Below are positions 1 through 64,000 of a stretch of 64,000 nucleotides of DNA, piece by piece. The stretch spans positions 49,168 through 113,167 of the forward strand of contig JAHLWZ010000819.1 in assembly GCA_020536535.1 (NCBI GenBank), in the 5' to 3' direction. Source of the stretch: Pelomyxa schiedti (taxonomy: Eukaryota; Protista; Evosea). Under the pieces are notes generated by a model. The model saw nothing but the letters and a program-made list of their open reading frames with translations. It was not told where the DNA came from and searched no databases. The position numbers were made by a program, and so were the translations under genes. Position 1 is the stretch's first letter, and every line of letters starts with the position of its first letter.

Positions 1-490
1 TTTGCACCATTCTCTTTTTCACAGCCTCGCTCATCTTGATGTTTTTTGCATGTACCTACAACGTAACAGTTCTTACCCGTAATTCATGTGTGTCTCTTCC
101 TTTTCTGACTGTCTCCAGACCAATAACTCTACACTCAGACAAAATAAAGAAGTGGCTGGAAATTATACCTCCATTCATATATGCCCTAACTGGTATTCCA
201 ACCCATCCATTCCTCTTCTACATATCCTTGACCCAGAATCTAATACCCACTAATAACAACTCCCAGCTTTTCTTATGGTTCTCATTGGACTTTCCATGAA
301 CCTCGCCATGTTCTACACTCTGGATGTTTGGAACGATCATCCCAAGACATATCACGCATCTTATGCCCTGGCAGTCACTCTGGCGTCAGATTTTGTCTTC
401 ACACTACCTGCAGGCATTGCTATGCTGTTCAATCGTAAAGGGGACACAGATCAGTACGCAGGTGTGGCAATGGATTCTGTGGTGGATTGA
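1..490 (+). CDS. 3' part of a multi-pass membrane protein of unknown family (5' end outside window)
   Basis: Hydrophobic exons (KWLEIIPPFIYALT | AFLMVLIGLSMNLAMF...YALAVTLASDFVFTLPAGIAMLF) join across a GT..AG intron at ~202-266; stop at 488-490. Confidence 0.55.
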
Positions 491-738
491 ACTTCAATCT
501 CGTCATAGTATCATGAAGTGTAAATGGCAAAAAAAAAGAGGTTTTTTTTTGGCCTCATTTTATTTTCCCTGTTTACCATACACCATAGAACTGTGATCAC
601 AGTTCTTGAAAAAGGGGAAGACGTACTTGTCCCGTTTTCCCTACAACACAGAATCCGAACTTGAAGTGTGCCGGGTACAGATGCCAAAGTGATCAAATCT
701 GACGTGTGATTAAGAATTACATTAATTAAAAAAATAAG

Positions 739-3004
739 ATGAAGAACACCCACGGCAACAATGACCCACCAAAGAAGACCAACAGTCCCAAGAAGCCTAC
801 GCCAGACACACACACTACTTCTACCTGTTCTACGTCGTCCTCGTCCCGGGACATGCCTTTCACCCGTAGCGCCGCGCGATTGGCCGCCAAGTCTGCCTCA
901 ACACAACAACAGCATCAGGAAAAGAAACCTGCTGGCGGTGGCACGGCGGCGGCGCGAGATCTCCGCAACACAAAGCCGCAGCCGCAGCCGCACCATACGT
1001 CAACTTCGACTAGTAGTACTACGAGCCGCGATGGGCGCAACGCTAGTGGGAATTCCGTTGCCTCTCGTTTGCCTGGAAATGGACAATCTCAGAACGGGAC
1101 GCAGTCTCAATCTCGTAGACAGCGATCTCAGAACTCAGCACCTGTGGACGTGGACGTGGACGTGGACGCGAACGGCGATGCTGATTGTGATATCGTTGCG
1201 CCGGGTGACTCGGAGGAGAGGATCGAGTCCTTTGTGAGTTTGACAAATTGTGACAGGGACGCTGCTAGGCAATTCCTTATGGTTGTAAAATGGCACTCAA
1301 TGTATATTTGTAATAACCGGGCTTTCTTAGGTGCATGGCTGGGATCTAGAATGGAGTGTAAATGAATTCCTGGGAGAAGGGAGCAAGCCGGAACAGGCTG
1401 AAGTCAGGGCGCCTATCAAGTCCATTGTTGACCAAATTCAACCCCGATCACCTCGAGTAAACAAGGTACTGTGATACTGAAATAGTTTATTCCTTGGGAA
1501 CCATGATTTAGCAGGGTCATATATCCATGCCTACTTCAGGGTTTTCAAAGAATGTCCCCCTTCCAGTGTTTGATTCCTTTAAGAAAGCTGGGTCAGGTTC
1601 GAAATTGCCGGCAATAAAGCAAAGTAGAATGTACATCCTGTGAAACTGACGAAATTTTCACAATTAATGTTAGGATCCAGTGAGGGGCTGTGTGATCCTA
1701 AGAAACTAAATGTTTTGGAAGAAATTTTTCGACCACCTGTTGATTTACTGAATCCTGGCCCCTTTGAAACAGTTCCTACTTTTTTCCTCCATTTCTTTTA
1801 TATAACTTCATGACAGGTCATGTGCCTTGCAACCCAAAAGGAAAAATGGATGCTCGTCTCTCTAATTGATCCATTAAAAGACTTTCCTTCCAATGTCCTG
1901 AATCGTGATGGATGGAAGAACCCTGAAATACACCAACTTGTAAAGAACAACTTCATTCTCTGGCAGATGGACATTTCCTCTCCAGACACACAATCCTATA
2001 AGACAGTAGGCACTTTATTTTAGTTTATTTGATACTAATTTCTCTAGTGCTACCAGCCAGAAGGTCCAGTACCACACCTTGCCATTCTTGACTGGCTTAC
2101 CCGGGAATGCAAAGCCAAGCACAACGGTCCTATCACCTGTGACGAGTTGCGGACATTCCGTATGCCTTTTATCCACGGCAAAGCCTGCTAATAATGTTTA
2201 GTTAAGAACTTTTTGAGGGATCATGGTGATGACAACAACTTTGAGTGCGACAATATAGCAACCTCAAACCAGCATACAGCAACATCAATTCAGCGAACAA
2301 GTTCGGGCACCACACTTGGAACGAGTAAGAGTAATACGGGCACCACACTCGGAACGAGTAAGAGTAATACAACCTGTTCAGCTGAGGAGATAGTGGAACT
2401 ACAAGATAGCGAAGAAGAGAAAGAGGATTCCGACGAAGTAATGGCCAAACGAGAGCCCCTTACAAACGAGCATCATTACCGTTCACCACCAAATAAGAAG
2501 CCAAGGTGTGACGCAGCAACGGACAAGCAAGTAACAAGCAGCAAAGCTTTCAAAATGCTTGGAAAAAGCGACCCGAGCAAGGAATGCACCGTGCCGAAGC
2601 CTGAACATGTTTCCACTTCGCCATCTGCTCCACAGCAACCACCACCTAGCCTGACTCCCGCCGTAGACCCTCTACAAGGCGTCCCAGAGAAAGACATTTG
2701 TGAAATAAAGGTCATAATGAAGCACACTGTAAACCAACATCTACTAACATAAAAAAGATTCGCCACAATGAGTCTACAACCGTTGTTAGGCTGTTAGTAA
2801 ATAGCACTCTGTCAGACCTACGGAAGCAAGTTGAAGCCAAGTGCAACCCTCCAGCCAATTTCAAACTGTTTACCATTTTCCCCCGCAAGGAACTCACTGA
2901 CCCTTCAGAGACTCTCACAAACCTTGGTACTCGTTGCACATCATTTCTTCCTCTCTAACCACCTCACAGGCCTGGCACCGCGGTCCGTTCTGCTTCTCTT
3001 CTGA
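739..3004 (+). CDS. UBX-domain p97/Cdc48 adaptor, UBXN7/Ubx5-like (UBA-like + UAS + UBX)
   Basis: UBA-like IESFVSLTNCDRDAARQFL; UAS-like KEKWMLVSL...NVLNRDGWKNPEIHQLVKNNFILWQ; spliced C-terminal UBX ICEIK|IRHNESTTVV...FKLFTIFPRKEL...ETLTNL|GLAPRSVLLLF* (TGA 3002-3004). Start could be 739 or 853. Confidence 0.85.
2304..2369 (+). repeat. 33-nt tandem duplication inside the UBX gene (GTTLGTSKSNT x2)
   Basis: cgggcaccacactYggaacgagtaagagtaata at 2304 and 2337; one synonymous mismatch (CTT/CTC). Confidence 0.95.
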
Positions 3005-3181
3005 GTCTCACCTACTGGCCGCGAGTGTGAGAACAAACCAACAAAAACGGTTCTGGTATTGGGAGAATAAAACGACAAAACAAACCCGAAATTCCCTTAA
3101 AAGCTACAGAAAGGAATAGATTTACGGCAGATCTGTTTAGTTAGGGGAAATCACAAGAGTGATGGTTTTTGTCGGTTAGAG

Positions 3182-4849
3182 ATGGACGACGCACCGAGCG
3201 AGCCGGCAACGGCCAACGGGGCAGGGCCCGTGTGGCAGAAAAAGGATGCGAAGTGGGTGTGGCTGTTGATAACGAAATTGGTTCTCGCGGGGCTCGTGGT
3301 TGTGTTTATGGTCTCAGCCACCGAGGCTACAAACAGAATTCAAGTTGCGTGCATTTTTGTCGGGTTTATGTTATTATTATTCCTCTTCCAACCGGCGTAG
3401 GTGCATTATGGGTACACCAAGCCCTACTTCATGACATACTTCTGCACTAGTTTCTTGATATTTATTGGTTTGGGGCAGGTGCTTGCTTTTTTTTCCCCTT
3501 CTTCTTGTATCTCAAATCAACACCAGACTGCAGCTTTCATTATTACTTCTCTTATGCATAAGAAGAAGATAACCAGGGACCTGTTTCAACAAAGTACATT
3601 TAAAACACACTCTCTTCTCAAAGTTGTGATGCTGGCACCTCTTTTCTCTGTATTCTGGTTTCTGGCCAATTACCTATTCGTGAGCTCCTAGCCATCCCAG
3701 ACATAATACCTTTATCAACAACCAATTGATAGTCCTACGGGGTTGGAAAAACAAACTCTGCATCTGCACTTAGCATTGAACAACTGGCTACGGTTTTAGT
3801 ATTCATTGGATCAGTGATCTTTTTGAAGGAAAGAGTAACCGATTTAAAACTTCTCAGTACTACGGTACCCCTTTAGCTTCACTCCTGAATGAACCCGAGA
3901 CTTATAAACACAAAAACTCTAGATATGCGTTGTAGGAGTTGTGTTAATTGCCTGTGCTGACGAGTTAGTAACGGACAGTGTTGCTCCAACAGCAATTTCA
4001 CAGTCTCTTGAGGGGGATTTACTCGTGATAGGATCGACTGTAGCAACAGCAGCATGTATTTTATTAAGGAGTCATTAACGTATATTTACATTACTAGATA
4101 TGATTTCCTATGCTCGTTTGCTCTCCGGTGTTTGCCTTCTGCCCGCTGTAAATACTTTCTTGGGGCTTATAGGACTTTCCAATATCCTCCTCTTCTGGCC
4201 AGGACTGGTAATTCACTCTCTCTACCAAAGCAATGTGCATGACTTTCAGCCAGCTAATTTGGGATGCGACTGGCTGGGAAACCTTCGAATTTCCCTCTGG
4301 GGAGGTTCTTGGATTATTGATTCTATCTGCTCTTCTACAACTCGGCTACAACTACACTCTCAATGTAGGCATAGTAATTGCCTCCCCACTGTACATGAGA
4401 ATCGCCACAGTATGTACTACGTTCTCGTAATTATTTTTTATTATCCCAAAAACGGCAAAAAGCAAGCAACTTCCCACTCAACTCAAGATCGTACTTTCAA
4501 AATTCACTGGAATTTAGACACACACGCCAACAACCAGTTAATCTTATAGCACATTCACAGCAATCAACAGATTTGTGCACTTCCAGTCTCATTCCTCGTT
4601 GACACTCTGCTGTTTGACGTTCCCTTCAACTGGCTACGAATTACAGGCGCCGGCGTGGTGTCAATCGGCTTTGTGCTCTTTGCCACAATCGCAGAAAGGA
4701 TGCTGGTCCCCTGGCCCTGGCTCAGTTCCCAGGCCAAAGCAAATCTGGTACCCTGGCCTTGTAACATATGCCCAAACCACAGGCCAGACAGTTCTGAATC
4801 TGAGCCACCCATCAACGACGTCGACGGTAGTACCAGACTCCTGAGCTGA
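3182..4849 (+). CDS. Drug/metabolite transporter (EamA fold), SLC35F-like
   Basis: About 10 hydrophobic segments; YTKPYFMTYFCTSF, FSVFWFLANYLF, GDLLVIGS, LNVGIVIASPLYMRIAT, ICALPVSFLVD match the SLC35F pattern. Confidence 0.85.
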
Positions 4850-4952
4850 CATTTACCACCCCAGTTGAAAAAACCGATCTACGCCTTTCCTGTAACGATG
4901 TTGCGCGATCAAACGAACGATTTAACGAACAAAAAAAAAAAAAAGAAAAGAA

Positions 4953-7900
4953 ATGAAGTGGGAGGGGATGCTGCCGGTGTTGGTCTTTGTTCTTTGTTTG
5001 TTTGTCGACAGTGGTGCGTGTCGAGTCATGTACGGAAAAAGTGCAGCTACTGGAGACCCTTTGGTCATCCGTTTCGATCCCGCTGAATCGCCGTTTTCTT
5101 CTCAGCACCAAAACCTTGCTTGGTATTTCCTTCCCCAAAGCGCTTGGAATTAGGTTTTAACAGATAGAGAATGTAGGTTTTTGGAAGAGACTTTCAACAC
5201 TATACGGGTTGGTGATTTGCACCAAGTTTCCTCTATGCCAGCAATTTTTGGTGACAAGACAAATGTAATTGTCATTTACACACAAAGTTACTTTGGAATT
5301 CCCGTACAAGGTTTCTTTGTGAAGCTACTTTGGCTTTTTTAAAAAGGAAAAAAACAGGTGCAAGCCTCAAGGCCGTTTTTGATTTGCATAATAGGCTTCT
5401 ACAGGCATCCTTTAAGTTGGTTGATAGGTAAGTTCCCCCTGAATTCTTTATTCTGATAGTTTTCAGTATAACACTTGATCCCAACCCTTCAGTGAGCCCA
5501 GAATTGGCTATCAAATGGGCTATGAGGGATGCACATTTGATGTCGGTACCTTCACCTTTGCGGAAGTTGCTACTTCCTAGGGGTAGGGAAATGCAATGCA
5601 TTATAAAACTCACCAATTTAGATTTGATCACCCATAAGACCTCTCTTAAGGTTTATAGAAGTGGACTCACGACTGGTAGTTCTGGGGCTAATCACCTTAT
5701 ATGGGAAATACAATTTCGCTCTGCCTCCAGCACGATAATGGACCCTCAATTGTATTTTTCCTGTTTCCATTCCATGCTTAACTTTTTCCCACAGTGCATT
5801 CTTGGTTGATGCCCATTCCGCAGATGTTCTTGGGGTGAGAAATCTTCTCAAAGGCTCCCTTTATCGGTACAAATATCCTTTCAATTCGATCTAAATAGCT
5901 CGAAGTGAACTTCGGGATTACCCAAGTACTTCACCATACTGGGTTGAAGGTGACTCTATGCCAAAAGATGATGTGGAGGGAACAGCATTCCTCAATGCTG
6001 CAGGTGACTACTACACAACACTCTATAACATGTACAAGTGGCGCTCATATGACAACAGAGGTTCTTCCCATTCCCCCTTTTTTTTTTGTTCTTACTTTAA
6101 TCAGACTCTCCCCTTATTGGAAACGTAAACATGGAAGATAAAAATGTTTGCCCAAATGCATATTTCTCTGATAGTGATAACATGACCTACTTCTGCACTG
6201 GGTTGTCTCGCTATGACAGTACAGCCACCACTCCATTAGCCACTGTGCTTTGATCACACTTTCTACAGTTGCCACACATGAACTCGGTCACGCACTTTCG
6301 TCTTGCCTTGATAATGGATACTACGAATATATGTCAGGTGCCCTTCAAGAAGCCTTTTCTGATACGATTGCTGAGACATTCTCACAGTTTTGGAATGGGA
6401 GTGGTATTACTTTTTTTTTTTCCTTCCCATTTGCTTATATCTTTGAAGGGTATTACGATATCCGAGATCCTAGACGCACTTGCTTGAATACATCAGTTGC
6501 CACTCAAAAGAGATGGATTGTTGGGGATGACTGTGAACTGTTTGGTGATGGTAAGCTGAAAGTTCATGTTAACAAACACTACCCCTGATACAGGATTGAG
6601 AGATATGTACAACCCAACTTGTGGTGACCTTCCCGAAACTATTTCCACAATGCAATGCTTTCCTTATGACATGAATGGGGTGCACTACAATTGCGGTAGG
6701 TCCCTCTTGTTGCGCTTTTTTTTTTTTTAAGGGAGGGAAAAAAAAAAAGGGCCACCCTCAGTGCTCTTTTCTTTGCTCTCTGATGGTGGTTATTTTTATG
6801 GACCGCTATACCCTGGAATAGGCCTATTAAAGGTTTAGGTGGCTGAGGTATGGCTTCAAATGAATATTGTTTATAGGCATGGCATATTTTCTTTCAAGCG
6901 AAGTATGAATACCAGTCCCCTTCAGAAACTTTCTCAGAGTACGCTGGACATCTTCAGATGGCTTGTGACGATCTTGCCGATGAAGAAGGCAATCTGATTG
7001 ACCAGTACGGAACAATAACAGATGAGCATGTTATCCCTGATGATTGTGATATACTTGGTATTCCAAACTTTTTTTTATTATGGATACGCCAACAAACGAA
7101 AATAAAACAAAACCAAGACGATCTTATTGACGCTGTGGGGATGACCGATACTCCTTGTATGCAACATTTCACATCTCAAACGATTTATTTGATTTAGGCT
7201 CCAATTATGTTTTCTGGGGTGCCTACCCTTCGTACATCCCTGTTTCTGGAGGGGTCACTGCCATATACACTTCTGGTTGCTCTGGTTGTACCACATTTAT
7301 GAAGGTTTATTTCCCCTGTGCTTATTCCGTTAAAATATCAACAGCTGGGCACTGAGACGTACTCTAGTGAATCTGAAGTTTTCACTTATTTTGGTACAAC
7401 CACTGGGTGGAATCAATACTCTCCATTTCAAATACCAGGTACATCCTCGTCAACAGTGTAGTACCAATTTTTTTTTGTTTTAAGAATTACTGGGTTCAAA
7501 TATGCTTGTCAACTTCTCAATTGCCAGTGACTCCAATTTTGCCAATACTCCTGCTCTAGATGACCTATATTCCCTTCCAATGACAATAGAGTATTACGGT
7601 AGCGCACTCACCTACAACCGTAAGCCAACCAAAAACAGAGCAACCAACGTTCAGTGGTGTGAGTCCTGATTCTGGTAGTGTGGATGGAGGGTATTGGATA
7701 TCAATTAAGGGAGAAGGTTTCCAGGCGTTCCCGGGACCATGCAGCCCGATTACAGGATTTTACTATGACTGCCTTGTTTGTAAGTCAAATTTGTGGTTTA
7801 TGCAAAATAAAAGAAAGGACCAACAATATACAGGTGTGTGGCAGAGTGGAGAATCTGGTGTGTATGCAGACTACGGCCTATTTGTCTCTTCCACCGAGAT

Positions 7901-8267
7901 ACAGTGCTTGGCACCAGCTGTTTCCCAACCAAGTATATGGAACATCAGTGTTTCCCTGAACCTGCACTCAATAGCTGACGGCTATGTTGAATTCCACTAC
8001 GAAGATGATGACAGTATTATCTGCCCTCCTATGCCCCTTTTTACTTACCACTATTCTAGACTTGGTTCTAATTATCGTTGTCTGCGTAATCGTTGGTGTT
8101 GGAATAATAGCTGGTGCTGTGGTGTGTCCCATCCCAGCCCCTTTTGGTCCCATAATTCCAACCCACACACTCCATAGGTAATCGGGATCGTCGCTCACCA
8201 CTACAACCGCAAGAGGCAGTACGACCAGCTTCCGAACTCCACCCAAATCCCCAAGAGCGCCTCTTGA
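4953..8267 (+). CDS. Thermolysin-family (M4) zinc metalloprotease precursor with IPT/TIG-like domain and C-terminal transmembrane helix
   Basis: Signal peptide MLPVLVFVLCLFVDSGAC; FTP-like propeptide TQSYFGIPVQG; NAYFSD; HELGH (HExxH); GALQEAFSD; GVHYNCG; GIGLLK|AWHIFFQA; IPT-like VSPDSGSVDGGYWISIKGEGF; TM LVLIIVVCVIVGVGIIAGA|VIGIVA; stop 8265-8267. Confidence 0.85.
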
Positions 8268-8491
8268 TCTCGCGCGCCCAACTTGGGTCCGACCAGCCCC
8301 AACACCGTAGTTGTCATTTATAGAAGCCAAACAAAAAATCAAGGGCGCAGTTGCCTAAAGAACAATCAAACGAACATTAATCTGCCTGGGGCTGAAGTTG
8401 TTGATGTCGAATCTTGACACCAACACAACAAAATAAAAAACCAGAGACCAGCAACACCCGCAACGACCACCAAGCCGATGAACAACGGCCT

Positions 8492-10211
8492 ATGAATCGC
8501 ACTAGATTCGGCAGCAACAGCAATGGGTGTAACAATACAAGCAAACTACTGCACAATCCGCACCGGCACCACCACACTCCCACCGACACGAGTTGCGTCA
8601 ACGACAGCGGAGGCGACAACGACGACAGCGATGACGATAATAAGCCGACCGCGCCCCCCCCGCCCACCCCGCGGCCTCCCTCGCCGCGCACCGGCGGCGC
8701 CGCCCACGCACTCACCGTTCCCGACCTTGGCACCTCGGCCCCAGCGACCGTGTGCTCGCCGACGCTACGGCAGAGTACGGCGAATTGCACCTCGGCTAGC
8801 GGGAGAGGCACGGGCGAATGTGGCGGCGCTGTGGGATGGGTGATTTGGAGCGTGGTTGTGCCGCAAGTTGGCTTGCTCGATGATCCTTGCTCGTTGATTG
8901 GGGTCGGCGAGGTGTGGTCCGACCTTATCCCGGCAATCGGTTCCGCTCTCGCTGGAAGTGGGTTCCTCCTTTCTTTGTTATTAAATTGTGACAAATTTCG
9001 TAGAAGTGGGTCACTGCCACTCTGTTGTTACCTGTGCTCAGCAAGACGCTCGCCTCTTTGTGGAGTGGTTGCTCAAGCACCCTCCTATGCAGTTCACAGG
9101 ACCAGGGGGTGCTCCCATAGACGTAGAGCCTCCTTTTGGTGCCCCTCTCCCTTCAAGTGCAACTGTAAGTCTGAATCTCCTAGTGTATACCCCCTTGCCA
9201 TCACTATATGAGTGGTACAATTCTCTTTCCTCAGCTTTCCTGGAGGCTTGTAGGGGTGGCCACTTGACCACAGCAAGTACGTTGTCGAACCTGATTGCCA
9301 CGTTCCATAGCAAAGTTCAATTCCAAGGAGTGGCACTGGATCCAGTGGCTGCACTTGTTGCTTCATGTGGAGGGGTTGACGACGCGAAAAGTTGCTCTAC
9401 TGCCAAGTGGCTTGTAACGCACTACGCTTTATCGAAAGGTGCTGTTACTGAGACCTCTAATAGCGCTTTGAAATCATGCTGTGCCAGCGGAAATATACGC
9501 ACCGCCAAGTTCTTGACCTCCAATTTTTCCTTGACCACCAAAGAAGAACCGGCATTGCCAAAGGATGTACCACAGCCCGGACAACACACACGCTACTTCA
9601 AAACTCAAAACCCAGATAGCGGAACCAGCAGTGATGCGGTTGAATGTTTAGTTTTATGTTGCACTGGTGGTCACTTGGATATGATGGCTTGGCTCGTGCT
9701 GGAATTTTCTATTGACGTCAGCGACCTACTTTCAAGTGACTGTGACGCCTTTGTGCGCTCTTGTGCTTCAGGGAATATTGAGTGCGTGAAGTGGTTGGCA
9801 CTCCACTTTTCTCTACTAGGAAGACCAGAAGTACGCTCATGCTGTGGACCGATTTTACGGTCTTGCTGTGCGCGGGGCAAGGCTGATGTAGCACAGTGGC
9901 TAGTGGATGCCTTTCATTTAGGCTATGATGAAGCTATGTACGTAAAAGTTGTGCACCCAGACATGCAAAACAGCAAAGTTGCACAGTGGATTGAAGAGCA
10001 GAAACTCTTGGAAGAGGAAGACTACCTAGACGATAACGAAGACGCGTATGCAGACGAACAGGCAAGCACAGAATCGGACTCGGATGCCTCCTCCGGTATA
10101 TCATCTGATGAGGAGGAGCCCGACGCACCAAAAGCCGAACAAACCCCAACACCAGCCGAACCAAAACAAGTGCCCATTCCCCCACTTATCGTCCTAAACC
10201 GTTCTGTGTAA
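8492..10211 (+). CDS. Ankyrin-like repeat protein with low-complexity N-terminus and acidic C-terminus
   Basis: Repeated motifs AFLEACRGGHL, ALKSCCASGNIRTAKFL, LCCTGGHLDMMAWLV, AFVRSCASGNIECVKWL, LRSCCARGKADVAQWLV in ORF 8988-10211, joined to the GC-rich upstream ORF by one intron. Start approximate. Confidence 0.75.
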
Positions 10212-10250
10212 AAAACAAAAATCTTTGGTAAAAGTCTCTCTGTGGTTTTT

Positions 10251-13200
10251 TTAAAGTCTTTTACAAAGAAGCTTGTGAATTGGCCAGTGTGCTGGTTAGG
10301 TAGGGAGAATATTAGAGAAACTGAAGCGCAGTTAGGGAACCAAACCTTTTTGGCATTCCTTTCCGCAATAGGGAGCACTGTTACAACCACCACAGAGTAA
10401 GCACTTCACTTGTTTGCCACAGTTGCTACATGTTTTCAGTTTCTTGCCTGCGGGTGTGCCACTGGTAGTATTACTTGCAGTTGTTGTGGTGGTTGCAGTT
10501 CGCACAGGGTGTGCTGCTGGTGATGTAGAATGTGGAATTGGTGAAGGTGGTGGTTGCTGGTGCTGCTGCTGTTGCTGCTGTTGTTTTTGAGTAGTTGTGG
10601 CAGTAGGTTGTGGAGCGGCGGGAGTTGCCGGAGGTGTGGGCTTTCTTGTATTAGTGGTGGGGTTGTTGACTCCGCGAGTTTTATTGGAGGATGACACCTG
10701 CGGAGGTTGTTGTTTGTTCTTCTTAGCTTTGTTCTTTTTGTTGCTGGCCTTGGACTTTTGCTGGGGTTTTTTATTTGCCTGGGCTACGTTGTGTTGTTGA
10801 GGTTGGGCTCGCTGGTTTTTCTGCGTTTGTTGTGCTTTTTGTCCCTGCTGATCTTTATCTTGGTTTTGCTGGGAACTCTCTGGATGATTGACACAAGTCT
10901 CAACTTGTTGGGGGGGCTCGAGCTTTTCTGCAGGTTGGGCTGTCTGTTACTGATTAGTGAGGTAAATGATATTCTGAAGAGTACGTGCCTGGGTAGGTGC
11001 AGCTTGTGTGCCTGTCTTCTGAGGGAGGTTTGCAAGGCCCTCGGCTATCTTTTTCCCAGTGGAACCTCCAAGAACGGAACACTCGTTTTCAAGGAAGTCG
11101 TTGAGGGGGCCAGTGGGAAGAAGAGTGGCATTACTGGCAGGCGTTGGTAAAGGGGTCGTTGCACTAGCCGGAGGTGGTGCATTCGGTGTGGGCAGGGGTG
11201 TGGGATGTGGAGAAAGGGAAGCCGGCAATTGTTGAAGATAGTGAAGATGGTGTATGGCAAACATCAAAGTGAGTGTTGTTGCCTCTGCTTTAAGAGGTGA
11301 TAGTAAACGTTGGATTTCGGAAATTTCCCACTCGCTGTCAACGTCACCAAATAAAACAGGCATGTGTTGTAGCATCAATAAGAAGAGTGCCTCGCGCATT
11401 GTCTCGAGGGATGCCTAGAGTGATGCTAAGTGAAAGGAATATTGCGAGGTTCATACAAGGGAAGAGTTAAAAGGATGACGGTCTTGATAGTGCAAGATTT
11501 TGGTTTCCAGATTTCTTTGTGCATCCATAAAGACCTTTTTCTCTATGTTGCCAGGGAGGAAGTTTGGCAGGATAAGGGAAATCTAGTGGAGCAACGTAAG
11601 GTTAATAGCATAAGGGGAAATACAACATTTGAAATGCTGTCATGTATTGCGTTATTCCTCTCTGGTCGCATTTGAAGCTTCAGGCGGGAAACCCAGGATT
11701 GAAAGTAGGTGCCTGATACAGCAGAATCAATCATTTCCATTTCAAATGCAGTCCGTACCACTGGATCGGCACATCCTTTCATTCGCATTAAGAGGACATT
11801 GTTTAACATTCAAAGAACGTTTCTACAAACCGGCGCCAATTGACACAAGAGAGCTTGTGTGATAAGCATTTGCCCAACTAGGGGAAATGTATTCAGATTT
11901 TGACAGCAACGGATCTCTTCGTGTATCCAGATCAGTGCCATATTTACCAAACAGTATCGCAAACGCATGGCAGCAGGCAATCCCAACCTTGTAGTAATGC
12001 TGAAGGTCACTTTGCATAACTGAGAAGAGCACTCTAGGAAGATGCTCCTGGCCCCCTGTTGGGTACATTAAGTTAAACGTAATAGTTGACTGAACCTACA
12101 GGCAACTAGTTTTTGGACTAATTCCATGTGAACTGATACATCCAGCTCGGGTACATGAAGTTGTGTGCATGTGGCAACTAAAGCACTGGTTGTAAGGTCT
12201 AATACTGCATCAGCAGCAGGGGCAGGTTGCCATGTATCCCACAAAGAAAATAAACTGCAGTCTAGAAGATTTACAGCTCTATCACCCGCATAACGTGGTG
12301 CAACAGCTAAGGCGCGCCCGAGTGCACTCAATACCCAGGGACAGTCGCGAGGAGGCACCCACATGCTGAAAACGTAATGCATGCACGCAAAACAAAAATG
12401 TCCTGGATCAGGCCAATTCATGCAAGTAATTAGAAGCTAAGAAAAATAACTGTTAATTGGGACAAAATGGAAGGTGGACCTACTGAAAGTTGATCAAAGT
12501 TGAGCAAAGGAAGAACGCATGACAACAACCGGGAAGTATGTTCAAGGCAGTCACAAAATGGCTTTTGCATATACCAGAATGCGCGATAGTGACTGACAAT
12601 CGCCATTAACTGGTGTGTGAATCAATAAAATGAAGGGAAATGTGATTAGCCACTTGCATTGTATTTAAGAAACAAACCTCAGATATTATACCGTATATTT
12701 TCGTAACAGTAGCAGGTTCAAAAATGGCAAGCCATTCTTCCAATTGCGACCTTGTACGGAACTGCTGCCATGATAAACTCACAACTAAGTCCAGAGTTTC
12801 TCTCCAAACAAAACTGTAGTGCCTGGCCACAAACTTTCGCATATCTGTTTCCGTTGTTTTGATTATTTCTTTGATAATGTTGGGAACCCACCAATAAGAT
12901 GAGCCTGGGAGAAGGTAGCTAGTCTCTCCCGCTCCTCTGGAGGGAGTTTGTTGAATATTTTCAGTTGCTCTTTTGGCCTTAGCTTTGAATACATAGGGTC
13001 TTTTGTTACTTAAGAATTGTCGGAGAATTCTCAGACATACATTATATTGTGGATTCTGCTCAGGCAAGATTTTATAAGGAGGTGCAAAGGACCAGCGTGA
13101 TAACTCATGGCTTGGTTGCGGCATCAATGTTTGTCCAGATCTTAGTAATTTTTGGAGAACACTCTTAAAAAAGGTTAGTCTGTCTTTTTGGCTTTAATGA

Positions 13201-14190
13201 ATCAATTGTAACCTTTGTCAGGTAGTGGCAAGACCCAGTCTTAGGGGAATTCCTTGAGTCAGTTGAGGTTGATTGCTCAGTTTCACGCGGTGAGGGACTG
13301 GAAGAGCATGACTCACTCTCTGCCTTAGATGAGGCATCAAGTTCAGTGGGGCTTGTAGTACCATCTGCAGTGACAGGAAAGGTGGCAGGGGTGACAGGTT
13401 TACTTTGCATGCTAGGGTCAACGGAAGACGCCGAATCAGTTTCAACCTCCACCACAGTTTTCGCAGAACAAGCACTAGAAGCAGTGGCAGTGGCCGCAGT
13501 TGCAGTTGCCGCAGTTGAAGTTGTAGTATTAGAATTAGCAGTAGTACTAGAATTAGTAGCAGTGGAAACTGCTGAGGTAGACAACGCAGTAGATGAAGCA
13601 GAAGTCGAAGTTGAAGCAGAAGTAGAAGTAGAAGTAGAAGCAGAGGAGAAAGTGCGGCGAGGACGCCCAGGCCTCTCTATGTACTTGAGGGCGAACCTGT
13701 GGACGAGCTTCCTGGCCTCGGGGGGCACTGGTATGTCCTCCCTGTAGTACGCCCTGGTGACGCCCCTCTTGCGCCACCACCGCCGCAGCCGCACGCGGTT
13801 CCCCGCGATGAGCGGGCAGCACCCGCCGCCGCCCCCGCCGCCCGAGGACGAGCCGCTGGGCGCGAGCGAGGCGAAGGGCGCGGGGCTCACCAGGGTCCGC
13901 GTGATGCCGAGGGCCCCCAGGGCCCCCGGGGGCAGCCGCTCCGGCGAGGAGAAGGAGAAGGGGGCGTACAGCGAGGACGGGGGGAACAGCGGGGGTGGGA
14001 CGTAGGGCGACGAAGACGACGACGACGACGAGGAGGACGACGACGACGACGACGACGAGGAGGACGACGACGACGACGGCGGGGGCGCGGGAGGGGCAGG
14101 CGGTGGCACCGCGCGACGTCGATTATGGGAGGCGAAACGACGATGTGACCGCTGGTGTTGCTGCGAACCACCACCACCGTCCGCCTTCAT
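10251..14190 (-). CDS. Large protein with C-terminal MYND zinc finger and Ser/Thr/Pro-rich N-terminus
   Basis: ORF 13165-14190 splices in frame (..HYLTK|SVLQKLLRSG..) into ORF 12606-13127; last exons CSNCGKQVKCLLCGGCNSAPYCGKECQK|AHWPIHKLLCKRL* form a complete MYND finger; stop at 10251. Confidence 0.75.
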
Positions 14191-14353
14191 GTTTGCGGGT
14201 TTCTTCTTCTTCGTTTGGGTTTTTTTTTTGTTTTGTTTTGTTTTGTTTTTTTTTGCTTCGCTTGTACGGGAAGGAGAGACTTAGGAATGGATTCTGAAGT
14301 GGAGAACAGTAAGGGATGGTGACGCTCCGAATCTCGTATCGCCCATGATTGCA

Positions 14354-14463
14354 AAGTAGAATCGGCACCTGATTCTACTTCCCAACAGCCTGTCGAACCA
14401 TCTCTGTAGATTTCGGGGCGAACGTGGCCGAAATTCAGCTTCTCCATTTGGAAGACACGTGGC
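14354..14463. promoter_or_regulatory. Divergent MYND/BiP promoter with two ACGTGGC boxes and a 10-bp inverted repeat
   Basis: ACGTGGC at 14422-14428 and 14457-14463; AAGTAGAATC (14354-14363) is the reverse complement of GATTCTACTT (14371-14380). Function is inferred only. Confidence 0.4.
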
Positions 14464-14574
14464 TCCGGTGTTTAATATTCCCACCCGTGTCACTTTTTTC
14501 ATTTCTCACTGTATCTCGTTACACAATTACAAAAAAACCAAACAGAAAAACAACCTCAAGATCGGCCGGTGTGA

Positions 14575-16884
<2,310 letters not shown>

Positions 16885-17050
16885 GCGCACAGAGCTACGT
16901 GCAGTTTGTTGTGTCATTCGAATAAATAAAAATATGCATATCATGAACTAGCACGCTTTCTTTTGTTGTCACGGACCGTCTTTTTCGCCTCTTGTTGTGT
17001 GGAAAAAAAGAAAACATAAACGGAAAGGAAAGTGGGCTCAAATGTTTTCT

Positions 17051-18406
<1,356 letters not shown>

Positions 18407-18923
18407 TACTTGTCTATCGCAACGATCTTTTCAACGGCGGTTTGGGTGTCCAAGGGGAATGATGGGAGGGGTCTCGGTGTAGCCCGCAACGCAATAGTAG
18501 AACTTTTGGTTTTTCGGCTTTTCCAGAAAACGACTCGTTCTCGGGCCCTCCTGTGGATCTTTTCTATTCTGGCAAGTCGCTTGACAGTCTCTAGCACAGT
18601 TCGGTCTGGGAGAGCACATTGCGGATGTTATTTCGAGATCCATATTGCCTGTGTACAGGCCATAGGAATGCAAGATACACTTTTTGGGTTTTTACCAGAT
18701 TCCAGGGAAGTAGCTGAACGGGTGTGTACATTCGAGGTGTAAGTTGGTTACACTAACCGCCGAGTATTAGCCCCGACTGCGACTAATTTGATCAAAGTGG
18801 CAGGCATCATAACAAAGGAAAGAAATAGTCAATATTATTTTGTTCCTTCTTTTTTCCCTCAGATCCCCAAGAGCAAGTCACCAGGCAAGATCATAAACAA
18901 CAACAAAAAAAAACGCAAGCGAC

Positions 18924-21900
18924 ATGTCTGCGACAGGCAGTACTACGATAGGACCACAGCAACCAGCCACAACGACAACGGTTATTACTACTGGTTCGAG
19001 TGTTACCCCTCTACAAGGATCTTGTGCGATTTCCATCCCTGGATCTAACCTCATGTCTGCCTCGAGCATTCTTGGTGTTGTTGGTGGAGTGGGGAGTTTG
19101 TTGCCTACTGGTGGCAGTGGGACTGCAAGTGCGAATGCAAAAGTTATGCCACCTGGCGAAAAGGTTCTCTTTGGTGAGCACTGTCGATTCACTTTGGTCT
19201 TTTACTTATGATGGCAAATTCCCCCCCCAAAAAATAGACTTCTCTTGTGCCTACTTCAAGGCTGGTTTCATGCACCAAGGCCGCATGTATATGTCTGCTA
19301 ATTATGTGGGATTTCAGTCTTCTGTGTTCTCTACTGTATTTTCCTCACTTTTTCCCCCTCATCCTTAAGAGTGATGCAGACTCTTTTGATTGCCATCAAA
19401 GATATTGATTCTATAGCAAAAAGAAACACAGCGCTATTGTTCCCGAATGCTATTGAAATAACGGTTAAAGATCAAAAGCATTTCTTTTCTTCGTTCCTAC
19501 AACGGAATGATGCCTATACGAAGTTGAAGTCCCTAATTAAGGTTTCATTGGCACCTTATTGGTTATCTTCATGACGGATTTGTATTTAGGGAAAACCTCC
19601 TGGAGCTGTAGGGTCTTCAAGTGACTCCAGTGATGGCATTGTATGACCTTCCTCTTTGTTTTATCCTCTCACTCCTCACAGACTGAAGATGAAGAAGACC
19701 AAAGCGCGAAAGAAGATACACCTGAGGTATGTTCGCTCAATGACGTTCAAACGGATCCTAACTTAAAACGAAAAGAAAGCCAACGCAAAGACACATTCCC
19801 GATCGTTGTCAGAGTCCTCACCACCAGCAGCCCAGCTAACTGTAACAAGTCCTGCCATAAACCCAGCTCCTGCAGTCCCTCCAGTTATAGCTCCTTTGAA
19901 TTCCATACCCCAAACACCACAACCAGGACCTGTCCCAATCCCCACAGCAGCAGTCCCAACTTCTGCTGGAGCTGCAGCTCCTATTATCACTGTACCAGTA
20001 CCATCTTCACCGAAACCTACTCCCCTACAACCACCTGTGCCTTCCACTCCAGCCAGTGTAACCCCTGCTCCCCCGTCTTCTCCGACGTTTGCACCTCTAC
20101 AGACACCTCAATCTATTCCCGATTTACCACCGGTGGAGATACCTCGATTAAATGGTGATACATAGGGCCCAATTCATACAACTAATATTACAAATAAACT
20201 CAAAGCTCTTTACGTCTTCTAACTTCAAAAAGGTATAGATATAAGTGGGGCTTGCCCCCATTCGAAATACCGAGAATGGTACACCAACACATATGCCTCC
20301 TGTTTAGAGGACCACCTACCAATTCCCGTCTCCCAAGTATGGCCAATTCTTTTAGCCCAAGGCTGTACTTTTTGGACAACAACTCTGGAGCAGAGCAATA
20401 ACACTGGTGAATTTCTTGCTTTGGGTAGCCTTCCCTAACATTTCTAGAAATACAAATAAGTCCTTGGGTCCGTCATGCTGATGGCTGTTGTAACTCCCGC
20501 TCACTCGATTTCATCACTCCAATCACAAGCAAGCTTACAACAAAAAAACAGGCACCAGTTCATCAAGATCAGATTTGCACCTTCGAAGATGGGTATGCTC
20601 TACGATAGTGTAGAGAAAACGCTCTAATATTTATTTGAAGAGTTTTATCTTTGGAGACAGTTGCGGCCTCACGGGACGTCCCATATGTTGATTGCTTCTT
20701 AGTGCAAAGCTTGGTGCGATTTCTTCCAGCTGACGATGGAGGCTGTGATGTATTTATATATTGTCATATAAATTTTATTAAAAACATGTTCTTTGGTGTT
20801 AAAGGCAAGCATTTCTATTTTCTCCTTTTATCTCACTTTGTTAAGGTCTTGCTGAAAGAACTGCAATTGGTCAATCAAAGGAGTTCTATATAGTATGGAT
20901 GAAGTGTGCCTTGGAGGTAGTACAAACCCACCTGGCCAACCGAGCTTCTTCCAAGGGATTCATCGGGCAAACATCAGTGCTCACTCCTCAGAGTGATAGT
21001 TCAAATGTAGCAGCCGGTGGTGCCCTTCCTGAAATTACTGCAAACCAATCGCAGGGAGCCAATGCGGATCACGCAGATGTAATTGCAGCAACCGCTTGGC
21101 AAGGTCATACAGCGCAACAGCAGCCAGAATTGCGTACTGAACGAACACCCCAAATTGAACCATGGAGGCCAACAGCACCTCCCTCCATCCATCCTGTTTC
21201 AGAAAGTGCCAATGTGCACCACACAAGCTCCCCAGCCGTCAGTACTGCGAGTAGGGTTGGGGGGATTTCAAGACCCTCTAGAACTTCTCCTGGAGCACAG
21301 AAGCCTGAAGAAGGCGGGCTTCTTTCTACGGCAATGAGCTTATTCAATGGTGGAGGAAATTTGATGGTGCCGCGGAACCTAATCATTGCTATCACCCTTA
21401 TGTTTTTATGCTTGATACTTATTTTACATAACAAGGTTTTCCTACTTAATAATGAACCAACTCAATACCCACCCATCAATAGATATCAAACCAAGAGCAT
21501 CAACTTGGATTGATGGCGGAAGCATCTGCACGAACTGACCAAGGTGTTGCACTTGTCAGTGCCTTTTTGGTGTCAATGCAAAACAATGCAAGTTGGAGCA
21601 CGAAGTACTATGAATTTCGAGAGTGGAACAACAGACTACAGTTGGTGCGCTTTCAGTACCCCAAAGGAAAGAAACTTACTTGTTTCATAGGCACAGGAGT
21701 CACTCAAAAGGACCGAACTCCTTTTGAATGAACTGATGGATGAGCTGCACCAGAACTCATTTTTTACAGACTTGGCAGAAACCATACCGTTTTCATCCAT
21801 TCCCTCCTCCAAGACACTACCCCCAAGCCCACGTCACTATGAAGAGGAGCCTTCAGTCTTTGGCTCCCGGCTACTGGTGGTGTGTGTGTTTGTAATTGTT

Positions 21901-21966
21901 GTTGCCCTTGCCTACACAGTTGCCCGGTCTGTACAGAGCAACAAGACCAGCAACAAATCATCATGA
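18924..21966 (+). CDS. GRAM + VASt (StARkin) sterol-transfer protein, Lam/Ltc/GRAMD1-like
   Basis: GRAM: DFSCAY...HQGRMYMSANYVGFQS, KRNTALLFPNAIEI...FFSSFLQRNDAY; VASt: SRDVPYVDCFLVQSLVRF; Pro-rich linker; hydrophobic helices LIIAITLMFLCLILIL and LLVVCVFVIVVALAYTV. Confidence 0.88.
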
Positions 21967-22165
21967 CTCTTAGTATGTGCATAGATAGTATCAGCAAACA
22001 CAGCAAGTGACTTTGCACCACAATTTTTGAGATAAGAATAATTGTAGTTTGTGTGTTTTCTCCTTTTCTCCCACCAGAATTATAATCAACACTTGTTGGC
22101 CCTTGGAAAAAGAAAAAGAAAAGAAACCCAACAAACAACAACGAAACGAAAAACCCGAAGCTACG

Positions 22166-25100
22166 ATGGCTAATTTCAAGCAGCCGGCGCAATGGCGTGA
22201 CTTGCACAAGTTGTTCTTCAATGAACAGCTCATCGATGCCCACGGAGACCCCATTGTGGACATCAAGCTGAACCACTTCGTATTCCCCATGTCGACCCCA
22301 ACGCCTAGTGCCACAGCCACAGCAACAACAACAGCGTCGACCACTACCGCCACTTCTGGGTCAGGGACGGAGAAACCTAGCGAAGTTGACTTCCACGCGT
22401 ACACGATTTCGGCGGCGCTGGTCAATGGCCAGACGGGGCTTCGTGCCAAGAAGCAGTTCGGCCCCGACGACATCACGTACGACAGGCACCCCAAGCTGCG
22501 GGCGCTCGTTCCCCGCTGCTACACAGTCGTCTGCACCGCCCACCAGCCCACAGCCGACGAGGAAACTGAATCCCCAGCACCAACAGCAACGGCAACAGCA
22601 ACAGCGGCGGCGGCGGCGGCGACTACGACGGCAGAAACAGAGGCAGCAAGTGCAAGCAGCAGCGCTGCTGAGGGAGAGGGGGACGGGCTCGGGGGGCTCG
22701 CTGAGAGCGCTGCGGAGGACGCCAAGGCCGCACCGAAAAGGCGTCCGGGTCTGAAGTTCACTATTGTGGGAGAGATCAAGGGCATGCCAAAGTTCACTGG
22801 GCTAAATACTGATGAGGAGGGTGAGTGATGATATTCTATCCCCACATTGGTGTTGTGGAGTATGGAGGCAAGGAGACACAGAGGAGTGGGAAAAACAAAA
22901 TCCTAAAGATTTCCTCTGTCTCTGGCTTCTGTTTGTTTTCTTTGTTGTAACCCTGCTCATTTAATGCTGCTTCATGATCAATTTATTCATATTCTTTGGT
23001 TCCTTATCTCTTTATTCCCTCAGATGAAAGCACTTCCCCGAACCAGCACAGCGAGGAGCATATGTGCAACCGTGGTCTCATTAACCAAGCCTCACATTTC
23101 CTTGTTACAACAAAGGCAAATGGCAAATCTGCTGTGCTTACAGCATTCAAGTTTGAATCAAAGTTGTTTTACATTCTAGGATCTAAGAACACTCACTCGA
23201 TATTGGATGCGACAGATCTTAGTACCCTTGTTGACCAAGTGAAGCTCTTTTCTCACTAACATCCTGTTCATCTATTATAGATTCCAGACAAGCATCCCCT
23301 TGTAAAGGGAATTGCAGTGGTTATCCAGAATCACCTTCTTCAAGTAAAAAACCTCAACAAACTGGAGGTAATAGACAACACCATAAAAATTCATTCAACA
23401 CCAAGTTCAGGAACTGCATGACATTCTGCTAACACATACTCTGTGTGGAGAGTACGAAGACGGTGAACACATTGTCCCTCGTGAAGAACCTCCAAGTGAG
23501 TTGCGCAAATACCATCCCCCTTTTAACGTCTCTGCATGGGAAAAAAAGCCATCAGTTGGTTTGCCCTTTTACCAAAGCGTGGAGAAATGCCTGGAGCTTC
23601 CACTGACAGGTAGAGTTATTGATGTTGTCTTGGTAACAGAGTTACAGGTGCGCTGCCCTCAAGCGTATACAGGGATTTGGGCTGCCTACTGTAGAGTTTG
23701 CACTTCACCCTAAATCAGATCTCGTACAAGAATTTGTAAGACTGAGACGCACACCACACATGGAAGGAGCTGTATGTTAACCAGTCAAATTCTTCTATCC
23801 TTATCTTGATCAGGTTATAGATTTCATGGATCAACAAAAAGATGGAACCTTTACAGTCGTAGAGACGGTGAAATTCAAGAGTGTTTGGTTTGTCATCAGC
23901 ATCTTTTTCTGTTGATACATTGAATTGTTAGGTATATACTCACTAGATGTGTTCGTGAAATTATGAGGGGGGCACTTTCAGTGAAGCGTATTGAGGTTCC
24001 ATGGTACCATAATTTTTCTAATTGCTTAGCCATAAGACTAGGGAATGAGCAATGAGGAACGCATATCTGTCACTATGCAGCGAGTTACAAAGACTCTCCA
24101 CACGAGATCAAGAGACTTCTTACACTTATCAGTAAGCCGCACTAAGTTTGTATCGTTTCCCTTAATCATCACAGCCACCTACTTTAGCTGCGTATGAGGC
24201 GCTTTATAAAAAATTCATCAACTGGTATGTGGGAAAAGGGTACACTGGGCTTGAAATTAACACCAAAGGCAAGAAAAACAATAATATTGAGCGTACTTAC
24301 ACTTTTTTTAAAAAAGGTATGGCTGTAATGTGGACATCCTTCCTGAAGGTTTGCACCCTTTTTTGAAAAAAAAAAAAAAACCAATCTGGTCTGCTTAGGA
24401 GACACACACATCTGATGTCATAGACGAAACTGAGGTTTGTTACTCTCACCTTTTTTTTTGGGTCAATGTTTTTGAAAGGTTGACGCCAACGCTTTTGAAA
24501 ATGATCTTTCCACCACAAAACCTGCCTCCCCAAATACTACTTCAACCAAACCAAGTGAGCCAGCTCCCCCTACAAAGTCATCAGTCGAGCCACATGCAAG
24601 TGCTAAAACAAAAGTAACACCGGAATCCTCAGCAGCAATATCCACTTCCAGTAGCTCGGCTGCCGAAACAGAAACAGCAAGTCCCACTTTCGTGGAGGAT
24701 TCTTTACCAAGATTGCTTGTTACCACACATGGAGTTCCAGGCAATTACCTGTTAACTGCTTTATAACCCGTTTATAACACGTACATCATTCAGCTGATGG
24801 AAAAACTACTCGTGGTACACTGATCGTGGACATGCTAAATAAGCGTGGAATACGTTCCGTTCTGATCGAACAAGACCAGTATGGTGGTGATGGTGCCCAG
24901 ACTTTGAAAGTTTTTACTAGTTTCGCATCGAATCCCTCATATAAAGTAATCTTTCACTTCCTCCACTCACACCAAGACGGATTGTAGGTCATATTCCTTT
25001 CGCGTTGCAATAGCTGTAGGAAACAATATTTCAAGTACTTAGGTACAGAAGGGGTTGAGGTACCAATACTTTTTAACTCAAAAAAAATAGAGGTAGCGAG

Positions 25101-26394
25101 ATCCAAGGGATTGTCTGTTGTTGGCATAATGGCACAAGAAATTATGTCCGAAAAATTACTCCTTGTGAGTATGATGTTTCTCCATTACAATTTCTCACGG
25201 CGTTTAGGTGTGCATGTCCTCGATTCTGACACGTCAAAACCATGGAACAATGAATGCAAGTGACGCAAACTCACTAGCCAAGTAATTTTATTCTTGTGAC
25301 GGATGCCTAATTAAATATTACACATCAGCTACATCATGGTTCTTCTATCGTTTCGTACTGTCTTTGAAACACCAAAAGTGGGCACAGACGTCGACGTTCT
25401 CCACACTTTCAAAGCACTCAATGACTTTGATGTTGACAAAAGTGTACTGGACTTTGTTAAAGGTTATCTTGCTGAAGTCAAGCGAACACCATGGAAGGCA
25501 ACACCCAAACCCCTGGATGTAGTTAAGCAAAAAACAAGTAGGTACCCCTAATAGACTCCTTTCTTTGTTAACACCATTCAATTGGCAGTGATGGGCAGTA
25601 TCAACTACCAAGATCACCGAGTTGTTCTCGAGGAATTGTGCTCGCTACTTGTTGAACAGCTCATTGCTGATAGAGAGTCCCTTCCTTCCACCAGTAAGGT
25701 TGCTGCACCTGCTCCAACAAATTCTTCGAACACCAGAACTATGTGTAAGATGACTTTGGTGTGTGCTTTTATTTTCTAACTTGAGGACAGATTTTGCTGT
25801 AAAGGTACCAGAAGTGGAAAGAAATAAGTTGAGAGAGCTCTGCGAAACTCATGCTGCAGCACACTCTGTCTCACTATCAAATAGTGTAATTCCCTTTCCA
25901 TATTTCCTTTTTGGAGTGAAGTAACATTCCCAAGGTATGGAATGGAGAGCATCTCACTCTTCTTCATCGAAGCTCTTCAGGAACATGTTCCATCCCTTGG
26001 AACTCATTTGTTAATGCCGCAAGTTCTGCCGTTAGGCTAACAGTGCAAGTTCACACCATTGTCCTGGAGCCAAGTGGAGTTGTTGGAATGAAGGCAACAG
26101 TCAAGCACTCCGAACCAAGTGCGAAATGCTTTGGAAGCACCGGCGATGCCGCCGATGCCACTGAACTTGTTGCTTCCGGAATTCCTCACATTACCGGGTA
26201 TGTTTCACATATTTCTTTCACTGTTTTGTTTTGTTTTGTTTTTCTCACTAGAAACTTTTTACAGGTTTCTTCCAAAGGGAGTGAAGCCCTTCCAAACAGT
26301 AGAATACATCAGAAAGGCCAATCCTGCCCTCGTTTTTGCCCTCCCACCTTCACAGGTTGTTACCTTCACGGCCAAAGTTACTGCTTGCTCCTGA
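22166..26394 (+). CDS. TRL1: Trl1-like trifunctional RNA/tRNA ligase (adenylyltransferase + polynucleotide kinase + 2',3'-cyclic phosphodiesterase)
   Basis: Ligase motifs TTKANG (K at 23113), GSKNTH, CGEYEDGEHIV, ISWF, MEGA|VIDF, VKFKSVW|YILTRCVRE; Walker A GVP|ADGKTT (24731-24810); two 2H motifs HLT (25950-25958) and HIT (26187-26195); stop 26392-26394. Confidence 0.82.
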
Positions 26395-26706
26395 TCCACA
26401 TTTACCCTGCTGGGCCAAGTGAATTTCAATGACGCCATCCATAAATGTTTCTGGTTTTTACAACACAACTTCTGTGTGGGCGAAAAATTTTGTCAGTATA
26501 ATTTACAGGAAAAAGGATTCCGGCTGTTCCGGCAGTCCTAATGAGTACAAGATCACGTTCACTATTCCTAGTTGGTAACGTGGCGTAGGGCCAGATTTAG
26601 AAAAACAAATCCCCAGTAATCACAATAAAGACCAACTTTTCAGATGGTCTGGCTTTATAAACCACAAACCAATAGCGCTAACTCTTGAAATTAAACAACC
26701 AGTGAA

Positions 26707-27318
26707 ATGTCTCTCTACACACTTAAAGTTGTGCGAGCCTCCAAATTGCGCGCCATGGACGCAAATGGATTCTCTGACCCGTATGCGATGCACTCACTAC
26801 CTTGTGTTCTTCAACCACCTTACCTAAGACTCTTTCTAGGTTTGTGGAGGTACCCACATTCAAAGGAAAGAACAAATGCACCAAGGTCGTGCAGCGCAAC
26901 TTGAATCCAGTGTGGAATGGTAATTGGACCCTCCCCCTCCTCCTCCTTGTTGTTTTCATTTCTCGCATTTCACTCCGCACAAGTCACGCCGTTCTGAAAT
27001 AATCCCAACACAGAGGTATTCCTCGTCAAAGGACCACTTGTACAGTGCGGCGTGTACGACGAGGACCTGGTGTTAGAAAACGACCTCATCGGATATGCCA
27101 ACCTGGACCTTCCATCGCTCGCGGACGGCAAGGAGCACGACATCAGGCTCGTCGGGCCCGACAGCAAGAGGACCATCGACGGCAAGCTCATTGGGCACCT
27201 CTTCGTGGTCGTCGTCAGCGGAGACGCACTGCCGGCAGAGGCAAAAAAGGAAGGTTCCGTACTTGGGAGCATTCTGGGCGGCGGTGCTATCAGTGCTGCG
27301 CTGTCTAGCAGGAATTAG
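26707..27318 (+). CDS. Small C2-domain protein
   Basis: LKVVRASKLRAMDANGFSDP|FVEV...TKVVQRNLNPVWN...VYDEDLVLENDLIGYANLDL. Confidence 0.88.
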
Positions 27319-27500
27319 CCGGAGCTAAGCTAGATGGAACTACTACGGCCTGGGATGGATAGGCAATTACATGAAGCTCCTCTAGTTACTACTTACACAG
27401 AGGGCTGGGAATTTCTCTGCCCTATGTGTAGTTAACATCCCCCCAAGTTGCAGTTGTGACTTGCAGAAAGGGGGGGTGTTAACGTAAAGTAATTGTAAAA

Positions 27501-30122
27501 TTACCGCTTTTTTTGACTTCTGGGGTTGTTTTGTTGTTGTAATGGTGGTGTGGTTGACCATAAAGAGGGAGGTTGTTCATTGGTGTTTGTGTTTGTTGTA
27601 CTTGTACTGGTGGTTGTGTCCATGTTGCTGGTGGTATTGGTATTTGTATTTGCACTTGAACTGGTGTCAGTAGATGAGGAAAGGGTGGATTCTTCGTCGA
27701 AGCTTCCGAACTGTCTGTTCCACTCCAGGTACTGGTTCAGGGCGTCCTGTGCTACACTTGGCCTGATTTGCCTCAGGGATGCTTCAAAGTCGGCGGTTGT
27801 TACTGGTGGCACGTTGTGCTTATCCACATTTAGTATGGCAACCTTTTCACGCTGGAGTTTTCGGATGGGACCTAGTGCTGCATCCTGGCAGAGTGCCTTA
27901 ATATCTGAGCCGGAATAACCTTGGGTGATGTTAAAATAATCATATTGAATTGGGTAACCCAAACCCTCAGTCAGCTGTGCCAAGTAGTGAAACTGCTCTT
28001 CAGTGATGGAATGTTCAGTGGTTTTTAAAAGCAGCACAAGAAGTGTGTATCGTGCAATGACGTCAGGAAGGGGTATATACAATCTCTTTACAAGTCTTCT
28101 TCTGGCTGCATCATCCAGTTCCTGTGGACGGTTTGTTGCTCCTGCATAAGTTAATTTGTGAAAATAAGGGGGAAAAAGTCGGTCTTACCTACAACAAGAA
28201 TATGATCTTCTTCAGGGTTAATTCCTGCGCCATCAAGTTGAATAAGAAATTCAGTCTTCAATCTCCTGGTTGCTTCATTCTCGGACTCAGAGCGAGCTGA
28301 TAAAATGGAGTCTATCTGGAGGAATACTCATGGGTACAAAGAAGAAGGAAAAGGCATACCTCATCTATAAAAATTACACTGCGATCGTAACACCTGAAGT
28401 GGTTGTTAAAGTTAATTTGGTGTTGTCTCTAAGAGTTGCCTTGCCACAGCAAACATAGATCGAACAATTTTTTCTCCTTCTCCAATCTGCAATTACATAC
28501 AACCAAGAAAGGTAAAAAAAGCAACCAATGGTGCTAAGTAAGCGAACCCATTTGCTGGTGAGTGTACTAGCACTGATATTGAGAAAAGCAGATTTACATT
28601 CACGGGCAATTGCTTTTCCTATCATTGTCTGAAAGGAATCAGAAAGATAAGAGTAATGCAGTAAACCTTGCCGGTTCCCTGAGAAAAAAGTTAGCAAGAA
28701 TAGGCTGGTATGTGAAAGATACTGGAGGCCCAAAAAGCAGAAATCCTCTTGGAGGGCCCCGTAAACCAACAAAAATATCAGGCCTCAAAATTGGCCATAT
28801 GACAGCCTCTTGAATGCAGGTCTTAGCATGTTCTAATCCAGCTGGATAAAGTTAGAAAGAATCTTATTTAATGTACACTTCCTACCTATATCTCCCCACG
28901 TCACTGTGGGAGCACTTTCCAATATTTCATTAACAATGCGCTCAATCAATCTAGGTTCCAGGTTTCTCAAACGAGGGTCTTCAAGAGGAACCCCATTGAC
29001 CTCTGTGATGGAGCAACTTGACTCATCATCATCGTCATGCGAGGGAGGAGGTTTCTTTGTGACCTTTTTTACTATTGAGGGAACAGCAGATGCAGGTGTC
29101 GAACCAGTTGCAGGACTGAAGAGTTGTTTCTCAACGCAAGAAAAAAAAAAAGAAACTCACATTTTCGGAGGTGGTTCACTGTCCACCCTCCCTGGTTCAG
29201 GTCGTCTCTTTCCAAGTGATGAAGGCTCTTTTCCCTTTTTCTTATTCTCAATATCCTACAGGGCGATCTTGAGCGAATACGAGAATATTATGGCTACCAT
29301 TTTTTCAGATGCAGTGATAAAGGGATTAGCTTCTTTACTTGTCACCGCAGATCGGTGGCTAGAATTACTTAATTGAGAAAGTATTTTATCGTGTAAAAGT
29401 GCCTCTTTACTTCTTCAGGATCATTTCTTGCCTTCGCACCTGGATTTTTCCTAAATTAATCAAAGTTAGAGGTGAAAATCGCCATGAAATATAAGCACAG
29501 TTACTCACTCTGAAGACAAAGTTAATTAACAGAAGAAATGAATTTTGTTCATGCCTGAGGTTGCAGTGGAATTTGGGCGGGATTGAGTGTTTGTACTCCT
29601 AACTCCTCTAACAACTTCAGAGTAACACCTCTCTTGTTCCTTTGGGGAGAAAAAAAGGGAAAATCATTTTAAGAGAGGGAAGAAAAAGAAACATAAACAG
29701 AACCCTACCTGCCTCCAAGCGTTCAAGTAGCCCACCACTTCTGGGTCATCAGATACACTTATGGGATCCTCAGCCGCCAACTGGCCCAGGTCCAATGCAC
29801 CTCCAATCGTTTCAGAGTTACACGTCCCTGCCAAACTCGAAAGCAACTGCGGGGCCATCCTCGAAATTTCCCCCTGCACCTCATCGTGCACGCGGTACAG
29901 GGCCTCATTGGCACGAGATGCGAATCCATGGCAGCGTGATTGGGCGTGAGACTGAGACTGAGACTGAGACTCCTCGGCACACAGGTGACTGAGCAGCCTC
30001 AGGTGGGCGTGGTACCTCGCAGTTACGTCATTTCCCGGTCCCTAATGTAGTTCGGTTGGAGGCAAAAACGTAAACAACATCAAGTGCCACGCGTGCTGCA
30101 GGGTGTTGATGTCAACAAACAT
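27501..30122 (-). CDS. FIGNL1: Fidgetin-like AAA+ ATPase
   Basis: [13 protein letters not shown]; [28 protein letters not shown]; [14 protein letters not shown]; [25 protein letters not shown]; [20 protein letters not shown]; [21 protein letters not shown]. First exon uncertain. Confidence 0.82.
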
Positions 30123-30483
30123 CGTTGGTCGCGTCAAAGTACGCGGATTCAAAGTGCCCGAGATCACTCCACCCTGAACTCATTTTTTGCAACAAAAACG
30201 AACGGATGAATACGAGCTCTTGGTCTGTCGAGCTCAATTTGTTGGGTTTCCAGAAGTAGAAAGTTTCGTGCCAACTTGACGCGAGATTGATCGCTTTTAG
30301 ATATTAATCATAATCCCGTTCACAGCGATTAACGCGTCACTCGTCGCCTCTGTTATACCCAGCTTCGTCGTAGTACTTAGTATATGTACTCGCCTACTTA
30401 CGCGTATCGAGCGGGTGTATCCGCACCAAATAGCCTAAGAACAACAACAACAACAACAAAAATAAAAAAAGTGAGACAACCAC

Positions 30484-32721
30484 ATGTCGACTGAAAACGC
30501 AAGCACACAAGACAACGGCGACGTAGCCGCTGCAGACGCCCGAAAAGACGAAGGCAACGCACACTATAAAGCGCAGAGATACGATGACGCTGTACAGTGC
30601 TACACAGAAGCTATTACACTCAGTGAGTTTGTTATTTTGGCTGGGGATACTTTAGAAGTTTTGTTCTATTATGTTTTCTTTTATTTCTCCGTTTCTTTGT
30701 TTGGGTTTAACCTATTACAGCTAAATCGAAAGAAAAACAGTCAGTATACTTTGGAAACAGAGCTCAGGCTTACATGATGCAAAATGATTTTAGAAATGCC
30801 CTTTCAGATTGTGAGACTGCAATTGCACTTGATCCATCTAATTTAAAGGCATGACAAATTAGAGGGCCACAAGTTCTCATTTTTTTTAGTGCTATTTGAG
30901 AGCTGGAAAATGCCACCAAAAACTTGGTGATTTGGCAAGTGCCAGGAGCAGGTTTTCAGAAGTACATTATCGAGACCCTATGAATGAGGAAGTGTGTAAA
31001 AAGTAAGCATACGGAAGGCATCTCATTTGTGTCCAGGCCAGAGCCGGAAAATCCACACTAGAACGGTTGGAGATGCAGATGACTAGAGCCTCCGAAGTGA
31101 TGCAAGCAACCCCTGAACGTGCTCTTGCCCTATCTGAGGTACTACTTACAAAAGGAAGATATAGGCGCTAAAATTGTTACTACCAGTCTGTGCTCACGGA
31201 AGCACCTCTATGCCGACGTGCTATTCTCCTCAAAGCTCAAGCTCTGTTCAATATGAAGAAATTCTCGGAAGTTTCTCTTCTTTTGAGGTATACCTAGGCA
31301 TTTTGTACCCTACCCCAAATAATTTATCACTTAATACATTAGTTTGGATATCTTTGCTCACATATACTTCTCCTGCACCCTTTTCACATTCAAGCAATGT
31401 CATTCAAGAGGATAGAACCTGTGTGGAAGCACTGGTGCTACGTGGCGTGGCACTTTTTAAGACTAACAACGTGAAATTGGCCATTTCTCATTTGACGACA
31501 GCAATTCAACTTGATCCGGAAAATACATATGCTGCTGGATTTTTGAAAGTTTGTCATGTTAACGGCATTTCATTTGATAACTGGTGATAGAAAACAAAAT
31601 TGCAAGAATCACTGAAAAACGATGGTAATACACACTACAGTGCCGGAAGATACAACGAGGCCATCCGTGCTTATAGTGATGCACTTGCACTGGACCCCGA
31701 TTGGTTTTCCCTACTCCCAATTTTGAGGGTATTTTCTCACAGTTTCCAGTATTTCCATAAATTCAGTGCTCTATGCCAATAGGGCTCAAGCATATTCAAA
31801 GGTACGCAAATTGTCTGCACAGATATTTACGTTCGCCAACAAGAAAAGATAGGAAATAACGAAGCAGCCCTTAGTGATTTAGATTCGGCTCTCTCCCTTG
31901 ATCCTAATTACCTCAAAGTGGCAATATCTTCTCCTTATATATTATTTATAAGCACACAGGCATATCTGAGACGAGCAGCTGTTCACACAGAGTTGGAACA
32001 TTTCCAAGACGCTGTGTATGATTTAGAAAAGGCAAAGCAAATGGACCCTTCCAGCAGAGGTCTTTTTTCCGATATATGTGGGTTTCCTCACTCGTTCCAG
32101 ATATAGCACAGAAATTACACGAGGCTAAAATCGCTCTTAAAAAAGCCTCTCGGAAAGACTACTACAAAATCCTTGAAATTCCAAAGGTCAGTCACATAGA
32201 CTGCACTTTTGGATTATTTATTTATTAATTGCTCAGACTGCAACCGATGAAGACATTCGTAAAGCATACCGAAAGTTGGCAGTCAAATGGCATCCAGGTT
32301 TCCTTCTCGTTCGCCTTCTTTCTTTTTCACACACAAAAAAGACAAGCACCAGGATAACAAGAAAGAAGCTGAAGCACACTTCAAAGATATTGGAGAGGCG
32401 TACCATGTTCTCAGTGATCAACAAGAAAAGGCCCGATACGACTCTGGTGTCGACCTGGATGGTGTGTACACCAAGACACCACACACCTTTTTTCTTTTTT
32501 TTTGGACTTATCCTCCCAAAACAGAGCCACAGAACGTTGACACTGACCAAATATTCCGTATGTTCTTTGGTGGTGACAACCCACTGGGCGGGGGCTTTGG
32601 GCGCAGCAGCTTTGGCGACGGAGGGTTCCCTGGCGGCTTCTCCTTCTCGTTTGGTGGCAGCCCCCAGTTTTCGTCAAGAAGAGGGGGAGGAGGGAACCCC
32701 TTTGGCGGGTTCGGCTTCTGA
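30484..32721 (+). CDS. DNAJC7: TPR + J-domain co-chaperone
   Basis: TPRs (KDEGNAHYKAQRYDDAVQCYTEAI, KNDGNTHYSAGRYNEAIRAYSDAL, AYLRRAAVHTELEHFQDAVYDLEKA); J domain KDYYKILEI...RKAYRKLAVKWHP|DKH...FKDIGEAYHVLSD; G/F-rich tail. Confidence 0.93.
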
Positions 32722-32852
32722 GATGAAGAACACAACAACACACCCACCCTCTTTTTTTTCTTGTATTGCGCTTTGTTCAATTGCGAGGGCTGGGGTTGGT
32801 AGTGGCAGTAGTGTCGAGGTGCCGTCTCCAACCAAGTTGATGATCTAAGGGA

Positions 32853-35800
32853 ATGTCGTCCGGCACGCCCACTACGACCGGCATTACCGCAAGCAACAAC
32901 AACAGCAACAACAACGTAGGGATGACCACAACAGCCACCACCACGACTACCGTAGGAAACAAAGGCGACGGCGGCGGCGGCGTGGCGGCATCGACGGCAG
33001 GCCAACAGACGGCGGTCGGCGGACAACCAAAGCAGCAGCAGCAGACGACGGCGACGACGGCCACGGGGACGTCGACGAGGCAGCAGCACGGGGGGGGTCA
33101 CGGCGGCTCGTCACAGTCTGCGCAACCGCACGGGGTGCAGGCGTCGGCGACGCCGCCGGCGCTGCAGTTGCATTTACTCCCGCACGCGCAACCCCAATCT
33201 CTTGCTGGTGCTAGACCGGCGTCTTCCCAGCACCCCCATGCTTCTCAACCACCACCTCAACAACAACAGCAACAACAACCACAGCCACAGACGCAAACGC
33301 AAACGCAAACGCAGTCGCAGTCGCAGTCGCAGTCGCAGTCACAGTCGCAGCAATCACAACAACTCCAGGCGGCGCAACCTCTTGTAAATAATCCAGACGC
33401 ACCTGTGCTCCCTATCAAACGAAGCTCCATTTCGTTGCAGTATAATCAACCTTCCAAGCGCTCCAAGGTTGATCGAAATAAATGGTAAACTCCCAATCTT
33501 GTTCCATCCTCCTTCTTGAACTATATATCACCTCATTTTGTTAAAAAAAAAAACGAATCTGACCTTTTGGTAGTTGGAAAGCCTATGATGAAAATGTAGA
33601 TGAAGTTCCCTCGTTGGGGAATAGCCCTAATGTTAGTCAACCTCCGGCACCGCCTCCACCTCCCACAAAACGGGCAATTAAGTCTCATCTTGTTGCACGT
33701 AAAAGAGTGAATAAATCAGTCCCTCCCAACCACAATGAAAAAGCAATTGCAGAAGATTTGGATGGATGTGACTCGACATCAAGAATAGGGACAGTGCTGG
33801 AACAGGCGAAAAAGCAAAGCGCCGAGGTTACTCATTCCCTAAACCCTTTATTCACTTATTTGTGTACTTGCAGATTTTTTCAGATAACAGTGGGCTCAAA
33901 AACTTTCGAGTGAAGAAAGATGATGAAATACTAGGTAGCACCATTCATACATAAGTGAAGACTATTCATCACTTGCGCATTTCAGATAAACGGTTTTCCC
34001 CTAAGAAAACACCCATGGAGTTGACCAATGAAAAGCCAGCACTCACTTTAAGCCTCTTTGACCAGGGCTTCGCAATTGACACCCAGGTTTGCAAATATCT
34101 ACTGTAACTTGCCCTTCAGTGACTCTCCCAAACAGACCACGGTGTATCCATATAATCATACAACCAAAGTTTGTTATCCTGATTGTTGAAATTATCTCAC
34201 ATTTCTCCTCTGATGCAGGGTTTAATTTCTAGTATTGACAATGGCTACTTGGGGCGAGAGCTTATTGAATATCTTGATGAAACGTTTTGTGGCCCCTATG
34301 TACCATATAATGAAGGTTCAAGTTTTATTCTTTTGGGTGAACCTAATTCATGGATAGGCATTGCCCTTGTGGAGTTGCGAGATCATCGGGGATCTTGCAC
34401 TCAAAATGTGCACAGGGTACTTCTAAGACCTTGCCCTGGGCATTCTCAGCATATCTTGACACCCAAGAATCTTAGTGACGCTTTTAAAGTCGCGGTGGAA
34501 CAACGCTTAACAGTGTGGCGTTCAATGTCTAAAGATTCTTCTCACTTTTCACATTTCACGTAGCTCGCTTCATTTCCAGAGATATGTCTAGACCCATCAC
34601 CCCATGTAGGACTTGTAACATCACTTCTATGTTACAATAGGCTTAAATTTAATCACCAACCGCCAAAAGGTTTCTTTACTTTATTTCTCTAGAATTTCAA
34701 CCCCATCTAACAAAATTTAGGAGGAATTGCTGTGTAAGTGTTTTTTCGTTTCTTTTTTTCCCCTCAACACATGCAGATCTCAACCTTCAGATGGGTTTCG
34801 GCCTTTCGCATCTCCACTTGCTTCACCCTTTTACCAGGTAGTTTGAATGAAATATCACCTGCAAGTTTAAAGTTTTGTTAAAAAAAAAAAAGCCCTTGAA
34901 GTCACCTGCGCATTGTGGGTAGGCGTACTCTCCTTGTAAACTAATATCAACTGAACCCTGCTAGGAACAAACTTTTTCGTTTTCTGGTACAACATCAAAT
35001 TCGTAAGAACCAGATGACTGACCAAAGTGCGTTCATTATCTGATAATGTAAATTCACATAATACAGAACAAGTACAGCGTTCTGTTGCCTTGGTTATTCC
35101 TCCACCCCAGGGCCGTGCTTTAAGTCCTCTTGATGTAATAGCTAGTTCAACTACACCAACTAGAACTAATCAGATTTCTCTGTCTTGGGGTAAATAGAAA
35201 TTAAAATAAAAAGGCAATGTGATTTAAACAAAAAAAAGGAACAACCTCAGCTGACCTCAAACTCACTAAGAAGGGTAATGGCTTGCAAGAGGGATCAATA
35301 AAATTCGGCCAAACTGAGATTTCGTAAGTATGCAGGGCCTTTGATCCTAAACTAACACACGAAGTTTTCATGTTGGGACACCCAAGCAAGCTCAAATGTT
35401 CCTCAATCACATACAATCACTTCAAAAATTTGAGTCACTGCACCCCCAGTTCATGTTTTACCCTCCAACACCACAGCAGGGACCTCAACCACACCCTACA
35501 ATTTCTTCCACTTTTCAACTTCCCCATACGACCTTGAGTGGTACACAGTCTCACCACGGCCCCCAGCACCAGCTTCACGTGGGACCAACATCCACCCAAT
35601 TCAGCAACTTCCAAGCCTCACAATCTAGCACTCCCAATCAACCTGTACATCATACACTTTTAAGTGCATCAGGTGCAGTATCCCAAAGTATAAGCTATAC
35701 CAATCCCACTTTACAACAGTCTCTTCCGTCTTCTGTACCCTCGTCGCCCAACTCCAACTCGATAAACTCTCCAACTTCGCCACAATATTTGGCTGTCACA

Positions 35801-36623
35801 TCAAGACCTTTCATTCAACAAACACAGGCAAATCCGAACCCAACGTACCACACATTTTCGCAAGTAAGTACAACCATTAGAGTCGTATGCTTACCTTACT
35901 CAGATTACGTCTGGAGACACAAGTGGCAACCACAGTCAGGTAACAAATTACCTCCTTGATACATTCATTCTTAACCACTTGCACCAGATACCACTTCAAA
36001 CACAGAACCAACAAATGCCACTCCCGTCCCAGCCAATGATGCTATCTCCACAACCAGGCCTACCTTTCACACCCAATCCCCAGATGAATATGCAAAGCAT
36101 GCAACCCCTAGCCCCATCACAGACATCGCAAACAGTGGGTCTATCTCAACCAGATCAATTGATGCAACTGCAGGGAACAGTGCAGCCACAACCAATGGTG
36201 CAATCCCAAAATCCCCAAAACCAACAACAAATGGGCTCTTTGTCACAATCACAACTCCCACCCACACAACAACCAAACCCTCAACCACAATCCCACGCGC
36301 CAACACAACCTCAACTACAGCTCGTTATTTCCTCCCAAAAACCACTTCAATCCAAACTCTCTCAGAAGGCAGCACAAACAAACAGCAGGCCCTTACAAGC
36401 TAACCAAAGTGCTCCACTAAACACCATGTCCAGCCCACCACAGGTCACTTCTCAACAATCTTCCGTATCCACTGACCAGTCACAAACACAAATACTTGCC
36501 TCACATAAAATGCCTCAGCTACAAATACAACTTCCACAAAGCCCAGGATCATTCTATCAAAACCCACCACGCACTCACACCCCTCAACCCCAAATTCCAG
36601 ACCAAACACCCAAGGCAAACTAA
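32853..36623 (+). CDS. Spt20-domain protein (SAGA complex) with Q/P/S-rich termini
   Basis: Spliced LTLSLFDQGFAI, TTVYPYNHTTK, GLISSIDNGYLG, ALVELRDHR, VHRVLLRP, EICLDPSPHV match the Spt20 domain; long Q/P-rich ORFs 35396-35959 and 35979-36623. Confidence 0.75.
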
Positions 36624-36711
36624 AACGAGGGAACCCACTACTGTAAAGAAGGAAAGTGTTTTGAACAAAACAGTTTTTTTCTATTTTTTTGGTTGTCCAA
36701 CGATTCTTACA

Positions 36712-37881
36712 TCACAGTCTTATCTTGAGGTATTCATTGATAGCATCACCTATGTAGCCTCTTATGCCTCTATCGTGGCCAGGGAACATTCTGTCAGCAC
36801 CCTTTTCCTCGGCTATCCGCCTCTTTTCATATCTCATTTCAGCTCTTTTTTTGCGGATCTCATCCACTGCATCATCTTCTGCCAGCATGGTCCGCTCAGG
36901 GCGGCTCACAAATTTGAACTTTGGTTCCACCAACCTGCAAGGAGCTAGGAATTTTCCGACTATAGTGCGGAACTGCTTTCCGCCGTTGGCAATTTGATTC
37001 ACAAGGTCCTCCACACACACAATATTGTACTTGCCGAGTGCTTTCTCTATGACAAGGTTGGTTGAGAGTGGTACGGGCTTGTGATCAACAAAAGTGACTC
37101 CGCGCCTGTTCAAAACTTCTCGCACAGTGTGTGGTGATGGTGTACTGCATGAACCAAGAGAAAAGAAAAAAAGAAATGTTAGTTCAGTGTCCTGTATGCA
37201 GCGGTAGCTGGGAACATACCCGATGATGACATATCGCTCAATCAGACGCAATTTGGAGAGCATGCTTGGCGTAGGTTGCACAAAAACGCCTGTTGGAAAC
37301 TTTGTGAGGCGCAGTTTCTTGAATATCGAATCGATTCGTCGTGGTAGCCCAAAGTAACTGAACGTGATATTAATTGCAGATCGGGGCATATAATATTTAT
37401 TACCTCTTCCTTCTGTAAACAAAGAGGACTTTACAAGAAGGAGGCGGTCGGACAGCGTGCTTTTTCCAGGTGCACATATCCTTATACCGTCTCTTCTCGC
37501 TACAGTGAACGTTAAAAGGTTGAATAGCGAAGATAACCGTACACTCGTTTAGCAATGTTCCTTGTGCAAAAGTATTCAGGTGGTTTGAAGTCAATCTTTA
37601 GAGAGGGCAGGAGATAAGGAAACGAGAAAGGGAAGGGAAGGGAAAAGAAAAGGCAAGTGATCCACACCATTGATTTGTGTTGTTTGTAATTCTTCATTCC
37701 GGGATTGAACACAGGGAGTTTCCGTTTGGTAGTCTCAGTCCGTTTTCTTATTCTGCGATAAGCTCCAAGCTTACGCTTTCGTCTGTTGGGAAAATTTAAA
37801 ACCAGACTCACAAGTTCGTGGCGTTGATTGACGTATTTACATGATCCTCCCCGCTCGCTTTTGGACTCTCGACCGCACCAT
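36712..37881 (-). CDS. Divergent ribosomal protein uL30/L7-like protein (RLP7/RPL7L1-type 60S biogenesis factor)
   Basis: IFKKLRLTKFPTGVFV, LRLIERYVIIG, TVREVLNRRG, PLSTNLVIEKALGKYNIVCVEDLVNQI; basic N-terminus MVRSRVQKRAGRI|IRKRK. Confidence 0.8.
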
Positions 37882-38068
37882 CACTGAGTTAATTCAAGAT
37901 TTAATTAAACCGAACTGCAACTGTGTTCAGATTTTAATTTTGTTTTTTTACCGGAATCCCAGAACCCTTAGATACTGATAAATGTGACAACACCAATGGA
38001 TACTCTCCTGGGCTGGTAGAAAACAAAACGGAACAACAACAAATTTCATTTACGTTGAGTGGAGGTGG

Positions 38069-39188
38069 TCAGGGCGGCAACCTCTTCATCATCCAGATGT
38101 CGTGCTCAAAGAGGAGTGGGCTGCTGGGCTGTGCTGTTGGGTGCCACTCTATCTCGTCGTGGTTCATGTTGGCTGGATACAGCACCTTCCGTGTGGCCCA
38201 GACCAGTCGAAGTCAACCAAAACAGCTTGATGAATGTCAGTGCTACTACCAGGCACGGGAATCCCGCCAATGTTCGGCGTGCGGAGATCTCCGTGCACAA
38301 GGCCGTTTCCATGCAAGAAGGTCACTGCCTCTTCCAGTGATTCCTTGAATTTGCTCATTCTGGGAGGAGGAGGATTATTCCCGGTCACTTGCTGCTCTGG
38401 TGGTGCTGGTGCTGCTGCTTGTTGTTGTTGCTGAATGCACATGTAGTAGGGGGTAATTTCTAGCCACTCCATGATGACAACTACCCAGTCGGGTCGCAGG
38501 GTGCAAACATAGTAGAGACGCGGTGCAAAATGTCGTTGTGCCAATAGAGCGTGCGCCTCGATTCCATATCTGCGTGTGAACTTGATCATGACATGTTTCC
38601 TCACAATTGCCGGTGCCGCTGCAGATGTCGTTGTTGTTGTTGTGGTGGTAGTTACGCTTAACTGAGATGATGGAGGGGGGTACAGAACCCTGCTGAATGT
38701 TGTTTTCATTTCTCGCATTCCACAGTTGGGACATATTAAAACGCATCATCACCAACAACCACAACTTTGGCAGTGGATTTGAAGGGTCTTTCAGCTGAAT
38801 TCTTAAGCTTAATCAAATGGATATAAAAAGCCATGCATGGATAATATACTGGGTGAGTAAGCAACCAGAGTGCAACATCTGGATTGCCAGAGGCAGTTTC
38901 CATGGCACTTGTGATTTTCAACTCATCATTTTGGCCTGCTGTGATGGTTGCAAGACCTGAGATGCACATTTGACAAAGATTTACCAGCCTCAAGAGAAAA
39001 ACTCCTACAAACAAGCATTTTTTGTTTGAAAGCTCAATCCAGAATTTTCCCTTCAAACCTAAGTGGAACAGATGTGGAAAGACACCCCTGAGTTGGGGGA
39101 AATGGCTGATGCATTCTGTAACAAAGTAGCACAAGTGTTTTGTGCAAGTCATAACTCTCTGAGCACTACATCCCCAACTACCTCCCAA
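38069..39188 (-). pseudogene. Kinase-like (phosphotransferase-fold) gene with an apparent frameshift
   Basis: VMIKFTRRYGIEAHALLAQRHFAPRLYY, VVIMEWLE, LVHGDLRTPNI, LVDFDWSG; the expected tail KVLYPANMN...WHP...LLFEHDIWMM continues in another frame from ~38190. Could be a sequencing indel instead of a pseudogene. 5' end unclear. Confidence 0.55.
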
Positions 39189-39382
39189 TGACTACTTTTC
39201 TCAACCATCATTAGGGAACCAGCGACCTCTCTCCCTCACAACAGTCGATAGGCACTAACACACCTCCACAAGTTCCTGGCTACCTGCAGGTCCGAGTCGA
39301 TTGGATCAATCGATTATCAAAACAATCCAATCATGCGAAACGATTTCATCAAACATCCACCATCTCAAAAAATGGCATGTGT

Positions 39383-42300
39383 TTAAATAGCTACAAAGGC
39401 ATGTAAGCCAACGAGGTGGTCGGTGTGAAGTGGTGTGGGATTGACAAGGTGAATCACGGTTCCAGGATATCCAACAGTCACAGTTATGGATCTATCACAC
39501 AGGGGTGATACTAGTTTGGGTGGAAGGTGAAGATCGGCGACAATATCGTTCACTGGTGCAACCAGCGTCACGCGTAGAGTCTATATTGGTTACTGGTGAG
39601 TAGGGTTTTTTCTTTTTATTTAAAGAAAAGGAATCAAACCGTATGATCGGAAGTGATATCTTCTATCTTTATTGTCACTTGCTCTGTTTTCTTCCATACA
39701 ATTATCACCTCCCGCATTGGAGTGGAACCTGGGGATGCCGGAGCTTGCTCTTGATCACTGACAATGACAAACGGGTGAAATAGAATGTCAGAGGGAGATT
39801 GTGGTGGACCGGCATTCTGATATGCATAAGGTGCAATGGCACCAGAAATAAGCTGAAACTCGGCTGTTTGGAATGCAGCCACCAATGCGTCTGGTTTATA
39901 AGTACGCTTTACGTGAGAGCATCGAATGGTGGCCTCCAGATTTCTGTGATGATGTTAGGTGTTAAAATTAAATAATAAACATACGGGGGAGGGGCGCATG
40001 TTGGCTGGGCGAGTACAATTGGAGGGGTTAGAGATGTCAGAACAGATGCCGCTGTGGGAGTAGATAGAATTGGAGGAGAAGTGGGATTTGGAGTTACAAG
40101 GACAGGTGAATGCTGTGAAGAGTTTATCATGGTCTTTACTGGTGGAGGAGGTTGACTGTCAAATTCTCAATTTCGTTTTGTTAGTAACCAAGTGCAAAGT
40201 ATATTGCCTACCACCAAATTCACCAATCAAAGGGTCAACGGCAGTATCACTCCTTGCTTCTAATTCATCCACGTAACTATCATCCTAAAAGAAAGGTTAA
40301 CTTTGTAAGTGGGGAAAAGACAACGTACAGTCATTTGTCCGAAGTATTTTGTATCGAATTCACTTTTCAGGTGAGGCACAATTGGTGGCTTTTGGTTTCG
40401 GATCACTGGCAAAATAGTAAAGGATTTACAGATGGCATAGAACTCTCCCTCCCCTCCCATTGTTATGTTTAGGATACTGGACCACTTCACTCCTTTGAAA
40501 AAGACATGCTGCTTGACGTCACATGCCCCGTGAGTAGCTCCTATTCGCTTGCTTGGCTCTGCGCATAGTAGTCTTTTAATCAAGTCTTTGGCTTGCCTGG
40601 ACACCTACAATGACATTACCAGATAGTATGAAGGTAGGCTGTCAACTGTATATCTATTGTCTGGAAATTTGATGCCTCCGCTCAAAATTTGGGAGAAAGT
40701 GTCCTCCTTACTCTGCCCTCTGAAAGGTGTGGTTCCATACTAATGAAATCTTAGTGTGCAGATTGTCATGTATGCATACCATCATTTCATATAATAGAAT
40801 GCCAAATGTCCACCTTAATCTCAGTTAAAAAAAAAAAAAAAAAGGAAGACAAAAGATTGTAATTACCAATCAACTGCACTGGTGTGCCCATAACCAACTA
40901 TGACTTCAGGTGCTATATATTCGTGGTGGGAGTTAAGGAATTTTATTTGGTAAATTAGTGTGCTTGTAAAAGGATATGTCAGTTCCGACAAACGAATTCG
41001 TAACAATGTGTGGTTCCGAAGAAATCATATCTTCAGAGAATATCCTTTTGATCACTTTGGCAGTTGGTCGAATAGCAGCTTGCTTGGACAAGTCGAAGTC
41101 TGAAAAGCAATTTCTATTTGGAAGCTATCAAGTAACTGCGCTACCTGTCAATACAATGTGCCCGCTAGCTTGCATCAAGATGTTCTCAGGTTTCAAATCT
41201 GAAAAATAGGTGACTACGCTTGATTAGACTTTCAAAAGGTTACCTCTATAAATAAAGCTATTGAAAATTGAAAAAGTTAGAATGGAGGCAACTCAATGAA
41301 TGCATACCCAAGAATATGAAGGTATTCCAAGGCAAGGAGAACTTCAGCAGCATAAAACCGTGCCGCGTCCTCTTGGCACAGTGAGGAAAAAGAGAAATTC
41401 CCACAGAACAAGAAAGGAAACCTCTTAAACATTTTCCAGGCTGCCGTTGTAGTGCCCTAAAAAATTCCCCTCCAGCACAGAATTCCATTACAAAGTACAG
41501 GCAATTGGCAGTCTATGAAAATGAATTGCAAAAAGGAAAAGCAAAGCGAACCTGAAATGACCAATAAAGAGTAACAACAAATGGGTGCTTCACAGTGTGA
41601 AGTAACTCTCGCTCTGTATGCACTCTTTTTACCTAGGAAAGGTTTCACAGGGTTAAAGTAAGGACAAAAATTTCAAAACGAACTTTGTTTTTGGCAATCA
41701 TCTCCTCTTTGGGGAGTAACTTCATGGCGTAATAACGACCAGTTCCTATGTGTTGAACAAGATATCTATTACCAGTCATTCACAATTCAGATCACATTGG
41801 TCTTAAAATGGAAAAAAACTACATACACTCTGCCGACATCTCCCTTACCAAGCAGTTTAATTCTACGGAAGTCACGAAATGATACTTGTTGTGGTGTTTC
41901 ACCCTTCGAATGACCGTATGGCTGAGGAGGCGACACACGACCACTTGCCTTAGAGGCTAAAGTTGACGATGAGCATAGAGATGCATCACCCCTCCGTTGT
42001 GGAGCTGAAGCCGAGGCAGACGAAGCAGGGAAAGCCTGACTACCAGATGCCGTAGTGGGCCAAACAGTGCCAGTTCGGCCTGCCATACTTCCATCGGGTG
42101 ACACATCGGCTCTAGCCTTATTGGAATGGTATTTGTGCCTCCCTTCAGATGAAGAGGTTGATGAAGAATCTGATGAACGAGATCGTGAACGCGACCTAGA
42201 GCGAGACCGAGAGGAAGATGATGAAGAGGAGTCGGATGATGATGTTACGTGCGCGGGAGACCGCGGTCTGCGCGAGACTTTTTTTTTCGATTTGCTCTGT

Positions 42301-42647
42301 TCATCGTGGTTCCTGTGGTGGTACCTGTGGTGGCGGCTGTGATGATGACCTCTGTCGCGCTCAACGCGTTCTGAGCGGTGTCTGTGGTGGTTTGGAGCGG
42401 AATGTGACGCCCCGCTGGAGCTTTGGGACAGAGCCAGCGGAGTTACGGAAGTGAGATCTGGGTCTTTAGCCGGTGACGAAGCACGCACTGGCGGCGGTGT
42501 TTCGTCGCTTTCGGTGGTAGAGTGTGAGTGGTCTTTGCTGTGCTTTTTCCCCTCCGTTTTGTCAGGTGACGTTGTTGGGAGTTCCTGTTGGCCTTGATCT
42601 TCCCCGCCCTTGGGGGCTGTGTCGTCGACGGCTTTCTCGCCGCTCAT
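39383..42647 (-). CDS. AGC-group Ser/Thr kinase (Nrc-2/Fpk1/phototropin-kinase-like) with RS/His-rich N-terminus and extended C-terminus
   Basis: LLGKGDVGRVY; VKRVHTERELLHTVKHPFVVTLYWSFQ; MEFCAGGEFFRALQRQPGKCL; DLKPEN; DFDLSK; TNSFVGT; YIAPEVI; AKDLIKRLLCAEPSKRIGA; IRNQKPPIVP. 3' end approximate. Confidence 0.9.
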
Positions 42648-42953
42648 TTTAACGAAATATGCGCTTGGTTTGGGTTGTATTATTGGTTTTTTCAAATGAA
42701 ATGACAAGGCAGGGAACTAATGCATATATTTTGGGGTTGTTCTAGTCGCGATGGAGGCCACGGTGGAACGCCACTGCTTCGATAGAATTCATGGTCTGTT
42801 CGGGGAATCAGAAGACCAAGTTGGTGAGGAATCGGCGAAGTGAACATCAACACATCTATCTCAGATCCAATCTGCCCGAAAAACCGTTCAATGTAAAATG
42901 TCAAAGAACGCTCCTGATGACAAAAAAAGGGAAAAAATATAAAAGGCGACAGG

Positions 42954-45193
42954 ATGCCCAAGGCGTTATTTGCCGTGGTTATAGCAGCATTTGTTGTGGG
43001 TGCTGCTGCTATCTCCGCGCGTATGTACCCGTGAGATCTTTAGTTTTTCCTCGTCGCACGTTTGTGTCTTTTTTTTTGAACAAAAATGACTGAAACGAAG
43101 GGAGAATGCCGTTGATGCCTCGGGCGTCTGATCCGAGCATGCCGATGATGTACGAAATAAGGTTCTTTTCCAATACGCACTGTAAATCTTACTAATATTT
43201 ATTTCCTCAGCACGCGGCCGTGGCTCTATGAGTTGTCTGGTAAATACGGACGTACCATATCAACGCTCCGCGATATTCCTTTGGCCGAGTTACAGGCTAT
43301 TCAAAGTCAACATGTTAATTACGTCTGGTTTATGGGCGTGCGCAAAACACTATGTCTAACTTCTTTCACCTGAATGTATCTAGATATGGCACTTGGGGGC
43401 TTACGGACTCAACCACGATAGAACAGATCCATCCCTTCTTGCTCAGTATGCTGTTGTACTACCAGACTATACTACAGCAGATATCATTGGTAAGGCAATT
43501 TGCCTGTCTCACTGTGTAGCTTAAGAACCTTAGGTTCCCCTTACGCTGTAACAAACTACACTGTAAACCCAGAATTGGGTACAACTTCAGATGTAGCGTG
43601 GCTGCGAACTCAATTGAATAACTTGGGCATGAAGTTGATTCTCGATTTTGTTCCCAACCATTCAGGTTTGTTTCCTTTTCCTTTTGTCTTTATCTGACTC
43701 TTCTTATCACAGCTTGTGATAGCCCGTGGATCACGACCAACATCAACTACTACATTCAAGCTCCTAAAGGTTCTGGGCCTCCATACGACTCTTCGAAGTA
43801 CCTCACTAATGGGGTTGCTTTTGGAAACTGTCCCGGTTCTACAACCCCCTGGACGTATGTTGTTCTCTACTAAAATGGGTTACGTGTCGTTACTGTACCT
43901 AGTGATACTGCTCAACTCAATTACTGGAACCAGGATACACGCTCTCTAATGCTACAACAATTACAACAAATCGGCAACATGGCTGGTATTTTTTCTTTGT
44001 GCATTTGTTCATTCTTAGTTGTGAAGATGGCATCCGGTGTGACATGGCATATATCGTGTTGAACGATCTCTTTTATGAGGTAATACAGGATTAATTACAA
44101 AAGCATTCGTTATCTCATCATCTCAAACCAAGACTTGGTCCACACAACTCAACTCATGGGGATGGTCCCGACCTTCCACTGAGTTCTGGGCTGATGCTAT
44201 TTCTCAAGTGAAGAAAAATTTCCCCAAAATCATCTTCTTGGCGGAGGTGAGACTACCTTTACAGTATCATCCTTACATCTTTTCAGGTCTATGGCGATTC
44301 ACAGTACACACTACAGAGTGAAGGGTTTGACTTTACTTACGATAAGGAGTTGCTGGACCGTCTAAAGGTTGCGGTTATATTTTAGGGGAAAAATGTCTTA
44401 CCCTATGCTGTCAGGCCAATAATTTGGACTATGTTCGTAGCTGGTCTGTTCTTTTTCCTACTGCAAAATCTTAACCCTTGATAGGATCACAGGAAACACA
44501 GCCTCATTCTTTGCCCACTCAGCACAGTTTATAGAAAATCATGTTTTATTGCTAGTATTACCCTTCCATCTCATAGAAGACTAGGATGAAGATCGCGCTG
44601 TAGCTGTATTTGGAAGCACCACAAAAGCCGATGCTGCTGCCATGGTTGTTATGACTTTGCCTGGGATGCGATTTTACTTCCAAGACCAATGGTCCGCCTC
44701 CCTAAAAGAAAAAGCCAATTTTGACGTTAAATAGGCTCGGTTACAAGAATAAATTGGATGTTCACCTTCGCCGCGCGACGTCTGAGAGTGCAATCTCCTC
44801 TGTGACTTCCATGTACACCACCCTCAACTCGATCATATCGGATGTCTCGTTCACTAGCGGTACCTGGAACTACTGTACAGTCTCCAACAGTGGAGATTCA
44901 TGGAGGTTGATGGCGTGGCGCTGGAACTACGCCAACTCATCCAAGAGGCTCGTTGTTGTTAATTTCTCTGACGCTTCTGGAAGGTAACAAATCCCGTACT
45001 CCTGCACAACCTAACAACCAAAAGTGGGTACATAGTCATACCCGACGTTGTATCTGACACAGGCTCCGACACGGTTACCATTACCGAACTATGGACAAAC
45101 ACAAAGTACTCTCGCTCGGTGTCTGAGATGAAGTCTAGCGGTTTGTTTGTGGTTGTGGACGCCTGGAGCTCCCAAATCTTCCAATACCCCTAA
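42954..45193 (+). CDS. Secreted alpha-amylase-family (GH13) glycoside hydrolase
   Basis: Signal peptide MPKALFAVVIAAFVVGAAA; YEI|STRPWLYEL; SPYAV; LILDFVPNH; DGIRCDMA (nucleophile); FLAE (acid/base); FIENH|DEDR; TLPGMRFYF; stop 45191-45193. Confidence 0.92.
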
Positions 45194-45405
45194 ATGTAAA
45201 TTGAATGTTCGAAAGGGGAAAGAAATCCGCAATTGCTGCTTTCTAAATACTGTAGCTACAGTTAGAGGAATTCCCTTTTTTTTTGTCCGCCCCGTTTCTT
45301 GTGAAAAACCAAACTCCTAAAAAAAAAAAAATCAAGGCGGGCGATTACAATTAAAAAAAAAAAGTCTCTTGTTTCGTGCGGTCGTCGTCGCGTTGCGTGT
45401 GAAAA

Positions 45406-46948
45406 ATGTACAATTCTTTCTATAAGTTGAAGAAGGCCGGGAAGTATGAGGCCAAGGCGATGCCCAAACCAAAGGCTAAAGTAGAGGTATTCATTTTTCT
45501 TTTTTTGGCGCGGAACTGACGTTCAAGTCTAGGCTTCTTTTTCAAGTGGCGGTGCTGCTGCGGCAGATACAAAGGTTTTTTTTTTTGTTTCGTTTTGGGG
45601 GAAAGAGAAAAGCCATTCATTGGTATCACGTCAACGTGCTGACCGCAATGTCGTTTAGCAACCAGCTACTGCTCCTGTTGTTCAAGCGAAGGAACCAGCT
45701 AAACCCGCTGTTGACACAAAGGTTACTGCGAAAGCAACTGTGGAAACCAAAGCTGCAGTCAAAGCAGACGTAAAAGCCGATGCTGGAGTCAAGGCTGGTG
45801 GCGCAGTAAGTGTGGGAGTTGATACAAAACAACCTGCAGCAAAAGTCACAGTTGGTGGAGGAGTTGGTGTGAAGGCCACCGTTGACACTAAAGTTAATGC
45901 TAAAGTAGAGGTAAAGGCTGGAGGAAAAGGTTTGCCTTTTATACCCTTTTACTCTAATTTTTACTGTTTTACTTCCCCACTGTTCTACGAATCACCAATC
46001 GCATCCACATTTTTTTTTTCCCCTCCCCACTTCCGCCCTTCCCTTTTGTGGTACTAATTGTTCCTTACAGCAAGTGGTTCTGGTTCAGGAAGCAGGTCAG
46101 GCTCAGGTTCCCGTTCCGGGTCCGGAAGCCGGTCGGGTTCAGGCTCCCGCTCCGGATCTGGTTCACGATCAGGGTCAGGATCCCGCTCAGGTTCTGGGAG
46201 CCGTTCTGGATCGGTATCCGGAAGCAGATCAGGGTCCGGATCACGCTCCGGATCAGGAAGCCGCTCAGGGTCCGGCAGCCGGTCGGGCTCTGGCAGCCGC
46301 TCTGGGTCAGGCTCCAAGAGCGGATCTGGTACTTTTTCCCCTTCCCCCCCTCCCCCTGCAAAAAATCAACGCTGAACAACCCCCCCAAAACAAAAAGGGC
46401 ACGTTGTACTCAAACCCGTTGCAGTATCCCCATCCGCCGGAGTCAAGGCATCCACAGGGACACCCACAGCCAACGTGACGGTGACCGCGACGGCGGCCCC
46501 GGCCGCCACGGCCACCGTGTCGGTCAGCACGCCCAAGGCCGCGGCGACGCCGGCGGCCACGGCCAGCACCACCGTCGCCCCCAAGGCAGCAGTGTCCGTG
46601 GGCGTGTCTGTTGGCGGCGGGGCGGGAGGAGGCGTGAAGGTGGGGCTCAGCGTCGGGGGCGGCGCCGCCGCGACTGCTAAGCCCGGGAGCAAGTCGGGCT
46701 CTGGGTCTCGCTCTGGCTCTGGCTCCGGATCCCGCTCCGGGTCCGGGTCGCGCTCTGGCTCTGGCTCCAAGTCCGGGTCTGGGTCACGCTCTGGCTCTGG
46801 CTCCAAGTCTGGGTCTGGATCAAAGTCAGGCTCTGGTTCAAAGTCTGGTTCTGGCTCTGGATCCGTATCGGGCTCCCGCTCTGGTTCTGGCTCTGGATCC
46901 CGCTCTGGCTCTGGCTCGCGCTCTGGGAGTGGATCTCGATCTAATTAG
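45406..46948 (+). CDS. Low-complexity protein: two V/A/K/T/G-rich blocks, each followed by a (GSGSRS)n tract
   Basis: An in-frame GT..AG model joins KAKVE|ASFSSGG..DTK|QPATAP..KAGGK|[14 protein letters not shown]|[16 protein letters not shown]. Start codon inferred. Confidence 0.7.
46053..46330 (+). repeat. Degenerate 18-nt repeat encoding (GSGSRS)n, tract 1
   Basis: ORF 46058-46375 translation; synonymous codons vary from unit to unit. Confidence 0.95.
46682..46942 (+). repeat. Degenerate 18-nt repeat encoding (GSGS[R/K]S)n, tract 2
   Basis: End of ORF 46475-46948. Confidence 0.95.
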
Positions 46949-47090
46949 GCAGGGAGGCTCACCACCTGCGTTGACACAGTGTAGCTAATTTTTCCCAGAG
47001 TGTTGTAACAACTACATTTGGTTGTCACTTACTTTGTGGTGTAAAAAAAAGAGAAAGTAACAACATTTTTTTTTTCCCAAATTGTGCTCT

Positions 47091-50000
47091 TCAGCCACCC
47101 CTTGTACCCCACGTTACATCATCAAAGTTGCTGTTATGGGCAATAAGCTAGCAACAAGAGGGAAAGTTCATACCATACAGCATAAATGGGAATCACAACA
47201 TACCTGAGTGGCTTGTTAGAGAAGTCATCGGGAGGAGGATACATAGTAGGGCTGAGAATGAGCCACGTGAGGGGTGCAACAATTCCGAGTACAGAAAACC
47301 ACTGGTGGTGTATTACGGCTGCAGCAGCTATGAAAAGCACCCAGGCAACCTGATGAAGTTGAGCCAGTTGGTTTGTAAGGCGTATAATTACAAACCATAA
47401 CTACGACTTCTATCCAGTACTTGGTAAAAAGTCCCTCCAAGTTTTGAGCCGCAAAGATAACCATCAAGACTGTATAGGAAACAAGAGATTAGACAGATAG
47501 ATACATACAGAGTGCAACTTGTAATTACAGCCCCGAAGAGAGTTGATGCATGAAACCTAGGTAAGATGTGAGTTCATTCCGCACATTTTTGAGAATGAAA
47601 ACCAGTATTCAAGTTGCTCAATTCTACTCGTCAGAGAAAGAGTGAGAAGGAGGAGGCACCACAGTACAATAAGAGCTAGGGCGACAGGCGGGTACATGCC
47701 AACTGATACCGCAATCTCATATACCAGCATTAAAATTGCTGGTTGATGTTGAGTTTAGTTTAGAAGGAGGTGATTCTTACCCGTGGGCAGAGCAAAACTG
47801 GAAAACAGCTCAATGGATAGCGACACGAAAAGAGGGAATGAAACTGGCCTCCACACAGTTTTTAGTAACATCACCTTGGAGTGTTATATTTGTTACGACT
47901 TACATTACTGTTACCATATTCACGATAGTGGAGTTAATCCATCTCCTAGCTAAATGAACGGGACTAGTGATAAGGGAATAGTACCTTCTCTGCTTTATCA
48001 GACCAATTAATGTTGAAGGTACTTCAGTTCTCGCCACAGCCTATGAGCAGTTAATCGCTTCACTTGCCCAGAGGATACGTACCCTTGGTTCATAAGTCGT
48101 CTCCCATCCAGTTTGCAGAAGTTGTGTTGTCATAGTCCGATCTACGGAGATTTGGTCCTTTGAGAGTAGACAAGCTTTTACCTTCACCAAGGTCAAGCTG
48201 TGCGAGGTTAGGTGAGGTAGGGAATTGGTGTTGATGACCTGATTCTTTGCCCAAATTGTACTTGTAGCTGCTAAGTATGCGTTGAGGATAGTTTCGACTG
48301 CCTTTTTTGCTTTGAGGAAAAGAGAGTTGTAGTGGGAGGAAGAAACCTGTGGCTTCACCATACAAAATGCTCCCGGCAGGCAAGTCACCTTGCAAGTTTA
48401 CATTCTTGTTGATCAACCAAAGGGATCCTTACCATACCAAACCATGATTCACATGTCTTGGCGAGAAATTGGTTCGTTTTATACTCAAAGTACTGTAGGT
48501 AGGTGGGAAAGATTTTGTAAATAAATACACACCTGTGTTATTGTCAAAGGATTCTGGTACCAATGGAGTACTTCAATTTCACCACAAGTTCTGTGAGACT
48601 GTCATCAATGATCGCTATATGTTGAATGTACCCGCCGATTTCTTTGCGTCGGATTAACCCTTTGTACATTCTACAAGAATGAGTAAAAAGAGGAACTGTA
48701 TTGTCTACCTGAGCATGCTGCGTGTGTTTCCCTAGTGCACAATTTTTAGAATGCGTTTTATTCCCTTTGTTTACAACCTTCCAAGAAAAGGTTACATCGG
48801 AGTCAACAAACATAATTCCTGAGTTTCTTTAGGACAAAGAGGAAAAGAAAGACGCTTGACCATGTGCAGTTTTTTCAAGTATCCCTTGGTCCATATACTG
48901 CAGTGAAGTTAACAGTAGTTTTTTTCTCCTGTACTAACCTCGAAGAATAGCCTAAAAATAACGGTTAGAGTAGTTATGAGTTTCACATGAAAATACTGGT
49001 GGCTGTGGCGTTTCCCTTGATTAAGCCTCTTCAGAAGCACAACAAATGGCATGCCTAGATAGTATGGTTAAAAAATCTGAGACTTGCCATTACTGAATAC
49101 CTTTTTTTGGCAGAAGTCCTTTGTACATTGCAACTCCATCAGCTGTCAAAAGAAGGGAAAAAGAAAAGAAATTAGATAGTTTACCCCACATATTAGTACC
49201 AACCAAAAACTTCTAAAAGAAGGTTAAATTGAAGTGTGAAAACGAGAAGGTACCAGGTTGAGGAATGTTACGAGACTTTTTAGTTGAACCATTAGGTTCC
49301 TTATATCTGACCACTGCATCATCATCTACAAGGATGAGCATGAGGCTTGGCTTCCAAGTTTCGTGTACCTGAATAGAGATAACTTATCGGAATATCTTAA
49401 TCAAGTTAAATAAGATAGCACTCTGAGGATCAAACTGTAAAGTTTGGATAACAAGAATGTGGTTGTATCTTTCTGAAGGGCGTCAAACTTCCCACTTCGG
49501 TCATATCTCCCATCAATAATAAAAACCTTTTGTGGAGTCTTATGAGCAGGAAAACCAATTATTGCCTACCAGTTTGCAGTAGCGAGGGGCAAAATTTAGC
49601 TGGGCTAGTTGAAATGATCTTACTCCCGCCGCCAATCCCGAGGAATCTTCGTGGTACACAGTAATACATGCTGTGACAAGAATGGGGTGTTCTTTAAACG
49701 TGTTAAAACCCGGGTTCCAAAGTTGTACTCACCTAAGGTTACATCTAGGCCACATTTGCTACATTTTAGCAAGCCTATACAAGAGGTTGAACAGTGAGAA
49801 CAAAATGCTGAATCTTGTAAGGTTTGAAAGCTTGATCTTATGTTTCCACACACGTTCAGGTGCTGAAATTGACCAAATTTTGCCTTCATGGCTTGCTTCA
49901 ATATCATGAGAATTGAGTCTGTTGAGATTTCTGAGATGTGGCCTGCATCCAAGTAAGATCTATTAAGTGTTAGTTCAGCTTATTTGGAAATTATTTTGAG

Positions 50001-51100
50001 GTACCGATCCAAATAAAAATTTTGGGAATGCTGAAGCCACAATATAAAATAAGAATATCATTTGAACTTTGTATATGTTAGATCCAAAGATGGATGTAAC
50101 AGAAAACCTGCTATCGAGGGAGCACACTGTATCACAAGGATGAACATAACATTTAAGCAAAGGAAAATGCCTGCAACAAATTGTAACTGGAAATGATACA
50201 AGACTATTGATTAACCCAGGAGTTTCATTTTCTCTCTGTAAGCCAGATATTTTGCTTCAGCTAGGGGAAATTCAATCAAAGCAATTATTCACAGATATAC
50301 CTGGATCGACTTTACTGATGTTGGGAGATGCGAGTAAATTCAAAGCACTTTCCTGTTACTGGTGACACATAGCCAGTTATAAAAACAAACAACCTCTTCC
50401 TCTCCCTCTTCTCCGTCAACTAGCTCACACTCATCATCAGATAATGCTCCCACTGGATCCTGCCACAATAAGTCATTGTCACTAGAGGAAGTCGATGTCT
50501 CGACTTGATGTGGATCTTTTCCTTTTTAGTGGAGGAAAGTGGTGTATGATAAGCACCAAACATATTTGCCTGGGTACTACTACTCGTATTAATCTGAATA
50601 GATGTAAGGAATTAAGTGACTAATAGAGAATACATTTTTGTCCCAGGTGGGTTCATGCTGAGGAGTTAAGTAGGTATCAGTATCGGGTGTTATCGTCGAG
50701 TCGTTGAAAGAAGCAGCTAGAGTTGTTTTTTGGGCAGGTCCTATACTAGAGTTGTCCGAGCCTTCAAATGCGGGAGGCACGGAGAGTTCGTTGGTTTCAA
50801 GGCTAATATCTTCAGAGTTTGCACTTGGAGCTTGGTTATAGTTTGTTACAGCATGACCACCATTTGAATCTGCGTTGTACTGACAAATTTTTGCGCTTCG
50901 ACGATGGTGTCGACGCTGCCGTGTATCACAAGTTACAGCAATGCTCGGGTTGAGAGATTCGAGAGCAGGATCTTGCGTCTCCCCTGTCGACACTGGAAGC
51001 GATCTCAACTCCAACGTGTCGTCCTGCCTGATAAGATTGAATGAGTGCCTGCCAACAGAGTCCACAAACAAAACAGAAAAGAAACTTGCATTACAACAAG
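47091..51100 (-). CDS. CHS: Chitin synthase (GT2)
   Basis: Spliced motifs CITVYHED, VFIIDGR, LKRLNQGKRHSHQYF, MFVDSD, GG|TCGEIEV, NPLTITQ|YFEYKTNQFLAKTCESWFGM|VTCLPGAF, LDLGE|DRTMTTQLL, QRR|RWINST, C-terminal NFDDVTWGTRGG* (stop 47091-47093). Start codon not resolved (~51000-51250). Confidence 0.9.
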
Positions 51101-51303
51101 ACTGCCTCCTCCACACTCCCTCGATTAAACAATATTTTCTAGCCAAAATCACGCCGCAGCGGAAAATGCAATGACATCGCAGCCGGGAACTAGTGTCAAA
51201 CCACCTCCTATTGAATGGCCACATTGGACCGCATCACTTTCCTGTAAGATGCATCAGATCGTTTCTCGAAACCAAACGCAAATAAAAAAAGGCCGAATCC
51301 AAG

Positions 51304-53747
51304 ATGGGGGAGCCAGACCACTGTGTGGTCTGTATGAAGAACGTGGGAATAGCGGACAGGGTGCGTGGATCTTAGTAGTAAAAACGTCGTGTACTGTGTT
51401 GGTTTAAAACCCCGAATGGCGTAATAATCGCTAATAAGGTAATGCTGCCGCGTGGTTTCACCATTCATGACACGTGCTTCACTTGTATTGTATGTGGGAA
51501 ACGCCTCAAAGGCGTCGATCACGTTTTTATTGACCACTCACGACGTTGGTGCAGACCTCACTACACCTCATCAGGGCCACAAATGGCTCGCCAGCTCCAC
51601 TCACAACAAACACAAAAGCCTGATGCATCCACCCAAAAAGCACCCCCTCTTCCACCGAGGTCTCCCAACGCCCTCCCCACCAAAACTGCCTCCTCAGCAC
51701 CCGACACCCCGAAAATACCTAAAAATCGGCCCGTAAAACATCCTCCGCCAAAAAATACTCCCACTCCCAAAACCGTGCTCCCCAAAGGCAAACCCCCACC
51801 TACAACAAGGCCAGATGTGGCAGAGAAACCTCAAGTCAAGCTATTCAAAGTGCCAAAATCTCCAGACCCAGTGGATAAAGATTTGCCTGAGAAAGAAGAG
51901 ATACCAGAAAAACCGAAAAAAACCAAAGCTGTAGCTCCACCTAAGAAGCCTCCCCGCAAAGAAAAGCACCATGCACCTCCCACTATTCTCAGCACACAGA
52001 ATCAACCCTCTCCCACACAAGATCAGCCACCTTCTCCGTTGCTACTCTTGGGAGAAAGACCAAAAGCTCCTGCCCCACAACCACCTCCACAAACAAAACC
52101 TCTACCCCCAAATAAGCCCAAACCTCCAATACCCACTCGACCCACTCCAAGTGCCCCAATTAAAAGTCCACCATCCGAATCGGCACCAAGTTACCCTCCA
52201 CCATCTACATCCCCAGGGAGTTCAGAACCTTCTGACAACGAGCAGGAGGCAGATGAGGAAAGTCAGCAAGAGCAAGATTATGACTCTACTAACCAAGAAG
52301 CACCAGACGACCAGCCAGACAACCAAGATGACGATGCACTTGAGTCTGTGCCTGAACCTGAACCCGAACCCGAGCCTGAGCCTGAGCCTAAACCCGAACC
52401 TGAGACAAAACCACTACCACACGTACTTCCAAGGAGATCAGTCAGGTTTTCCGTTCACAACTTGGGTTTAAATCCAACAACAGTTGCCTCATCCGGGCTC
52501 TCTTTGGTTGTTGTTGAGGGCCCCTCTGAGAGCAATCTCGAAGGATTGTGTGGTACCCTACCTCCCCCAGAACCCGAATCAGCCCAGACCCGCAATAAAG
52601 CTGCCGTTGAGAGTACAGAAGACGATGAAGTGGATTTAGAAGTTGTAACATGCCGAAGACCTCAAAAACCACTTCCTCCTCCACCTCCGCCGAAGCCAAT
52701 CCCTCCACTTCCTTCCAACAAAGAACATTCTGGCACTGAAACAACATGTGCTCAGGATAATGGCATTACGGGACAAGCTCGCAAGAAACCGCCTCCCCCT
52801 CCACCTCGTAATCATTCTACGCTGCGCACACATTCTGATGCTCCTATTCCACCTCCTAAAAACAGCACTGACTCTCCTGTTCACCCACTACCACCTCCAC
52901 GGCACCACCTTGTTACATCCAAATCTGGAGATTCTCACCCAATTCCACAAGTTGAGTCAAAGACTGGCAAGACATCCGCCGATTCTACTCCCGCACCCCC
53001 AGCTAAACCTCTTCCCCCTCCTCCTCCACCTCGAGGAAATCTGCCTGCCATACCTTCGTCAACACACCCTACAGCACCCTCTCAATCTCCAATACAAGGA
53101 CCTTCTCCTTCTCCGTGCCATGTAGAAACTATTGAGGACGACTCTGAAACAGAAGGACAAACCTGTACTGGTAAATCACTTGGAACAGTACCTTTGGTAC
53201 AATACATATATCTAAATAATCTTATAACTTTCCGCTTCAGTTTTTCATAGAGAAGGGAATCGAGCAAAGTGGGTGGCTACAAAAACGTGGATTAGAGACT
53301 GTATGATTTTACTGTACCGCGCTTAAATTTAGTCTATGCAGGGATGGAAACGCCGCTGGTTTGTCTTACAGGAGTGCGGTTTATGGTTCTTCTCCAATGA
53401 AGTTACCCTCCCATCAAATATAAATGACAAGACTATTGCAAAACCACCACCAAACCAGCCGAAGGGGTGTATTGATGTACGTAATACGGTACTTGAAATT
53501 ATGCCGAACTCCAGACTTTTCGCGGTGTGCCCCAAAGACCAGTCTTTTCGTTACTAACTTCACGGAACCAAGTTGATTGAAAGGCGAACATTCCACCTCG
53601 TTGCTGGAACGAATGCTGAAGCCAGGCAATGGATAGAAGCATTGATACATGTGCCTCCTCTAGATGTGAGAGTTGTTGGTGTAACGGTAGTTGCTCCTAA
53701 TCTTCCGTAAATCTCTTATGTAACTACAGGGTGAATTTTCACACTGA
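51304..53747 (+). CDS. LIM-domain / proline-rich / PH-domain protein
   Basis: MGEPDHCVVCMKNVGIADR|VMLPRGFTIHDTCFTCIVCGKRL...WCRPHY (LIM); ~550 aa Pro-rich; SGWLQKRG..GWKRRWFVLQ..PKGCIDV..TFHLVAGTNAEARQWIEAL (PH); stop 53745-53747. Confidence 0.88.
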
Positions 53748-53800
53748 GGGTATTTTTGTTGTATGTTACCACAATTATTTGCGAAAATAAAATTTTTGTT

Positions 53801-56800
53801 TTACAACATGGCCAGCAGAATCATAGTTAAAGTGGCAACAGCACTCCCTACCAACAAGGTGTTTGCTCCCGAAACATCGGAACTGGGTGCTTCCTGACTA
53901 ACTTCCACATGTACTGGATAAGGACCTCCAGAAGGAAGTGCGAAGGTAACACTCTTAGTGGTGGAGCTCGTATCACTGCTTATTGGTGAGGCCCGATCAC
54001 CATCAACCTTGGGGGGTATAAACTTTCACAAGAGAAATGGAATGGCTTGGGCTTTGTACCTGAATTATGAAGTTGTCATAAGTGGAGTCTTCAACAACGA
54101 ATTGCACTGTCAGGGAAACAGGTGACCCTTGCTTCACGGTTCTCAAGTCATCCACAGAGATAGTTAAATCCACTGATGTCTCTGTGTACCTATTACATGG
54201 GAGTGTTAACTCCATTTCCAAGACTAAATTGAGGGTGAAGCACACCCAATGTCCTCTGTGATGATGTCCGGATGAGGGGAGCCTGATGACTGGAAAGTCA
54301 AGTGCACTTCCTCATCATACTCAAAAGCCTCACAACCATACACCACAATTGACCAAATTTCTCCTCCTGTGTGGTTGTGAATCACTCCATTGAAGCAAGT
54401 ATACTCCTCTGTGTGGGGGTTATATTTGGTGTTAGTGGAAAGGAGAAGCAGTTGGTTTTTTTGGGGCCTCTCAACTTGATGAGGATTCCAGGTCAAGAGA
54501 ACATTGAATTGCATAGTCGAACAGGGCAGTTTGTAAGTCGACTGTAACAAGTTCCGATGTGTATTCCTGCGTGTTGTTGGGTGATGGCTATAGAATATGG
54601 TTCAGCAGCCAAACTGATTGGAAATCCAGAACAAAATCGTTCTCTGAAGCATGTGGTTTGATAAGGTGAACAAATGGAACTGCCTGTTGCTGTCTTACTA
54701 AGTAAGCCGGATGCAACTGCGATGTTGGCACTGAAGGTGCTGAACCCACAAATATTTGCTGTTGGGTATTGGAATTTTAGAACAACCGGTAAAATGGGAC
54801 AGTATACCTTGGAATGTGTTGTCACAGGGGAGTACACTTCGAGGCCTTTCACATATCCATGGAGAGGTTGTAGTTTGTCGTCAAGTAATTGAAGTTGGTC
54901 AATGTGTAGAACAGTACTGTTAAGAATAGTGTGACCCCATCCCCCTTCCGTTCCGTCATCAAAATACTGAGAAAAAAGAAGTAATACCAGCATTGAATGT
55001 GATGTCCGTGATATAGTGCCAACCAAGAGGTTTCCTACTGATGCCAAACTCACTTCGACTGTAATTAAAGAGTTTCCAGCCAACAAAATCTATAGTGACA
55101 AACTTATAGTAATAGTCCCAACCTAACGAACGTATAAGTTAGACATAAGTTGATGGGTCAGGCACCTTCAGATGTACTATTCTCAGAGGTCATAGTTAGG
55201 GTTAAAATAGCACCATTTGCAACTGCTGAATGTAGCCAGAAATTGAAATACGCCATATTACTCCAGTCTTGTATGACAGTATCTACGTGGATAGAGGGTT
55301 TGAGGTCAAGTTGGTCCCATCTCCCACTAGCAAGAAGCGTTAGAGAAGCTACTGTCCTTGAATAGTATAAGAACCTGTGTGAGCCGTCTTTGTACATGGA
55401 GCTGTCGATGATGATGTTTGTCCAACCCTCGTTGTAGCTTTCAAAGCTATACGAATACTTGGCAGAATCTATTTTGTTAAGTAAGTTTTTGTTTCCTTGA
55501 GATACCCCGCAACCTGCCCATATCAAAGAAAAATCGGAGTATGTTGTAACATAGGAGAGTGAAGACCAGTACGAAAAGGATATGTCTGGCCCCAGGGATC
55601 CTTTTTTATTTGGGTGATTTTGCCTTTTTTTTGTCTCTTGAGATTTACGTACCACCAAATGAAGAGAGGGTTGGGCCATTGTAGTCCATTGTTCCTTGTG
55701 AATGAATGAAAAAATCATAATAATGCTCCTCGGTGGTGTTCCAAGAGTGAGGTGACACTATGTCCAGAACCAAAGGTAGTTCCTTGGACCTGCATTTCCG
55801 TCAGAATGCAGGCGATGGGGAAGAAGAATACGAATTGAGTGAAGGACTTCCAAGAAGGAACATAGTTCGGCTGGCAAAAACATCGGCAGAAATATTGGAC
55901 ATTGCTGATAGTAGCTGCATAGGTTGATAAGTTTTTGAAAAGTGAACCTTTTAAATGATGTTAGAATTTGAATGGAATACACAAGTGATACAAGTGCTCC
56001 AGTTTCCTCCGGTTGGCAGTAGCCGTCAGCTTGAACTGTTGTATGAGATAGAGTTCTTTTAAAGTACTCTACATGCTGTGGTAATTGGTAACCAACAGTG
56101 CCTGAAAATTTTCAGTTGGATCACTGTCATCCCACTAAATACCATAGTCCATAATAAGGGTTGATTCGTGGGAATAAAACGAAATGCTCAATTTATCATA
56201 GTGCCCGTGCCATCCACCCTGTGGCCCGAATTTGGCCATCAAGTAGTCTGACTGTGGTGTACGAAGAACAGCAAGACCACTTGCTTCAAGAAAAGCACTT
56301 GGAAGAGAAAAGTCTGGTCAAGAAATTACACATCAGTAAAGATAAGTGCGAAAACCTTGGGTATCCTGAATGCTGGAGCCAACAAGAAAGGCATTACGAT
56401 TTACTCTATATGTCTTACTAAGTAGTGTTTTTCCGCTCACGTAGAGAATCGGTACCTGGAGCCACCTTGAGCAAGTATGGCATTTATTACCCAGCCCATT
56501 TGATCATCCTCAGGATAGTGAGAATAAGCAAGCTCGTAATTCGATTCACAGGAGACAAGTGACTCGGATCCTTTGGATGCTGTGAAAAAAAAGTAAGGCA
56601 TAAACGAAACGTACTCATGTCATTTATAGCGGGCATATTTAAATCTGGATAAGCTAGGAGCACTGGCGCGCTGTACATCAGATGGATAGATTTTGTGCCA
56701 GACCCACTCAAAGTGGGAACCTGGAGGTTGTACAAATTGGTGCCAGCTTCATATGCAGCTTCTGCAAGGGCTTCGTGTGCTTGCAGAGCATAGAAGTGAT

Positions 56801-59175
56801 ATCCTATGCTTCCTTCATACCAAAAACCGTCATCGTACATTGAATATTGCATCTAGAAAGGCTGTTCAGTCATGCTTTGGAGGCAAGGACAAAAGGTACT
56901 TGGAACTTGAATCCACTTGGCCCATTGATTGCAGAGTCAACATAGGTACTATCTCCTACTGTATACCCAACAACTCCAATTGCAGCTGTAGAAATGAAGT
57001 CTAAAAAAGGAAAAAGAAACTCCTATGTAAGAACCGTTATGCCAGCTCTGCCAATTGCTCATTCCAGCATCATTTCGTTTGATAGTGGTAATTGTTTGTC
57101 GTAGCAGATTGTATTCAACAAGAATTTGTTGATTTTTAGACATCAAATCATGCACACAATCAAAGGTCAGAGAAGCGCTACAAAATTTAGTTTGAAGATG
57201 GGTTTTTTTCAGAAAACACACTCAATAATCCATGAGGATTCATCAAGGGTTTGAGATAAAATTCTTCCTCCACTGTTCACATTCTGTAAGAGGTGAACAC
57301 CAATAAATACTAAGGCAGGTATTACAAGCATTTCCCAGCCACGCATTCCATGATAGGGGGCGCTGGGGTATACCCGGGAATACGCCTCTAGAATGCTAAT
57401 AGCGGTTTGGGCAAAAGACTAGAACATATCAAATAAATTAAGAAATAAAAAGCAAAAGGAATACCTCGTTGCCATAGAACACATATGCTAAAGCAGAACA
57501 CTCTGCAAGCCATATGTTATTGTTGTGCTTTGATGTGATCCAAGCTCCATCATATGGTTGTCCCGTATAGTAGTCATCTTCCGATCTACCAGTGTTTCAA
57601 GAACAGTGTAAAACAATTCAAAGCTTGATACTTGCAATAATGTTCATAAGGAGAATTTGCACGATATGTAAGGGGTGTTCCGTCATCACAGGTATAATAT
57701 CCTCCCCACCATCCAAGTGGGTCACTGGGTATAGATATGTCTGCAGTGAGAGCAAAAACAGCCTAGGAGTTGCAGTTAGTTGGCAGATAGAAGAAGTTGT
57801 TAACCTGGTTGTACATAGAAGAGAGGAAGCTTGCAGCCCACGTATATGTGTGGGACTTTGAAATCAGGGATGGGATATCCTAAGTTTATGTTACCAGTAA
57901 CGTTTTCTTTGCTTTTTGGAGACTTACTCCAGAATTGAAATATAAAAAGGGGTGTGCTTTTGTTGATGTAGGAGAGCTGACAACTGACACTTGGAGCATT
58001 ACGTACGAATTTTCCTCAGAGTTGAACAGAGTAGAAATTCGGATCGTTGATGTGCCAACAGATGCTGCTGCAGAAGTCTTTTTATATTTTATATAAGAGG
58101 AAGAGAAATATGAATAGCCACAACCGTAATTTTTATTAGCTTGGATACAATTGCATTTGACGCTACTGAACTCAGAGCTAGTGTGCTGGTTCCCGATTCA
58201 CTGAACGTCACAGAGAGACCTGGAAGTACAGTCCCATTGAGCAGCAAGGTTAATGGAGAACTAGCAGTTTCTTGTGGATTCTGTAAATACAGTGGGAATT
58301 CCAATTCCTTTTTTACACATAAATGTAAGTTGTACCTAAAGGAGATAAACCTCCTCTCTGGGGATGGTATATTGTAAGGACTCCTGTGGAAAATCAAGCT
58401 GAGGAGCAAATATATCTTAATGGTGTAAAAAGCTAAGAACTGAGTTCATCTTGGGTGTACAAATGTCATCGAAGCACACAAAAGTATCAACAATGGGTGT
58501 GTGACTCCACCCATTAGAAGAAAATGAGATGTAATTAATCGTATCCCAACCAGCTGGTACACGAGACGGTTGTATATCACTTCCAAAAGATAGTGTTACC
58601 CTTTGATGAATGAATGAAGCACCAAAAAAAAAAAAGAGTGTACTTCTTCCACCCTGTCCAATCAAGTGTAATTGCAGTCCTATTGGACATGAGTGCACGC
58701 AGTATAAACCCAAATAGAGAAACACACGAATAATAATCCCATCCTGTGGGGTCGCTTGGGTTATCTGAGTCCAAAACCAATTGAAATGCGGCACCGTTTG
58801 CACTTTTCGAGTAAATGCTCATCACCAACTGTGTGTAAGCACTCCAGTCATGAGGTATATCATAAGTACGTGCAGTAGTGTGCACAGTTGTATCATTCCA
58901 ACTTAATGAATGCCAGGAGGAAAAAAGTAAAAAAAAAGAGTGTAAGAAGAAAACTGTCACAAAAGGGAAAGGGGGTTAAAAAAACCAAACCAGCCAGAAT
59001 GAGTTCCTTCGACTTTTATGGAAGATGATGGGATCAGTGACGTCCACTTCCAATACGTTCCGTTGTAGTCAAGGTCATCAATAACAAGCCCCGCTGATGG
59101 TGCACCCCACACAATGGCCCCGAGTCCCATAATCGCCCCAGCTACCACAGCCCAAACCCACACGAAAGAGCCCAT
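53801..59175 (-). CDS. Secreted polysaccharide lyase (alginate-lyase + heparinase II/III domains, PL17-like) with two CBM-like modules and a probable GPI-anchor signal
   Basis: Signal MGSFVWVWAVVAGAIMGLGAIVWG; YTGQPYDGAW, GGRILSQTLDESSWI, NWQSWHN, DDGFWYEGSIGYHFYAL, MPAIND, FGPQGGWHGHYDKLS, TLSHTTVQADG; tail SSDVSGANTLLVGSAVATLTMILLAML* (stop 53801-53803). Confidence 0.82.
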
Positions 59176-59301
59176 CGCCGTGGCGCAGCAGCAGGCCTTC
59201 GGTTTTTTGTTTTTTTCCAAACGATCAAATAAACCGAATCGATTTTTAAAAGGGTTCCCTGAATTGTGAAACGCGATGGATCGTAATGATACAAAGGGAG
59301 A

Positions 59302-61896
59302 CTACAGGAAAGCAAATGGTGGGATACCTCCTTGGTCCTGGTAAGGAATCAGAATCGAGCAACAAGAAGAGCAACAGACATACATTCAGGACCTTGAAGT
59401 TGGTCAAGGCGAGATTGTAGTCCCAATCAGCACTCTGTAAACACTGCACGGCGTATTTCTCTTGAAGCTTGGTGTCTTGCATTAGTCGTCTGGTGAGGTC
59501 ATTCTGTTCTCGGGTGAGTTTTTTCTTTTTTGTGAAATTTATCTCAGATACTGCTTGTTCAATGGAGACTGGAGATGTATTTGAGGCAGAGCTAGTGTTG
59601 GCAAGCGGTTCACTGACTCGGAGTGGTTCGGTGAGAGAAAGAGCGGAGTGGGTGGTGTTGATCTGCAACTGGTCGGTAGTTATTACAGCGGGCCATTCAT
59701 CTTGTGAAATACCACTATTTTACGAATTTTGTTAATAGAAGGGTACATAAAGGGATACCTTGTGTTGGGAACTAAAAGAAACGTTCTTGTGAAAGGAAAA
59801 CTACTAGAACCTATACAAGTGATCAGAGGGGAAATACAAGTGCATAACTCACATATTTCTACAGTGCCATAGAGATGAATACAAAGAATTGGAGTTGTGG
59901 TTACAGAAGAGAGTACATAGGCATCGTGTGTACAACCCGTTAAATTGTGTTTGGTGGAAGGCAGCTTTTGAATTGCTTGGTGGACAAGATCTCGTCCGTA
60001 TGTTATAGTTGCTTGTGCATCTAAATTTTTTTTTTTAATACTGCCTATGGAGAGATTGAAAAAGTAAGGGTAGAAAATCACCAGGATTGTGAGGAGTTTC
60101 AAGGTTTCTGTTGCCGGATACTAATTCTGGCGGAACTGAACGTTTCCGTTTATTCATGCTCCTTGAGCAATCGTGAACTGAATAAGAAAATGTTGCAGCT
60201 TCACTGTAGGCAAAAAGTAATGCTGCTCTATTTACATCAAATAGGTGAATATATCTATGAGGGGAAAAAAAGGAATGAAGTTAAGGGGGAACAAGAGACT
60301 AGTCGAACTAACTTAGTCAAAAATTGACCGGCTGTTTGGTGTGTAGAGTCTGAGTCTGAGTATTGTAGGGTCAGTGGAGGTACAGTTAAGTCTGAGATAG
60401 CTGCAACAGAAAAAGTGCGCACAGATGCCACCCTTTGACCATCTAAGAAACGGAGGGATATAAATCTTCTCTCTACTTCACTGGAAAGGCAGTGAGCAGG
60501 GAACAATTCATGTATGGTGCATTACTGTCTATATTGCGGTGAGTTACAGATGGGATTGCGCCTGAAATCAAGCTCACGCGCGCGAATCACCTTCAAATTA
60601 TCAAGGTCCGAAAACTCCGAAAGTGAATTATCTAGAAGGAATATGGGCGTCCCCAATACTACCCGAACTCTAGAGAAATGTATACCAGACAAACAGAGGT
60701 TTTTAAGATCCTTTAGGTGCCGTGCCATTGAAAATCCAACAAGAGAGTTAATGTTGTTAGCAGAAAGGGAAATGGTTTCTATCTGATAAGGATAAGAATA
60801 TTATTTGTGAGAGACCTACATATGGGTGAGATATACCAGAGGTATAAAATGCCATATAACTTTGAAGAGAATTTCAAATGTATTTGGAGAAAATATGAGA
60901 AGTTTGCTAGGCAATGTTAATAGAAGACAAACACAAGAAACACAACAAGAAAACAGAAGAAAAGAAAAGGGAGAAATGTAAAGACCAAAACAAGCCTTCC
61001 AATCTTCTCTTCAATGCCAGATAAATCCAACACTTTTAATTTCGGATTTGTACTGAGGCAATGCTTAATGAAATCTGTGAAAGTGGATTCCTAAAGTGGT
61101 TATTACAAGAATGACAGAAGGAAAATACCAGCTTGTATGAACGTAGCCTGTTTTGTTGTTTGAGTGTGTTACTGAGAACGGAAATGGTTAGCTGTACTTA
61201 GGTCAGATCAGCAAGCAGGAGGGAGTGGGAGCATTCCTTAAGTGATTTGAATGTTACAGGTGATAGTGCTTTAAAAGCTTCCGCATCCAGCTGGGAAGGC
61301 ACAGAAAAAAAACACTTGGAGTGCAACAATTTAAACTGTATTGGGAGGGTGAAATTTAAGTGATTTCGATCTTCTCACACATCAGAAACTTGGACAGGAT
61401 GACCAATTTTGAGTAACAGGAAGTTGATGAGTTCATTCATATTAATAACACCACTTAAACCTGTCACCTGTACGTTTCCTCAGTGAGGAGGGTGTGGAGG
61501 AGAATAGAATAGAGGTACCATAACAACAGGTGATGTATCTTGCTGAACCTCACTTGAAATCTTGTTAGCAACAGCAACTAAAACGACACCAACAAAACAA
61601 AAAAAAAAGAGAGAGGGGAAGTCCAATCACCCTGGAAGAATAGGCACCAACGAAGATTGCAAAATTCGTTGAGCGTAGCTACGTATGAAGGCCTTCTCCT
61701 CTTCCGTTGTTTTCGATGAAGACGACGCTGTGTCCTTGACGGAGCGCCTGTGGCCCCCGCCGCCGGATCTGCTTCCGTGGAGGTGATGATGGTGCCCGTG
61801 CTCGTGGCGGCTGCCGCTGCTGCTGTGGCTGTGGCTGTGGTGATGGTGGTGCCCGTGGCGGCCGTGCTGCGGGGTCTCACCACCGGTGCCCGACAT
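59302..61896 (-). CDS. NXF1: mRNA export factor NXF1/TAP/Mex67-like (LRR + NTF2-like + TAP-C)
   Basis: LRR (LKVLDLSG, LLDNSLSEFSDLDNL..ELDFRRNPIC); NTF2-like (IQKLPSTKH, FTRTFLLVP); TAP-C LTREQNDLTRRLMQDTKLQEKYAVQCLQSADWDYNLALTNF..|DQGGIPPFAFL*; His-rich N-terminus. Confidence 0.85.
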
Positions 61897-62071
61897 CTTT
61901 TTTGTGTGTGGAGGTGATCAGATCTGTGTACGCGAAACAACGAACTTGGTTGGGTTTTTCCTTAGAACGTACACTGTGGCCAGGTGTGATGATCATACAC
62001 AACCCTCGCCACATACGCGTTTGGGGGTTGTACCCATTGAGCGTTGAATACTGCAAAAACCAGTTTGACCA

Positions 62072-62799
62072 TGGGTGATGTTAGGAGAGTTGCCTCTGCC
62101 AACCAAGGTGCCTCAATGCTCACACACAATTAACACTGAAACAGGTAACCACCCAACAAGGAGCTCCTTGTTGGGTGGGATGGTGACACCCCTTGCTGTG
62201 GCTGTTGAGGATGTGGTGTGGGGGAAGACCTTTTTGTTTAGTGGTTTCAGGTGTTCATCTGAAATCGCGAAAACCAAGAGGTTGTGAGATCGATCCTGGG
62301 CATGGCTACCTTCCCCAAATTGACCTGGGAAAACAACAACCCATTTACCAACAAGCATTTAAAAACTTGACAAACAACAATTCTATTCTATCCTCAACCC
62401 TCTACTCTATCTTATCTACAAATGTCGTCATTTCATTCCCTCCCTGGGGGTTTTGGCCAGGGGCCTAAAGCTGGGATATGTGGTGAAATAAGGACCCAGA
62501 GTGAATACCCTCCCATTAAAAGGAGGTTCCTTTTTCCCTCCAAGTAGCCACCAACATGAAACCACTCAACAACCGCATGGCTCATCTTGCGATGTGGCCC
62601 CAACTTGCCACTATGGATGACTCTCCTGAAACAATGAAGCACATCCTAAACAGATGTGGACATAACTCCATTGTGTGATGGCAAATCCATAGAACCAGAA
62701 CAAGAACAAGAACAAGAACCAGAACCAGAACAAGAACAAGAAACAGAATTAGCAACCAATGCATTAATTGAATCTGTTTTTTCTGAATCAGTTGGATGA
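62072..62799 (+). CDS. Possible small multi-exon gene ending in an (EP/EQ)n tract
   Basis: Acceptor ...taaacag| at 62653 opens DVDITPLCDGKSIEPEQEQEQEPEPEQEQETELATNALIESVFSESVG*; upstream exons could not be joined convincingly. Confidence 0.25.
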
Positions 62800-64000
62800 G
62801 AGAGGAAAAGGGAATAGGGTGGCACTCCAATTTAATGTGTCAGTGAGTTGCTGTGCCAAAAATCTTGCCTTGAGCACAGTCCTACCTGACCATGGATCAC
62901 AGAACATCATCACAAGTGCACCCTTCTCTGTCACCCCAACAGTGACAAGGCTGCCCATGCCACTCACCCTTTCAATTGGGAATTCTGGGGTTGCAAGTGA
63001 CACACTCAGAAAGGGCTGTGTTGGTTGGCTGAGCTTGAAGATCAACACCTGTGTATCCTTGGAAGGGGAGTTAACCCCACTGCTGTCTGCAATGCAAGCA
63101 AAGTGAATGTGGTCAAGCAACCAGGGCTTGCTTGGCAATGCGACCACAACATCACCAGATGGTGCAAGAAGCTCGTTCTTGGCAGTGATAAGCAGGCCAC
63201 TCCAAAACACATGTGCCTTCTTCTCCCGGAGTTTGGAAGAGACTTTACAATTCCATTTGACCACCACACTGCTGACCAGCACACCAGTCTCCAGTGACTT
63301 GGCAATATCAACCTGTATCCACATCAAATCACTGTGCTTTGTCATTGTATGCTCCTCACACATTATTGACACCTTGTCAGCCTCACCGAGCTTCACAGAC
63401 CACACAAGCCCACAATGTGTCGGAAATTCTCTGACTGTGAACACCTCTTCAGTGGAACCACTTTGGTGGAGGTTGAATGAAGAAGGAGGCACCTTCCACA
63501 CATGAATTGTGGTCTTACCAACACCTCCCACAATCAAAACCCACTTGCTGTTGCAGTCGTACAGGTGGAAGCCCTTATCCCCAAACCCACAATCCACCTT
63601 CCTCACAAAATCCTCACAATCTCGCAAATCTGGGTCTTGTGTCAACTTGTGGACAACCCGCCTGCGACCAAGTACGTCTCTCACGGCAAACCACCTGTCG
63701 ACGCGGGAGGACCACAGCATCGCCATTCTCGACGTGGGGCTCACCCACTCGCGTTCCGACCAGTAGTCGCTCTGGTACTCGCGGCTGGCGCTCACGACGG
63801 TCACCGAGTGTGCCGAGGGTCGCGGAGACCAACACCGCGAGGTAGCCGCAGCCCCGCCGCTCGTTCGTGCTGGCGTTCGTGGGCACGGGGGTGACGCGGG
63901 CGCAGAGCCACGAGGAGGGGCGCAGGACCCAGGGGAGGCCCAGGGAGTCCCGCAGCAGTGGCCCGCACACCGCCGCGAGCCTCGCTGGGCTCCCCACCCC
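62788..64000 (-). CDS. Intronless hypothetical protein (5' end outside window), beta-rich, unknown family
   Basis: 338-aa ORF 62788-63804 whose frame stays open to the window edge; globular, non-repetitive composition. A possible frame change lies near 63800. Confidence 0.6.
   Translation of the reverse strand, partial: GWGAQRGSRRCAGHCCGTPWASPGSCAPPRGSAPASPPCPRTPARTSGGAAATSRCWSPRPSAHSVTVVSASREYQSDYWSEREWVSPTSRMAMLWSSRVDRWFAVRDVLGRRRVVHKLTQDPDLRDCEDFVRKVDCGFGDKGFHLYDCNSKWVLIVGGVGKTTIHVWKVPPSSFNLHQSGSTEEVFTVREFPTHCGLVWSVKLGEADKVSIMCEEHTMTKHSDLMWIQVDIAKSLETGVLVSSVVVKWNCKVSSKLREKKAHVFWSGLLITAKNELLAPSGDVVVALPSKPWLLDHIHFACIADSSGVNSPSKDTQVLIFKLSQPTQPFLSVSLATPEFPIERVSGMGSLVTVGVTEKGALVMMFCDPWSGRTVLKARFLAQQLTDTLNWSATLFPFPLSSN

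Follow-up and report, generated by a model that had tools for sequence, protein, structure and literature searches.

Within a 64,000-nucleotide stretch of the Pelomyxa schiedti genome (the window), we identified an expressed nuclear gene whose product is very probably a strongly diverged homologue of the trifunctional 5'-phosphate RNA ligases of eukaryotes, i.e., fungal Trl1, plant RNL and kinetoplastid Trl1. It carries a ligase, a P-loop kinase and a 2H phosphodiesterase on one polypeptide, in the order found in Trl1. This agrees with a preliminary description of the locus as a heal-and-seal ligase of Trl1 architecture, a proposal supported by domain order, motif spacing, predicted folds and a joined transcript. 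After splicing, the gene yields 1028 aa that match GenBank KAH3756639.1 exactly, an entry annotated as "hypothetical protein Pelo_11580" of P. schiedti, an anaerobic member of the Archamoebae; the source had been correctly judged to be apparently amoebozoan. GenBank thus contained the gene model beforehand, but without a name.

The gene comprises 22 exons, 21 introns and 1028 codons plus a stop, according to a splice model rebuilt by hand and mended with RNA contigs (Table 1). As had been noted, the ligase is not displayed by any single open reading frame and becomes visible only upon splicing. An earlier estimate of about 15 introns was too low. With the exception of the first (203 nt), the introns are 38-67 nt in length. 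Two are of the GC-AG type, one of which splits the Walker A motif, so that GVPADGKTT exists only after splicing. Verification of the splice model with RNA had been recommended; at least 15 junctions were seen directly in single-cell RNA contigs, including those of both GC-AG introns, and seven further joints were reported. Additionally, all 21 junctions (21/21) were gap-free in an alignment to intron-free Mastigella transcript proteins. Two RNA contigs, 1899 and 1786 nt long, ran from the C-terminal part of the ligase across the kinase into the phosphodiesterase, which places the three on a single transcript; the longer contig reached back to motif IV. No lone RNA contig covered the whole of Pelo_11580, and exon 1 was almost without RNA coverage. 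All three domains were found in one open frame on full-length Mastigella Trinity transcripts, and the spliced frame of Pelo_11580 passes from domain to domain without a stop codon or a start signal. Finally, a 47% identical paralogue, Pelo_15070, has 20 intron positions, 19-20 of which are common to Pelo_11580, thereby supporting a nuclear origin for the gene.

Table 1. Features of the Pelo_11580 gene, with nucleotide positions counted from the first base of the window.
Feature	Position	Strand	Residues	Basis or remark
Pelo_11580 gene	22166-26394	+	1-1028	start ATG at 22166; stop codon 26392-26394
Exons 1-8	22166-22820, 23024-23238, 23281-23367, 23411-23495, 23549-23609, 23648-23771, 23814-23887, 23932-23995	+		
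Exons 9-15	24042-24131, 24175-24268, 24317-24348, 24399-24434, 24479-24740, 24794-24945, 24988-25042	+		
Exons 16-22	25091-25164, 25208-25281, 25329-25537, 25589-25744, 25791-25885, 25935-26197, 26265-26394	+		
GC-AG intron 10, 48 nt	24269-24316	+		RNA joint in X1 and X2; GC..AG placement within a 5-base ambiguity
Second GC-AG intron	24741-24793	+		RNA joint; interrupts Walker A
Ligase (LIG) domain	22166-24481	+	1-540	predicted model; structure matches to fungal Trl1-LIG
Second, shorter low-complexity tract	22289-22375	+	42-70	predicted disordered
N-terminal sub-domain segment GPDDITYDRHPKLRALVPRC	22460-22519	+	99-118	kept in all relatives covering the region
Thr/Ala-rich low-complexity insertion in N-terminal sub-domain	22538-22750	+	125-195	about 65% GC; pLDDT below 50
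MPKFTGL	22784-22804	+	207-213	near-invariant; comparison of relatives
Motif I, VTTKANG	23104-23124	+	246-252	Lys249, predicted adenylylated nucleophile; Chaetomium counterpart TLKENG (PMC6379707)
Motif Ia, GSKNTH	23179-23196	+	271-276	Lys273; Chaetomium counterpart SKHS (PMC6379707)
Motif III, GEYEDGEH	23447-23470	+	332-339	Glu333/Glu335; comparison of relatives
Motif IIIa, ISWF	23551-23562	+	349-352	aromatic residue stacking on adenine
Motif IV, EGAVID	23763-23822	+	407-412	interrupted by intron 6 (23772-23813); RNA joint 23771/23814
Motif V, KFK, then YILTRCVRE	23871-23959	+	429-431; 435-443	Lys429, Lys431; across intron 7
Ser/Thr/Pro/Ala-rich ligase-kinase linker	24494-24697	+	545-612	variable among relatives
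P-loop polynucleotide-kinase-like domain	24698-25695	+	613-850	motifs and predicted fold
Walker A, GVPADGKTT	24731-24810	+	624-632	interrupted by GC-AG intron 24741-24793
EQDQ	24868-24879	+		invariant Asp654; comparison of relatives
SRCN	25000-25011	+		invariant in relatives
TRQNHGT	25229-25249	+		comparison of relatives
2H cyclic phosphodiesterase domain	25741-26391	+	866-1028	two-domain structure alignments; modelled together with kinase
HLT	25950-25958	+	904-906	
HIT	26187-26195	+	983-985	

The nucleotidyltransferase motifs I, Ia, III, IIIa, IV and V were all present in the ligase domain with Trl1-like spacing, the one exception being Asp412, which occupies the place of Chaetomium Trl1 Arg305, the adenine-contacting Arg of fungal motif IV. 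Motifs I and IV are separated by 158 residues (152 in Chaetomium Trl1), motifs IV and V by 22 (23 in Chaetomium), and the RxxR element lies 8 and 11 residues past motif V (9 and 12 in Chaetomium). Each of the ligase motifs listed in the preliminary description (TTKANG, GSKNTH, GEYEDGEH, SWF, EGAV, KFK and YxxxRxxRE) was recovered and is conserved in the relatives covering it. Such conservation, combined with correct order and spacing, goes far beyond chance. By sequence, Arg439-x-x-Arg442 falls where Trl1 has its RxxR element, a proposed 2'-phosphate binder, and His339 may correspond to His227, which is essential in Chaetomium Trl1; both are conserved in relatives. In the N-terminal sub-domain, GPDD, VPR and PKF are conserved and, leaving the insertion aside, correctly spaced; residue equivalence here is inferred rather than superposed. 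Judging from spacing, GPDDITYDRHPKLRALVPRC may hold the counterparts of Chaetomium Trl1 Asp86 and Arg99, which contact metal 2 and the ATP gamma-phosphate (PMC6379707), and Lys209-Phe210 may correspond to Lys120-Phe121 of Chaetomium Trl1 and Lys75-Phe76 of T4 Rnl1. The reported low-complexity insertion in this domain is real, and consists of two tracts that are predicted to be disordered. The longer of these varies in length among relatives; RNA coverage is absent at 22462-22769, and the insertion is taken to be coding from its open frame together with the GenBank model.

Downstream of the ligase, the Walker A motif of the kinase and the HLT and HIT motifs of the 2H domain occur as previously described and in the order of fungal Trl1. 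Walker A, Asp654, SRCN and R729-x-x-H732 were invariant among relatives, and the HxT pair was retained in four of six. Pelo_11580 and both of its Pelomyxa paralogues kept all mappable catalytic residues, i.e., the Lys nucleophile, motifs III, IV and V, the P-loop Lys, Asp654, Arg729 and both HxT motifs. One Mastigella paralogue lacks the histidine of the first HxT motif and the threonine of the second.

Sequence searches identified relatives in the Archamoebae only: P. schiedti has three paralogues, Mastigella two and Mastigamoeba one, and Entamoeba yielded no matches in these searches. Ligase and kinase motifs were kept by all relatives with sequence over those regions. The Pfam matches of Pelo_11580 all fell below threshold and were limited to tRNA_lig_CPD (PF08302; E 0.03, 14.2 bits, cutoff 23), DUF7920 (E 0.05) and KTI12 (E 0.095). 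The first of these reached E 0.0014 in the best family member, and no family member gave any match to PF09511 (RNA_lig_T4_1) or PF08303 (tRNA_lig_kinase). Missing the Pfam gathering scores reflects how far the protein has diverged and does not speak against the predicted folds. In PDB sequence searches, neither the ligase nor the phosphodiesterase part had a match, and the kinase part had a weak profile match to Mucorales kinases that took in the RCN and R..H.T motifs. Among language-model neighbours, the ligase part fell with RNA_lig_T4_1/DUF7920 clusters, and tRNA_lig_CPD clusters were nearest to the phosphodiesterase part.

The structure comparison that had been advised gave predicted ligase, P-loop and 2H folds, with Trl1-type best matches for the ligase part and for the kinase-phosphodiesterase part taken as a whole. 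Models were built on alignments of 6-7 sequences and had mean pLDDT values of 70.6 and 77.0. When the ligase model was compared with the PDB using Foldseek, the top seven matches were all fungal Trl1-LIG. By VIA-align, the ligase model aligned to Trl1-LIG with Z 15.4-15.7 over 322-330 residues (model 12..537 to chain 42..406), compared with Z 13.6-13.7 over 244-269 residues for T4 Rnl1. Five helices are predicted past motif V, and the Trl1-LIG alignment of the model reaches chain residue 406, where the Trl1-specific all-helical C-terminal module ends (PMC6379707). The T4 Rnl1 C-terminal tRNA-binding domain was unmatched, these alignments ending at chain residue 277-288 of about 375. In the AlphaFold DB, the best cluster for the ligase part was L8H1D0 (E 4.9e-20, TM 0.55/0.62, 20% identity, query residues 33-535), a 477-aa 'T4 RNA ligase 1-like N-terminal domain-containing protein' which, from its accession series, we take to be from Acanthamoeba castellanii. 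For the C-terminal part, the best PDB match by Foldseek was fungal Trl1 KIN-CPD 6u05 (E 7.7e-9), with both domains spanned. Similarly, the best 19 AlphaFold DB clusters all spanned kinase and phosphodiesterase, and the named ones among them were tRNA ligases or tRNA ligase phosphodiesterase domain proteins. The predicted kinase fold resembles Trl1-KIN (Z 13.0-13.2) no more than it does PSTK or Mucorales kinases (Z 14.6-15.2), and does not discriminate Trl1-KIN from PSTK, Kti12 or PNK kinases. Identity in the structural alignments to fungal Trl1 was 12-18%; the protein is strongly diverged, as had been described.

Fungal Trl1 (S. cerevisiae) is the founder of the Rnl6 clade, for which structures exist from Chaetomium thermophilum (6n0t, 6n67, 8rbj, 9r3w) and for Candida KIN-CPD (6u05). 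Like Pelo_11580, it is one chain with ligase-kinase-phosphodiesterase order, near-identically spaced nucleotidyltransferase motifs, RxxR and His at the proposed 2'-phosphate site, and a five-helix C-terminal ligase module, which in Pelo_11580 is predicted. Unlike fungal Trl1, Pelo_11580 has two low-complexity insertions, Trp/Phe for His in motif IIIa, Asp for Arg in motif IV, a G-x-P-A/G-D-G-K Walker A, and HxT motifs 79 residues apart, and its genome carries three paralogues. Plant RNL (Arabidopsis AtRNL) and kinetoplastid Trl1 (T. brucei TbTrl1) are likewise trifunctional with the same domain order, and had no significant sequence match to Pelo_11580 in the searches run. With organisms assigned from accession style and entry names, the top AlphaFold DB clusters for the kinase-phosphodiesterase part included plant, algal and kinetoplastid entries, and kinetoplastid entries ranked above fungal ones for the ligase part. 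The Branchiostoma floridae RNL and PNK/CPDase, and the Mucorales sealing-only ligase and separate kinases (PDB 9drz, 9d8a), provide the three activities of the 5'-phosphate pathway proposed for Pelo_11580, but on separate polypeptides, whereas healing and sealing are fused in Pelo_11580. Mucorales kinases were also among the best fold matches of the kinase part (Z 14.6). L8H1D0, a stand-alone ligase without kinase or phosphodiesterase, in this respect resembles these separate sealing enzymes. T4 Rnl1 and Pnkp are alike in chemistry (cyclic-phosphate/5'-OH healing, ATP-dependent sealing) and in the adenylyltransferase fold, including the Rnl1-type N-terminal sub-domain, but are separate proteins with no 2'-phosphate requirement, the healing enzyme having a DxD phosphatase rather than a 2H phosphodiesterase. 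RtcB, the 3'-phosphate ligase of animals, Dictyostelium and Entamoeba, could share cellular substrates with Pelo_11580, but its fold and mechanism (GTP-dependent, His nucleophile, direct joining of 3'-P to 5'-OH) are unrelated and have no resemblance in Pelo_11580.

By analogy with Trl1, we infer every enzymatic activity and cellular substrate of Pelo_11580. The C-terminal 2H domain (His904, His983) would open a 2',3'-cyclic phosphate, leaving a 3'-OH,2'-PO4 end, and the central P-loop kinase (Lys630, Asp654, Arg729) would phosphorylate the 5'-OH end. The N-terminal ligase, adenylylated on Lys249, would then transfer AMP onto the 5'-phosphate and seal the ends, with the 2'-phosphate probably read by His339 and Arg439/Arg442. 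The sealed junction would require a Tpt1-type 2'-phosphotransferase. The likeliest substrates would be tRNA exon halves produced by the splicing endonuclease and/or other RNAs broken with cyclic-phosphate ends. No tRNA gene was found in the window, and the supplements of the P. schiedti genome paper make no mention of RtcB, Archease or Tpt1.

An enzyme of this class might have a different job, with RtcB splicing tRNA in Pelomyxa and the three Trl1-type paralogues serving RNA repair, stress, or toxin/virus defence. We consider this a realistic possibility, albeit short of probable: Entamoeba histolytica, from the one studied genus of this amoebal group, splices tRNA by RtcB1 and has no Trl1 (PMC8718801), RtcB is reported across Amoebozoa (PMC13247085), trypanosomes possess both ligase types (PMC4931112), and three diverged paralogues are unusual for a housekeeping tRNA ligase. 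However, three-domain Trl1/RNL is the tRNA-splicing ligase wherever tested, i.e., in yeast, plants and T. brucei (PMC6379707, PMC4931112). It is very unlikely that Pelo_11580 is a catalytically dead relic that kept its architecture and lost its activities, as might be suspected from its extreme divergence, the broken HxT motifs of the Mastigella paralogue and Asp412 in motif IV, given that its mappable catalytic residues and those of both Pelomyxa paralogues are intact and that it is transcribed and correctly spliced. Viral clusters were numerous among the language-model neighbours of both the ligase part and the phosphodiesterase part, and the T4 Rnl1 fold was a close second, which would suit a recently acquired viral or bacterial RNA-repair cassette (T4 Rnl1/Pnk-like) or contamination of the single-cell assembly by another organism. 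Either origin is highly improbable for a gene with 21 spliceosomal introns, nearly all at positions common to its paralogue, with relatives in other Archamoebae only, none encoded on viral contigs, no PHROG or NCBIfam matches, best AlphaFold DB matches that are three-domain or Trl1-like, and no counterpart of the T4 Rnl1 C-terminal domain. That the gene model merges three separate genes or transcripts, a concern raised in the preliminary description and left room by the lack of an end-to-end RNA contig and the nearly uncovered exon 1, is negligible in the face of the two contigs running from ligase exons through kinase to phosphodiesterase, the Mastigella transcripts, and the uninterrupted frame between domains.

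The 5'-phosphate heal-and-seal tRNA ligase has been described as narrow in range, i.e., in fungi, plants and trypanosomatids (PMC4931112), with Amoebozoa treated as RtcB users (PMC8718801; PMC13247085). This gene indicates that free-living Archamoebae have several intact, expressed, three-domain Trl1-type enzymes, thus extending this enzyme type to the Archamoebae. The surprise is smaller than initially proposed, in that the AlphaFold DB already contains a Trl1-like ligase domain for protists outside fungi, plants and trypanosomes. The "hypothetical" label in GenBank arose because divergence makes standard domain models miss these proteins; the archamoebal family now gains a concrete functional annotation, and its very distant sequences could sharpen the Trl1/RNL family models. 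The reported lack of Trl1 in E. histolytica (PMC8718801), together with the lack of Entamoeba matches here, points to the Entamoeba lineage having lost the family. As an anaerobe equipped with Trl1-type ligases, P. schiedti also offers a natural test of the idea that the oxidative vulnerability of RtcB shaped the patchy distribution of RtcB and Trl1. As a tentative and still rather doubtful proposal, free-living anaerobic Archamoebae may keep an old, lineage-specific Trl1-type clade, duplicated into catalytically intact paralogues with split roles (e.g., tRNA splicing versus repair/defence), probably beside RtcB, with all being lost in the parasite Entamoeba. If true, an anaerobe with no oxygen-related reason to avoid RtcB would be keeping and expanding the 5'-phosphate pathway, which would argue against RtcB oxygen sensitivity as the main driver of ligase choice.

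In the region 22166-26394 (+), where the preliminary description had claimed a hidden trifunctional RNA ligase of the Trl1 type, an open-frame scan of both strands turned up no long frame. The three forward frames contained short coding-looking blocks with GT...AG stretches of 40-70 nt between them. An automatic splice-path model, scored on exon length and a simple splice consensus, placed false introns in exon 1 and was rejected; the exons were then traced by hand and the model was mended with RNA joints. To do this, contigs from three single-cell RNA runs and one DNA run that contain this stretch were placed on 22000-26600. At least 15 RNA joints were seen, of which 13 of the 15 listed agreed exactly with the hand model, and two corrections were made i.e., the end of exon 8 lies at 23995 rather than 23980, and an extra 48-nt intron (24269-24316) lies inside exon 10 of the hand model. 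The final model runs from the ATG at 22166 to the stop codon at 26392-26394 and comprises 22 exons and 21 introns, encoding 1028 residues. The first intron measures 203 nt and the others 38-67 nt. Introns 24269-24316 and 24741-24793 are GC..AG, allowing a few ambiguous bases at the joints, and all of the remainder are GT..AG.

The translation of exon 20 (87 residues), searched against 1.84 billion representative proteins, retrieved one 1028-residue protein that equals the spliced model in every letter. It stands in GenBank as KAH3756639.1, "hypothetical protein Pelo_11580 [Pelomyxa schiedti]", within a contig of 113 kb; the spliced reading of the preliminary description was borne out by both RNA and the database protein. 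Matches P0002-P0004 from the same search were discarded as repeat proteins from unrelated families. Given that the P. schiedti genome averages 7.43 introns per gene, with 1.59% GC-AG introns (PMC8887013), the gene is intron-rich even within its own genome. Its two GC-AG introns, both confirmed by RNA, make up about 10% of its 21, a share higher than the genome-wide one. One of these (24741-24793) interrupts the Walker A motif; at the same position the paralogue Pelo_15070 has an apparent GT donor.

Two spliced RNA contigs, X1 (1899 nt) and X2 (1786 nt), extend from ligase exons through to the last exon. The longer begins in exon 6, immediately ahead of motif IV, and RNA coverage of exon 1 is nearly nil. 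The preliminary description had allowed that the three enzymatic regions might prove to be separate transcripts. This is excluded for the C-terminal part of the ligase, the kinase and the phosphodiesterase, which are joined on single RNA contigs, and is unlikely for the rest, against which full-length Mastigella transcripts speak. In alignment to Mastigella eilhardi proteins, which derive from intron-free Trinity transcripts, all 21 exon junctions were gap-free.

Two tracts of exon 1 (22289-22375 and 22538-22750) are Thr/Ala-coding and microsatellite-like, with a GC content of about 65% as against about 42% in the rest of the gene. DNA contigs from elsewhere in the P. schiedti genome touch similar tracts, and 22569-22636 was skipped as a repeat in read-contig mapping. 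The next gene downstream, on the + strand from 26707, has a start typical of a C2 (calcium/lipid-binding) domain and appears unrelated to the ligase.

All of the motifs first listed from the sequence alone were recovered in the 1028-residue protein.

Catalytic motifs of the protein encoded at 22166-26394 (+)
Feature	Sequence	Position	Seen in
Motif I	VTTKANG	Lys249	spliced protein
Motif Ia	GSKNTH	Lys273	spliced protein
Motif III	GEYEDGEH	residues 332-339	spliced protein
Motif IIIa	ISWF	residues 349-352	spliced protein
Motif IV	EGAVID	residues 407-412	spliced protein
Motif V	KFK	residues 429-431	spliced protein
Downstream element	YILTRCVRE	residues 435-443	spliced protein
Walker A	GVPADGKTT	residues 624-632	only after splicing out of the GC-AG intron
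First HxT (2H phosphodiesterase)	HLT	residues 904-906	spliced protein
Second HxT (2H phosphodiesterase)	HIT	residues 983-985	spliced protein

Residue equivalences to Chaetomium Trl1 were drawn from order and spacing, rather than from residue-level superposition. The motif I Lys lies 158 residues from the motif IV Glu, compared with 152 in the Chaetomium enzyme; the latter Glu lies 22 residues from the first motif V Lys (23 in Chaetomium), and the second motif V Lys lies 8 and 11 residues from the Arg pair of the RxxR element (9 and 12) (PMC6379707). In the fungal enzyme, this Arg pair and His227, shortly past motif III, were assigned to a sulfate that mimics the RNA 2'-phosphate (PMC6379707); His339 of the Pelomyxa protein sits after motif III and is kept among its relatives. 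Further upstream, fungal Asp86, Arg99 and Lys120-Phe121 have candidate counterparts in GPDD, VPR(C) and a PKF that is invariant. The Arg and Lys of these upstream elements lie 92 residues apart; subtracting a 71-residue low-complexity insertion leaves 21, as in the fungal and T4 enzymes. A difference was found in motif IV, where Asp412 occupies the site of Arg305, an adenine contact in fungal Trl1.

Sequence libraries barely recognized the protein. All of its Pfam matches were sub-threshold (tRNA_lig_CPD, E 0.03; DUF7920, 0.05; KTI12, 0.095), and the best values across the family were 3.2e-5 for DUF7920 and 0.0014 for tRNA_lig_CPD, with no Pfam match to RNA_lig_T4_1 or tRNA_lig_kinase for any member. 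Pfam searches with single-exon translations were uninformative since the pieces are too short. PDB sequence searches with exon 2 and with the whole protein found neither a ligase nor a phosphodiesterase, NCBIfam and PHROGs gave nothing significant, and the family profile matched only generic P-loop proteins in the PDB; in that alignment, the Mucorales kinase 9drz shares RCN and R..H.T motifs with the family. The ligase part had its language-model neighbours in DUF7920/RNA_lig_T4_1 clusters (score 0.96), the phosphodiesterase part in tRNA_lig_CPD clusters (0.95). DUF7920 (PF25536) is the Pfam model nearest to the ligase core. It occurs together with RNA_lig_T4_1 in eukaryotic ESM Atlas clusters, and is therefore probably an unrecognized Rnl1/Trl1-like ligase family.

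Structures were predicted for residues 1-545 (seven-sequence alignment; mean pLDDT 70.6, with the core mostly >85 and insertions <50) and 606-1028 (six-sequence alignment; mean pLDDT 77.0). For the ligase part, fungal Trl1 ligase domains filled the first seven places among the Foldseek matches in the PDB (E 4e-7 to 2.5e-6), followed by archaeal Rnl3, T4 Rnl1, Rnl2 and Naegleria Rnl5. In VIA-align, 322-330 residues were aligned to Trl1 ligase domains with Z 15.4-15.7, from model residues 8-12 to 535-543. Ligase-only Trl1 entries were aligned from chain residues 39-42 to 402-406, a stretch that takes in the five-helix C-terminal module by which the Rnl6 clade is defined (PMC6379707), whereas the match to T4 Rnl1 (Z 13.6-13.7, 244-269 residues) ends before that enzyme's own C-domain. 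Among AlphaFold DB clusters the best match was L8H1D0 (E 4.9e-20, TM 0.55/0.62), a 477-residue stand-alone "T4 RNA ligase 1-like N-terminal domain-containing protein". Next came unnamed protist entries, then a 1236-residue "tRNA ligase phosphodiesterase domain-containing protein", with fungal "tRNA ligase" entries from rank 13 on.

For the kinase-phosphodiesterase part, the best PDB match was 6u05, the crystal structure of the fungal Trl1 kinase and cyclic phosphodiesterase (E 7.7e-9), which covered both domains and aligned over 318 residues in VIA-align. The kinase alone was about equally near to PSTK, Mucorales kinases, Kti12 and the Trl1 kinase (Z 13.0-15.2). In AlphaFold DB, each of the top 19 clusters spanned both domains (query 1-419); those with names were tRNA ligase or tRNA ligase phosphodiesterase domain proteins, and animal CNPase came next. 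Resemblance to Trl1, as anticipated in the preliminary description, held at the level of predicted structure and stayed sub-threshold in sequence libraries.

Searched with the whole protein and with a profile, a set of 5.8 billion proteins yielded only seven relatives, of which the profile added a single fragment. P. schiedti itself encodes Pelo_15070 (1140 aa, 47% identity) and Pelo_18122 (890 aa, 41% identity); the others were two transcript families of Mastigella eilhardi, a gene model of Mastigamoeba balamuthi and one fragment from a public run. Entamoeba proteins were absent, which fits the report that E. histolytica possesses two RtcBs and lacks Trl1 (PMC8718801). The ligase and kinase motifs are kept in each member whose sequence covers them, and both HxT motifs in the three Pelomyxa paralogues and Mastigamoeba. 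They are degenerate in one Mastigella paralogue, P0008 (TRINITY_DN3450), which has lost the first HxT His and the Thr of the second motif but retains the ligase and kinase motifs; its phosphodiesterase domain may be dead, leaving a ligase-kinase. In the gene model of the Mastigamoeba homologue (P0009; m51a1_g10109, EukProt EP00727), a long N-terminal region containing an adenylate/guanylate cyclase domain (PF00211) comes first, and the ligase domain is missing its second half; the model is probably chimeric or incomplete and not a real fusion.

That the Pelomyxa gene is a dead relic is unlikely, as its catalytic residues are invariant and it is expressed. Pelo_15070 has 20 introns, 19-20 of them at alignment positions common to Pelo_11580, indicating that the two are old duplicates in a nuclear, intron-bearing lineage. 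That the gene came recently from a virus or bacterium, or is a contaminant, is contradicted by these shared introns, by the restriction of relatives to Archamoebae and by a ligase-profile scan of viral contigs, which found no relative. In the seven-protein tree, Pelo_11580 and Pelo_15070 were paired (support 91/93); the tree has no outgroup, is otherwise without resolution and says little on the timing of duplication. The reading proposed at the outset, of a Trl1/RNL-type trifunctional RNA ligase, is supported by the architecture, by transcription of the gene, by the conserved motifs and by the folds predicted here.

This kind of enzyme is already well known. A literature search found no link of Trl1 to Pelomyxa, Mastigamoeba, Acanthamoeba or Archamoebae, and GenBank gives the proteins of this family no functional name. 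Trl1-like ligase domains of several protist lineages are already present in AlphaFold DB, making the find interesting to specialists rather than astonishing. Its interest lies in a divergence deep enough to escape all curated models, in three intact paralogues and in the contrast with Entamoeba.

By its predicted chemistry, the phosphodiesterase would open the cyclic phosphate, the kinase would phosphorylate the 5'-OH, and the ligase would adenylylate and then seal the end carrying a 2'-phosphate; a Tpt1-type enzyme would be needed afterwards. The trifunctional enzyme is the tRNA-splicing ligase in all tested organisms that have it. The only archamoeba studied uses RtcB (PMC8718801). It was recently suggested that RtcB gave way to Trl1 in many lineages because of its oxidative fragility (PMC13247085), a suggestion on which the anaerobic P. 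schiedti bears. The presence of three paralogues suggests that tasks are partly divided between them, and there is a roughly even chance that at least one serves mainly in tRNA splicing.
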